Notes: generated from the sequence alone by a model not told the origin. A DNA stretch of 64,000 nucleotides from Chlorokybus atmophyticus (GCA_009103225.1 RHPI01000260.1:754203-818202); one strand, 5' to 3'. Numbered from the stretch's first letter, positions 1 to 64,000 are shown. Translations and numbers: made by a program.

Positions 1-1
1 A

Positions 2-2540
2 AGAGGCAGATTTTATGGGTTTATCGCTGCTAAGGCTTTGAATGAAGACTTTGGCAAGCCTGGGTACATCCAACCTAGCCTGCTTACAAAGTTCCAAGTT
101 CTTAAACCTTTCTTAACACCCAGCTCTTGTAGGGTCAAGATCTTGAACCTCTCTTAGCTGCATGCCATTTGTCTGAACGCAATTGTTATGCTTGCAGCAA
201 TCAGGATCGTCTTTGCTCAAAGTACCCTGAGCTTTTTGAAAAGCTCGATTTGCTCTTCTCCAGAGCTTAGACGCATGACATGTTCATGAGAGAGCTGATA
301 GCAGCGAGACCCAAGGTACAGACGAAAGAGTCAGAAAAAGACGTTGAGAAAAAGCCAATAAAGGCGGGCAAGGTGAAAGGGAAAGGCCAGCCCACATATG
401 TCAAACAACTTGAAGATTTGGAACTTCCCGTTGCCATCCGGAAGGATTTTCAAGAACTCACGGACTCCAAGCTGGTCTACAGCCGCCGAAATTAAAGGCG
501 CTGTGGAATTTACGCAGCAAGCAATGTCAAAATTATTGTGGCTGGTCTATTGGCGGTGCATTTATGCCACTGTGCTGTGTTGCATGTAGACGCAAGATGT
601 GGCATTGGAAGAGAAAGCGCCTGCCAGTGATCAGGCAACGTGTCATCCTTCGAATGGACACTGCTCAGCAGTTCCTGGAAGGTCGTTGTCCAAGTCGGAG
701 GAACCCCTGCCATTATTCTACACTGTGTTCATGGATATTGAGTTTGTCACGCATCACAGCAGCGTTGAGGATTTTGGCATCACCAACGAGTGCTTTATAG
801 ACTTATAGACTGAAGGATATCCTGGTCGGCCACAACAAGCCATTGCCTTTTTGGAATATGGTGGTCCTCGTGGACGACGACCATCTTAGCAGCGTGGTGC
901 AGATACTCATACAGGATGCCTTTGCTGAGGAGACATCCGCTTACCACCACGCCAGCAGCAGTAAGTCGTTGTGTTCTAGGATATGCAAGGTCTAGTAACC
1001 TGATGTAGCAACTGAGGCTGCTGTGTTGTCTTCCGCAGAGCAATTGGCTTTCCCACGTACTTTGCATCTCGGGCAAGCAACAACCATGTGGTGGTTACCT
1101 TGCCGTTTCAAGGACAAAGACAATAATGTTGGGTTGCACCACGCAAACCTTGAGCGCTTTTATCAGAGCGTGTGGACCCGAATGGGCGGTGTCGGTAGCC
1201 GGCATATTTATGCTTTGCCACGCAAGTTGAGCCTTCCCAGCTATTACGACGATCAACCTACTATTCCGCAATTGAGAGAAAACCTGCCTCTCCTCCAGAT
1301 CTGAAGAGCAGGGTTGATGCCAGGATGGCGCTGATCAAGGTTGATGAGGGTCGAGATCTGCTAGAGATTCTGCTCGACGCCAGGGCAGTAGCTGACCGCA
1401 GAAATGCTTTGCTCACTAACGTAATGCGGAGTTGTTGGACCGCTCAAATGGCGAAGTTCCAAAGTAAGATGGTCAACCAAGCTCAGCGATTCTCTCGGAA
1501 GTTTGCTCTCGACTATTTGCCTTATCGCAAGGACACCAGTGAGATGTTCTTCTTGGACCTTGGTGTTGGTGCTGCGGGCTTTGCAACGTATGCCCTAAAG
1601 CAAGGGTACAGCGGATTTCTTGTAGACCCTGACCACCTGCATCCACGCTTTGAGTGTGTATTGCGGAAAGTTTAGCAAAGCCTACGAGGAGCTGGTAAGC
1701 AGAGTGTGCACTTTGAGTTAATGGACCTCTCATATTTCAGCTCTCTGGCTGACCACTTTGCTTGCGTAGGAGAAGCACAACTACGGACTGGATAGCGAGT
1801 ACAGGGCACTTACAGGAGAACCCGCAGTGACGCCTGTGCCGCTTCCACGAGTCAAGACGCATGCGGCCATTGCCAAGGACATTGTGCGTGAAATGTTCAC
1901 AGGGTTCAACCACAACTCCGCTCGGCACCTTGCGATGCTGGGTCAGTGGCTGACCAAGGACAATGCTGCGCAAGAAGCTGGGGGTGACGATAAGTTCAAG
2001 AAAGTAAAGCAATGGGTGTTTCAATCAGTGGCCAATGCTGTGACAAGTAAGCGCCTTGTGTTGTGACATGTGTGAGCATTGCCGAGGATCAGTTACGGGA
2101 GGTATCATAATCCGCATGTCTGTTTGCAGTAAATGGCTACGCAGAGGCGCTGGAAGAAATGGCAGACGATCAGAAGTGGCAGGAGCTGCACGACGAGCTG
2201 CAGAAGGCAGATCGCCCCAGCTGACGCTGCATCTATGGACTTGGATGCTGAAGCTGCTGTAGAGCCTCCTGCTGATGAGCACAAGGACAAAGGCGACAGC
2301 AACAAGCAGGCGAGTTCAGATGCAGAGTAGGACAATAATGCTGCTGCAGAGACCAAGCAAGCTGAAGAGGCTTTGCGGCATTGGCTGGCTGATTTGATGG
2401 ATAAGTTTTTGGACCTCAACTATCTGAGCGGCGATGAAGGCGAGCCCTCGCCCAATGAAGCGAAGCCCATCAGCAGCAGCGGCAACGTTGTGAACCTGAC
2501 AGCCAACAGCCCCAAGGAGGCTAATGTCCTTGATGAATAA
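2..2540 (+). pseudogene. Decayed multi-exon gene with SAM-dependent methyltransferase-like motifs (5' end runs off the window)
   Basis: Protein-like reading segments are broken by stops and frameshifts. GT-AG introns are recognisable (961-1038, 1696-1740). ORF 1325-1675 has a motif-I-like FFLDLGVGAAGFATYALKQGYSGFLVDPD, and an acidic tail follows at about 2130-2540. Confidence 0.45.
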
Positions 2541-2555
2541 AAAAAATGTGAGATA

Positions 2556-2999
2556 ATGAACGAGTCAGATGTGGCCTCAGGGAGCCGCTCACAGTTTACA
2601 GGCTGTTTTGTCCCTAATTGTAATATCACTGTTGACTTCGACAGCATGTACCCCACCAAGTGCGGCGCAGCTGGGTGTGCCAAGCAGTTGCACGACTTGT
2701 GCATTACACGCTTAATAGGAAAGGAAGAGGTTCAGCAGACCCTATGCACCGAACACCACCCCGACGTGTCTGATGAATGGAAGCAGGCAATGGCAGACCA
2801 AGGCAAGACAACCCAGGCACGCAACATCCGAGGATGCAGTGTTTGTCGAGATGTTGAAGGCTGCAAGCAGTGCTGGCCTCCGGAATCACAGCAGGAGTCT
2901 CAGGTGGCGAGCCTTTCAGACTTGGATGTGGTTGGGTATGCAAGCCAACTCTCCATCCCAAGTGCAAGCCAAGTCTCCGGCAATGCCTCGCCGCTTTGA
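2556..2999 (+). CDS. Cys/His-rich PHD-like zinc-finger ORF (147 aa, single exon)
   Basis: Intact ATG-to-TGA ORF with CFVPNC...KCGAAGCAKQLHDLC...LCTEHH followed by CSVC...CKQC. The spacing resembles a PHD/C5HCH finger. Confidence 0.5.
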   Translation: MNESDVASGSRSQFTGCFVPNCNITVDFDSMYPTKCGAAGCAKQLHDLCITRLIGKEEVQQTLCTEHHPDVSDEWKQAMADQGKTTQARNIRGCSVCRDVEGCKQCWPPESQQESQVASLSDLDVVGYASQLSIPSASQVSGNASPL

Positions 3000-5505
3000 A
3001 GGCTCATGATAATAGAGTTCTACTACCTTGCTATTGTCAGCATGTCCAATAAGTGTTGCTCCCAGAGATAATCTTGTACAGTAGGACATATAGTTGGCTT
3101 GTTTGTGACGTTGTGCATGCTGTATCGGTTGCCCTTGTGTGTATAGAACTTACTCCTATGTAAAAAGATATTTAGAGGTGTTGGGGCGTGCTTCTTATGC
3201 ATGACAAGCACATTGCCATAGCTTAGCAAGTTCAAGATGCTTTGAGTTTGCCTTAAACTAGTTGAGATATAACACGCTCAGATGTGTTGCTTAAGTCATC
3301 AAAAGCGTATCATATCGTGCATAAACGCAAACTCTGCCTCAACTGCAAGTAGCTTGCACATAGTGTCAACTGATATAGTATATCTTGAAAATGACAAATT
3401 GCAGTTGATTACATTGAAAGTTAGCATAACGTTGCACCAAAAGTGTCCCCCCGGATCTAGCTACACGCCATGATCGTTTCTTGGCAATGTCCACTCAGGT
3501 ACCCATTGGAATTGAGTTGTATGCACATATGTTTTTAGCGTGCGACACATCATCACGCAGATGAAAGCCTGGTACCAAATGGATACATGAAGTTCACTCA
3601 GGGAGGCTCAGCCAGGCTGAGCTGTGGCATGGAGCGATCAACAAAGGTGCATCTTACAAGCGCACAACATGTGGCAAGCAATGATGGACAGCACGAGAGT
3701 TGGGACGCTGCTTGGTGCATACCTGCTGATGGCGACAAGGTGAGGCTATGAATCTCACAAGTATACCGCACTGCCTCTTGTCACACAACCAAAGAGTGTT
3801 ATTAATGTAATAGTGTGAAGTGCCAACATGTTTGTACGCGTTCTTGCATGCATGGGTGCGTGCATTCTTGTGTGTTCATGTGTATTCAAGCAGATGTGCA
3901 TTGCTCACTCATTGTGATTGATGTTGCGTGTACGCAGAGCCAATCCCGCAACTTGCAGAATATCAGGTGTCACGCATCATCACGGGTACGCTGCAATTGG
4001 GGCGGCCCAGCTAGCAAACTTGCCAAGGAGTGCATCAGGTGAACTGCGCGAGGCGTTTGTCGACAAGGCCAGCCTCTTTGTAAACTTGGCAGAGGAGTAA
4101 ACACCAAACACTAGTATGTCCTCAAGTTGGAGAAACGTCAGGCTCACAGATATGTAGCAGTCACGCATGCGTAGAATTGTGCAGTGCTTTTTGCCAGTTT
4201 GCAGATTGACTAGCAGTTGCTTGTTGTGCATGCACGTGTGCATGCAGACAAAGCATGTCAAGGCATGGTGAAGTGTTGTGCACTGGTTTGTGACAATGCA
4301 GTTCGAGCTGTGCAGTATGGGCATGGCAGGTCTAGCAAGTGGTTGTGCGCGTATGTGAGACACCAGGTATCGGAGCAACATGGATGGGTAAACAATAGAC
4401 TAACTACTGTTCCACCTGGGAGTGTAGGAGTCTTGTTCGTGACAAGGACACCTTTCACGTGCTTGCAAGCAAAGTGCACTGCCTCCTGGTGCGCGTGCAC
4501 TAATGCGTTGCACGGGTACACTCCCTGCATAAGGCTACGGAATGTGGACGCTTGATGGCTTGTGCATAAGCCAACACCTTGCTGGTTGTTGCAGCATTGA
4601 TGTGTGCACTTGAGCATGCATAGTACATGCAGTTATGCAAGTACGATGAGAACATAGCATGCAGGCAGCAATAATTATCACGTTGACCACAGGGCTCAAT
4701 TACTCTACCGCCTAAGTCAACACCAACTTCTTAAACTCTATTATTATGGACATAACACCACCAACACTACCAACCCGTTAGACATGCAGGCATGCATGAC
4801 ACGCAGTCGTAATCACCTGCCCAAGCGGGCTCTTGTTATGGTGTGAAGTGGAGCAGGTTGCATGCTTTTGGTTGCTGAGTGCATGTAACCTGACCCTTCA
4901 GATGAGGGGTGCCAGCGCATAGGGATAAGTTATCACAGGTTGAAACGCATATATACTCAGCTGGCGCAAGCTTCGGCGCCTGGGGAGAAATTTTGACATA
5001 TTGTCATCTGTGTGCCCTCCAGTCTGCATGTGGTTGCACGACTGGGAGCAGCTGGACCAGAAACACACGTTCGATATTTCCCATGCCAACTAGTCAACTA
5101 CCTGTACACGAATACTGCATGAGAGACAGCTGTGCACAATACAAGAAATGCAACTAGATATGTGGTAGTGGCACAAATGCAGCTGTAAGCAGAGCTTTGG
5201 AGAAGCAGCCAGTCATTGGAACTGACGACCTGGAATTTACTCTACAAGACGACATTGAGAGCCCCACACGATGATGGTTTGTTGTCTTGTTGAACACCTT
5301 TGAGGGAAACATCGTTGTCAAAGCCATGAAGTATAAGCAGATTACGACTAAGGTAGCAAGCAGCACAAGCCAACCAGCCAAAGGCCAACCATCAGCACAT
5401 CTGTTTGCCAATGCCAGTCAGGAACACTGCAAAGTTCAACAGACATGAGCTCTTATTTACAGCTGTTGATCAGACGCAACACAAGCAACCATACCCACAC
5501 ATTCT

Positions 5506-6683
5506 CTAGTCATCGCGTGCCAGGGGTCGGGGCTGAGCTGGCCAGGCGGCTTGGCGAGCACCCGCAACAGACATCTCCTCCGCTGGGAACACCGCTTTGA
5601 TAATGCCTGGGGTTCTTAGCAACCTTCGGCCCTGCAACACAGAGAAGTGTCAGCCTGCTAATCTATGCACGTGACCACCAATCCCGCCAATTGAGACGGT
5701 AGGTCACTTACCGTCATCCGTGGATACACATCCTCCAAGAAGTAATACGCGTGCCCAGCGGCGATGCCCTGCAGCAAAGTCAATATCAGGAACTTGGAGT
5801 TTCCAACAAACAGAGAGCATGCACATGGAAGCAAGCAAGCAGACTGCGCTTACCAACAAGTCTACCACAGGACTGCTGCCCAGCATCACAGAGAACGCCA
5901 GAAGCACCTACACACCGGCGCTAAGGGTGATATTTTGCACCAGCCAGACGATGTGCATGTATAAGAGAGATCACTACGCTCTTACCCATGGTAGGTATGG
6001 AGCAGTGAAGTTAAACCAGCCCATGAAGCTCATTTGTACATGCTGATTGCGTCGGCCCCAGACGTAGACCATCATGAAAGTGAGAGACGAACCCAAAAAC
6101 TGGATCCTCACAAAAGGCGCAACCGCTGTCAGAAGCAAGCCACCAAAAAGCAGCATGTAAAAGAAGTCCGCCGTCCGCCCTCGGAACGAACCCTCTTCCA
6201 ACAGCTTGCAATACCGTGCCAAGAAAAACATGTGAAAGAGGAAGTCCAAGCCTGCACCACCATTGTTATTCCATGCCTGGCTGCTTTGCTAAGCCAATCG
6301 CAAGCAAACTTGCAGACCAGATTGCGCTTAGTCAGCCAAAACAAGCAAGCAGGACACAACTGCATACAAGCAGCACAGCATTGTCGCGCACCTAGTTTGC
6401 CAAAGAAGAAAAAGTTGGTGAACAATCGCCACAGCTGCAGGTCGTGGAAAATAAGCTTGGGGTTGAAGTAAACAGAGTATGGCGATATGACCTGCGATTG
6501 GAATGTCAGACTTCAACTCAGCCAGCAGACTACCCCAGCATGTTGATCATACCCAAGCATGATAGACATGACAAGCAGATATACCTCAAGTGCGCAGCCA
6601 GCCGTCGTCAGGAAGCTGAGCGTGAGGTATGAGCGTGTGATGATGGGCATGGACTTGTACCAATCCTCGATGTTCTGTGCCAT
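5506..6683 (-). CDS. DER2: Derlin-2-like ERAD membrane protein
   Basis: Spliced exons give [21 protein letters not shown]..., [11 protein letters not shown]...[40 protein letters not shown]...[21 protein letters not shown] and [15 protein letters not shown]...DD*. This closely matches plant Derlin-2. Confidence 0.95.
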
Positions 6684-6942
6684 GTTGAAAGCGCTGCTCA
6701 CACCTGCTCACTCGCACTCGGTTACTCTTCTCCGACCAGTAATTTTACACTCTTCCAAACAATCACGATCGCCGCCTTCGCCGTCCACCCAGCATTGCCA
6801 GCGACAGTGTCGAGAGGCAGCTATTGCAGAAGTATTGAAGAACCGCAACCAGCACCTCGTCACTACGCGGCAAAGCTGCCGCCTTCTTGTTCGCCTCTTC
6901 CTCCTCTCCCTCCTCCGTCCGCCGCCGCCGCCGTCCTGCTGC

Positions 6943-7100
6943 TGCCACGTGGCACGGTTTAGCCCTAGTATTACAACAACGCTGACGACAACGCTGACTC
7001 GAGTAGTGGCGACAACGCTAACGCTTGGCTCTAACGCTAGCTTCTAGGGCTTGGCCTGATCTGATCGGCCTGGTCTGGCCTGGTTTGGCCTGGTCTGGCG
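6943..7100. promoter_or_regulatory. Putative bidirectional promoter Derlin/FAM114-like with G-box palindrome and short tandem motifs
   Basis: TGCCACGTGGCA at 6943-6954, three ACAACGCT motifs (about 6976-7020) and a GGCCTGGT(C/T)T 10-mer tandem (about 7068-7099), all between two divergent start codons. Confidence 0.5.
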
Positions 7101-7263
7101 GGTAGGTCAGGCGGTTTGGGTGGGCTTGAGCGAGACGGTGCAGAGGCTAACTGCCGGCGGTGGAGAGCTGACCAGCTGTCGCAGCTGCGTCTGGGCATGG
7201 CTTGAGCTGATTGTCAAGCTGTAGGTGGTAGTTGGTTAGCGGGCCGTGGAGCAGCTTGTCAGC

Positions 7264-10200
7264 ATGGCGGATCTGAAAGCAGGTGCGATTGACGATGACG
7301 ATGGCGTGCTTCTGGAAGCTGTGAGACTGGGCAGCGATGATGACGAAGATTACGGCGACAAGCATGAAAGCCAGCCCGTAAGTCGTCTTTGGCCACTGCG
7401 TTGCAAGTCGAAAACGTTGCTGGCAGTAACTGTAGATTTGCAGAGCTGTTGGTGCTGTTTGAGTAGCCATACTCCTTTAAAAATCGAATACGTGCAAAGC
7501 AAGTAGGTAGTTCGTCACCCAGTACATCAATGTCAGCATGCAAGCCAAATGCATTGCGTTACGTTGCATGGCTTCGCCTCGCGACGTTTGTGCGACATGC
7601 TTGTACGCATCCGATCGCAGTGTCAAAGCAGTATGGCTAAACGTGGTGCGTGGTCATGCAATGCGTCTGTGTGAGCGCTGATGGAGTTGCTCCTACGCTG
7701 ATAAACACAGGCGGCAACAAGCAAACCAGTAGGCACAGTCACTGAGATAGAGGAGGTCGCTGAGACTCCTCCGAAACCAAGGACTGAGGATTATGATGAT
7801 GACGACGAGATCGACGAAGCATATGGTGCCAGAAACAATCTCTCAGGTTGGGGATGGGGAGGGTGGGCTCAGAGCGCGCTGCAATCAGTCAATGCAGTTA
7901 CCAGGGAGGTCACAAAAGCGTCGCAGGAGATCAGCCAGCAGGTACCGCTTGAACATGCATGTTGCATAAGGATAACGCTGTCAGCTGCAGTAGCTGCCAG
8001 GGGTGGTAGTCATGACATATATTAGTGCGCCGGGCTGCCTTACAGGTATGCATTGATTGTGGCAGGCTCTCAAGACTGTGAAGGGCGCAGCGGATGCTGT
8101 GTCGCATACAGTGGTGGACACGCTGGTAGATCTGGCTGGCGATGAGGACACAGACCCGGAAACTGAAACGACCAGCACCGAACAGTACGCATGTCATCGA
8201 TGAGTTGGTGTTGTGTTGCATGGAAGGATCCTCCAACACTCTTGCATCTGCAGGTCACCACTAAAAGCTGCTGCGGCTGAAACGGCTACGGTCGAGGCAC
8301 AGAACTTGGATGAGGTGGAGCGCAGTGCCAAGTCTGTCTTGGATCGATTGGATAAGCAACGTCCTGAGCCGTCACCCTTGGATGCCAGCTTGCGTGTCCT
8401 GGACTCAGTGGAGAACCTAACAGCAGGGGCACTGACGGCTTTGGGCAGTGCATTTTCGCGCGGTATGAGCGTCGTGCAGAGGTAAGCCTGACATGGCGTG
8501 TTAACACGTCTTAGTTTTTCACCACCATTATATGCCATGTGTACAGTAGTAAACAATTGCTGGCTTGCAGAGTGGAGTCATCCACCGTCGGCTTGGCCAA
8601 GAATGGCGGGCTTGCTAACCTCGCGACCACGTCAAAGCAGGTAAAGCTGTGTTCTGACCTCTGTCCTTCCATGCCTGACCTCTTGCTCTGGCATTGGCAT
8701 AACCATGTGCAAACCTGCAGTGGACATCCTCCTTGGCAGCCCGCGGCACAGGTGCCCTGGAGTCCGTTGGTTCCGCTGCGATCAACTTTCTGGCACCGCC
8801 TCCCAGTTCCAGACAGGCCACATCCGGACCCTTGTCTGCGGTTGGAGGCCCCTTGAATGCACCAGGGCAGAATGAGAACACCTTTGACAGATGCTTCTAT
8901 ATCTTTGGGGGCCATGAGCACCTTGAGGAGTTGGAAGCCTTGGCCAACAGCCGCCAACTCAAATGCGTTGAAGCACGCGATGCCATGACCGCCGAGCAGC
9001 GAAAGGCATATGAGGAACACGAGTTGCAGGTCAAAGAGGTATGTGAGTTTGCAGGCCAGACAAGTAACACATAATACATGGTAGTTTATTTGCTGACCAT
9101 GCACTTTGGCCTATGAATGGCTGTGCCAGGCTTTGGATTTGGAGGCGGATAGAGAGTATGATGACGAAAATGATGCTGAGTTAGAGTTGGACCCGCACCC
9201 TGACCTCAGCGCATTCACATCACTAAGCCAAAATGGAGCACAGATGGCAAACACGTTAGCTGCAGAGTCCCTAGAACCCCCACTGGCAGGTGAGACTTGC
9301 ATGGTTACTGCATTACCTTCATGGATGCATACAACTTGCATGTGTTGGCATCATGCGCCTCCAGCTGCATGCCAGTTGTGAACCACTGCTGAGGTGAACA
9401 TCTGCAGCTGATGATGTTGGTGAAATTGGTGGCGCTAAGCTGTCTGTTCGAGCGTCAAAGGGCATAGAGGTTGTGCGCACTGAGGGAGTTCAGGTGTGTC
9501 TTTGTGTCTCTGTTGATGTTGCTGCAGTCGTCTGCTGGTTGTGCAGGTACTGAGTTTGGCAGCTTGTTGTGATCACAGAGGCTGTCTGAGCTCTGCTCTC
9601 TATGCGTGGGCCACCTGCTTCATTTAGCTCAAGGCGTTTCGCTAGCCAAGAGGAACGAGTCACAGCCGGCACCTGATGCTGCGGCTGATGCAACAGGCAC
9701 CGATGCAAGCGCTGCTGAGAGTGTCAAGTGGCCAGAAGCCTGCGGCGAGAAGGCGCAGGTTGTTCGAGCACACGCTCGCCAAATGCTGCAGGAGCTGGAG
9801 AGTTTATCAGAAGGCGTCATGGAGGGCATTGGCAGCATTGTTGAGGTGTGCGCCCATGTGCTTGTGATGCCGCTGCAGGGGGCGCTGATGTCATGTTGTG
9901 TGCATGTTTGGTTGTGTGTGCATCACGCTTCCAACACAATTCCTTTCATGACTGTGCGTGTTCACTAGGTCTTCAATAAAGCAGCAAACTCAGTCCCTGA
10001 GCTCGATGCCAGCTGGACTGAAGAGCAGAAGAAGGCGCTTAAGGTGGCAAGCAAGACGGCCAGTGACGCCTTCTACCTTGACAGTATGGCTGCTGCAACA
10101 TGTATCCATGTAAGCGCATGAACTGCATGGAGTATGTTGTGCTTAAGGCTTAAGCAAGGATACTTCTCTGTCACTATGTATCCACACTTTAGGGTGTGGT

Positions 10201-10315
10201 CAGGTGGTGGTCCTTCAAGTTAACCTTTGCTTGCAGTTGCTGACAGTGGGCTGTTATGTATGTGCAGGATGGTGCTCGGCACATGGTGCCCATACTGCTG
10301 GCGACGGCATTGTAG
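7264..10315 (+). CDS. FAM114A/DUF719-like protein (plant At2g15860-like)
   Basis: Multi-exon gene with an acidic N-terminus, SGWGWGGWAQSALQSV, ENLTAGALTALGSAFSRGMSVVQR, TFDRCFYIFGGHEHLEELEALA and VKWPE. It ends DGARHMVPILLATAL*. Confidence 0.85.
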
Positions 10316-10592
10316 ATTAGCTTGCGCAATTGTGCGTGTACATCATCATGTCCTGTATATTGACACCCACTGTACTGGTGTTGCTTGTTACGATACCAAT
10401 TCACACTGACACGTTTGCCATTCCTTGCGCCGCCAGCACCTGAGGGTGTTTGCTTGTGGTCTTTCGCATTAATAGATTATTCACTGTGTACGGCATAGAT
10501 ATCTGCTGGACATAGGCTAAGGCAGTTCCTGGCTTGCAAATCGTCAATGCCCACCACTAGCGGTTGGCTGCAATACATGCACAATCACACAT

Positions 10593-10662
10593 TGTTGGAC
10601 ATGATCAATGTGTGCAAGGCATTTGTTGCATATCTGGAATAGTTTTGGAGATTTATGTACAC
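10593..10662 (+). repeat. Dispersed repeat, copy 1 (matches 27721-27790)
   Basis: Ungapped 70-bp alignment with 62/70 identity by manual comparison. Confidence 0.85.
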
Positions 10663-11016
10663 AGACCCCTCTCAAAGTTTTCCGTATAATGCACGGGTAG
10701 CATGTTTTGCATGTTAAGCTCATGCGCAATGCCTAGCAACTGGTCAAACGCTCAAGTGAACGTTATACATAACATGGGTCTTGTGAGCACAAGAAGTTGT
10801 AGCCAGTAATGCCTAACGCCTAACCGCGACACACAACAAACTAGTAAATAACCTAGTGCTTGTACATGCATTTCTCTTGGCTTGGCTTGGCACACACATG
10901 TGATGGAGCACCGCGTACACACGATACTCCATGCTTTATGTGCTGATGCGAGCGCAACGCAGTTCCCGCGACAGTCCACGTGGCAGAATCACCACAGCAA
11001 CGTCTCCGCATCCAGC

Positions 11017-13185
11017 ATGGCGGCGGCGGCGGCGGCGGCGATGTCCCTGAGGCTGGCATCGTCCGTGCCGTCATCGTCCTCATGCTCCTCTCTTCGTCGC
11101 TGCGCATGGTCACATTCTAGGCCTCTGCGCCCTTCCAGCAGCAGATGGCGGCAGCAGCATGGCCACCAGCAGCAGCAGCAGCAGCAGCGGCGGCAGCAGC
11201 GGCGGGGAGTTAGGGTTTTGGCCAGCTTATGGAAAGATGACGACCATCTAGAAGGTCGGGGGATCATCATAGTCATCACTGTTGTTATTGTCAGTATAAA
11301 TACCAAGCGTGACCATTGTCGTCATCGACAATATCTGTAAACAGTCGCATGCTGCAGTGCTGTGAGCAATGCTAGATCGTCGTATGTATTCGCGTACACC
11401 GTTGCATATGTATTGCACTTATAATGGTAGTCAGTGTGCATGCTAGCCCAAGCTTGCACTTCTGACGTCATTCTGGCAGCATGCGTTTGTTTTGCAGGCT
11501 TTCAGAGCATAAGCACTTAGGCCTATTGTGCACTCATTGTGCAGCGGCAATCCTGCTATTTTGATAGTAATGCTTGTGCAAGGTTAGTCCTGACTCGTTC
11601 TGCATTTGCGGGTTGAACTTGTAAGCAGTCGCACATGATGCGTGCATGCAGCATTCATGCTAGGAGCGCAACTCTTGCTGTGCCATGAGCTTCAGCGTAA
11701 GCATACTCATCATGCACGTGCATGCAGGCGCGGATGACAAGTTCAAGAAGATTGACATGCAAAGCGATGCGCGGTTCGGCCCCGAGGCAAGTCCTGCTGC
11801 CTCTAATCATTACATTGTGACAAATTACAAGCATGCTTAGTGACTCCTAGTTGTGTTTGTTTGTGACAATTCAACCAGTCAAGCACTGCCTTTGTCAGCT
11901 TTATGCTTCTTGCAGGCTGTACTGCTGGTTGGGTTCTCTAAGGAGGATGCACGCAAGGTGGGTGGATGCTGCCTGAGAAGCATGCAAGCATCTACAGACT
12001 CAACGCACATATGCACATGCACATGCAAACAAAAGCACACGCGCAAACGCGTTTGCGCACGCACGCACGCGCACCCATGCATGCACGCTCACGCATGCGC
12101 CCGCCCGTGCCCGCGCGCGTACGCAAGCATGCATGTTTCACACACGTTTTGTTTGCGTTTATCGCCTTCTTTATGTGTTTACTCGACTGGGCATGCAGCT
12201 TGAAGCGGCGCTGAGTGACATGGATGCCGGCTTCCTCAAGGCAAGAAAGAAAGCAACCATGCTGATGCACACACTTGTAGCAGTACTGTCCATGCTCGGC
12301 ATGCGTGTCTTATCCCCACGAGTGTGCATGTGTGTGTGTACACACGTTGGGGAGTAGAAGTTTATCTGTGTTATCATTGTGGACTGGACATGCTTGAGTG
12401 CGGCAAGTGCGTATTGGGATTACCATCTGATACGCCTGTCGGCCTTGGTTTTATTGTCACGTTTTCCCATCATGTGCAATAAACAGGTGCTTGTGTGCAC
12501 ACGCACAATGCTCGACGGCACTCTTATGGAAGCATTGCTGTCCGCCCCGTCAGACACATCGGAGGTGCGTGCTGTATTGCACAGTATGTGTGGACTCAAA
12601 ATCACTGTTTGCAACCACGTCAAGCATACTTAGCTAGCATCAACCAGAGTGTGGGTTTTGTTTTGTCGGTAGCCGGCGCAAGGACTGCCCAAAATCCTCT
12701 TCATGTCCGGGCTTAGTGGCGTTGAAGTTATGGAGCTAGTAGCAAATTATCAAGAGGACGGTACGGCCCGTGTTTGTCATTGTCACTGCTACTATTACAA
12801 CAAAAGTTGCCGTGAGACCGCAGCAGCTGTTGTGAGTTGCTGACACCAGTGCTCTTTCATTGGCATCCCTTGCTAAAGTTGGTATATATCCTCCTCGATT
12901 CAGGGTATGGCCTGCCATCCACAATATTCGCTGCTGCGGTGCCAAAGAACGCTGACACCAACATGCGGGAATTAATGGAGGAGATTGTGGGCGATCATGA
13001 AAGCATGAAGGTAAGAACACGATGGTTGCAGCATTGATGTTTGATGGCCACACATGTCGTGCCATGACATGTACTTTCGGTCCTGATGCTGGCAAGCAAA
13101 TTTGTTATGCTATACACTTCAGATTTTGATATGCATGACATTTGGTATACAGGAGCGGAGGCGTGAGATAAATCAAGCGGCTTGA
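11017..13185 (+). CDS. DUF3783-family protein, probably chloroplast-targeted
   Basis: A Ser/Arg-rich transit-peptide-like N-terminus with (GCG)n and (CAG)n runs precedes AVLLVGFS, DMDAGFLKVLVCT, LPKILFMSGLSGVEVMEL and GLPSTIFAAAVPKNADTNMRELMEEIVGDHESMK. Confidence 0.8.
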
Positions 13186-14360
13186 AGTGCACATACAGGC
13201 TGCAGCTCTTGTGCTCAAGATGTGGTATGCATACCAAGAGCAGCGCAATTGGCACATCTTGTGAATACGTGTGTGGCATATGGTCACACGCGCCCTAGTG
13301 GACCATTGCTTGTACATTTGTGTAATGAGGCATGTTTCAAGTGGTCTATGGTGGTTGTTTACGCAAGCAACTTGTATACAGGTTGTGTATGCAGAGAGAC
13401 CGTTAAGGAGAGTCGTTAATGAGACAGCTTGGCTGCTGGAACCAAAGCTAGGGAACTCGGGAACACTATATGCATCGTGTGTGACCACACGAGCTTCTCA
13501 AGAGTAGGTGCCATCATGATACATCAGACTTGAATATATCAAGCTGCCCACCGCTAGTGCTGATATTACGAGCTGTGAGTTACTAAAGCATATGCATGGA
13601 CACCAACAAGCAACCGTTGATATAAATGGAGCAGTTGAATGCAATAATTACCCGACCACCATGACACCACCACAATTGACAATGCGCTGCAGGCAGTGTC
13701 AAGTTGTCAACTTTGCAAAGGGCCCAACCACTGTTATTTTTCCATGGCACATGGCACAGAGTTGCCATCGTGATGATTAGCACTTGCACGTGATAGCCTG
13801 CTCTGCTACTCGTGTACCAGCCTACCAAATCAGGTGATATGTTATGATGATGTTATGATGGTATGGTACTATATTGTATCATCCACAGCTTACAAGCCAG
13901 TCACATGCCACACTATCAATGCGTGTGCCATGTACGTCTGGCACAGCACCGGCTGGATGCCCAAACCAGAAAAACAGGCTAAGCAAGATGACATTAGCAC
14001 CAATTGCAATATGCGACAGGCGTAGGGAAATGGAGGCATCTGCAACTTGCACGACTTGCCAGACTGACATCAGCGCTTGTCTGATGTACACTTTGCCAGC
14101 GTGGCGACAAGCATGCAAGAACATTGTCCGATTGCTGCTGAAGGTTCATCAAGCGTGACCAGATCACTAGGTACTAAGGCGTTTACAATGTCTTGTTGAT
14201 GCGCTGCCCCAACCATTATGGATGTACAACAGGTGCAGCAAACACGGCAAGTGTAAGGTAGAAGACTAGGAATGGAATACACAAAGAAGGTGAAAACCGT
14301 GTCACAATCGCAGAGGGGTATCAACGGGCTGACTGACGGACCTGATGTACCATGCCAGCG

Positions 14361-15821
14361 TTAAAGGCTCTCCGAAAACCGCATCTCCTGCACAGACGCA
14401 GCATTTGGAGTGTCATCATGCGTTAACACACAAGATGTCCGCCTGCAACATGCGTTGTGTATGAGACAACTGACTTGAAGTGCGTACCTTACTGCAGACA
14501 GGGCACTGTTGAGAACGCTCCATCCATTCGTAAATGCACCCCAAGTGGTAGTGATGGCCGCACTCAGTTTCAATGCGCGGGTTCTCTGTTGTGTAGCCTA
14601 TCGCACACAAAACAGGTAACAGAAGTCAATACACCAGCTGACATGACCACAAAACCACAGCACAGTACCTTCCAAGCAGGTTGGACAACAGTCCTCATCT
14701 TGCAACGAGATGGCTGAGAAGTTGCGCTGCATACCCTTCTCACTCTGCCAGTAACGCAGCAACATGAGTTACTGCCGTTTGATTGGATAGGCAAAGCTAA
14801 CTGCACAGCCACACAACCCATGCGCAGAGCACACACCTTGCAGGCATTCGAGCCGTCTTCCTCAGCAATGTTCTCGCCTTTCACAGCCTGGTTGTCGGAC
14901 TCTGTGCGGCGATGCCGTGAGCCTGCAGCCCCATTGCGCGTGTAATTGGGGGCGGGCTCGGACTCGCAGCGTTGGTGTTGCAACGACTTCTTGCTTCTGC
15001 AGACCCAAGCACAACATTCAACAAGTACTCATGTGCAACACAAAACGTGTGCAGACAGTTGATGACACATACATAAGAAAGGTTTGTTGCAAGGCAAGAC
15101 TCTTCGTGCTGTTAACATGGTAAGTTTGCTATGTGTTGGGGCTAATATAGCCAACACATGTAGCCAGCAACCATGCATTCCACCATACTATAGGCCACGC
15201 CTGGGCTGTGAAGTGAACAGACTGCAGGCAGCAAGGGATGATTGCCTTGAAATCAATACCTGCTGTGAGTTGGTGAGTCTTCAGTTGCCTCACGAGGCCA
15301 AACGCGACTTTCAAACGGCGGTGGTGGCGGCGTGTTGCGAAAGCGATCTACATGTACATCTGAGCTTGCTGCGTGCGGGGGTAGCAACGATGCCGTGGGC
15401 GCGAGCTCTCCACTTCCCCGGCTAGACCGAGTGAACAACTGTGAAAAGATAACCACATCAACTGATGTGTGAGTGTGCATGTATGCAATTGGAAGAAACA
15501 TCAAGGATGTTGGTGCCAGACAGTGTTGAAACACTTGCTGCAATCTCAAGCCAGTGGGGCAACATCTGGTACACGTTGCATGTAGAACTGCATGACCTCC
15601 TTACAGAAGCGATAATAACAGCTACGACAGAAAAAACTCATATCACATCACACTCCAAGGTAGTTACATAAGTGCGATTGCTTGACCATACGTACCCGAG
15701 CAAGGCCGCGTGCTACGAGAAGGCCGAGATCGCCGTCATCTTGTGTGTGAGCTCCGTATGGTTCATAGCTTGGCGAGTGGCGCCGTCGACCGCCGCAGCA
15801 ATACGAGAATACTGCGCCCAT
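14361..15821 (-). CDS. RING-H2 E3 ubiquitin ligase (plant RHB1A/At3g02290-like)
   Basis: Starts MGAVFSYCCG. Internal RNTPPPPPFE. C-terminal DEDCCPTCLEGYTTENPRIETECGHHYHLGCIYEWMERSQQCPVCSKEMRFSESL*. Confidence 0.9.
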
Positions 15822-16350
15822 GGGGGGCGCAGGTAGGTTGCACTAGCAAGGAAGCAGCAGGCCGCCTCCCCAACCAATCAACAGATGATTTACGTCCTCA
15901 CAACTCGAGATCTCGACAGCCAGCTTCAACTGGTAACCTGCAATCAGACAATTATGTCTCATTATGGGTAACTCACGGAGCCACCCTTGAGACCAAGATT
16001 CCGTTATGCAGACTTCATCGATGCTACAGCTTGAGGAGTATGGCTAATTGCAGGAAGTGTACGTCTGTGAAGAGCTCAAGCAGTAACTATCTTAGTACAC
16101 CTACAAGTCACAACTCAGCTGCACAAACACGAGAGAAACAAAATCAAAAGCCGAACCTCAGAAGCAGCAGCTGGGTGGACACGGTGGAGGCCCATGAGGG
16201 CGAAAGCTACCTCGTAAAATTCAGAAAACCCACAGCGCACTTCAACTTTGCACCAGCTCTCCTCCAACTATCCAGCAATCCGCCCACGCCCTTCGTCGCC
16301 CTTGCCCACGCCCTTGCCCACGCCGATGCCTTACCAAGCGGCGGCAATTG

Positions 16351-16708
16351 ATTAGGGTTTGTCACTGCCACGTTGCCAAGAACCTCGGTCAGGCACACTC
16401 CAGGTAAACTCTATCCTGGACCACTGCAACGCGAGTGTTAACCAAGCGTTCTTAGGCAACCGACCGCAAACGTCGCAGGAAACTCAGGTACATCGGCCTG
16501 CAATTGCAACCACGGTCGATGTTGTTTGGCTAATGTGACTGGAGAGTTTAACCGCGGCACGCGATGCGGGAAATCGCGTCGCCGGTCAGCACTTATGCTG
16601 ATATCAAAGTCTCTGCTTCTGGTAGCAAACTCACCGGCTGTCTATAGCGATACAGCAAATATTCTTACACAAAGTCAGGGTGCGTTATAGCGATAGCGCA
16701 TTAGGGTT
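16351..16708. promoter_or_regulatory. Putative bidirectional promoter RING-H2/NOP9 with telo-boxes
   Basis: ATTAGGGTTT at 16351-16360, ATTAGGGTT at 16700-16708 and G-box-like TGCCACGTTG at 16366-16375. Telo-boxes are typical of plant ribosome-biogenesis genes. Confidence 0.5.
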
Positions 16709-16750
16709 GGCGGCGGCAGTCACCTGGGTGTTGGCGGCGGTGTGGGCGTC

Positions 16751-19700
16751 ATGGCGCGGGGAGGCAAGCGGCACAAGAAGGAGAAGGAGGAGAAGGAGGA
16801 GCATGAGCACGAGGAGGACGGGAATGCTGCTGAGGAGGACGCGGCGGAGGTGCCGGTGGCCGCGGCTGGACCCAGCGGACGGGATGCCACGGGTGCTCTT
16901 GCGCCGCCTGCTTGGGCTCGTATTGAACCAGAGACCAAAGAGTACTATAGGAGTCTGGATGCTCTGATAGGGCCTGGCGGCTCTGTTGAAGATGATGAAG
17001 GCAAGCAACGTGTACAAGTACCCAATGATGCAGCACTGTATGTGCTATGAGCATGTTGCTGCACAAACCACTGACATGGCATTGTAGTTGCTTGTTTTGC
17101 AAGCAAGCATGCAGTTTCATTGCATGCAAAGACGTTGATGAAGCAGTGCCTACAGCGCAATCAGCATGTCCTCTCAATGTGTGCTTGATTTGCGCGTTAC
17201 CAAATCGACTGACGCGTTTCCTTCCCAGAGCGCGCTGTATTGTGCAGCAATGCATTGCAGGAAGCTGCTGGCAAAGAGGTACGCTTCCATTAAGTTGTGC
17301 TACCATGCGCACATTGAATGTCTGCAGTTTTTTTTGCTGTCCAGCGTGAGACGTACGATATTGCTTCAGACCCAAGCATGCCATGTAGTTAGAGTGGATG
17401 GGTCTATTCGTTGTCGAGTCATGCTTAGCTGCCAGTCATCGTGACGTTGCAGGTGCAGTTGGCATCCGATCCAGATTGCTCACGCATCATGGAGAACTTG
17501 GTCAAGTATGCGGACGTTCAAACTTTGCAGTCATTTGCCAGCGCCTGCTCCACCCAGTGGCCAGCGTTGTCCAGCAGGTATGCAGCGCTAGCAAGAGAGA
17601 ACAGCTGATCTGCACATGGGTAACTTGCAGATTTTGAGGCTTCAGTAGCGTGCAGGGTCATGTAGTGTATGCTGCTCAGCTAGTCGTGAAGGTGGCGTGG
17701 TTGGCCAACCTGATTGTCAAGTTGAGGCTGTTCTAGCTTGTTCAGTGGCAGCATGTGTATCGTTGTTTCTGCAGCCCATGCGGATCGCGCGTTGCGGAGG
17801 CTTTGTTGCGGTCGCTGGCCGCGTTGAAGCTGACTTCTGAAGAGTTGAAGGAGGTGTTGGAGCCACTCTTCCAGGTGGCCGATTGGTGCTGGAGTGCATT
17901 TATCACTGGTTGTGATCAGCAAGCATAACCTGTGTTTCTTGCGTGCAGGCGGTGGTGGAGCATGGTACAGAGTATGCATCAGACCGTTTTGCTTCACATG
18001 TTCTTCGCACCTTGCTCGCGGTGCTCTCTGGGCAGGTGCGTTGTTGTCAAGGTGTGCAAGCAGTGCACACAAGTGGTCATTCGTACTTGCCACTTGCATG
18101 CTTGCTGATAGTGCATGTGTCAGGATGCAGGTAGTGCAGCGCACCAGGGCAGCAAGAGCATGCGAGGTGGCCTGGCTGCCAAATTGCAGCCGCGGCGGCA
18201 ACAACCCCAGAGCACCAATGGAGGTTACCCGGGTCTGCTAGCTCCGCTTGTCAAAAGCTTTCTGGACAGTGCAGGTGACAGCATACAAGACCTGTGTTAT
18301 GACACATATGGCAGCCCTGTCCTGCAGGTCAGCTCCATGTTTGATAAATCACAACCAACACGACTGTACACTCGGCCGCTTCTCGCGACCGTTACTGTGT
18401 CTGTAGTGTCAATTAATCATCGCTACATCAAATGCAGACATTTCTGGAAGCCGCAAGTACAATGAAGGCGACCACTGCAGCTATCATATCTCGCATTTTT
18501 GACAGTCGCTTGGCACCTGGCATGGAGAAATTCGAGGCAGTGGATGCAGCACGCGCCGTTGAGCTCATGGAGAACCAGCTTAGCAGCCATCTTGTGGAGG
18601 TAGACATTGGTTACAATCCGCTTGCAATGCTTGCGCTGTCCCTGTCCATGTTCCTGCTCTTACCAGTTGCTATCCAGGTGGTATTTCGTGTAACCCCTGA
18701 TGAACTGTACGGGCAACTAGTAACAGAAGTCTGCAAAGGCCGTCTGCATACTCTCGCATTGCATCCGACAGCAAATTTCGTTGTTCAGAGCATCATCTCC
18801 TCAGCGCGCACAGCACGGCAAGTGAGTTGCATTGATGCGCTTGTGCTGTGTTAAAGTCCGTGCAGTGTCTTACGGAAATGCAAATGCAGGTACGCTTGAT
18901 GGTTACAGATCTTCAATCCCACGTCCCGAAGCTACTGTCCGGTCGGCGTGGTGGTGTGGTTGCTGCACTGCTGAGCGCATGTGGAAGGCTCGGTGTCTGT
19001 CAGGCTGAGGTACGGGCATGTCACGACAGGTTGTCAGGTCACGATGCTTGCTCGCACGCACGCATGCACACATCACATCCAACCACCAGGTGAGTAACAT
19101 GTTGCATTCTGATGTGTGCGCGATGTATATGCATTCAATGCGATAAGGGTGCTTATGAACGTCGTCTTGTCAGTATCTTGCTCATCGCTCCCCGCCTGCT
19201 AACTTCATTGCACTTTGCAGCTCACGCAGGCGGTCGCACAGTTTATGACTGCAAGTGGTCACACAGATACTTTGCTACCACGGATGGTGACCATGCAGGT
19301 GAGAGGTCATTGTGTTCGCAACGTGCTAATCGCAGTTCACGCTTGCACATTGTGCAATACTACTAGTGCATCATCCATCTGTGCTGAAGGCGACGTTCAA
19401 TGGTGAGTGACAGGGCATCCGGCCAGTGAGTAACTTTGTCAATGAAACGCAGGTGCATGAGGACGGGGAATCTGGAAAACTCGACCTCTCGTCTAGAAGG
19501 GCGTCCCCACTCGGCTGTGCCATGCTGCAAACCATACTTGGCTTCCCCACAGTAAGTTTGAAACTGTAATTGGTATCAGCAATCTCAAGTGACTACTCTG
19601 GTTGCCATGGCTTTTGTCAATGGCGCCCTCAGTCGCAGCTCTTGACAGTCTCACATGTGCATGCTGCACCTTACGAAAGGATGCACAATCGTATGCTGCA

Positions 19701-21320
19701 GAGTGTGTTTGGCAGTGATGCCAGCATGGGTGCGGCCAAGGTTTTGTAGTGTGGGCTGTTAATTGATACAATGGTTGTATTCTGTTCTAGACATGCTCGA
19801 AGCCCTTTCTGGATGCGTTTTCCGCACTTGAACCCACCCAGGCCTTGATGATGGCACGTGATCCAATCGCCAGTCATGTAGTTGAAGCCTTTCTGCAGGT
19901 AAGAGGGCTTGCGCTAGCTTTCATGTACAAAGAAAGCACAACCCGTTTGTGCACACCGCATGCATCGAGTGTGTCGTCACTGTGCATGCCACTGCAGGGT
20001 CCTGCAGGAGAGAAGCTTAAGAAAAAGTTCATCAGGAAGTTGATAGGCCACTTTGCTGACCTTGGCACTGAAGCTGCTGGCTCACACTGCGTCGAAAAGT
20101 GTTTTGCTTGGGGCGACTTGAAGCTGAAAGAAGCAATTACTGCTGAACTTGTCGCCGGTAGGCAGCTTCATGTGCTCCTCAGCATGCAATGGGACTGTGC
20201 ACCACTTGTACAGCCTTCACTTTATATGGTTCATATGCAGGCCATACAAAACTTGTCAACAGCAAATACGGCCCATTTTTGCTGTCCAAGTGCGGTGTCG
20301 ATCGCTATGCGCATCATCCAGATGAATGGCGTGCGCGCCAAGCAGGCAAAGACAAAGCCCAGAAGGCTTTTGCAGAGCTACTGAACACCAACAAAGCAGA
20401 CAACTACCCTCTAGCAGTCAACGCAAAGAAGCATCCACGCCATGACAACGGCACAGATGATCACACTGAAGACCCTTATCAAAGCAACGAAGTTGGTGAG
20501 GTAACCACTCCAACCACATCCAAATTGAAGAGGGAACCGCAGCCAAAACAGGAGGCCAATGGAGCAGCACAGGAGTCAGCGGATAGGAGTGCTTTGCAGC
20601 CATCAGGCAAAGCAGCAAGCAAGCCTATCCAGAAAGATAGAAACAAAAGCAAGAAGCGAAAGCAGGTTGCAGCCACGTTGGAAGCAATGGCTGACCCGCT
20701 TGTGGACGCTGCGATGTCGCAGCTGGGCTTCACTCTTGCAAAGCATACTGGCAAGAAGAAAGAGACCCACTCGCTTGTGTCTGAACATGAAGACATTGAG
20801 GTCGTCGCTGTGCACCCTCCCATGGAGGTTGGCGACGACGAAATTGATGCGCTTTTTGGTGGTGGCAAGTCTTTGAAGGGCGCTGATAAAAATGCCAAAA
20901 AGCAGGTCGGCTCCCTAATACATGCTATCACTACATTAACATCTGTTCCAGGGTATTGCGTCGTAGTCGTTTAGGTTATGTGTGACCAATGGACAGGTGT
21001 CAAGGACAGGAAAGGACACTGCAGCAGAAATGCTCTTGGTTGACGGAGAGTCATCTCGCAAAGCCAAACGCAAGGCTGATGATGAGGACGAACAGGTCAG
21101 CAGGCGTGCAGCTCTTATTACTGTAATGTATCACAGTGCAAAGTTTACGAGGAACACTAGTCGCTTGTGTGTGCTGTGTTGTAAGCTTGGCACACGTTGC
21201 ACGCAAACTGACTTGCAACCTGAATGGACCTTACAGGTCGCCCGCAAGTCGAAGCTGGACAAAAACAATGTAACACCTAGCACTGCTGGCAGTAAGTCTA
21301 AAACAAGGACCAAGACGTAA
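16751..21320 (+). CDS. NOP9: Nucleolar protein 9 / Pumilio 23 (PUF repeats)
   Basis: Exons read ERAVLCSNALQEAAGKEVQLASDPDCSRIMENL, PCGSRVAEALL, FASHVLRTLL, YGSPVLQ, LALHPTANFVVQSII, RRGGVVAALL, ASHVVEAFL and AGSHCVEKCF, followed by a Lys-rich C-terminal tail. Confidence 0.92.
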
Positions 21321-22251
21321 TGTTGACTGCGTCTTGTCGTGCGCCGTCCCTCGTCGTTTTGCATGGCTGGGACTCGGTATCCTTTGAGCTGTTTCGGTAG
21401 TAGTGCACAGCACTGCCCAACTTTCAACATAATCAAGCGCATCCTGATGTGTGACGTTAGGGACTGCTGCATATGCCATGTGCATGCGCACATACAGTAG
21501 TGTGTCATGACCTGATATAGATGCTGGCACGCAGGCAGCTTACATCAAGTTGTTGCAAATGCCAGTGGTTCGGCTTGCCAGCTGTGTGCATCTGCTGCCT
21601 CACCAAACATAAGTTGTTGTGCCTGGCCTGCGCACCAGCGGGTGCGCGGGGAGGATGGGAAAGGAGTTTCAGCCAACTTGCACATACAACTCATAGCTTA
21701 TGCAACCTTCATGCAGATGTGTAGCCTTGTGTTTAAAGGTCAAGCGCATGTGAAGCATTGCGCGGGACCTCAGAGAGGCCGATGTTGGTACACCACGTGC
21801 CTCCACCATTGGCATAGGGTTTTGCATTTAACTGATAAGCTTGCATGCATGGGCAACGTGGGCGGGGCTGTTGGGCATCGCACTATGGTCGTCGTCCTTG
21901 TCGCCGTTGCCTCTGTGCTGCTTGCTCACCTCTCCTCTTCTGCTCTGCTGCGCTGCTTATGAATACTTGGGCGACCTCCAGCCAAGTGTATATGATATAT
22001 GACGTGCTGTTGTCCACACGCATGAGCATGTAACATGCACACCACCAAAGCATTACCATATGCACTTCACCGTTACCACTGGGGCTTAACATCCACATTA
22101 CGCTACATCTACATCTAGCCCTCCTCGGTAGACATGCATGAACATGCACACATTGTCATTGCCTGCCCAGACGGGCTGCTGTCTTGCTTGCCCCAACTAG
22201 CATTGCATGTAGACCCTAGCCTCGTAATATGGTTAAGGTAGGTGGGTGGGG

Positions 22252-22367
22252 NNNNNNNNNNNNNNNNNNNNNNNNNNNNNNNNNNNNNNNNNNNNNNNNN
22301 NNNNNNNNNNNNNNNNNNNNNNNNNNNNNNNNNNNNNNNNNNNNNNNNNNNNNNNNNNNNNNNNNNN
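22252..22367. other. Assembly gap (N run)
   Basis: 116 N bases. Confidence 0.99.
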
Positions 22368-23507
22368 GGTACAAAGCCGTATTGTTGATGCTGCCTCCCC
22401 CAGCTCTGCTTGCTATGCATCTTGCTCAGTCTCATCGCTATATTTTATCAATGGCTTGTGCTATTTCCCGAAGGAAGGAATTGCGGTATGTAAGAGCGCT
22501 AGTAGGTCGTCTCCCCACGCATTCGTGGTGAACGTTTTTTTAGTGATGGCATGCTCATATGTATAATTCAGTGATGGTGCACCATAATGTATATTGATAT
22601 GCACATCATGTCGTGTACACACAACTCATGCGCAAACACGCAAACACAGGTGTGCAAAACACCATTTGCGTGTGTTTGCTGTTGAATAGCATGCCGTCAT
22701 TGCTGCATCGCATATATTAATGCGATGCTTACACTTCAGATGATCAGGTAACGAACACTCACAGCATAGCAACAAACACACCAACTCCCACCCATCTATT
22801 ACGCTTACCATAACTAGGTCGAAGGGGCTGGGTAAGGGGGGCTAGCTATGTGCAATGCAAGACGCAGCAACATATACATGGGAGTGGGCGAGTCGCAAGA
22901 ATTGCAGCCTGTGTCTAAAACCTGCAGCAACAGCGAAGGGTCTATGCCCATACCCCCGGTAGGGCATATGTCTTCGTAATAAGCGCCTGCCAACGACAAC
23001 AGGCCACTTTGCATATTTCAAGCTAGTGCACTTAACCCAGCGTAATGGGCCCCCCGCTCAGCTCGCTAACTTGCTTGTTTCACATGTGTTCTATGCTTGC
23101 TTATTGCTTGCCATGTTACGGTACCTACGCATGTGTGTGCATGGTGTGAGCCACTGGTAGACGGCTTGGTCACTGCAGTAGAGAGTGGCCTGCCCTCTGA
23201 GTGCCTAGCCCTCTGTGACTGACTATAGCGACGGCGCCGGGGCTATTGTAGATGTATAAGTCATTGTTGTGTGCATGGTGCGAGCCACTGGTGTGCGTTT
23301 GCTACACCATGTGCCATTATAATGCCTCTTGACCCTATTGTGCTACAGCCATCCGTTGTAACGCTATGCACATCAACCACCCCCTACAGCAGCCACATCT
23401 TTACTTTGAGAATAGCCTGCTACTGTATCTGGAGTTGAAGGGCTTGCCCAGAACAAGTTGCCCTGCGAGTGCGAAATGCACTGCGACCTGTGCACCGCCG
23501 CATTGGC

Positions 23508-26500
23508 ATGGTGCTGCGGCGGGCGGCGGCGGCGGCGGCGGCAGCTGCTGCACGCTCCGCCAGTGGCCGCGCCTCCTCATCGTCCTCGTCCACCTCGTCG
23601 TCCGCATCTCTATACCAGAAGGACTTCATTGAGTTGCTCCGGGCGCAGCTGCAGCGACCAGCAGGAGCGGGAAGGCGGCGAGCAGTAGTGGAAGGGGAAG
23701 GTGGAGGGCGCAACGCCGCCACTACCGTGCGGGCATCAGTCAGAAAGCTGCGCGGTAGCTCAGGCGGAGGCGGAGGGGAAGGTGGTAGTGGAGGACGACA
23801 GGGAGCAGGAGTAAGGGCAGATGCATATGATATTCCCAGCTTCAACCTCCGGTCCAAGCTTGCTTGCACTTTGCCAAATGGCATGCTCAATGCGGAGCCC
23901 ACAATTAGCAACAGCAACAGCAGCGTCAGTAGCCATGGCCGTGACTCCCCTGCCTCCACCTCAGGTCAGCAGCATGCTTGCTCCCCGCACGCGAATTTGT
24001 AACTCAAGAGTCAAGTAGTATCCAGTCATTTCTGTGACAGCACAAAAGCATGCACAACCCTGAGTTCTCACAACTTTTACACCGCTCAACCATGAAATGC
24101 AACACAATGTGCACCTAAAATTTCCATTTCTTCATTCGGCTGCTCTGCAGCAAAGTTTCTGTTACCAGTGCGCTTGTATTCTTGTGCAATAGGCAATGTG
24201 CACTGGCGGTCTGCATTTCGCACGTTTGGTCAAGCACGTTTTGCCAGTTACTGATGTCCGCATGCATGTGTTTAACAGGTCGCAGCGGCTATGAAGCACG
24301 CAGCGTGTACTACAACACCATGCATGGCCGCGAGGTACGTGTGTTGTGCCTACAAATTGGCTGAGGTATTTTGGTATGCCATGGCATTGCATGGCATGCG
24401 TGTGGTGTCATGCATGCCTTTGCTATGGGATTGCTAAGGTGAGGTTTCTAGCATGGTTTGCTGCGTGATGATCATAACGTAGGACATGGATGCCATTTGT
24501 AGAAAAATTTCCTTTGTATATTTTCTTTCTGCATTCACAGATGCGAGTGCTTGCTTGCAATCAGCTGTTTGAACATGCACTCCAAGAGGGTTGTTTTGTG
24601 GCTGTTCGTGTGAGGATAATGCCTTGGCTCTAAGCAACAAGCCGTCAGATGTGTTCGGTCAGCACACACGCTTGCGCATGTCTGGTAGGTAGTCTCAAAA
24701 GACTCCTTATGTGGCATCACGGGCAGCTTTCTGGCTCTGGTTTTGCTGGCTAACATTGTCTTTTTATACATCTTTGCGGCTAGGTCCTGCAAGAGTTCAA
24801 GCAAGTTGCCGGAGTCAATCCGGATGGCAGCATCTGCACCGGTCACTCAATGGCGGAAATCAAGCGAGCTCGAGTGCTGTTAAGAGATTACATGAATGCA
24901 AGCAGGTTGGAACCCAATGAATCGTACACGAGAATGTGGGCGCACTCCGCCGTAATTCGCATGTGCGCACGAGCCAAAGACTTGACACTCGAGTGCCGTG
25001 ACATAGCTTTCGAGGTCTACAGGCAAGTGCAGATAGTTGTCGGGAGTTTGTTCCATTGCATGTATGTGACCTGATCGCAGAAAGTCTTACTGAGCTGATG
25101 TCATTGTAACATATACATGCAGCAACCTTGCAGCGGCCAGATGCACGCCGAATAAAACTACCTTTGGGTAAGGCAGGTAGCCTATGTATTCAAGTACATG
25201 CGAGTGCTATACACGTGCATTGTGGAATACGCTATTCGCAACTGTACTTCTTGATCAATCTGACAGCATGCTTGCTGCTTCATCGGCAGTGCTATGCTTC
25301 ATATTTGCGCAAAGATGGACGACCTGCAGCGTGCAAGGCAGATTTACAACGATGCCGCCAAGGCAACCACAACGCTCAGTCGCAAGATGTACCATTTATA
25401 CATCCATGTGCTTGCGCGACACCGCTTGATGGATGAAGGCTTTACGGTGGCAGAAGACATGGTAAAACATTACTGCAATGAGTATTGGATGACCGTGTGG
25501 CAACCAAGCGACTGTTGATTCTACTGACCCATTGCGTGTGTTGTGCACTATGCGCAGGTGAAGGCTGGCTTTGAGCCCGACATGGTCACATTCTGGTCTC
25601 TCAGCCATGGTGGGTTTGCGTGCATGCCTGCGTGTTGAGTTGGTTGTTGGCACCTCCGTCACCACAGTCACCACACTCAACAATGGCACTCTGACGAGTC
25701 TTTCTTTGGCAGCTGCTGGAATGACCGGGCGCATCGATGCTGTAAGGCGCATACGCAAATGGATGAATCGAGTTGGTATGTGGTATCAATGCTTGTGCAA
25801 CCACCAGATGTGCTTGTTGAGATGTTGCTTGAGCGTCGTTGTACATTGCAGGACTGAAACCCACATCGGAGATTTATGCCTGCTTCTTCCATGCTTGTAG
25901 CGAGTCTCGGGACTTGGATTATGCGTATGAGCTGTGGCAGTGCGTGAAGGAGGATCGTGTCGCATACGTGCCGGTACAGTGCAATGATGGGGCTGCTGCT
26001 GCTGTTGATGATGATGATGATGATCATGATGGTGGTGGTGGTGATGGCGGTGGCTGCAATTCACCTGCTTAGCATGACATACATCACAGACGTAAACGCA
26101 CAAGGACACACGCACGCACGCACGCAAGCACGCACGCAGAGAATCAGAGGAAGTCTTACAACATAACATTGTCTCTTGCACAGCGTCTTCAACAAGCTGT
26201 TGTGGCCGCATTCGAGCTGAGCCCACCTGTGGCGCTGGAAATTCTTCGCGAAGCACATGAGCAGAAGAGGGCAATGCACGGTGATGTCAAGGAGCGTGCC
26301 AAGTCACCTGCGTGGCCGCGGGACATCGCAGCAACCTCGTCCATCAGCGTGCATGAGCCGCGCGCAATGTACTTGGACCTTCACAGGATGACCCGCTCCG
26401 AGAGCCAGCTGGCGGTCCTGGCGCGCATTGACGCCCTCACGCAAGACAAGGTGGCACTGGCATCATCGTCATCGCCATCGTTGTCATCATCATCAGAGAG

Positions 26501-27070
26501 GCAACCCGCGTCACTCCCAACAGCCATCGGCCTGACCCTGATCACAGGTTAGTGTTGAGAATCATTCCTGCTTACACATTAGAGTTCATACCGCCAATTG
26601 CCCAGAGTGCATCGTGTGTGTACCCCAACTGTTCAAAGCGTATGTGTTGACGGTAAGTGAGCCACAGTCGAGAGAACAGTATGACCGTGTACTCTGCATG
26701 GTGTGAGTTTGAGCCATCGTTGTATGCATAAGTACTGCAATGTTGCAATGCGCTCTGCTGTCTGCTGTGTGATGCTGTTGAGCGTGCGATTCACGCAGGT
26801 TGGGGCAAGAACAGCGAGAATTTCGGCATGTCGGTGGTGCGGCCGGCGGTTGAGGAGCTGCTTCGCGTGATGCGCGTCGACTACGCGGCCGTGGCGGGCA
26901 ACAAGGGCCGGCTCGTCGTCCCTCACAGCGCCCTGTACGACTATGCCGAGAGGCGAGAGTCCGTCATGACGCGGCAGCGGGCCGTCCGCTCTGCCATGCT
27001 GCGTTATGCTGCCATTGCCGGCATAGGCATGGCCGCGTGCATGCTGCCAAGACTGCTGAGTCTCTACTGA
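23508..27070 (+). CDS. PPR-SMR protein with organellar targeting peptide and hydrophobic C-terminal tail
   Basis: P-type PPR repeats (PNKTTFGAMLHICAKMDDLQRARQIY; LSRKMYHLYIHVLARHRLMDEGFTVAEDMVKAGFEPDMVTF; GLKPTSEIYACFFHACSESRDLDYAYELW) and SMR motifs YLDLHRMT...LTLITG...RPAVEELL...NKGRLVV. Confidence 0.8.
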
Positions 27071-27720
27071 TGTGGCTGATAGACCCTCTTCCACGTACAT
27101 GTTGAGCTTGAGTTGATGGTATGAGGTGCTAGGGTGGTCTTGTAGTTATGTTGGTGCATATCGCATGCGCCTGTACATGTTGCCACCTAGAAGTTTGGCT
27201 ATAACTTGTAGCTTAAAGATATGAGCCGCTCTGTTCACATCATGTTGAAGTTGAGCATGCTGCTGGTGATCGTTTTTAAGAGCGAGCAAAAGATCCAAAG
27301 AGTGCTGATGTTACAACAGCACATATTGTGTCGATCCGATAGTGGTTAGATACTCACGCATGCACAGGGAGCCGCGACGCAGAGGGAGTGGCCGTGCCTG
27401 CAGTACATCCATGCATGCGTGTATAGACACAAACCCCCAGAACGGCCGTCAGCGACGCGGCAGTAGGCGGGCGGAGGTGGTGGCGGGGATGTGGGCGAAG
27501 GAGGATGGGGGAGCTAGTTGGGTCTGCTGCTGTGGACCTCGGTGCAAGGATGGGCCGCTAACCAACAGCCGTGCTACAGGCGATGCGGTCGGCAATTGCA
27601 TGCATGCCTGCCTGACAGGGTGGGGTAGTTGGTTGGTTAGTTAGGCCGTAGAGTGAGTAGTGTTGCCCGGTGGCTGCTGTGGTCGGCTTGAGGTATGTAG
27701 TGAGCTGCCATGCATGCAAC

Positions 27721-27790
27721 TGTTGAACATGAGCAATGTGTGCAAGGCATTCATTGCATCTCTAGAATAGTGTTGGAGAATTATGTACAC
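27721..27790 (+). repeat. Dispersed repeat, copy 2 (matches 10593-10662)
   Basis: 62/70 identity, ungapped. It lies at the 3' end of a GC-rich non-coding block (27342-27790). Confidence 0.85.
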
Positions 27791-29771
27791 TGGCCCAACT
27801 GCAATAAACACACTAGCAGATGAAGCAACACACATACATGGCATTGCGTCTCAGTACAAAGCTGTTTGATTCAATCAAGGCTTCGAGCTGTAGAAACACT
27901 TCGCTACCCACGAAGTCTGTTACCTGTGCCGCATGCAAGCCGCCGAGTTGAAGTTCGGGCAGCAGCCTTGAGGAGGGTGGTTGCTCAGGAGGGTGGTTGC
28001 TCAGCGGCGCGGTGGGTTTGACAGTGGGTCTCCGTTCAGCGCGTTGAGACAATCAAACCAACTAGGTCTGACTGCGTAAGCGTTGCACGCACCGTCGTCA
28101 CCTGCGTTAGGGTGACAAATGCCTGCTATGTGAGAGATTGACCCCAACGTGGGGCAAGGGCGTGCGGGGAAGTTGCAGTTGCTGCACGATTCAGCATTCA
28201 GCCCCACATCGAACCTCAGCAAACCTTGAAGGTGAGGTGGAATTCAATTGTCTTGTCCATATGCAGGTATGCTCCCCATCTGTGTTACAACACTGCAATA
28301 CTGCAACTTACTTCACGGAGCATGTGTTACCCAACTCGCTTGCTATAACACAACTAGTTGTAACACTATAAAAAGTTCAAGCACGCACCTGAATGCGTTG
28401 CTGCTCCCTACTCCGCTGAGTACTTTGGCAAAGGATTTCGGTCAATGCTGCACAACCGCATCTTGCCTTGTGCCACGGTATGTACGGTATGTTCCCTTGG
28501 TTCGTTTGCGACATATATTACATGTGTTCTTGCCTGTGCGCACTTCGTAGGGTATCATATCGTGGTCGCACCCTGCATGTTACAACCGATGTGAGACCAT
28601 GATACGGAATTCCATATCAAGCACACATGCAATGTCCGCCATAAAGCAATGGAAGAAGAAAATGTAACACCATGTGCAGCTATGCATTTACGCTAAGCTT
28701 GAGACGCTGCCAAAGTATGCAGAGGATCAAAGCGCGGCTACGCATGCAGAAGGACAGCTGTTACTTTACATATGCATGTTTGCATTGTAAAATGCACGAT
28801 GCATTTTGTCCCGTATGTTACAGAAATTTGTTCCAGTCTATATCACAGACGAGTGTCGCAATGCACAGCTCATCAACATTTACGAGTGTGGGCGCAAGGT
28901 CTGTTCATGAAGCCTCGCACTGTGGGGGCCTTCAACCATGCTTATAAGTTTGCAGGATATGCTCTCAACAAATTATCTCGTGCATGCTCAACGCAGGGGT
29001 TGCAGTTGAGGTCAGGTAGTTTCAACTTGTATTAAAGCCTGTATTAAGCAATGTTGTAAATGAACCAAGCAGCAAATGTGCAACATGCGGCTTACTTTAC
29101 CAATTGCAGATTCCATTAGATGTTGTGACCTTCAATTCTTTTTATTGTTGCCGTAACCCCTTTATATATATATGCATGTTATATAATACGACATGTTGGA
29201 CAATAAGCCAAAAGTTTGCAAGCAGTGACTGTCTGAAAGGTTGGCAAATTTGTGTAAATATGCATCTCAAAAAGCGCATGTATCATGCAAATGCCTTAAG
29301 TTATGCGTATTAATTACTGCGAAGAACTTATATACGTTCAACACAATAATTGCGAGCACGTGCCTTTACAATGTTGCTGGAGCACGGCGTGTCCTCTGTT
29401 AAAGTCAATGCCGCTGTTTGCACAGCCGACATCAAGTTTATGAATTTACATGGCATGGCAACCAATTGCCATCTCGCGAGCATTATGCGGGCATCTTTGT
29501 GATAATGCAAAACGCTCCGTTCATTGACTCAATCAAGTGTGATGCATGCTTTCGTAGGTCAACAAACACTTAACCATAAGTATGTTGCAGTCGTGTGTTC
29601 GGCTGACGCTAATGCTGTAACCACCTGTTACCTAAGGTTCAATTTCTACACGGCGTGACAACACCATCACGCTAATGCTTGCTGACTTAGACCGACCATG
29701 CAAGGTTTGATGTACAGAGTAGAAGAGGTGCGTGCGCATGTCCCTCAATGTCCTAGCCAGATCTTCTCAGC

Positions 29772-30943
29772 TTAGGCTTTCTGCACGACGGGAAGGAAGC
29801 ACATGTTAAACTCAATATTCTCTGCACCAACACACAATCTATGCTTCAAACACAAAGCAAAGACTGACCTGGATGGGCAGGAACAACTTGAACTCCGGGG
29901 GCAGCTCCTCCTCAGAATAGAGGCGGTCGGAGAAGTAGATGCGGCGGATGCGGCAGTTGGCATGAATCTGATACACACATTGTATAAGATAAGAACAGTA
30001 CTGCGCACTACAACCCCTGGCACATGCCATGGCAGTTGTCTGCAGAAACCAACCTGGACACGCAGCGTTTCGATGTAGTTGGTGCCGTACGCGCGACGCG
30101 TGAAGTCGCTCAGGTTGAACTGGATCTGGTTCCAGCCCTCATCGAGCCGCATCGGCATGGTGCAGATGAACGGCTTCACACGGGTTGTCGACTGCGGAGA
30201 GGACAGGCACAACATGCATCAGTGAGTAGGTAACTCTCAAAGTCAGCAAGTCAAGCAGCGAGGATAATGCGAGGCTGATACGGAAGACAGCATGTGCTAT
30301 TTACACTACCATCAGCGTTCTATACGAATTGCAAAATGTGTCATTGGAAGCAACACTCACAGAATGGTGTGCCAGAGTTGACTGGAGCACACCCATACAC
30401 ATGCTGCTAATGTTCACACAGTAACACGTCACTTGCCTGGTAGTTGGAGGCGCGGAAGCGGCGGCGCACGCCCTTGTCATCAAGCACCTGGACCTCAAAG
30501 GTGAAGTACTTCTTGAGGTTCTTGATGATCATAACGAGGAAGGGCAGCTTGATGCCAAGGGTCTGCGCGGGGTCGGCCGGGCACGTGATGTAGTTGGTCG
30601 ACACGTTGGTGCCCATCACCTCCAGCACGCTGCTCTGAATGTCCTCGTCCGTTATGCGCTTGATGTGCCCATTTTTGACTGCATGATGTATCACACAATC
30701 AGCCGCAGACAGAGTTTCAATGCCACAACAACATTGCGCAGTGACTGTTATGTGTAATGCGGTGTACGCAGTCTCTCACCCTCTTTGTCCCATATCTGCA
30801 AGGGTTTGCTCCTGCAATGGGTAATACAAGGACTTGTAAGTACAACTGCAAATGCCCAGGTAAGTCTTTCGTTCAATGTGCAACACGTACCCTATGCTGT
30901 ATAGTATGGACAGGAACCCTGACTGGAAGGTATTCTTGAACAT
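29772..30943 (-). CDS. CFAP20: Cilia- and flagella-associated protein 20 (BUG22)
   Basis: [65 protein letters not shown]...[34 protein letters not shown]...[35 protein letters not shown]. Confidence 0.97.
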
Positions 30944-30955
30944 GGTTGTGTCAGT

Positions 30956-31565
30956 TCAAGGCAAGTCCCACTGGGGCTTCCGCACGAAAATGTCGTTGTA
31001 TTCTGGGCGAGCAGTCTGCAAGTTTGAGCATTCAAAGAGACAAGTAAGATCCATGCTTTGTCGTAGTAGAGCAAGAAACTACTACTCAGAGAACTCACAC
31101 ACTGAAAGCAAGACGCACGACCACTTGCAGCCATGAGCAATGCTTCTGCTCGGAATAACAGCACCACGCTATTCTCACTGCCTCTGCTTGTAACCATTGC
31201 TAGTGAGTAGCTGCTACTGCTGTAATGTCATTGCCGCAAATGATGAAATGCTCCACAATTATTGCCAGTAGCTTCTACTGCTGTATTGTCATTGCCACGT
31301 ATGCCCCCACAGTTACGGCTGATATTCTGCTACCAACGCTACCAATGCTCCTGCAGCGACTGTTGCTTTTGCTACAACTTACCAGCGTCCTGAGGAAGAA
31401 CAGCACCGTCAACAAGAGTAGTCCGACCAGTATCTCAAACTCCGCAAACTGCACCAGCCTAAGGAGGGCCGCAACAGGCCAGAGAAGCCCAAACCCTTCT
31501 TGCCCTCCTCCTCCTCCTCCTCCTCCGCCGCCTCCTCCACCTCCGCCCCTGCCTCTACCACGCAT
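30956..31565 (-). CDS. Small (80 aa) Gly-rich single-pass membrane protein directly upstream of CFAP20
   Basis: Exon 1 is 31565-31383 and exon 2 is 31015-30956, joined by a phase-0 GTAAGT...TGCAG intron. The product is MRGRGR(G)15QEGFGLLWPVAALLRLVQFAEFEILVGLLLLTVLFFLRTL-TARPEYNDIFVRKPQWDLP*. Confidence 0.72.
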
Positions 31566-31629
31566 CACACTGGCCTGGACACCGCGGCCCCTGCTACCAC
31601 AAGGCACCGCAGCAGGCTGGAGGGGAGGC

Positions 31630-31870
31630 GGCACGTGGCCTGATCAGGCCAGAATTAGACTAGAAAAACGCCCAGGCCACAACAAACAAACCCTAATCAG
31701 GCTCAGCGTCACGCGTTAGGCATTACGCGTTATGCATCATGCATTGTCATGCATAAAGCTGACGTGACGATCGGCCTGCAATCAACGGCTAAGATGGTAA
31801 TTAGTGTCGCACGCTGTGAGTTATTGCTGCTTGCCTGCGGGCGGGCATCGTTTTGCTAAAGTCACGTGGG
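31630..31870. promoter_or_regulatory. Putative bidirectional promoter with G-boxes and telo-box
   Basis: GGCACGTGGC at 31630-31639, AAACCCTAAT at 31688-31697 and GTCACGTGG at 31861-31869, between divergent ATGs at 31565 and 32011. Confidence 0.5.
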
Positions 31871-32010
31871 AAAAATGGCGGAAATTGGTTAAGAGACAGT
31901 TGAGGCGCTCACAAGTTGAACTTGGGGCAGGCGGTTGTTGACAACGTCAGTGTCGTTGGCGGCGGCGGCGGCGTGCCTGAGGTGGTCGGTGGTGACGTTA
32001 GCTTTCAAAC

Positions 32011-34004
32011 ATGAAGCGCGGAGCCATGCTGGCGCTCGCCGCCTTCGCCTTCTTCGCCCTCGCAGGTAAAGAGAGCTGACTTCATTCTGAAGAGAGGATG
32101 GTGCCTGGTTTGACGTGTTATGCACCATTAGCTAGGTGGCCTTTCATGTTAGGCTTGTGTAATCGGCATCAGGATGAAGCGTATTAGGGCTATTTGGCAC
32201 ACAATGCACTGTTGCTGTGTGCATTAATGCAGTCTGTCCAAACAGTGATGCTGCATCATTGTGCATGCGTCCATCGTGACATTTACCAGAGAACAGATCC
32301 ATCACAGACACAAATAAGCGGCAATGAACAACTGTGCTGCTGTGCAAAATACGGTTTGATCTACTGAATGCAACATGCATCCTACAGATATCAAGCATCA
32401 GAAACCTACCTGACCGTCTGATTGACGAAACTTGCTCCACATTGCTTAATCAATGAATTATCAGCTCTAATTGACTGATTGTGAAAATGTGTTTCGCAGC
32501 GGTTAGTGCAACCGAGCCTCCTCCCCCTCCACCTTTCTCCCCTCCTCCTCCTCCCCCCTCTCCCTCTCCCCCTCCTCCTCCCCCAACATGGGTGCCCGAA
32601 CCCGCTCCCGCACCCGCCCCAAATGGTGAGTTGATAACCTCTTTGTTTGTTCTTGTTATATACTCATGAGCTATTTGATCTGTGTGTACTGATGAGTGAT
32701 TGTGTTGTGTGTTTGCAGCGTCGTGTCCTGATGGGATGATGGTGTGGACCGACGGTGTGAGGTGCGTGTGTCCCTTTGGCTACGAGTACTTCCCTGAGGG
32801 CGACAGCATTTGCAAGGGTGAGAGAGCACAACAGTAAAAACAGTGCATAATGCGCTTTAACAGCTTGTTGCCTTCAACACTATATCTGTATGTGGGCCTG
32901 ATGCTGATGTGTGTGTTGTGGGTGTTGTGTGCACCAGAGCTGGAGTGCCCTGAGGGAACTTCAGTGGCTCAAGACGAGTGGGGCAACTCATTCTGTGCAC
33001 GTAAGTGCCTCATGTTGGGCAAGCATTGCTTAACAATGCATCGCAGATATTCTAAGGAGTCTCTTGACCCAGAGAACTGTGAGACATGCACACGTGCACG
33101 CATAGACACATACATACATACTGAAGTGCATGTCGCCCCATTGCCACATTGCAGAGATGCCTTGCGCGCCCGGCACAGTTCAGATCCCGACTGACACCGG
33201 CTTCACCTGCGGTCCACCTCCCGACTTCAAGGGTAAGCCATCTAAACACACAACCACACACTTACACAATACACATTACCACACACACGTCCACAAAAGC
33301 AAACCTCACCCGACATATGTTGTCTTATGCAGCGACGTGTCCGTCCAATGTGACGGGCTGCGTTGTGGAGAACTGGTGCGAGACGTGCGACGCGAGCTGC
33401 GAGTACTGCCAGGGTCAGTCTCCCATGTGCGGACCCAACGACTGCTTCACGTGCCCCGAGGACGCCGAACTCACGCTCACCGGCAACCCCATGCGCACGG
33501 GATACTGCACGGTTCCAGGTGTGTATTGTTGTGGGGTATTGTATGTAACAGTGGTAGTATCCGTGTACACACTGGTGTCCACAAGAGAGAGATGCTGATA
33601 GACAGGCAGGTCAAGTTGGTATGCTATACTGAAACAACATGCGTGCACATTGCAGTGCCACCGGTGGCCGTGTTCATCCCCACCTGCCAGGAGGTGAGGT
33701 GTTACTGTGGTCTTGTTGTTGTCACTGTTCTTCTAGGATTAGCCGCACCCACCCGCACACCCACATGCACACCCACCCGCACACATGCATACTTGTACGC
33801 GCACACAAGCTGACACTCTCCTTGACGCGTTTCCAGTTCATTTCCGTCCCGAAGAACGCTCAGGCCGGCTTCGCCGACGCCAAGAACGCCCCCAGGCCGC
33901 CCTTCAACGGCGAGATCACCTGCTCCGTGCTGCCGCCTCCCCCGACGGCGGATGCGCCTCCTCCGACGGCGGATGCGCCTCAGGACCACCGCCGTCGCCG
34001 GTAG
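32011..34004 (+). CDS. Secreted Pro-rich/Cys-rich protein (extracellular-matrix glycoprotein-like)
   Basis: Eight exons. Signal peptide MKRGAMLALAAFAFFALAAVSA, an SPPPP-type segment, repeated CPxG...C modules, a furin-like CETCDASCEYC...C...CFTCP segment and a PPTADAP duplication. Confidence 0.8.
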
Positions 34005-34620
34005 CTGCAAATGGCGGTTGATGCGTGGAGGACAACAACAGCGACAACGTCAACAATCATACATGTATCATGATGTGCGTAGTCTATAGCTGGCTGCGAA
34101 GCCAGTGGTGGTAAGCTGTGCCTTTAAAGACACTTCTTATGTTCATTTATCCCTTCAGAATAGCCCGATGTCGTGCAATCATTGCTACACCATGTGCTGT
34201 AAGTTATGCCTCAAGAACTTGTGTTAAGTGTTGGCGACAATGTCAAGAGTGACAAAACGACCTTGCTTTGCAGAGCACTGCTGTGCTGCCCAGCAATGCA
34301 CAGCGTTTGCTGTTGATTGCGCAACAATCTGCCACATGACACTAACTGCGCTTTGTTGTCGATGTCATTGCACAGATCTGGCCGTTCCAATTACGCACAA
34401 CCACACATGTATTGACACTCTGCTATGACACACACAACTGGTATACAACTAAACGGAATCCCAACAGCACCAGCAAATAATGCCTGCTTGCCAAACTGTC
34501 TTTCACCTTATACGTAATGCTGCTCTAACTGAGTAATTGTAGGAAATCGTGAAGCCAGCCAACGAGTGTAACGCAGATTGTACTTACAACAAAGCTACTT
34601 ATCAGTTCAATCAAACCATA

Positions 34621-37028
34621 CTATACCTGCACTGCTTGCTTTGAACCAATGCTGGCGTCTACTGGAATGTCCACTGGCACGCGCAAGCCATCATAGCTGA
34701 GCTGGACGTCGATGCCCTCCGAATCTCTCAGCGCTTGCAACTGCTCGTTGATGCTGTAATGCTCCATCGTGTGCATCATTCCTGTCAACAGCGTTCTCCT
34801 CGGCTGTATCCGCCGCACCTCATCAAGCGCCTGTGCAGCAGCAAGTACTCAAGCTTGACACACATGAAGAGACGACACCTCACATCACCTCACAACAACA
34901 TATGCTGCTCTCACCTGAGGCAATGCAAAGTGGCTCGCACTTGGTCGATCGGGCCGCAGCGCATCCTGCCATGTCCGCATAGTTCACTGACACCACCATT
35001 GCAACCGCATTTGCTTGACTACCGCTAACAACAAATAGTACTACGTCAATGCTTGGACATGACTCCCTTCTCGCAGTGAGGACTGTTCTCATGCTTACCA
35101 GCACCAGCAGGTCGCAGTCAATGAGCAGTGGTCTTGTCTCATCAGGTATCTTGCTGACGTCGCTGCGGGCCCCAGGTACTTTAGCACAGTGTCCACCACT
35201 TGCCTGCCTTGACAATTGTCACTTATTCTGCACCAACCAACCTGATGTAGCACACGTTTCCAACCCTATAGCCGTTGGAAATGTATGTTCCGCCATGGAA
35301 AACCGGTAGCGGTGTTATCTGCATTCATCGCGGTAAGGCAATACTTCAGAGCTGGTTACAAAAACAAAAGGCATTGCATGTTGGACAGTGGAATGGCATG
35401 CAATCTGCATAAAGCAATCTGCATGTTCCATCTACCATCCATTACTTTGCGGCCAGAGGAATGCCTACTTGTATACATGAGTGTATACAGGGTCTAAATT
35501 GGCCAAGCTTGTGTGAAGTTTACAGGCAAAGTGAGGGTAATCGCTCACCGTCAAGCCTTCAATCTGAAAGGGCGCGTTGTCGATGGGAATGAAACAGAGC
35601 TCGGACACTGCATAAGAGTGCCACGGTCAACGCAAGCACAATGAACCACCATGACAACAATCAGGCTGACATGCTGCACACCTGCTGTCCCGGCTGTTAT
35701 CACTGAGGTGTCAACCAAGTAGTAGTGCGTCTTTTCCATCACCTGCACGGCCCGTATTAACTATCGTTCCTAACACTGCTGCTCATGGTCTGCTCGAGGT
35801 GCAAGTTGATAGGTCGAGTGGGCTTACCTCAAGATCTTGCATCCTTGCATAAACTGGGACCCGTGGCTGCACATTGTTTGTCCAATCCCGCAGATCATCA
35901 AGACCTGTGCCAATGCACTGTGATACAATATCTGTCACAACACATAAGCCCGTACTGCCATTGAATCTGCCACGTACCACCTATAGCGTCTGCATGTGCA
36001 TGTGTCAACACCACTGCGTCCAACTCGCGTATCCTGCACAAGGCAACATAATGTCATTTTCCCTATGCAAGCACCTGCAAGTGTAGTGTAGTGTAGTGTA
36101 GTTTGCATGCACTTACCCGTACAAAGGGAACCATTGCATGGCGCTGTGGTAGAAGAACCTAACGTGCATAAGACGCAACAAGGTAAGAGGTTGCTGGGAG
36201 AAGACGCTTATCCAGCAACTGATACCCTAGACGTTCCAATGACACAATGCAATGCGGACAGCGCAGCGCTATAGCTTCCACGTTCATTGAACAACCAACT
36301 AGCTTGAGTCAAAACAAGGCAAAGCGAACCTCACTTGCCAGCATCAATGAGTATGTTCCGCCTACGACCGTCAGGGTGTGCATATCTGAACAACACGCTG
36401 GTATTGCGCCGCCGATTGCGGTTTCCTGGTAGGGTAGCGTCCATGCACACCTGCGTGGGTAACGATGCAATGCTGAGCTGCAGAACAACCAGTAGGTCTG
36501 TTTGTTACATGCCTCTCATTACGAAGGTCACGCAAGCAATGTAGCCTTGCCACTTAATAGAGCGGCAAACACTACGCCACTGCATGCCAACCACTCCGAC
36601 CCAATCCTGAATTGGCATGCACAAACACGGAGGCGGACATTATTGCCTACAAAGAGACGGCTCTATGCCTCATGCAAACCGCCAACGCTTGCAAATGATA
36701 AACCAACCTGTCACAGACAAGGCGCTATCTTCACCTTACATGTCGGCGGTTGCTTGGTCAGGCAACTTACGCGGGGGATGCCCTCACTTGTTCCGGTGCC
36801 GATGAAGATGAGCTCAGACGCATGGCCTGGATCCGCCTGGAAGCTGCTGTTGCTGCTGCTTGTGCTTTCGCAGCGGACAGCTGGGCGCCTGCGGCACGGA
36901 GGAATCCATCGTCCAAGTTCGCCACTGAGCTTCAACGCGGAGGGTAAACTTGTCCGCCTGCTGCATGCAAACCACCTAGAGCAGGGCCTCAAGCCAACGC
37001 CCACCGACAACACAGCCGCCGTCGCCAT
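34621..37028 (-). CDS. Metallo-beta-lactamase-fold hydrolase (PhnP/At4g03610-like), probably plastid-targeted
   Basis: ELIFIGTGTSEGIPRVSCLT, NRNRRRNTSVLF, NILIDAGKFFYHSA, LDAVVLTHAHADAIGLDDLRDWT, YISDVSKIP, DALRPDRPSASHF and QLSYDGLRV. Confidence 0.9.
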
Positions 37029-37039
37029 ATCTCCTTGAG

Positions 37040-37219
37040 CAGTGCATTCAGTGTCGTAATGGCGGGGATTCAGTGACTTGAAGGTGGTGAAGGTCACGTT
37101 AAGACCTTGAATGCGTTCACAGTTCATGAGTCTCCGTGCGTAATGTCGTTCACATCAGCTTAATCAGTGCATTCAGTGTCGTAATTGAGTACACAGCTGG
37201 ACGTTAAGGCCCTGAGTGC
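37040..37219 (+). repeat. Direct repeat pair inside the short divergent intergenic region
   Basis: CAGTGCATTCAGTGTCGTAAT is exact at 37040-37060 and 37165-37185. Each copy is followed by ACGTTAAG(A/G)CC(T/C)TGA(A/G)TGC (37096-37114, 37201-37219). Confidence 0.85.
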
Positions 37220-37275
37220 ATGTGCTTGGCGAGAAGTTAGCGTCGGCGTCGGTGAGGGCGGGGGCGGCCTCCGTC

Positions 37276-39280
37276 ATGGCGATGGCTGGGAAGGTTGCTG
37301 TTGTAACGGGAGCGAACACGGGCGTAGGGAAGGCGTGCGCTACGGAGCTTGCTGCCGCAGGTGACTCTTGCTTTTACCCACCTTTCACACGCTAATGGAC
37401 GTGTTGCGCGCAACATCAACAGTTTTGTCAACAGTGCAAGTGACGGCGCGATGATTTTTTTGAACCTTGCTGTTGTCTAAAAGCCGTGCATCGTGCCTTT
37501 GGTTGTCGTATGTTGCGTACTGCAAGAGAATAAATTCCATACGCAGCTGGGGTCGTGATAACAACACAGTGGCCCTGTCATGCACAAAAGCACCTCGCAT
37601 GTTCTGTACACCAGCTGTAGATCAAAAGCATCGTAAGCTGCATGCTTTCTGACTGGGGCCGTTGCATGTTTGGCAGGTGCTCATGTAATCATGGCATGCC
37701 GCAGCCGCGCGCGTGCTACACCTGCCAGGGATGCCATCATCGCTGCAACAGGCAACAGCGGTGTAGAAGTCCTTGACCTGGACTTGGCCAAGTTCAGCTC
37801 CGTGCGAGACTTTGCTCGGGAGTTCACGCATGTAAGCATGCTTGCTATCGTGGTATTCATTGATATACGTGGTGCATGTGAATGACGTTGGGCATGTGTG
37901 AGTCAAGGCATCTGTGTCATGTGCGACTATCTGCATTGATCCTGACGCTGTATTCCAATTCCAATAGAACGGGCATGGGTAATTTGGCTCACGTGTCACA
38001 TGTGTGAATTGTAACCACCTTTACCAACGTCTCTGCTCTGCTACCAAGTGCCATAGCCCGGTTGTTCAGTTTGTTTATTGAACACATGTTTGAATGCCAG
38101 TCATGTGCAGGGCAGGCTGAAAGACAAGCCTCTGCACGTGCTTGTGAACAACGCAGGCATTATGACGGGTCAAAAGGAGATGACTGAAGATGGCTATGAG
38201 ACAACATGGTGAGGCCATCTTGCAGCAGCTGTCGGGCATCAGCTGTTTTTGTAAAAGCACATGAACCGTGTTTGACACCTAGGCAGGTAAACTTCTTGGC
38301 TCCGTTTTTGCTAGCAAGCTTGCTTCTTCCCAACATCAAGAAGGCGGCGGCTGCAAACAACAATGCTCCTGGCAGCGCTCGCATCGTTTACGTGGTATTC
38401 GCTTCCACACACTAATACTCAGTCACACGCACGCACGCACGCACGCGTGCTTACGGCGTGTACGTATGTTTTGGTATGTACCACGACAATGAAGCACATC
38501 ATGAAAAGCACACGCACATTACTTTCCTGCAGGGATCACGTTTGGAAAAGACTGCGGATCTCAAGGTTCCAGCTGACATCGACCGCCATGCGACAGCAAT
38601 TCAAGGGTTCTCAACGTTTCCCGCGTACGGTGCGTCAAAGCTTGCAGCCACAGCCGCTACATATGAGCTTGCTCGCAGGCTGCAGGACACCAAAGGTGCA
38701 GCTGCTTACTTCAATATGCAGCCTTGTGGTCTTGTGGGAATGCATAGGAATCCAAGCAATGGTCGAAGCAGCAATTGAACAAGCTTGCGCAATCACTCAC
38801 CATATTGATCAACACAGGGGTGTCTGTAAATGTCGTCACTCCTGGCATGGTCAACACAGAGCTGTCGCGTTACCTCCCGAGCTACTTGCAGGTATATCCA
38901 GTCAGTGGCCGACGCGCACATGTTCATCTGCATGCGCTTGAGCTTGTGATGCACGTTGATGTGTGCCTACCCTACCATTCAGATCCTGACGTGGCCGCTA
39001 CGATGGGGTCTTCTGCGCACACCAGCCAAGGGAGGTGAAACGCCCGCATGGCTGGCTATGTCGGACGAACCTGCGGCCACCGTCACGGGCAGGTGTGGAG
39101 TGTGTAGAACTGGCGTTCATTGTTTCCGCAAGCGTTGCAGCTCGTTTGATGCTTCATGTGTGCGGCAGGTACTTCTACGACAAGAAGGAGATTCAGTCAA
39201 GTGCGCCGACATATGACGCAGAGCTGGCGAGAGAGCTGTGGGCGCGCATTGAGGCAGCTTTGGCCTTGCAAGCAAAGTAG
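37276..39280 (+). CDS. Short-chain dehydrogenase/reductase (retinol dehydrogenase/TIC32-like)
   Basis: VAVVTGANTGVGKACA, VIMACRS, LDLDLAKFSSVRDFA, LHVLVNNAGIM, QVNFLAPFLL, catalytic YGASK, VNVVTPGMVNTEL and YDAELARELW. Confidence 0.92.
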
Positions 39281-40331
39281 GCCGTTTCTGGTAGCTCGTT
39301 CTATACCATGGTGATGCAGACATTAATCGACGTATATGATGCGGGTATGCAGTCAACTCCAGGCTACGGGAGTCGCATTAGACCAGCTTGTAATAATATT
39401 GCACCTGACGTTTTGTGTCCTGCAAGCCAACTTCAGAGGTACCAAGATGTTATGCATGAAGCATGCGTTAATCTTTATGTAAGTGTTACACGAATGCACT
39501 TATGTAATAGTGACGCGTCTCACCTTATAAATTGATACCAGAGCTCTGGGAAGACATAGGCGGGGACTGCTACTGACATAATTTTGCATGCAACATGTCT
39601 AAGTGTAAACCACTTAACTTCACTTAACAAAGCAACTTGTGTGCGTAGGTATAGCAGTTATTCACATGTGTATACACCAACACAAAACCAAACTCATAGC
39701 ATAAAACTTGGTTTTAGGGTAGCCCAAGTCCCTAACAAGCACAAAAATGACATCACCATGTACAGAAAGTGCAGAACACCATTGTACAAGCGTAGAGCAT
39801 ATGATACATGACACGCTCAATTGTATCGGTATGCTGCAGTAGCTCACACCCCACATCCAATGCCCATCTAAGCTTGCGAAACATGTTGAGATGTATGACT
39901 GCAAACGTTGCTTGTACAAGGTCAAAATGTCTGTCAACAACAATTGGTATAACCAGCTGCGACTGTATGAACTACATTTCTTGCGTGCCTTTACTCCCTG
40001 ACTATCATGCTTAACTACACTCTGTGTACAATTGTGTAAACCGTCATCAACTTTCAAAGTTAGCATGGTCTTCTCCTGGAACTTGCCGCATTCATGCACC
40101 CCACTTGCACAACAGGAGTATCGCATGGCCAGAACAGTCCTACCTGCCTTTGTTTACCTGACATTTGTGTACCACATGTCCAACACACAATGACACAATT
40201 GTACACCCACATTCATGAAACACCGGTGCCGAACAAAAACAAACACGAGCTTCATCACGAAGGCGCACACAGAGCACCTGTTGAACGCCCAACTACATTT
40301 CCCAAAATCTTGGTATCTTCTCACCGGATTA

Positions 40332-40365
40332 CCCCTACCCCTACCCCTACCCCTACCCCTACCCT
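40332..40365 (+). repeat. (CCCCTA)5 microsatellite
   Basis: Five perfect CCCCTA units plus a partial unit, 3' of the C2 gene stop. Confidence 0.9.
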
Positions 40366-40424
40366 TCGAATCAGTATCTACATATGCACACACGAATCAC
40401 TCTACACAACCCCCAACTCCTCCC

Positions 40425-41794
40425 TTACTCCCCTCCGTAGTCCCCTCCCCCATCGTCCCCCCCATAATCCCCTCCATCGTCATCCCCTCCAAACAGCAAC
40501 CCTCCCAGCAGCAGCCCCCCGCCGAGTCCCGCGAGTCCCGCGCCCATCCCGCCGGGACGACCGCGCTGCTTGCGACCGTGCTGCTGCTGGGCGTAACCGG
40601 CCTGGTTGGGGTACACCACCGTGTTGGGAGGGTAGCCGCCGGGAGCACCGTAGGCGCCGGGGTAGCCGGCTTGAGGGTAGCCTTGGGGAGGGTAACCTGG
40701 GATAGACGACATAGACAACGACAGAGTTTCAGCAGGGAAGTTGACAGAACTGGCACACGTGACAAGTGTTTGTGTGTTTTGTTCAAGCAGTTATATAGCA
40801 GGTGGCATGTGGTCCAGCAGCAGATCGTCAAGCCCAACTTGACAATGACTGATGGATGGCTGGAAGACCTAACAACTGCTCGTGCAAGTGCTACAGTACA
40901 GGAGAGAACGGAAGCATGATACCAGAAAGAGGCCCAGAGCCAACTGTGAGAAGCCATTGAACAAGAGGATTAAACAAGCATGCATAGCATACTTGATAAT
41001 GTTGATGTGGCCAATAACTTGACGACGTCAACAAGCATGACAGATTGACAAGCGTGATTTGCCTCATGGGTGACCAACCTGACACTCCCTGTGCGGGGTA
41101 CCCCTGGGGGTACCCCTGGGGATACCCCTGCGCGTAGCCTGCTTGGCTCGATCCCGCAGGCGGCGCAGCATACCCATACGCAGACCGCTGGCTGTAAGGC
41201 TCCGGCTCAGGCTCCGGAAACTTCCCCTCAGTAAATTTCAAAGAAGCAGATAGGTGGCCCTGCTGCTTGCCGTCGCGCTGAGTGATGGGGACTGTGATGA
41301 AGTCGGCGCCGTCCTTGAGAGACTTGTCGAGCTGTAACCTGGTGGAGGGGAGAGCGGATGAGAGGGGAGATGGGGAGTGGGTGAGATGGGTGAATGAGTT
41401 GGGGGAATGGGTGTGAAAGGGGGAAGAGGATAGGAGTGTACCTGGCGGTGCCAAGATGGTCGTCGTTTTTGATCTTGCGCTTGTTGTAAATGTCTATCAC
41501 GACAACTGTGATGCCCTTGTCCAAACGCAGCACAATCCTGGTAGCCATTCGATTGAGTATAAGTAGCCACCAATAGAGCTACGACATGCTTGCAGAGTAT
41601 GACAAACCATGCCACACCCACGCATCCACACACCTGTCTTTCCATGATGGTTCTGTGCCCATATCCTGCGCGATGCTGGTTTTCTTCTCCGCGGCCCCCG
41701 CCCTGACGATGGCGTAGGGGTCCATCTTGCCGAAGCGCTCCTTGTCTGGGACGCCACCTGCCCTCAGGCCAGTCACCTCTATGGTACCCTCCAT
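40425..41794 (-). CDS. C2-domain protein with Gly/Tyr/Pro-rich tail (SRC2-like)
   Basis: MEGTIEVTGLRAGGVPDKERFGKMDPYAIV...GTEPSWKD, VIDIYNKRKIKNDDHLGTA, QGYP repeats and a C-terminal GAGLAGLGGGLLLGGLLFGGDDDGGDYGG. Confidence 0.88.
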
Positions 41795-42260
41795 GCTGAC
41801 ACCCCTCCCCCACAACAACCTTCTCTTCTGCTCCTCTTTCTGCTTAACCTAACTCGACACGAACACAACCCAGAGCCGCAAAAGCCTGCCTCACGCCAAC
41901 GCCACCTCCGCCGTCGCCTACAGACACAGACACAGCCTCAATGCTGTCGCCGCCTACTACTTGACGCCTGTAGCTCTGAGCAGTCACAGCGCACTCTCAA
42001 CACTTTGTATGAGGATTGTGTCACAAATCCCTGAGTGTCGCATCCGTTCCAATGTCAATCAAGCATGTTGATGACTAAGGGCAACGTGGACACGTGGTCG
42101 GCTTTAGATTTGACGCGCGAACGTTCATGAGAATGTGCTGCCACAGCTTCGAGAGGGCGAGCCTTGTGCGCAGGAGCACAGGGTGCACAAGCCGCACAAA
42201 GTGGGACACAGAGAAAGTTTGAGTGGTGTTGGCGGGGATGTCCTGCAGGGCGGCGGCGAC

Positions 42261-43534
42261 ATGGCCGCCGCCGGTATGAACGTGTTTGTGTACGGCACGC
42301 TCCTGGCAGAGGAGGTGGTGAGCGTGTTGATTGGAAGGACGCCGCCGCAGAGGGTCGCCACCGTGGCCAACTAGTGCGTGAGTGGTCTGCTGGGCTGCAT
42401 GCCGCATTGTGTCAAGAAAACTCGCACATGCACAACACCTCGACTCGTATATACTGCAGTTGAATTGTCAATACAACGTTCAATAGTCTGTTGTTGTGTG
42501 GGTTTGCCATTTATTGGAAGGGGTGAACGGGTGTTGTTGGGCCTCTGCACCAGCGTGCTCAACCTCAATGTGCCCTGTGACTAATAAGCCTGCTTGTTAG
42601 TCATAGATATGGGCTTCGCGGCAGAGTGTACCCGGCGGTGGTGCCAAAGTTGGGAGCAAGCGTAACTGGGAAGGCAAGCAAATGCTGTTTGCTAACGAGG
42701 ATACTCTCTGTTAGCGCGTGTGTGTATCATCCCATTTTCAAGTTACTTACTGCATGTATAGTGTCGTCTTGAATGCAACCAAGAAGTAAACAGGACAGCA
42801 CAGTGGCGCTATGTTAACACTGTTGCCAGTGCATGTGCAAGGACATCAAGCCATCACTCCCATCTGCAGGTGTTATTCGGTGTAACGCCGCGCGAGCTGC
42901 GTGTCTTCGATGCATTCGAAGATGTTGAGTACACTACGCATCAAGTGGCAGCACAGACCGCGGTAAGGTCATGCAGAAAACAGCACTGTTGGTAAAGCAT
43001 GTACTGCAAGCTGGCACATGGCCAGCGTGTATGACAGACAATGTGCGGAGGTCGCGGGGAGGAGGCTTGCATGCATTATGATGCGTGTACACGCCTGCGC
43101 ACCTGCGTGTGCACGTTTATACGCGCCCTCGTTTTGGTGCTTGCATAAGCATTGACACCGCACATCCTTCAATTGCTACCCGGATGCATGAGCCAACACA
43201 TCACTACTTGTACGTACTGCACGTCCGACGTGCAGTACGTACAAGTAGTTACATATTCTGCATCACAGGCTGATATTGCCGCAACTACTGAGCCAACAGA
43301 CGACAATAATGCCCTTGTGAGCGCCAATCTGTACGTTTGGGCCAACCCAGCAGACCCGTCACTGCATGGGACATGGGATTATCAGGTACGTGTGTATTGC
43401 ATGCGCCCCGACCACTCTCATCCTTCGGTTGTTTGCTTATACACATCGGTTTCTATTGGCAGATGTTTCGGGAGCAGCATCTTGACGATTACCTCAAGAT
43501 GGTGCGTGCGTTTGCGTCGGAGTTGTCCGTGTGA
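42261..43534 (+). CDS. AIG2-like / gamma-glutamylcyclotransferase family protein
   Basis: NVFVYGTLLAEEVV, YHRYGLRGRVYPAVVP, VTGKVLFGVTPRELRVFDAFEDVEY, ANLYVW and WDYQMFREQHLDDYL. Confidence 0.9.
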
Positions 43535-45839
43535 TAAAGACATTTAGATGAGTGCCCTGTACAGTAGCGTGTAGCACATTCTTCAGTGACATTCTTGGTT
43601 GGACTGCTGATCAGTCAGCAACAAGGCTTGCTGATGTGAGCTGGTAATTTTGCGGTGTGTCGCAATTACGCACGCAAGACAAGGCAGAGCTGTGATGGTC
43701 ACTTGCGTGGTGCATCCATTGAACCTGTATTTTCAAACCAGGTCTTGTATGACACCAGGCATGGAAGTGGTCGGCAAGGCAAAGCCGCCACTAGCCGAGG
43801 CTCTTCTCCTTGACTGGGCACTGGTTGGCGGAGATGTATAACAACATTACATGCGCGTAAGACCGATATGACATTCGCATTCGCACTCTCACCCAACCAG
43901 ATTGCTTACACCATGTCAAAACACCTTCCACACCACAACCAACTGAAGCAAGCACTGCGTCCAAGCACCAAACTGGAGAAACGCCGGCAGACGCAGGATC
44001 AAACCGAGGTGGTGCTGTCCAACTTCTCTCGTCGCGTTTGCCTACAGAGACGTTGAGCCTGTGCACCCCGCGACCACCACCACAACTGCCGCCGCCGCCG
44101 CCGCTACCATCAGCTCTGCCATACGGTGAAAGCAAGAGCAACTCCACCCCCTAACGTTATTCAGGTATATTATATGCTCACAGCAGCAGGTACTTGAGTA
44201 GCGTGACAAGTAACACGTTTACGTGCGTTGGGTAGGGGGTAATAGCCCAGACTAACGTGACACACTCGTGCGCCAATGCATGTGGCGGGTTTTGGTGCCC
44301 CCCCGCTTCCTTTTTGGGGCTCCGCTAAGCCCTCAACTAAGCCGGCTGCTTGGGGGGGCAGGGTCTACGCTGTTGGGGCGGCGTCGTAGTGGTCGTGGTG
44401 GCGGTGGTCGCTTGCTTGCGTGCTTCGGCAGCTGGCTGGGTGGTAGCTGGGAGCAGTGCTCATGTAGATAGAATTGAGCTGGCTGGGTGGGTGGAGTGTG
44501 CTTTGGAGGAACACCACAGCTTGGAGGTAATATAGCAGTCCACTAGAGTTAAGGGACTTCGTCATTGAAGCATGCATGCCTGCATGCCTGCATGCATGTT
44601 TTCAGTTGAGAGCGAGCTTCAGCATGGTGCCTTAGGAGCCGACATGCATTCCTTGCATGCTCAGTGTCGTGACGCAGTAGTGGTGTTGAACACTCGACTC
44701 GAACTGTGCACTTTGAAGCTGTTCAAAAACAGTTGCGTTCCACAAATCAATGGCACATCCTTTTCAGCGTTGAGGGCAGTGCGATGTACCAAAACTGTGA
44801 CATTGTACGTGTGGCAGAGCTCTGCGTTGTGTAGAAGGTCAAGCGTGACGTCTAGTCGTCTATTGCTGGCTCAGAGACAAGTGTGACTTGACTCAACACA
44901 AGGTGCAGCCTTTATAAGCATGCAAGACAAGTAGTTGCGAGGGACGTAATATGAGCGCCTTGCACTGCAACTGGCCGTCACGGATCAACCGTGGGTGTAC
45001 GTTACACTGTTGCTGCCACAATATATGGCAACTTCCTGGTCTGCAGCCCTGATCTAATGAGCCAAGTAGTTCCGTGTCACAGAGACTATAGTTTGCATGC
45101 AAGCCTACAGATTTTTCAAAAGGACTCCCATGCCGGCAATAAGCACACCAGGCTAGACCAGGCCAGCCCAGAATCGAAGTGGTTGCAGTAGCAACAGCTC
45201 ACCTTTTTACTGACACACACTTCCCTACAGTGAACCAGTCTCCTTGCCAAGTAGAAGCCGAACATAGTCACTTCACAAGCGTCGCTGAAAGCCATAACCG
45301 CGTTGTGCTGCTTGCACACTCTGTCATGGTGCATTGCCACATGCACGTTTCAGCAACCATGCGCTGCTTACCACTCACCCGTTTACAGTGTTTGCGCTAC
45401 GAAAGTGCGGTGCTGTGCATGGTAAAAGCTTAAAACTGATTAGGTTACAGTGCGTTGCACCGTTTTGTACAGTCCTCGGTGTTGTCAGAGGGTTGCAGTT
45501 GATAGCAGCTGTGTATGTAACCAGGTGCCGTTTCTGCGTCATTCCGCCAGTACGGTGTGATTCTCGGGTGCTTTTGTTAGTGTCCATGTTTAAGATTGGC
45601 TAAGTTTTACAGAGGCATGTTCTTGCAGCTGTCTGGATGACACCTTGCGTTGGGTCCAGGCACTGAGCCAGTGTTGGTTTCCTTTGCAAATGGCCACGGA
45701 ATCCAAGTCAGACTCTCTTGGCTGAAGTGAAGGCCACGCGGGGGATCCTTCTTCTCGAGTTTCACAGCAACTACTTGTATCCAGCTGTACAGCGTCAACT
45801 TGACTGCTGGTTGCGGAGCGATCCAGAGCAGAGTGTACA

Positions 45840-48800
45840 ATGGAAACAGAACAAGGCGCTCTGGCTCAAATCACCCATCAATACGCTGACATAGCAGAGG
45901 AGGTAAGCATTGTGATTGCCCTTGCTTACCTCCTCTGCTATTCTTACATTGAATGCGAAGACAGCAACCTCACGTTGTTATCAGCAAGCGCAAGCGGGAG
46001 ATCCACATGGAGACAGCGTGACTGTGTCTCTCGAACCATCACATGCAAACATACGCACACCTGATGTCGCTGCAGAGGAGCCGTCGCATATCTGCCACGA
46101 GTGCGGCAAGAGTTTTTGGACCAGAAGGTCCCTGCTGGGGCACCAGATTCATCATCGTAGTGCTTCAATGAAAGGTATGCAATCGTGCCATACTGATTTC
46201 CATTGCATTGCAGCACAGCTAAGTCGTGTGCATTTTGAGTTGCAGATATGGTTGAAAGCAAGAAGCTGAACCGGCTCAAGAAGAAGACAAAGAAATGTCA
46301 GCCACATGCACTGCCACGCTCAGTTCAAGTTGTAGTGATTTGTCACACGAAGAGTTAGTTCTGTTGCAAGTAGTCTGATATTAAACCTTGTTGGCTTGTT
46401 CAGTAACAAGCATTGAAGCTCCCGGCAGCGATGAAGTGCAATCACAGCCGCAAGCAGAACTGCAGCTCGTATTTGCTCAGTCGCAGCCTGAAGCTGAAGA
46501 GCAGAGAGAGCAGACACCTGCGTTGGAGCGAGAGCAGCATCATGATCAGGCAGGCAGTGACAGCTGTCACCAGGCTTCCACAGCTGGTCCATCTCAGCCT
46601 GCACAGCCAACACTGAATGGTAATCAGCATGATATCAAGGATCAGCCCGAAGCTGCTGAGCCACGTAGCAGAGTCAAGAAGCGGAAGATCAAGCCACGCT
46701 CAAACCGTGCACCCGATGGTAGCTGGGTATGCGACATATGCCACGCGCGATTTAGCGACGGACAGTCTCTTGGCGGTCACAAAACTGGCCACCATTATCA
46801 AAGTAAGGCTTGCTGCTTACGCGCACACACGCACGCGTGCGCACGTGCTTACACAACACTTCCCTTCCCTCTTCATTGCATGCCATGCACCCAATACAAA
46901 GCACACATGCACGCACGCTTGCGTGCACACACACACGTTGACTGTCCGCAAGTGAGGCTCACTCCCTCAGCTGCTCACCCACGCGCTCTCTATCTTGCAC
47001 AGGCATGCACGCATGCATGTGGGCACGCACACCAAGTTACTGGATCTGACCTCCATGTGACTGATAGGACGGCAGGCAAAGATGCGTGCCGCGGACATGG
47101 CGACCGTCAACGCAGCAGCGCTATACGCCGTGCAAGGAGGAGGAAATTACGCACCGTCAACTAAACCTACCACAAACGCGATCACGCCAGACACGGCTTT
47201 ACCAACCCAAGCTCAAGTGGCATTGCCCGCCGGGCCTACGAAGCACAAACTGACAGCAACAGCCTCCTTCAGCCACGCAGGAGGACAGCAATCAGAGAAG
47301 GTGGTTCACATCTTGTCACCAAGCGCACCGTTGAACATAAAAGCAGCAGCTAGACTCAGCCCCATCCACGAAGCCCTGCCGACCACTTCTGAAGCTCCTG
47401 TAAACGTTCCCAGCACAGCCTCTTTGGAACGTACTGCACCAAGCCATGCATTTAGGTGAGTGTAGTGTGGACTCAACGATCTCATGCTGTGTCAACTCTT
47501 GTTGCCAAACTGTGTTGCAATTCATCTTACACATGCATGCGCACGCACACGCACACCCACGTGCACAGACATGCACAGGCATGATGGTTACTGCAGTGAG
47601 TCTTTTGCGCAAGCGGAGGCCGCATTGCAGTCACCTGTTGCGAAGCGGCTGCGTCCAACTCGAGTCGCGAAGAGGTTCCCTGAAGACTCGCTGGCTGCTG
47701 CTTCGCATGCGTCAAAGAAAAGGTTGAAAAGATCCAAAGCCAGTGTCAACACGCGCCAAAACTCCTCAAAGCACTCACGGTACCAACAGATGCTCCGTGG
47801 CCAAGGCAGTTCAACCACGTTGTAACTCAGCACACGTTGTTCACATGCTGGCAGGCTGGTTCGCGAGAGAAAAGCAACAAACGTCAACAACAGTCCTTCC
47901 AATGGCGTGCAAGGCGATAGAAGCTTTGCAGCCCGCAGAAGCGTCGCGCACTCTGCCAGTAGATCCATCGCACAGACTGCTGCATCAACAGCGTTTGTGG
48001 ACTCCACTTACGATGAACAAGACTTGCTGCCTGGCAGCGCCATGGCTGTCATCCCCGAAGGTGAGAACACTCTCAAGGATGTGTATCCACAACTGTTAAG
48101 TCACTTGTAACTCACGCTCGGCGAGTCTCCCTTTGTCAGCGCTCACTCGAACGACAGTGACGCCAGCTGGCGATGATATTGACAGCATGGGCACACTTTC
48201 CGACTCCGACTGCGACACGTACACTGAGTACCTGAAGGGTTCAGAGACTGCCGCCAGCGTGCATGTGCTCACACCGCCACAAGCAACTGCGACCGTGACG
48301 GTGAGTTTGTTGCATCTGTGCATGCCAGTGACAGGATGAAGATTGTAACAGTCATAGTGTTGCACACGCAGCCAAGGCGCAGTCCTGCTAGACTGCCTGG
48401 AAGCCTGCCAGCTGGATGGATAAGGCTATTGGCGCAGCGCAACGATGGTGAAGGGTATGGCAACACTGCTGAGAACTGGCATTGTCACAAGTCCAGTGGA
48501 TTTCTTGTCCTGTGATCAACAACTCTCATCGTCAACCTCATGCTCTGTGTTCTGCAGCATCTATGCTGTGTGCTATCGCACGCCCTGCGGCTGCCTGCTC
48601 TGGTCTCAGCAAGATATGAAAAACTTCCTTCTGACCAAAGCTGGCGACACTGACTATTGGCATGTGACACCTCTGCAGGTTCATTACACGTGATGTTGTG
48701 TGCTGTTCCGTCTCATCGCCAGCCTGTTGAGCACTCACTGCGTACTTGTTGCACAGTTCTCCTTCAACCTGAACCAACCGCTCGGCATGCCGATGCCAAC

Positions 48801-49771
48801 TCAAGCAGCATCTGGTCAGCATTCCATGGTGGAGTGGTCCAGAACAGGCGAGCCGGCCGGGTTTGATGCCATGCGCCTTGCTTTGCCACGCCTGCAACAC
48901 GAGAGGCAGCCGGAGTTTTTGTTCCACACACCAGTGAGCATGCTGGCTGTTTACTTGTTTGTCGCACAATACCTTTGTGGTTGACCTCTAACATATGCTG
49001 TTGTCAGCACTATCCCAGATTGGGGCCGCAACAGCAAGGAGCAGAGCGGAGCTGGCACATGCGCGCAATCCATGAAGAGGTGAGCATACATCCTAGTTTA
49101 AGCGTGTCACACACCCAGAGACACGTCCACATGCACGCACGCAGGCAGGTGCAGACACGCATGTGCACACGCATACGTGCTTGGTGGGTCGCATCATTGT
49201 TACACTGTAACTGTGATTATGATCAGGCTGTCGAGGACCAACCAATGTGTAGCCCAACTGCTGCGGCTTCATTTGCAAACGATTTGGACGTCTTCAAGGT
49301 TAACTCTCTTTGACAATTACTGACATAATGCACGTGCAAAACGTTTGCCCACGTTCAACAATCACCTATGCGTTGCCGGTAACAGGAGAGGAGGCAGTCC
49401 TTTGAGAAGTACCTAAACTCTCCGCCAGAGGTGGAACTGGCCACTGAAGTGGAGACCTCCATGGCCACAGCTGTCACCGACTCAGACTTGGACGTACTAT
49501 CAGCTTTGCTACAAGTAAGGTAGGCGAGATCCCCTTTCTGAAAGGCAAGGCAGTGCTTCCCAACCAATTTGAGTATTAGAGCACAGAGTTGCGCGCAGTT
49601 TTCAAAGGACCAAACATGAGGGTTGGTTTCCTTAACAGGGATGCGGCAGCCATGATAGCAAGACACGACCGCGACAATGACGTTGATGATGAAGCCTTTG
49701 AGCGCAGCGCGCAAGCACTAAATGAAGCGCTACACGAGACCGCGCGTGTTGCCCAAGCACTCCCCAGCTAG
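45840..49771 (+). CDS. Two C2H2 zinc fingers plus MBD-like domain protein
   Basis: Fingers HICHECGKSFWTRRSLLGHQIHH and WVCDICHARFSDGQSLGGHKTGH. Spliced LPAGWIRLLAQRNDG...YAVCYRTPCGCLLWSQQDMKNFL...QFSF resembles an MBD. Some internal exon boundaries and the start are uncertain. Confidence 0.7.
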
Positions 49772-49938
49772 AGATAGCACATAAACAGAGTTGCAGACTA
49801 GTATCGTTCTGAACAATTGTTCAGAGTCCAGTTCTCACTTGTAATGCTGGTTGTGTGTACACACAACCAGGCTGTGAGTAAACGCAAGTGTTCAGCAACA
49901 AATTGTCTCATGCTGCCCCTATGTGCCGTGTACAAGTG

Positions 49939-50441
49939 CTATGACAGGTACTCAGCGGGTATGGGCGCCCGCGCCGCCTGATCGAAGTTCCATAACTCCT
50001 GCCGCAACGACTCCAACTCAGCTTCGTCCACTAAATCCTCCGTCCCTTCTTCAACGCCCTGCGCCTGGAAAGAGAGAGAGGTTTGTTGGTGCACACACTG
50101 TGCATGTGGTGTGTGGCATACATGTACAGGTTGTTCCACAAACGACTTTTACTTCTTCATGCGCGATACTAGCGCAAACGATAATGACTGTCAGTCTCGG
50201 CTTAACAACACAGACCAATCCGACAGAGAGAATTGGACATTATGGACGAATCTGCTGGGCGACTTTTATACCAACTAATGCAGATTGGGCTGATAATTAG
50301 CAAGATACCATACCCACCTCCATGTCGTCTAGCAGGCCCAGGGTGTGCTGCAGCACCTGCGCGACCTCCGCCCTGTCGCCGCTGCCATGCCTGCAGCACG
50401 TCTCCAAGCCCAAAACCTGCCAGAACCAGCTCATAAATACG

Positions 50442-50514
<73 letters not shown>

Positions 50515-52285
50515 GGCACCGCGCGCATGTACTACATGTACTGTGATGTACATGTCGTTCGTGTAGGGGCGCAGACGTGTATTGCGAGCTCAGTCTCTGT
50601 GATTGTGTAAATATGTTGAGAAGGAGACAACATGGTCTGTGACAGGGCATTATACCTCAGTCTCCAAGGCTTCAAGGTACTCCAGAGCAGGACACAGCCA
50701 CGCAACGCACTCCCTTGCTGTTTCAAGCTCTGTGTCCGAGTGCGCCCGAGTGAGTCTACCAGTCCTCTATGCGTGCCAGTGTTTTCTTTCTCATGCATGT
50801 GTGCACAACCACTCGTACCTGTCAGCAGGTACATTGGCAACGTGTCGCCATGCAGCGCTCTCAACCTCTGCTCCAGCCTGCAGACACACAGTCGCAACCA
50901 ACCTTCTGCTAAGTAGTCGTGCGGACATGCACACAACAAACATCCCATCCATCTTGCGCAAAACCCCACCTTATGCACGCTTCCGTCAACGCAGCTGCAG
51001 AAGCGTCCTTTCCCGCAATCATCTGTCAAAACAGACACAACACTTGGTTGCTGGCCTCCCCCACCAACATTGTCACAATGTGTACCTTCACTACCAAAGT
51101 GTCCCACCTTGCGTGCGAGTTCGATGGCTCTCTGCACCTCCTCTAGCTCGTCCGCCAGACGTACGCCCTCGCGCCGCGCCTTGTCCAGCGCACGAAGCGT
51201 GGTGGTGGAAGGAAGAAGCGGGGGAGGTTGAGCCTGCAGGACAGTACTATTGACAAGGTTCGCGTACTCTTGTTGTTGCTTGCAGGCAAGGGAGATTGCA
51301 TGCGTACGCGTGTATGTGCACGCGCACACGCACATACACGCATTCCGTCGACGTTCTCTTGTACGCAAGCGCATGCGTGCGTGCGCACGTTAGCATGTGT
51401 GATTGCATGCGTATATTCGTGTGTGGCATTCAACGTCATGTACCAGTTTGATTAGATTGTGCTCTTCTTTGGCAACTTCTCGCCAGTGTTTCTCCAACTC
51501 CATAACCTGTGCACAGAACAGAGCACCCGCACCTAGTCACTAAATGCAGAAGAGATTGAAGCCAGCAACAGTTGTGTATCATGCAGTGTGGGTACGCGTG
51601 CACCTGCTCGCGAAGCTTGTCCAACCTCGTTCGCAGCTCGCGCTTTGGCTCTGACGCTTGCCTGAGTGCATCTGTTTCCCAAACACACGACAAGTATGTA
51701 CACTTGAACACTATGCAGAATGTCAACCAAAGTATGACTGTCTTGCGCGTGACGTACCCATCCATTCTCCAAGCTCCCTCCCGTCTTCTGCCGCCAGTAC
51801 ATAGGTGGCCCGCTTCACCTCACCCTTCTTCGCAACCTCATTCAACCTGTGACAGACATCAACACAAATTTGTCAAGACTACATCCAGAACCAATGTTTG
51901 TTGATCTGTATCATGGCGTCAGCTGGTTGTTGCCCACCTGAGAGTGAAAGCGTACTCTCTTTTCGGCAGTGGCGACGGCACGATTGCGCACGCTTCAAGC
52001 GGGAGCGTCCCGACAGCATCCCCCTTCTCCTGTGTGCCAAGCAGTGAGTGAGTGAGTAAATCATTCACACACCAACAACTGACTCAATGAACTAACAAGT
52101 GTCTCTCTCTCACGTATGCTGAGCGTGACTGAAAGTAGAAGAGCATGCAGTCCCGCACGACAAAGTGGCGACGCTTCCACGAAGAGGCCTTCCCGGGCGG
52201 CCCTTGCTTCGAGAGTGTGCCGGTCTTCTCGGGTGGGTACCATAACGAACGCTGGGGAAGAGCGGTTGTGGTTGTGTGTGTGTGT

Positions 52286-52318
<33 letters not shown>

Positions 52319-52894
52319 ATNNNNNNNNNNNNNNNNNNNNNNNNNNNNNNNNNNNNNNNNNNNNNNNNNNNNNNNNNNNNNNNNNNNNNNNNNNNNNNNN
52401 NNNNNNNNNNNNNNNGGGGGGGGGGGGGGGGGGGGGGGGAGGGGTATTGGTGACATGAGGTATGACAGGGAAAGGCAGATTGTGGCAAATTTGTACGACA
52501 GTGATAGACACCGTTTCATCAAGGTAAAGCATGTGTCGTGATTTAGTTTGAGAAACGAGTGCACGAATGGAGACACCTGCGAGGCGTGCGTGCGTGCGCG
52601 TGCGTAAAGTGTATTTGACTGGTACCAGTGACATTGGTTGCGAAAGGGCAGGACTAACTGGATAGCTCAATGAGTAAAGACTTCATTATCAGTTGGACGA
52701 TGTGCAGAGTGTATTCGCAGCAGCACGGAGGAGATTATGCAAATTTATTCTCGCATTTGCGATGCGGTGTCTACTTGTGCAATGTTGACTTACCTTGTTC
52801 TCCATGCAGGAAGGCCGTTGTTGTGGGGTAGATCAACTCCGATCCGGATTAATCTTGCACTTGTCTTCAAGATTCCGCCCTTGCACGCATCCAT
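49939..52894 (-). CDS. PH-domain plus coiled-coil protein (5' end uncertain, spans a gap)
   Basis: PEKTGTLSKQGPPGKASSWKRRHFVVRDCMLFYF, GTLPLEACAI, REYAFTL and YVLAAEDGRELGEWMDAL, then heptad-rich exons ending APIPAEYLS*. The ATG at 52894 is only a candidate. Confidence 0.7.
50442..50511 (+). repeat. Compound (CA)n(TA)n microsatellite in an intron
   Basis: About 9 CA units followed by about 26 AT units. Confidence 0.95.
52286..52439. other. Assembly gap (52321-52415) flanked by long poly-G tracts
   Basis: N run with G homopolymers of more than 20 nt on both sides. Confidence 0.95.
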
Positions 52895-53533
52895 CACTCC
52901 TGCTCCCTCATCCTTGGCACTGATCTATCACCCCACAACATGCAGCTGCTCAAGGTGCTGCGCACTTGTTGTTCCACAGGGAGAGTGAGTTGCTCAGCTC
53001 TGCCTTGCCTCAGGTACACTACACTCCTTGTTACAACCGAGCCTACACCTCTGATTGAGCGACTCTGCCTGCCCTTGCATACAACAACACCACTGCCAGC
53101 TGGCAGGCAGTGCTGCCTTGGCTCCTGCTGCGCATGCAACCTGCAATGCAAAGCCCACCCCAAAGCCAAGGCAGAAAGAAAGCAGAGTCATCCAGTATTC
53201 AGCGGCGCGACGATTCAGTTCTCTCTTCACCTGCGGCGCGGCATACAGCAAGGGTTCTGTACGCGATATCTGCCTGACGGCGACGTAATATCGGCAAGAC
53301 TGTGATGAAATGCCCCTGTCCTGCCCCTGCTGCCACGTGGCAGCGGTAGCAGCGGCGGCGGCGGCGGCGGTGCGTAGAGCAGCAGGTGCCTGCGTGTGCT
53401 CAGTTGGAGCTGAAAGTAGCGGTGCCCTGCGTGTATATCTGAGGCAGGAGTCAGGGCATTGAAGTGGCACTAGTTAGGGTCAATCGGAGCTTGGGTTGGA
53501 CGCTAAGGGTGTTGGACTCGTCCTTGCTCACTC

Positions 53534-54898
53534 ATGGTGAGCTGCATTTTCATGCAGGCACGAGTGGCATAAGTTTTGACTACTGGTCAACATCACTCGT
53601 ATGAGGTGTCAGTCATTTGCGTGCAAGCTAATTATGAGCACATTGTATGAGTAAATCAACAGTATATCACCAGGTACACAATGCTACAATTCTACAATTG
53701 CTGCAACTGCAACATCATGATGTCAACGCTTGATGCATGTTGAATATGTTGAAAACAGTAGTGCTGCTTATCTCTTATTCCACTCAGAATACTATTGCGT
53801 GTGTCGCTCTTAGAGATCACTTGCGATCACTTAAGCTTTGCATGCCGCGTGTTTCATCTGCTGCATAGCCAACCACATTCATGATCAATTGACTCCATGA
53901 GCAGTTGCTTTGTTGTCCTTCACATTTTGCTCAATAACATCACCATTCAGGCGTCACGCACGCGGCTTTTCAAAGAGTACAAGGAGCTCCAGCGCGACAA
54001 AGGCGCCGCGGCCGATGCCGACATCAACCTTGTGCCAGACGAGAACGACATATATAGATGGACAGCATTCATCAAGGTGAATGAGCGCAAAGTAGTAGCC
54101 AACAGGGCACATGACACAAACAACATATGGAGGCGTGTTTTAGTTGATTATACAACTACGGTAGTGCACTGGTAGATTCAGTTTATTCGTGTTTGTTGTT
54201 GTGTGTGTTTCAAGTGTATCAGACTGTGTTGTGGTTGATATGCAGGGTCCTGAGGGCACGCCCTACGTGGGTATGACGTACGAGGTCTCCCTCCACGTGC
54301 CAGAGCAGTACCCGATGGTGCCGCCTGGCGCAAAGTTCAGGACCAAGATCTTCCATCCAAACGTCCATTTCAAGGTGCGCACGTGCATCTTTGGTCAAGC
54401 ACTTGGTTGACATGCGCGTGCACGTGCACAGAGACACGTACTCGCGCGTACACATACGCGCACATGCGCGCACGTGCATACACTCGCACATGCACATGAA
54501 CCCACGCTGTCACGCCGTGTTTGCTCACATCCACATGCGCACGTACCCGCACATACACTTCACACACACACATGACTGTGCACACCCCTCATCAGACGGG
54601 TGAGATTTGCCTGGACATCTTGAAGTCTGCGTGGACACCCGCGTGGACACTACAATCCGTCTGCCGGGCCATAACGGCTCTCATGGGCTGTCCCGAGCCC
54701 GACAGCCCTCTCAACTGCGACTGCGGTGAGTGGAATGGAAAGTGGTAAACTCTCATCATGTTGGGATAACAGATAGTCAGTTGATGAAGTATGTTGATTT
54801 TGTTGGCAGGTAATCTGTTGCGGGCGGGCGATTATAGGGCGTACAAGTCGGTGGCGAGGATGTACACGCAGTTGGCGCAGCAGCAGCAGTTGAGGTGA
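53534..54898 (+). CDS. PEX4: Peroxisomal ubiquitin-conjugating enzyme E2 (PEX4/UBC21)
   Basis: M|ASRTRLFKEYKELQRDK...WTAFIKGPEGTPY...KIFHPNVHFKTGEICLDILKSAWTPAWTLQSVCRAITALMGCPEPDSPLNCDCGNLLRAGD, the plant PEX4 signature. Confidence 0.95.
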
Positions 54899-55385
54899 AG
54901 TAGTAGGTAGGGCGTTTTATGGACGGAGTTGGTGGGTGAGATGCACAGTATTGCTGCAGGGTGTCAGCACATTGTATATTGTATATAAGCAACACGGTTT
55001 AGTGAGATCTGGCACTAAAGTTCATAAATACTTGGTTTCATATGGTTTTCTTGTAAGCCTCGTTGCTTCCTGTGGGCTAGCACGACATGTTGTAAGTTGT
55101 CGTTCCCAGTCAGTAAAATTGTGTGCATTATTACATAGCTGTCCAGCCCAATGTGCAGGCAGTGTAGTTGTGTAGGCGTGCTTGCATGCCGCTGGCATGC
55201 GTGTGAGTATGCTTGTGCAGTGATAGGCAGGGATGACAGCACGTAGCTTGCTGTGACGATGTTGCTGTTAGTGGAGAGAGAGAATGTGCAGGCAGTGAGT
55301 GTATTGCAGCTGCTTCATTGGTGCATGGACACTACCGTGTGCAGTGACTGGTGCTTCCTGGCTGTCAATGTTAAATGGTATTCAC

Positions 55386-55835
55386 GATAGTGATAGCCGT
55401 CACTATCACTATCACTATCACTATCACTATCACCTTGTGACATTACCAACCTAAGTGGTAATCGTAGCAATAGTAATAGTGATAGACGTCTCTCACTATC
55501 ACTATCACTATCACTATCACGACCACTACCACTAGCAGTACCACTATTACTGTCACTATCACGATAGTGACGTCTATGACTATCACTACTACTATCACTA
55601 TGTTCATCACTACCACTATTAGACCTAGCAGTACCACTACTACTATCAAGATAGTCGTCTATCTCTATCACTATCACTATCGCTACCACTATCACCATGT
55701 ATATCACTATGGCTACCATTACCACTATCCCTAGCAGTACCACTATCACTATGACTATCACGATAGTGACGTCTATTATTATCACTATCACTACCGCTAT
55801 CACTATATACATCACTATCACTATTACCATCACCA
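55386..55835 (+). repeat. Degenerate (ACTATC)n satellite with higher-order units
   Basis: About 450 bp of CACTAT/CTATCA hexamers with recurring CTAGCAGTACCACTA and GATAGT(GA)CGTCTAT modules. Confidence 0.9.
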
Positions 55836-55957
55836 TCGTAGTAACTAGGGCTAGTAATAACAATAGTGGTAGTTGTAGTGAAATTGTGGTATGGATAATG
55901 ACAGTGACAGCATCAAGGGTAGTAATAACCTATTGCAACATAGGGATAGTGTAGGGA

Positions 55958-55989
55958 TACCTACCTACCTACCTACCTACCTACCTACC
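55958..55989 (+). repeat. (TACC)8 microsatellite
   Basis: Eight perfect tetranucleotide units. Confidence 0.95.
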
Positions 55990-57024
55990 TGTATTTTGTT
56001 GAAGTAATCACATTTCAGCCTCCATCTTGATTGCAGTTATATAAGGTTAAAATCAAGAAGTTTCATCTTCACAATCATCAGACCGCCTGCATTATGCAGT
56101 TACACTGACGAGGGTAATGACACTGTTGTAAGGATCAACACATGATTCGCCAATGCCACACAACTCAACATGACACATTGGTACACCAGCATCATGTCAC
56201 CCGCAATTTGCTTTCTTCCTTTGTGCCAGCATGCGTGCAGCTTGCTATATCAAACAGTAGCAATAGCACGCCATGAGTGAGCTTTGAGCAACCCTAACCG
56301 CAAAGCATGCACGGGAGGCCATATACATTGTTTGCGCTTCACACCAACCATCCTGCTTCACCCAATCGCCAAGACGAAGTCCGCCCACCCCACCAGCCAC
56401 ATCAAACCGCCAACACCACAAAGACCACAACCTCTATGGACATTGACATACAAGCATCCGACACCACAAACTGCTGGTGCAAAGCGCTGTACCAGACCCC
56501 CAGCACGGCAAGGTCTCTGCAGGGCACCCACCAGACAGCGCTGCAAGGTCCCTGCGCGATGCAGTGCTGACGTTAACACTGCATGGCGAGGGTGACGAAG
56601 CCCGCAGCACATGCAATGCCTGCCTGAGCAGTGAAGATTGGCGAGACAGAGGGAGAGAGCGCGGGAGGGAGTCGTCGTCCTGCATGCTGCTGTGTTTGCT
56701 GCCCTACCCTTCATCTCCGACTGCTATCCACGCACGTGTGGGCAGGTGTATACACTCCTGCATGCTGACTGTATGACTAACGGGGTAGGCTAAGTTGTAG
56801 TGTAGCATAGCAAGTACTAGCCCGGTGGTAAGCCATATGTTGTTGATATTGCATGTGAGTGTGGTGCATGTCACTGGCATGTCACAGCACACGATGCATG
56901 CCGACATAGTAGCACACCCCTCTTGTACCCTTCTTGCAGTGGCATCGCTTACACGTCTACCCAACACTTTACACTTCACCCGCCAAACTTCGCCCGCCAG
57001 CCAAAATACTGCCTGCGCACGCCG

Positions 57025-60000
57025 TCACAACACGTACTGCCTAAAATAAGCCTCGAGCTTTGGGGCGCGATCATACGCAGCAACTTGGCGCTTAAGATGC
57101 AGGAAGCTTGAGGTCAGAATCAACAGCGAAGACAAGCTGAAGTGAACATTGAGGAAACCCGCCAGTGCATACTCGGTGGCCAGAGCAAAGGTGCCCACCA
57201 AACCCATCAACACGCCACCTGGAATGTGGAATGGAATGTGGTGAGACAAGAGCAAGTTGGCAACTCCATGCACACATAAGCAACTGTGCATGTGGACAAG
57301 CGCGTGCATATGTACACGCACGCACGCACGCACGCATGGGTACCGCGCAATAAGGTGTCGCGCTGCTGCACGGCCATGTATGTAACTGTCTCAAGTCCCG
57401 GGCGCACGTTGGGTATCCTGGCTTCTATTCTGTGCAGGAAGGAGGACATTGTTGCCGCACTCCTGGCTTTTCCACCCTGAAAATGCAACCGTAATCAGCC
57501 AATTATCATGGACAACAAGGCTCGTGACCAGTCACGGAAGGTGTGATGGTTGTCTGCAAAGTGGCATAAATCCCGGTACAGATAACTCTCTCACGCACAT
57601 GCCCAAGCTGATTGAAGGCAAATAGCAGCACAAAATAGAGGACGTAGTGGAGGCCCGGCACGCTTCCTGGCGGGCTCGGCAGCTCTGGAGACAGCCACCG
57701 GACAAGAGGCCGCATAGCATCCAGTTCCAAACTGCAGCAACAACATGATGCCATGATGAGCCTTAAATTGAACAGCTTCTAGTTAAGTATGCAAGCTGAG
57801 GCTGAAGCGCAGGCCACCCTTACTAATGCGCAAGCTGGATTGGCAGGGCAGTACACATGCCAGCGTAAATGATGGTGCTCATGCCACCTGCAGCCAGGGT
57901 AAAAGGAATGTAACCCGTCGGTTCACTCCCGTGCCTGTGACAACATCATTGATAAGACAACCTGCAAGGGCTGCATGCGTATTGGCCAATTGTGCTTTGA
58001 GTCACAAAACTCACCTGTCTTTTGGCATTGTGTAGTATTCCATAGGCAGGCGGCGTTGTGCGCTGGTTGCCATAATCGCACCAAACAGCGTCACCACAAT
58101 GCTTGCAACCACGGCACCCACCTTCAAGGACCCATAAAGCAGAGAGGCTGCGATGCAACATAAGAGGTTGAAATATAGTTAGACAGGTCAGGGCTGCCAC
58201 GGCCGCAACAGTGTACTGCACATGCAATGATTGTTCTTACACGTGCGCCAGGTTTGAAAGACTGTTCCTATGTTCTTCAAAGCTGCTATCACACTCAAGG
58301 AAATCATAAGAGATTCACCCCGTCCTGTGCCCAAACCCAACCATTAGACTTGTCATATGCATGGAATGCATCATGCTAGCCAACATCAATTAGAGCTGCA
58401 TGTACCAGTGCACGTACCCAGCCCGTGATCGGTGATTAACTCGCAAAGCTCCATCAATAGAGTGTGTCCCGCCAACAGCCACAGCGTGCTAACTGCATAC
58501 GCCCTGAGTCTATATGAGAGCCCCCATCGGCACATGCTAAACAATTTAATGCATGGAGCAAGACGTACATGCAGGTGAATGCATACCAGGGACTCTGCTT
58601 GCGCATAAATTCTCTTGCGGAGCGAACCGCGGAGAATGCCATGATGAAGGCCACGACATTGCGCACTTGTTTGCTGCAGTAACATGCAACGTTCAGTCAG
58701 TTGAACAACACAATGGGCATCGGGCAATGCGTGCACGGCTGCCATCAGATCAAAATATGCACCACACCACTCACAGTTTCCTCATCATCGTCACCGAGTC
58801 TTCATTTGCCAGTGATGCAAACGATTTGAAGAAAGGTAAGCTCCGTAGATCGTGGGAGGGCACCATTAACAAGAATTGCAGAATAAGGGATGAGACAAAC
58901 ATCGGGGCAATTCCAAGCTGCATAAAGTTCAGCGGCATGAAGGCGGTGGCCAAATCCAACCTGAACATCTCTACACGCACATACAAGCGGTTACACACGC
59001 AATGGTACGCATGGTACGCATGGGCATTGGACAGAAGCTTCCCTGGCAACAGCATGCAAAAAAAGTGGACTTCACAAGCGCGCTATGTGGGTTCAGCCAG
59101 TGCCTAGAAGCACTATCCGTGCGTATTGTGTTGGACTCCAACATTATGTGCAAGGCACAAAGTTGATGCAATAATGTGCCTTGACAGCTGAGCAATGCTG
59201 ACCTCTGTACCACTCTTCTGGTGCTTGTGGAACAGCGCGTTCGAGATATGTCATGAAGCCCGGCACGGGCACGGCGCGGAGCAGGCGGATGACAACCAGC
59301 ACGGACAGCGTCAGCAGGCCCTTGCGCAACACCTCAACCTTGCCGGAGTGAACGCCGTGCACCTCGTCCCGCTTCCTCTGCTTGGGAGGCCTCGCCAACC
59401 AATCCCAAAACAACTGCACATAATAGAAGATTAGACAACAAGTGCGTGCATGCACAAGTACTCTCAACAAGATAGCACTAAACTGTTGCGGGACCTGTAC
59501 AGGACTGGGACGGTATGGTGGTGGCAAAGGGTGTGCGCTCGCGCAAGCGTGTGTCCTGCATGGCTGTTCTATGCGGCGTTGGTTTTGAGAGTGAAAGGCT
59601 GCATGGCGTGGTGAAAGCGCAGTCCATCTTGGCTGCCGACAGTGAAGGCCTTTACATGCGCTAGTGGCGTGCAGTCCTAGTCCTGCGAAGCAAAATGACA
59701 TTAAGTATGTTGAAACATGCAACCATATACAAACGAGCGAGAATTTGTGCAGGACAACCCAGCATGCAACCAAGCTGGGTTGTCCTGCGCTAGCAGCCAA
59801 TGTTCGCTTGTTTGCGCCTATAATCAGCATCTACTACCAAGACTCGTGATTGTGGATGCTGGCTATAGGCTCGACAATTTCAACCCAAATTGCATGCAAG
59901 GGGAAATAGACTAGACCTGCACATGCTCGCTTGCTCACGACTCTTGGCAGACAGCACTACTTGAAAGCAGCAATCCGATGCTGTTGCTGTGTACAACAAC

Positions 60001-60280
60001 AATGAAATAGATTTTGATTAAGAGCATACGCATATTGTACGCACATGTTTAGCAACTACCCTGCCTCACCTTTCAAAGGCTGCTGGCCAATGCTGCTGCT
60101 GCAAAGCCTGGAAGAGGTGTAACTCTTGTGATTGATCGAGATCCCAGTTGTGTGATTATGGACCAACGCAGGTATGAAGCTCAAGTTTCGCTGGCCCGGC
60201 AAGCAGGCCAGGCTGCTGCTGCTGCTGCTGCTGCTATGCGCATGCCAGGCCAGAGAGGAAGCGCCCAACCCCGAGCTCAT
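57025..60280 (-). CDS. SCY2: Chloroplast preprotein translocase SecY2-like subunit
   Basis: Transit-peptide-like start, then FWDWLARPPKQRKRD, GLLTLSVLVVIRLLRAVPVPGF, LNFMQLGIAPMFVSSLILQFL, LHYVLYFVLLFAFN, FLHRIEARIPNVRPGLETVTYM and FSLSSLLILTSSFLHLKRQVAAYDRAPKL. Confidence 0.85.
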
Positions 60281-60886
60281 GCGTGGGGACGCTCGAAAGC
60301 AGATAACCACAACCTAAAATCGACGACAACTACAAAACGACCACAAACAATTAAAACACTAGCATGCAGCAACCGAAGGCAACAACCACGACGACAACAA
60401 CGCCCACTCCGCCTCCGCCGCCACACTGCGTACACCGCTGCAAACCAGAGTTTACTGCAAAGCCTTGCTTGCACCAGACTTTGCTCTGTTTCGAGGAATC
60501 CTCAAAACCGTCGTTTGGCACACTCTGAAACGTCTAAGCTTTCTGCGTGAAACCCCTTTTCAGGCTGCGAGCTTGACCGAAGCGTTTCTAGGACGCAACT
60601 TGAAACGTTATCGAGGCAAAATGCAGACAGCAGCTGTGCAGAGATATTTGCCTTGTGTTGCATTGCTTTGGCGGAAAGGTTGTTGAAGGCATGGTCGGCG
60701 TGGTTGTAGTCTGAGCCGGGGAGGGCATTGGTGTGGTTAGGTTTGGTGCTAGGCGTCGTGGAGCGGCCGTCGGTGAAGCGCACGAGCGGCAGCTGCTGCA
60801 GCTGCTCCAGCTGCCTGCTGAGCTCGCTGCAGAGGGCGCGGCTGGTGTGGAAACTGCGCCGCCAGGGTTTTGGCCACCCTGCTGAC

Positions 60887-62306
60887 ATGTCATCAAGACA
60901 CGGCGCCGTAAGGCTAGAACGGTGAGTGGATGTGTGGCCCTCACTGAATGTTGTGCTACGCCTGCATTTGGTAGTCACCAACCTTGCTAATACTGTGCCG
61001 GCTTGATCTGTGATCTGTGGTCGTGGTCGTTGAATTGTTGCATCGCTGGATGTAACGTACTTCATTGCCTATTTGCTCATGTACTTCAAGGGCATCTACT
61101 TCTTTACTTTTTTACTGAATTTTCGTTAAATTTCAATCATTTACTTCAAGGGCACAACCTCACTTCTTCTGTGTGTTTTTGGACTTCTGAAAACCCGACA
61201 AAGGTGCACCTTCTCACACAGCTTGATGGTGCACATATGTGCGCTTCCAAGCCTCCAATGCGCTTTAAATCTTAACCAGCTGGAATGCTGCTTGTGTGCA
61301 TGTGCGTGTGCGTAGTCGATTTTTACACTTAGAGCTTGTTTCAGCGGAGCTTGTAAAACTAGGTTGTAAACGCTAGAGACACTGCTAACAGCTGCTTGAT
61401 TACTCATTATTATCATGCACTTGCGTTGCACACGCGTATGCTTTCGTACAGTGTTGTGACAAAGTTTGCACTTGACAGCACTGCAGATGAGCCAGGCGCC
61501 AGAAAAGCGCAGGAGAGAGCACCAGAACAGAATCAGCACATGGATGGAGACAGTCAACAGGACAGCGGCACGCCAAGCACAAGCGAACCCAGCAACGGAC
61601 CCTTTGTAAACACAGGTAGTGTGTGTGTACCTCATTTTCGTTCCAAGCATAAAAAGACTTGCTCCATAAACCTACGCCAGCTAGCAAGGGTGTGCACTTA
61701 CCTGATTTGACAAGGAATTCAGTGTGAGACAAGAATTGTACACTGTGCTAATCTGTGGAGGGGTTGTGTGCAGCGCTTGACACGTGGAATGAGCGAAGAC
61801 GGTTGTGGACCACCTCCACAAGCACACCTAGTAAAGCACCGCCTCGCAGGCCAGTGTTAAGGTGCACTCCCCTCTTATGCGTGTTTACGTGCCTGCGTGG
61901 TGCCACACAGGCACGCAGACATATACTATATTCATATCACCTTAGCATCTTCTCTCTCGTGTGCCTACCCTGAGGCCGACACGCTTTGATGCGGTATCAA
62001 CATCAACATGTGTTGTCCTGTGACAGTTCTGGAGTTACTTATGATGACATCCTTACAAGCAGTCGCCCCTTTCAACAACGAATACCTTTACCGGTAAGCC
62101 GCCGTCATTGCTTGCCACCACTGTCTCGGGTTGGGTGCTGGGATGGCATGCAACATCTGGTTGTTGCCCGTTGCTGTGTATGGGACAACATTGTGGACAA
62201 ATCTGCATGCTGCTCGAGCTGCATAGTAATCGTGATTGCGGTTGCTGCGCAGGAGATGGTAGACTTCTTAGTCGATTGTTGGGATCACGAAGGTTTGTTC
62301 AATTGA
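60887..62306 (+). CDS. DUF4050 (Gag1-like clamp) family protein; N-terminus may extend upstream
   Basis: Spliced GPFVNTALDTWNERRRLW...VTYDDILTSSRPFQQRIPLPEMVDFLVDCWDHEGLFN*, the plant DUF4050 signature. Confidence 0.85.
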
Positions 62307-62676
62307 CACTAGCCGTTTTTACTGTTAGCAACTGCTGGTTGCAGTTCAGCTGTGGTCAATCACCTTTGTATAATTGGAGGTAGTCTCTCAGTTCCTTGTC
62401 AGTAGCCAGTTTGCACTGGCTGAGTTAAGTCTACTGTAAGAGAGGTAGCGCAACCTTTGCGCTTGTTCTGGTGCTCTCTACGTCGACTGTATGTATGATT
62501 TGCGTAGATCTCAATGGCCATAGCAACATGCAGATGTTGCATGTTTACACATTACTTAATGGGCACTGACCTCACTTCAAGACTTAAAGCTGTCATAAGA
62601 GACCGCTACAAGGCGATGCATCCAGCTACAGATGGAAACACAAAACAATAGCATGTGCTGCTGCGTATGTGACAAC

Positions 62677-63202
62677 ATGTGGCAGCAACTGGAGGGTCGC
62701 TGTTGGTCATACACAACAGCGAGGAGGGCAACTTCAAGCTGAGATCCACCGTGGTGGATACCATTCTGACTGTCAACAAGCATTTGCCTCCCAACATGGC
62801 TGCAGCAGCTGTTCATCAACCCATCTGAAGCCTTAACATCAGGCTCAGGCATGGCGCTGCACAAGTCAAACCCATCTGCCTTATTGACAATGTACATCAA
62901 GCATGGCCTGCTTGTGGAGGCTGCGACACTTGCAATTGGCTATCTCAATGTCTGGTTGGAGAACCCAACTTGCAGAAAAATAAAATGTTGCCGTGTGGTG
63001 GCCACAAGCTTTATTCGACAAGCTTAGATATGGGCTCAAAGAGGCTGCCAGCAGCGATGATGATGCTTCCAGCGCTGGCGCAGATGAATACCGTTCACTG
63101 CACAATAGGCTGGTTGAAGTACTAGAAGTCCACAAGATCCAGACGCAGCGGAATCTACATGTGTTGAGACAACCGCAGTTGCAGTTGGCTGCAGTTAGGT
63201 GA
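62677..63202 (+). pseudogene. Frameshifted C-terminal fragment of a Nup160-like nucleoporin gene
   Basis: Three frameshifts join WQQLE / SLLVIHNSEEGNFKLRSTVVDTILTVNKHLP / PTWLQQLF...SNPSALLTMYIKHGLLVEAATLAIGYLNVWL / NVAVWWPQALFDKLRYGL. This follows the Nup160 C-terminal pattern (LPxWL, NPAxLxxLYxxYG, VWxPY). Confidence 0.62.
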
Positions 63203-64000
63203 GTGACTCATCGTGGCTTTGCTCGACTCCTAGCAGCATAGTTATCCAACTTATCCAACGCCTGTCTCAGCGTGGTAGGTTGGGTGTGCAGTTGAAGTTC
63301 AGCATCTGCTCTGCTAATGTATATGCTTTGCATAGGCCTGTGCTGTTGTTTGTGCTCTTGTGCACAAAGCCTGAGGATGTTGATGTTACCGAGGATGAGG
63401 ATGTTGATGTTGCCGTCTCATGGCTAGACACCCACGGGTGGGTCTGCGGTGATGCGCTGCAACTGCAACACATAGGACACAAACTGTAAGCACAGCAGCT
63501 ACAAGCAAGACAAAGCTATCCAGATGGTCAACACTTGCACACGGGACAAGCAATCAATCGGGCTGGAGTGGTGAGTCACGCCTCAACCATTGCCAACACA
63601 ACGTATACACCGCATCATAAGCAAGTCAGCAGCTTCTGACCACCAAGGTATTAGCAGCTATCTGTCTTGGTGCTGGCGGCACACCCGTGCAGCATATTGT
63701 GTTGCGAAAAAAGCACATACCGATAGTGGAGATGACGAGCGAGTCAGCACGTCATGCATACAGCATATATGACATGCCGTTGTGCAAACGCAACACCATG
63801 CCACATGCACACCACTCAAGCAACGCATGCACTATTATACACCTGACCAAGTAGTGTAATGTTGGCATAGCAGTGTGCAGTCAGTAACATACAGGCTGTG
63901 AACAGCTAAGGCATGCGTGTGCCAGGAAGCACATCCCAACATCAATCACAAGCCAGCACACGCTGCACAGCATTCCCACATGTAAACAACCAAAGAGAAT

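Follow-up and report, generated by a model that had tools for sequence, protein, structure and literature searches.

A spliced 80-codon ORF and CFAP20 on one assembled mRNA of the streptophyte alga Chlorokybus atmophyticus

The DNA analysed here, hereafter the window, is a stretch of 64,000 nucleotides from Chlorokybus atmophyticus, an alga that belongs, among the streptophytes, to the lineage farthest from land plants. On its minus strand, an ORF of 80 codons, divided into two exons and opened by an ATG at 31565-31563, was read and translated immediately in front of the gene for CFAP20 (Table 1). Its second exon is at the same time the exon from which CFAP20 starts, and the two ORFs are in the identical frame in the window, where the TGA and four sense codons lie between them. 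A sequence-only reading of this stretch had proposed such a two-exon ORF, interrupted by a canonical phase-0 intron and ending 12 nt before the CFAP20 ATG in the same frame and on the same exon; reading and translation reproduced the ORF exactly, and likewise the GT..AG intron and the gap. Elsewhere among the long ORFs of the window, two of 20 have Pfam matches, a NOP9-like PUF repeat at 19845-20381 on the plus strand (E 1e-11) and a C2H2 zinc finger at 46388-47161 on the same strand (E 1e-7).

Table 1. Features of the CFAP20 locus and its surroundings in window coordinates
Feature	Position	Strand	Description and basis
First exon of divergent neighbour gene	31932..32065	+	Separate X1 RNA contig from 31932; ATG at about 32011, signal-peptide-like start
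Leader 5' of upstream ORF	31566..31648	-	About 83 nt, AUG-free; X1 contig ends at 31648, X3 reaches 31639
Upstream ORF, exon 1	31383..31565	-	61 codons including ATG; translation and RNA contigs of 4 runs
(GGN)15 triplet repeat, Gly15	31503..31547	-	Sequence; repeat length varies among lineages
Intron within upstream ORF	31016..31382	-	367 nt, GTAAGT...TTGCAG, phase 0; 31015/31383 joint in 4/4 runs
Upstream ORF, exon 2 portion	30956..31015	-	19 codons and TGA (30958-30956); translation
Inter-ORF spacer	30944..30955	-	12 nt in window; 11 nt in X3 (30955 deleted)
CFAP20 ATG (30943-30941) and first coding segment	30891..30943	-	Exon shared with the end of the upstream ORF
Other CFAP20 exons	30811-30780, 30678-30437, 30191-30054, 29967-29869, 29780-29555	-	RNA joints (30811, 30891 ±1 nt)
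CFAP20 stop TAA, followed by 3' UTR	29774-29772	-	190-aa translation

The 80 amino acids encoded by the upstream ORF comprise an Arg/Gly start, 15 consecutive Gly, a hydrophobic segment at residues 40-63 with a Kyte-Doolittle peak of 2.3, and a tail of 19 residues that ends in Asp-Leu-Pro. The sequence-only reading had recognized the start, the Gly run and the hydrophobic segment correctly, but the tail that it quoted left off the final DLP. Outside the repeat, G+C of the three codon positions is 0.64/0.34/0.69, and the codons chosen (GGA, AGA/AGG, TTT, CCT/CCA, GAA) are opposite to the strong bias of CFAP20. As had been stated, the spliced 255 nt up to the CFAP20 ATG hold the start ATG of the ORF and no second ATG in any frame. 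The first ATG was also said to have the poorer context, and it is indeed GTGATGC against ACCATGT at CFAP20, both being compared with the general gcc(A/G)ccAUGG rather than with a species-specific consensus; the upstream AUG has a purine at -3 and is poor in the remaining context. The upstream TGA is situated 65 nt 5' of the next exon junction. The intron of the upstream ORF harbors at 31206-31303 a 37-nt direct repeat with 86% identity and a spacing of 61 nt, for which no Rfam match was obtained.

How unusual are such an ORF and such a gap? When the 252 nt that follow the start ATG were shuffled, 3.8 ATGs appeared on average and none at all in 1.7% of the trials, and 1.1% of same-strand windows of 252 nt lack an ATG, or 3.2% of those with similar G+C. 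Composition-matched shuffles and window sampling together put the probability of the ATG absence at about 0.01-0.03. An ORF of at least 80 codons from that ATG was produced by 4% of whole-sequence shuffles, and by 10% when the stop-proof Gly repeat was kept fixed. Thus, depletion of ATG is mildly significant and the length of the ORF is unremarkable by chance.

The downstream gene had been identified as CFAP20/BUG22, and this assignment holds: its six exons encode 190 aa with full-length identity of 90-95% to PF05018 (CFA20-domain) proteins from many eukaryotes. The accompanying label of a tubulin-modification/cilia regulator fits less well, since CFAP20 is better described as the inner-junction protein of doublet microtubules (PMC6994238). 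The fourth intron of the transcript (30192-30436), which is the third to interrupt the coding part of CFAP20, has a GC-AG splice site with a GCAAGT donor, and in the RNA contig called X3 the joint of this intron is shifted by 4 nt (30187/30433).

Whether the two ORFs belong to one mRNA was examined with assembled short-read RNA contigs from four runs of two studies, compared over 28800-32400; contigs of this kind are not Iso-Seq and drop rare variants, and minor isoforms may escape them. One run comes from a multi-species study of 2013 and three from 2021 under a single organism label; among these three, one is identical to the window and two, here called X3 and X4, are 90-95% alike. This pattern fits the description from transcriptomes of five cryptic Chlorokybus species, whose splits are estimated at 24 to 76 Ma (PMC8611356). 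In each run, one contig holds the correctly spliced upstream ORF together with all six CFAP20 exons, and all introns are removed from it, including that at 31016-31382. Because the introns are removed, these contigs are RNA assemblies and place the upstream ORF and CFAP20 on one mature transcript; because the upstream ORF ends and CFAP20 starts on the same exon, exon 2, any mRNA with exon 1 is dicistronic. Thus, at the level of assembled RNA, the CFAP20 mRNA of Chlorokybus is dicistronic in structure, and the shared mRNA and the use of the intron, both put forward from the sequence alone, are found in four runs out of four. An alternative transcript form was sought among the four assemblies and none was seen, nor does any contig begin in the intron.

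The contig of the run called X1 stops at 31648, after which Illumina adapter letters follow, and the X3 contig extends to 31639, from which the 5' end of the mRNA is placed near 31648. Since the resulting leader of about 83 nt has no ATG, the AUG that opens the upstream ORF comes first in the mRNA. Compared with its shuffles, this leader shows no better folding (z -1.07), and the region 29000-32500 of the window has no Rfam match. The RNA 5' ends of CFAP20 and of its divergent neighbour are about 283 bp apart (31649-32065), which suggests a bidirectional promoter.

Relatives of the peptide were sought widely. Its 59 non-repeat residues found no match in Pfam except noise at an E-value of 0.15; a word-indexed search of a collection of 5.8 billion protein clusters gave no match among the proteins of 32-103 aa that it covers; the back-translated patterns RTLTARPE and YNDIFVRK matched no metagenome contig; PDB returned nothing significant for the peptide apart from noise of transmembrane helices; and the part encoded by exon 1 had no match in the ESM Atlas. 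The sequence-only reading had noted a resemblance of the motif LT[AS]RPEYNxIxV[RK]KP to small plant membrane proteins; this is not supported, as no relative of that kind came out of Pfam, PDB, the clusters (32-103 aa) or the metagenome contigs. It had further suggested looking for homologues, especially directly 5' of CFAP20/BUG22. For this comparison, CFAP20 loci were gathered with exon 3, with full-length relatives, from metagenome contigs and by look-ups of encoding contigs. At about 100 loci from other eukaryotes, volvocine algae included, there is no similar upstream peptide; a peptide kept across distant species, by which conserved-peptide uORFs are recognized, was thus not seen at these loci. 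Among the transcript-like CFAP20 contigs with a leader of 40-304 nt, 23 of 25 do not have any upstream ATG. We also considered CFAP20 models into which the upstream peptide would have been fused, and rejected them: N-terminally extended CFAP20 proteins show no similarity to it. As far as these searches reach, the peptide appears to have no detectable relatives outside the genus, and the long upstream ORF appears to be peculiar to this lineage.

Several features of other CFAP20 loci came to light on the way. In eight volvocine loci, the 60 nt 5' of the CFAP20 ATG (about 2440-2500) are almost invariant and include at -56 a three-codon uORF, ATG TTT GTG TAG; should this belong to the 5' UTR, a uORF may control CFAP20 in a second lineage of green algae too, the element there being a different one. 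On three G+C-rich, gene-dense eukaryotic contigs (positions 37-354; 3875-4093; 282-500), Met1 of CFAP20 has before it, in the same frame, a conserved stretch, ...G-x-L-[KR]-G-E-L-N-[DE]-E-x-[DE]-[DN]-V-x-W-R-[GA], which has no evident similarity to the Chlorokybus peptide. In the two of these loci that were read, the stretch has no ATG of its own, which suggests an upstream exon or a non-AUG start, by which CFAP20 would be extended at its N-terminus. On six Logan contigs, CFAP20 is called as a protein of 324 aa that the standard code does not give, probably by reason of reassigned stop codons, and these loci were of no use for the comparison.

Comparison within the genus gives a view on the recent history of the upstream ORF. 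In X3, five third-position changes are synonymous (L27, L37, L49, V72 and K74) and three replacements are conservative (L35F, L50F and R73K), and X4 has two synonymous changes and L50F. The X3 changes alter three residues in the frame of the ORF versus six in each of the other frames. The statistics of selection use nine listed substitutions, changes in the repeat or within about 32 nt of the ends of contig pieces not being listed; in a neutral simulation of the 105 coding positions that are visible, at least five synonymous changes among nine have P = 0.13, and at least six have P = 0.03 if CGG->AGG->AAG is counted as one synonymous step. The masked repeat zone, 31495-31561, differs in net length by -9 nt in X3 and +3 nt in X4 according to the coordinates of the contig records, in which the indels themselves are not listed. 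In a GGA repeat, slippage by triplets is the expected mutation whether the repeat is coding or not. No listed difference of X3 touches the start or the stop codon; of its listed single-base deletions, one is in the leader (31620) and one in the spacer (30955), and the ORF, as far as it is visible, has none. In X3, listed differences affect about 6% of those ORF positions that are visible, as compared with about 5-7% in the 5' UTR and 1-4.5% in the CFAP20 exons. Taken together, these comparisons are only weakly suggestive of purifying selection on the upstream peptide within the genus.

How might ribosomes on this mRNA arrive at the second AUG? The leader, the size of the first ORF (ORF1), the spacer, the absence of AUGs and the contexts of the two starts all agree with the bicistronic mRNAs of green algae, and on this ground we infer leaky scanning. 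On the dominant form of the Chlorokybus CFAP20 mRNA, with its AUG-free leader of about 83 nt and then the first AUG of the 80-codon ORF, part of the scanning 43S complexes would start at that AUG and produce a short peptide of single-pass membrane type, while the remaining complexes would scan on through 252 nt devoid of any other AUG and start at that of CFAP20, which is better matched, with A at -3 and CC at -2/-1. In that case the chief role of the upstream ORF would be that of a throttle on CFAP20 synthesis, built into the mRNA. The CFAP20 AUG, 12 nt downstream, would be covered by a ribosome that terminates at Leu-Pro-UGA, and if the Pro-UGA ending made that ribosome pause, the AUG would be occluded. 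Furthermore, because the upstream stop is located 65 nt before a junction, an mRNA on which ORF1 is translated and CFAP20 is not would be marked for nonsense-mediated decay.

We give a probability of roughly one half to this reading, in which the upstream ORF acts by leaky scanning mainly as a throttle on CFAP20 and its peptide is a young, genus-restricted and weakly constrained product. It is favored by the occurrence of both ORFs on one contig in four runs of two studies, two of these runs being 5-10% diverged, and by a leader of about 83 nt, an ORF1 of 243 nt and a spacer of 12 nt, all within the published ranges of chlorophyte bicistrons (PMC11892635). Evidence against an old, conserved protein comes from the searches that found no homologue, from the 23 of 25 other CFAP20 leaders that are AUG-free, from a divergence of X3 resembling that of the UTR, from a codon choice unlike that of CFAP20, and from an N-terminus made of a triplet repeat of polymorphic length. 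On the other side, the purine at -3 means that the upstream AUG is not particularly weak, and the lean toward synonymous and conservative changes, the intact start and stop in X3 and the G+C of codon positions hint at selection on the peptide.

The latter points lead to another reading, that the gene is truly bicistronic and the 80 aa constitute a functional, lineage-specific single-pass membrane microprotein co-expressed with CFAP20; we regard this as possible, at odds clearly below even. The layout is identical to that of high-confidence algal bicistrons, and among chlorophytes the product of ORF1 is frequently a small membrane protein, as at the TOM22 and OST4 loci of Auxenochlorella. Between lineages whose split may date to 24-76 Ma ago (PMC8611356), the net length has changed by multiples of three, no change of start or stop is listed, synonymous and conservative changes are in excess (P 0.03-0.13), and a periodic G+C of codon positions goes with a clean predicted transmembrane segment. 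Against a function, no relative was found beyond the genus, nucleotide divergence of the ORF is no lower than that of the adjoining UTR, a Gly repeat prone to slippage makes up a quarter of the protein, the codon usage departs from that of CFAP20, the statistics come from nine listed substitutions with changes within about 32 nt of piece ends unlisted, and an ORF of this length arises by chance in 4-10% of shuffles. Our estimate that the upstream peptide is a functional microprotein is a minority one.

Instead of leaky scanning, ribosomes that have translated the upstream ORF might get to CFAP20 through termination-coupled reinitiation, which we consider unlikely. Reinitiation rapidly becomes less efficient once an ORF exceeds about 30 codons; since the upstream ORF is long, reinitiation is a minor alternative to leaky scanning, kept as such because the spacer is very short, just 11-12 nt. 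A very short distance between ORFs favors reinitiation, and depletion of AUGs is compatible with it too (PMC11892635), but in Chlorokybus the depletion spans all 252 nt and not solely the vicinity of the stop, and in vivo tests in green algae gave an inverse relation of ORF1 and ORF2, as leaky scanning predicts (PMC11892635). A much smaller chance goes to the idea that the linkage was created by assembly or belongs to a minor isoform, with the principal CFAP20 mRNA starting downstream of the upstream ORF: rare variants are lost from short-read contigs, and such contigs are no proof of a single molecule, but the same structure emerged from four independent assemblies of two studies with at least three sequence variants, a splice junction lies inside the upstream ORF, exon 2 bears both the end of that ORF and the start of CFAP20, and no contig starts in the intron. 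Readthrough or alternative splicing that would give a membrane-anchored, N-terminally extended CFAP20, as the shared frame of the ORFs in the window with the TGA and four sense codons between them might invite, is rejected as next to negligible, since X3 has no base 30955 in the spacer and the shared frame with CFAP20 is therefore not conserved, while the spacer has no AG acceptor for a splicing-made fusion and the same junction is seen in four of four contigs.

Returning to leaky scanning, what would the locus mean? Tentatively, and with less than even odds, Chlorokybus might make a genus-specific, recently born single-pass membrane microprotein and the unrelated, ancient flagellar protein CFAP20 from one nuclear mRNA at a ratio set by leaky scanning. 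If this is true, bicistrons of the chlorophyte type would extend beyond chlorophytes, and a gene as highly conserved as CFAP20 would have acquired a new ORF in its leader. As the CFAP20 leader is AUG-free in most of the eukaryotes examined, the locus could show how a young leader ORF becomes a regulator or a protein. It is moreover a compact natural test case, with an ORF1 of 80 codons devoid of internal AUG, a spacer of 12 nt, and an ORF2 that is highly expressed and easily assayed. In the literature searched, bicistronic nuclear mRNAs are catalogued for chlorophytes, and no such catalogue was found for streptophyte algae. The locus counts as a dicistronic or long-uORF mRNA of an alga, from a lineage for which no such loci were found described, and it is a plausible candidate for the two-protein mRNAs known from green algae. 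Being a single locus with a genus-restricted predicted peptide, it leaves the current understanding unchanged.

With 80 codons and a splice junction, the upstream ORF is longer than most regulatory uORFs. It resembles regulatory uORFs, including the conserved-peptide uORFs of plants (for example PMC2075485), in being an AUG-initiated leader ORF that ends just before the main ORF, and its Pro-stop ending could slow termination and occlude the main AUG; conserved-peptide uORFs are by definition conserved across distant plants, whereas the Chlorokybus peptide is not. The dicistronic stoned and Snapin mRNAs of Drosophila, cited in PMC11892635, likewise have an upstream ORF free of internal AUGs with a non-consensus start and a downstream ORF reached by leaky scanning; they are animal genes, however, both products have known functions, and ORF1 is much longer. 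Within the green lineage, CDC26-TTM3 (Lorenzo-Orts et al., 2019, as described in PMC11892635) is similar in that a short ORF1 precedes an unrelated ORF2 on one mRNA, and its ORF1 stop is also upstream of exon junctions, so that the same interplay with nonsense-mediated decay is expected. According to the same account, CDC26 is anciently conserved and functional and the arrangement is deeply conserved, unlike the genus-restricted peptide of Chlorokybus.

A close parallel is provided by the exclusively bicistronic nuclear loci of chlorophytes, which are recognized by a leader and a spacer that are both short, by a small ORF1 whose start is sub-optimal, and by a scarcity of AUGs ahead of ORF2 (Gallaher et al., 2021, PMC7896298; PMC11892635). 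CFAP20, FAP20 or BUG22 is not mentioned in the main texts of these two papers, nor in the supplements of PMC11892635 that were searched. Weak contexts of ORF1 and scarcity of upstream AUGs have been tied by experiment to leaky scanning in chlorophytes: mutational tests in Auxenochlorella revealed the inverse relation between ORF1 and ORF2, after earlier in vitro support at loci of Chlamydomonas and Chromochloris (PMC11892635). The refined high-confidence set of Chlamydomonas was defined by criteria that include conservation and ribosome-profiling support (PMC11892635). Placed beside that set, the Chlorokybus ORFs are on the same transcript in four assemblies, which as short-read contigs do not prove exclusivity, and the weak context of ORF1 is combined with zero further ATGs in 252 nt. 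As for conservation, the repeat-zone lengths change by multiples of three in X3 and X4 and the X3 changes are mostly synonymous or conservative, the repeat and piece ends being unlisted and no orthologue having been found outside the genus. The Chlorokybus case differs from the chlorophyte ones in its host, a streptophyte alga, and in an ORF1 that has no orthologue outside the genus and is known from sequence and RNA contigs alone. In architecture the resemblance is close: a small ORF1 with the poorer context stands before a larger ORF2 on one mRNA with scarce AUGs, the leader is about 83 nt against a median of 83 nt for Chlamydomonas bicistrons, and the spacer is 12 nt against 14 nt at REX1S-REX1B (PMC7896298; PMC11892635). 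This transcript-verified case in Chlorokybus suggests that the leaky-scanning mechanism of bicistrons is available across the green lineage.
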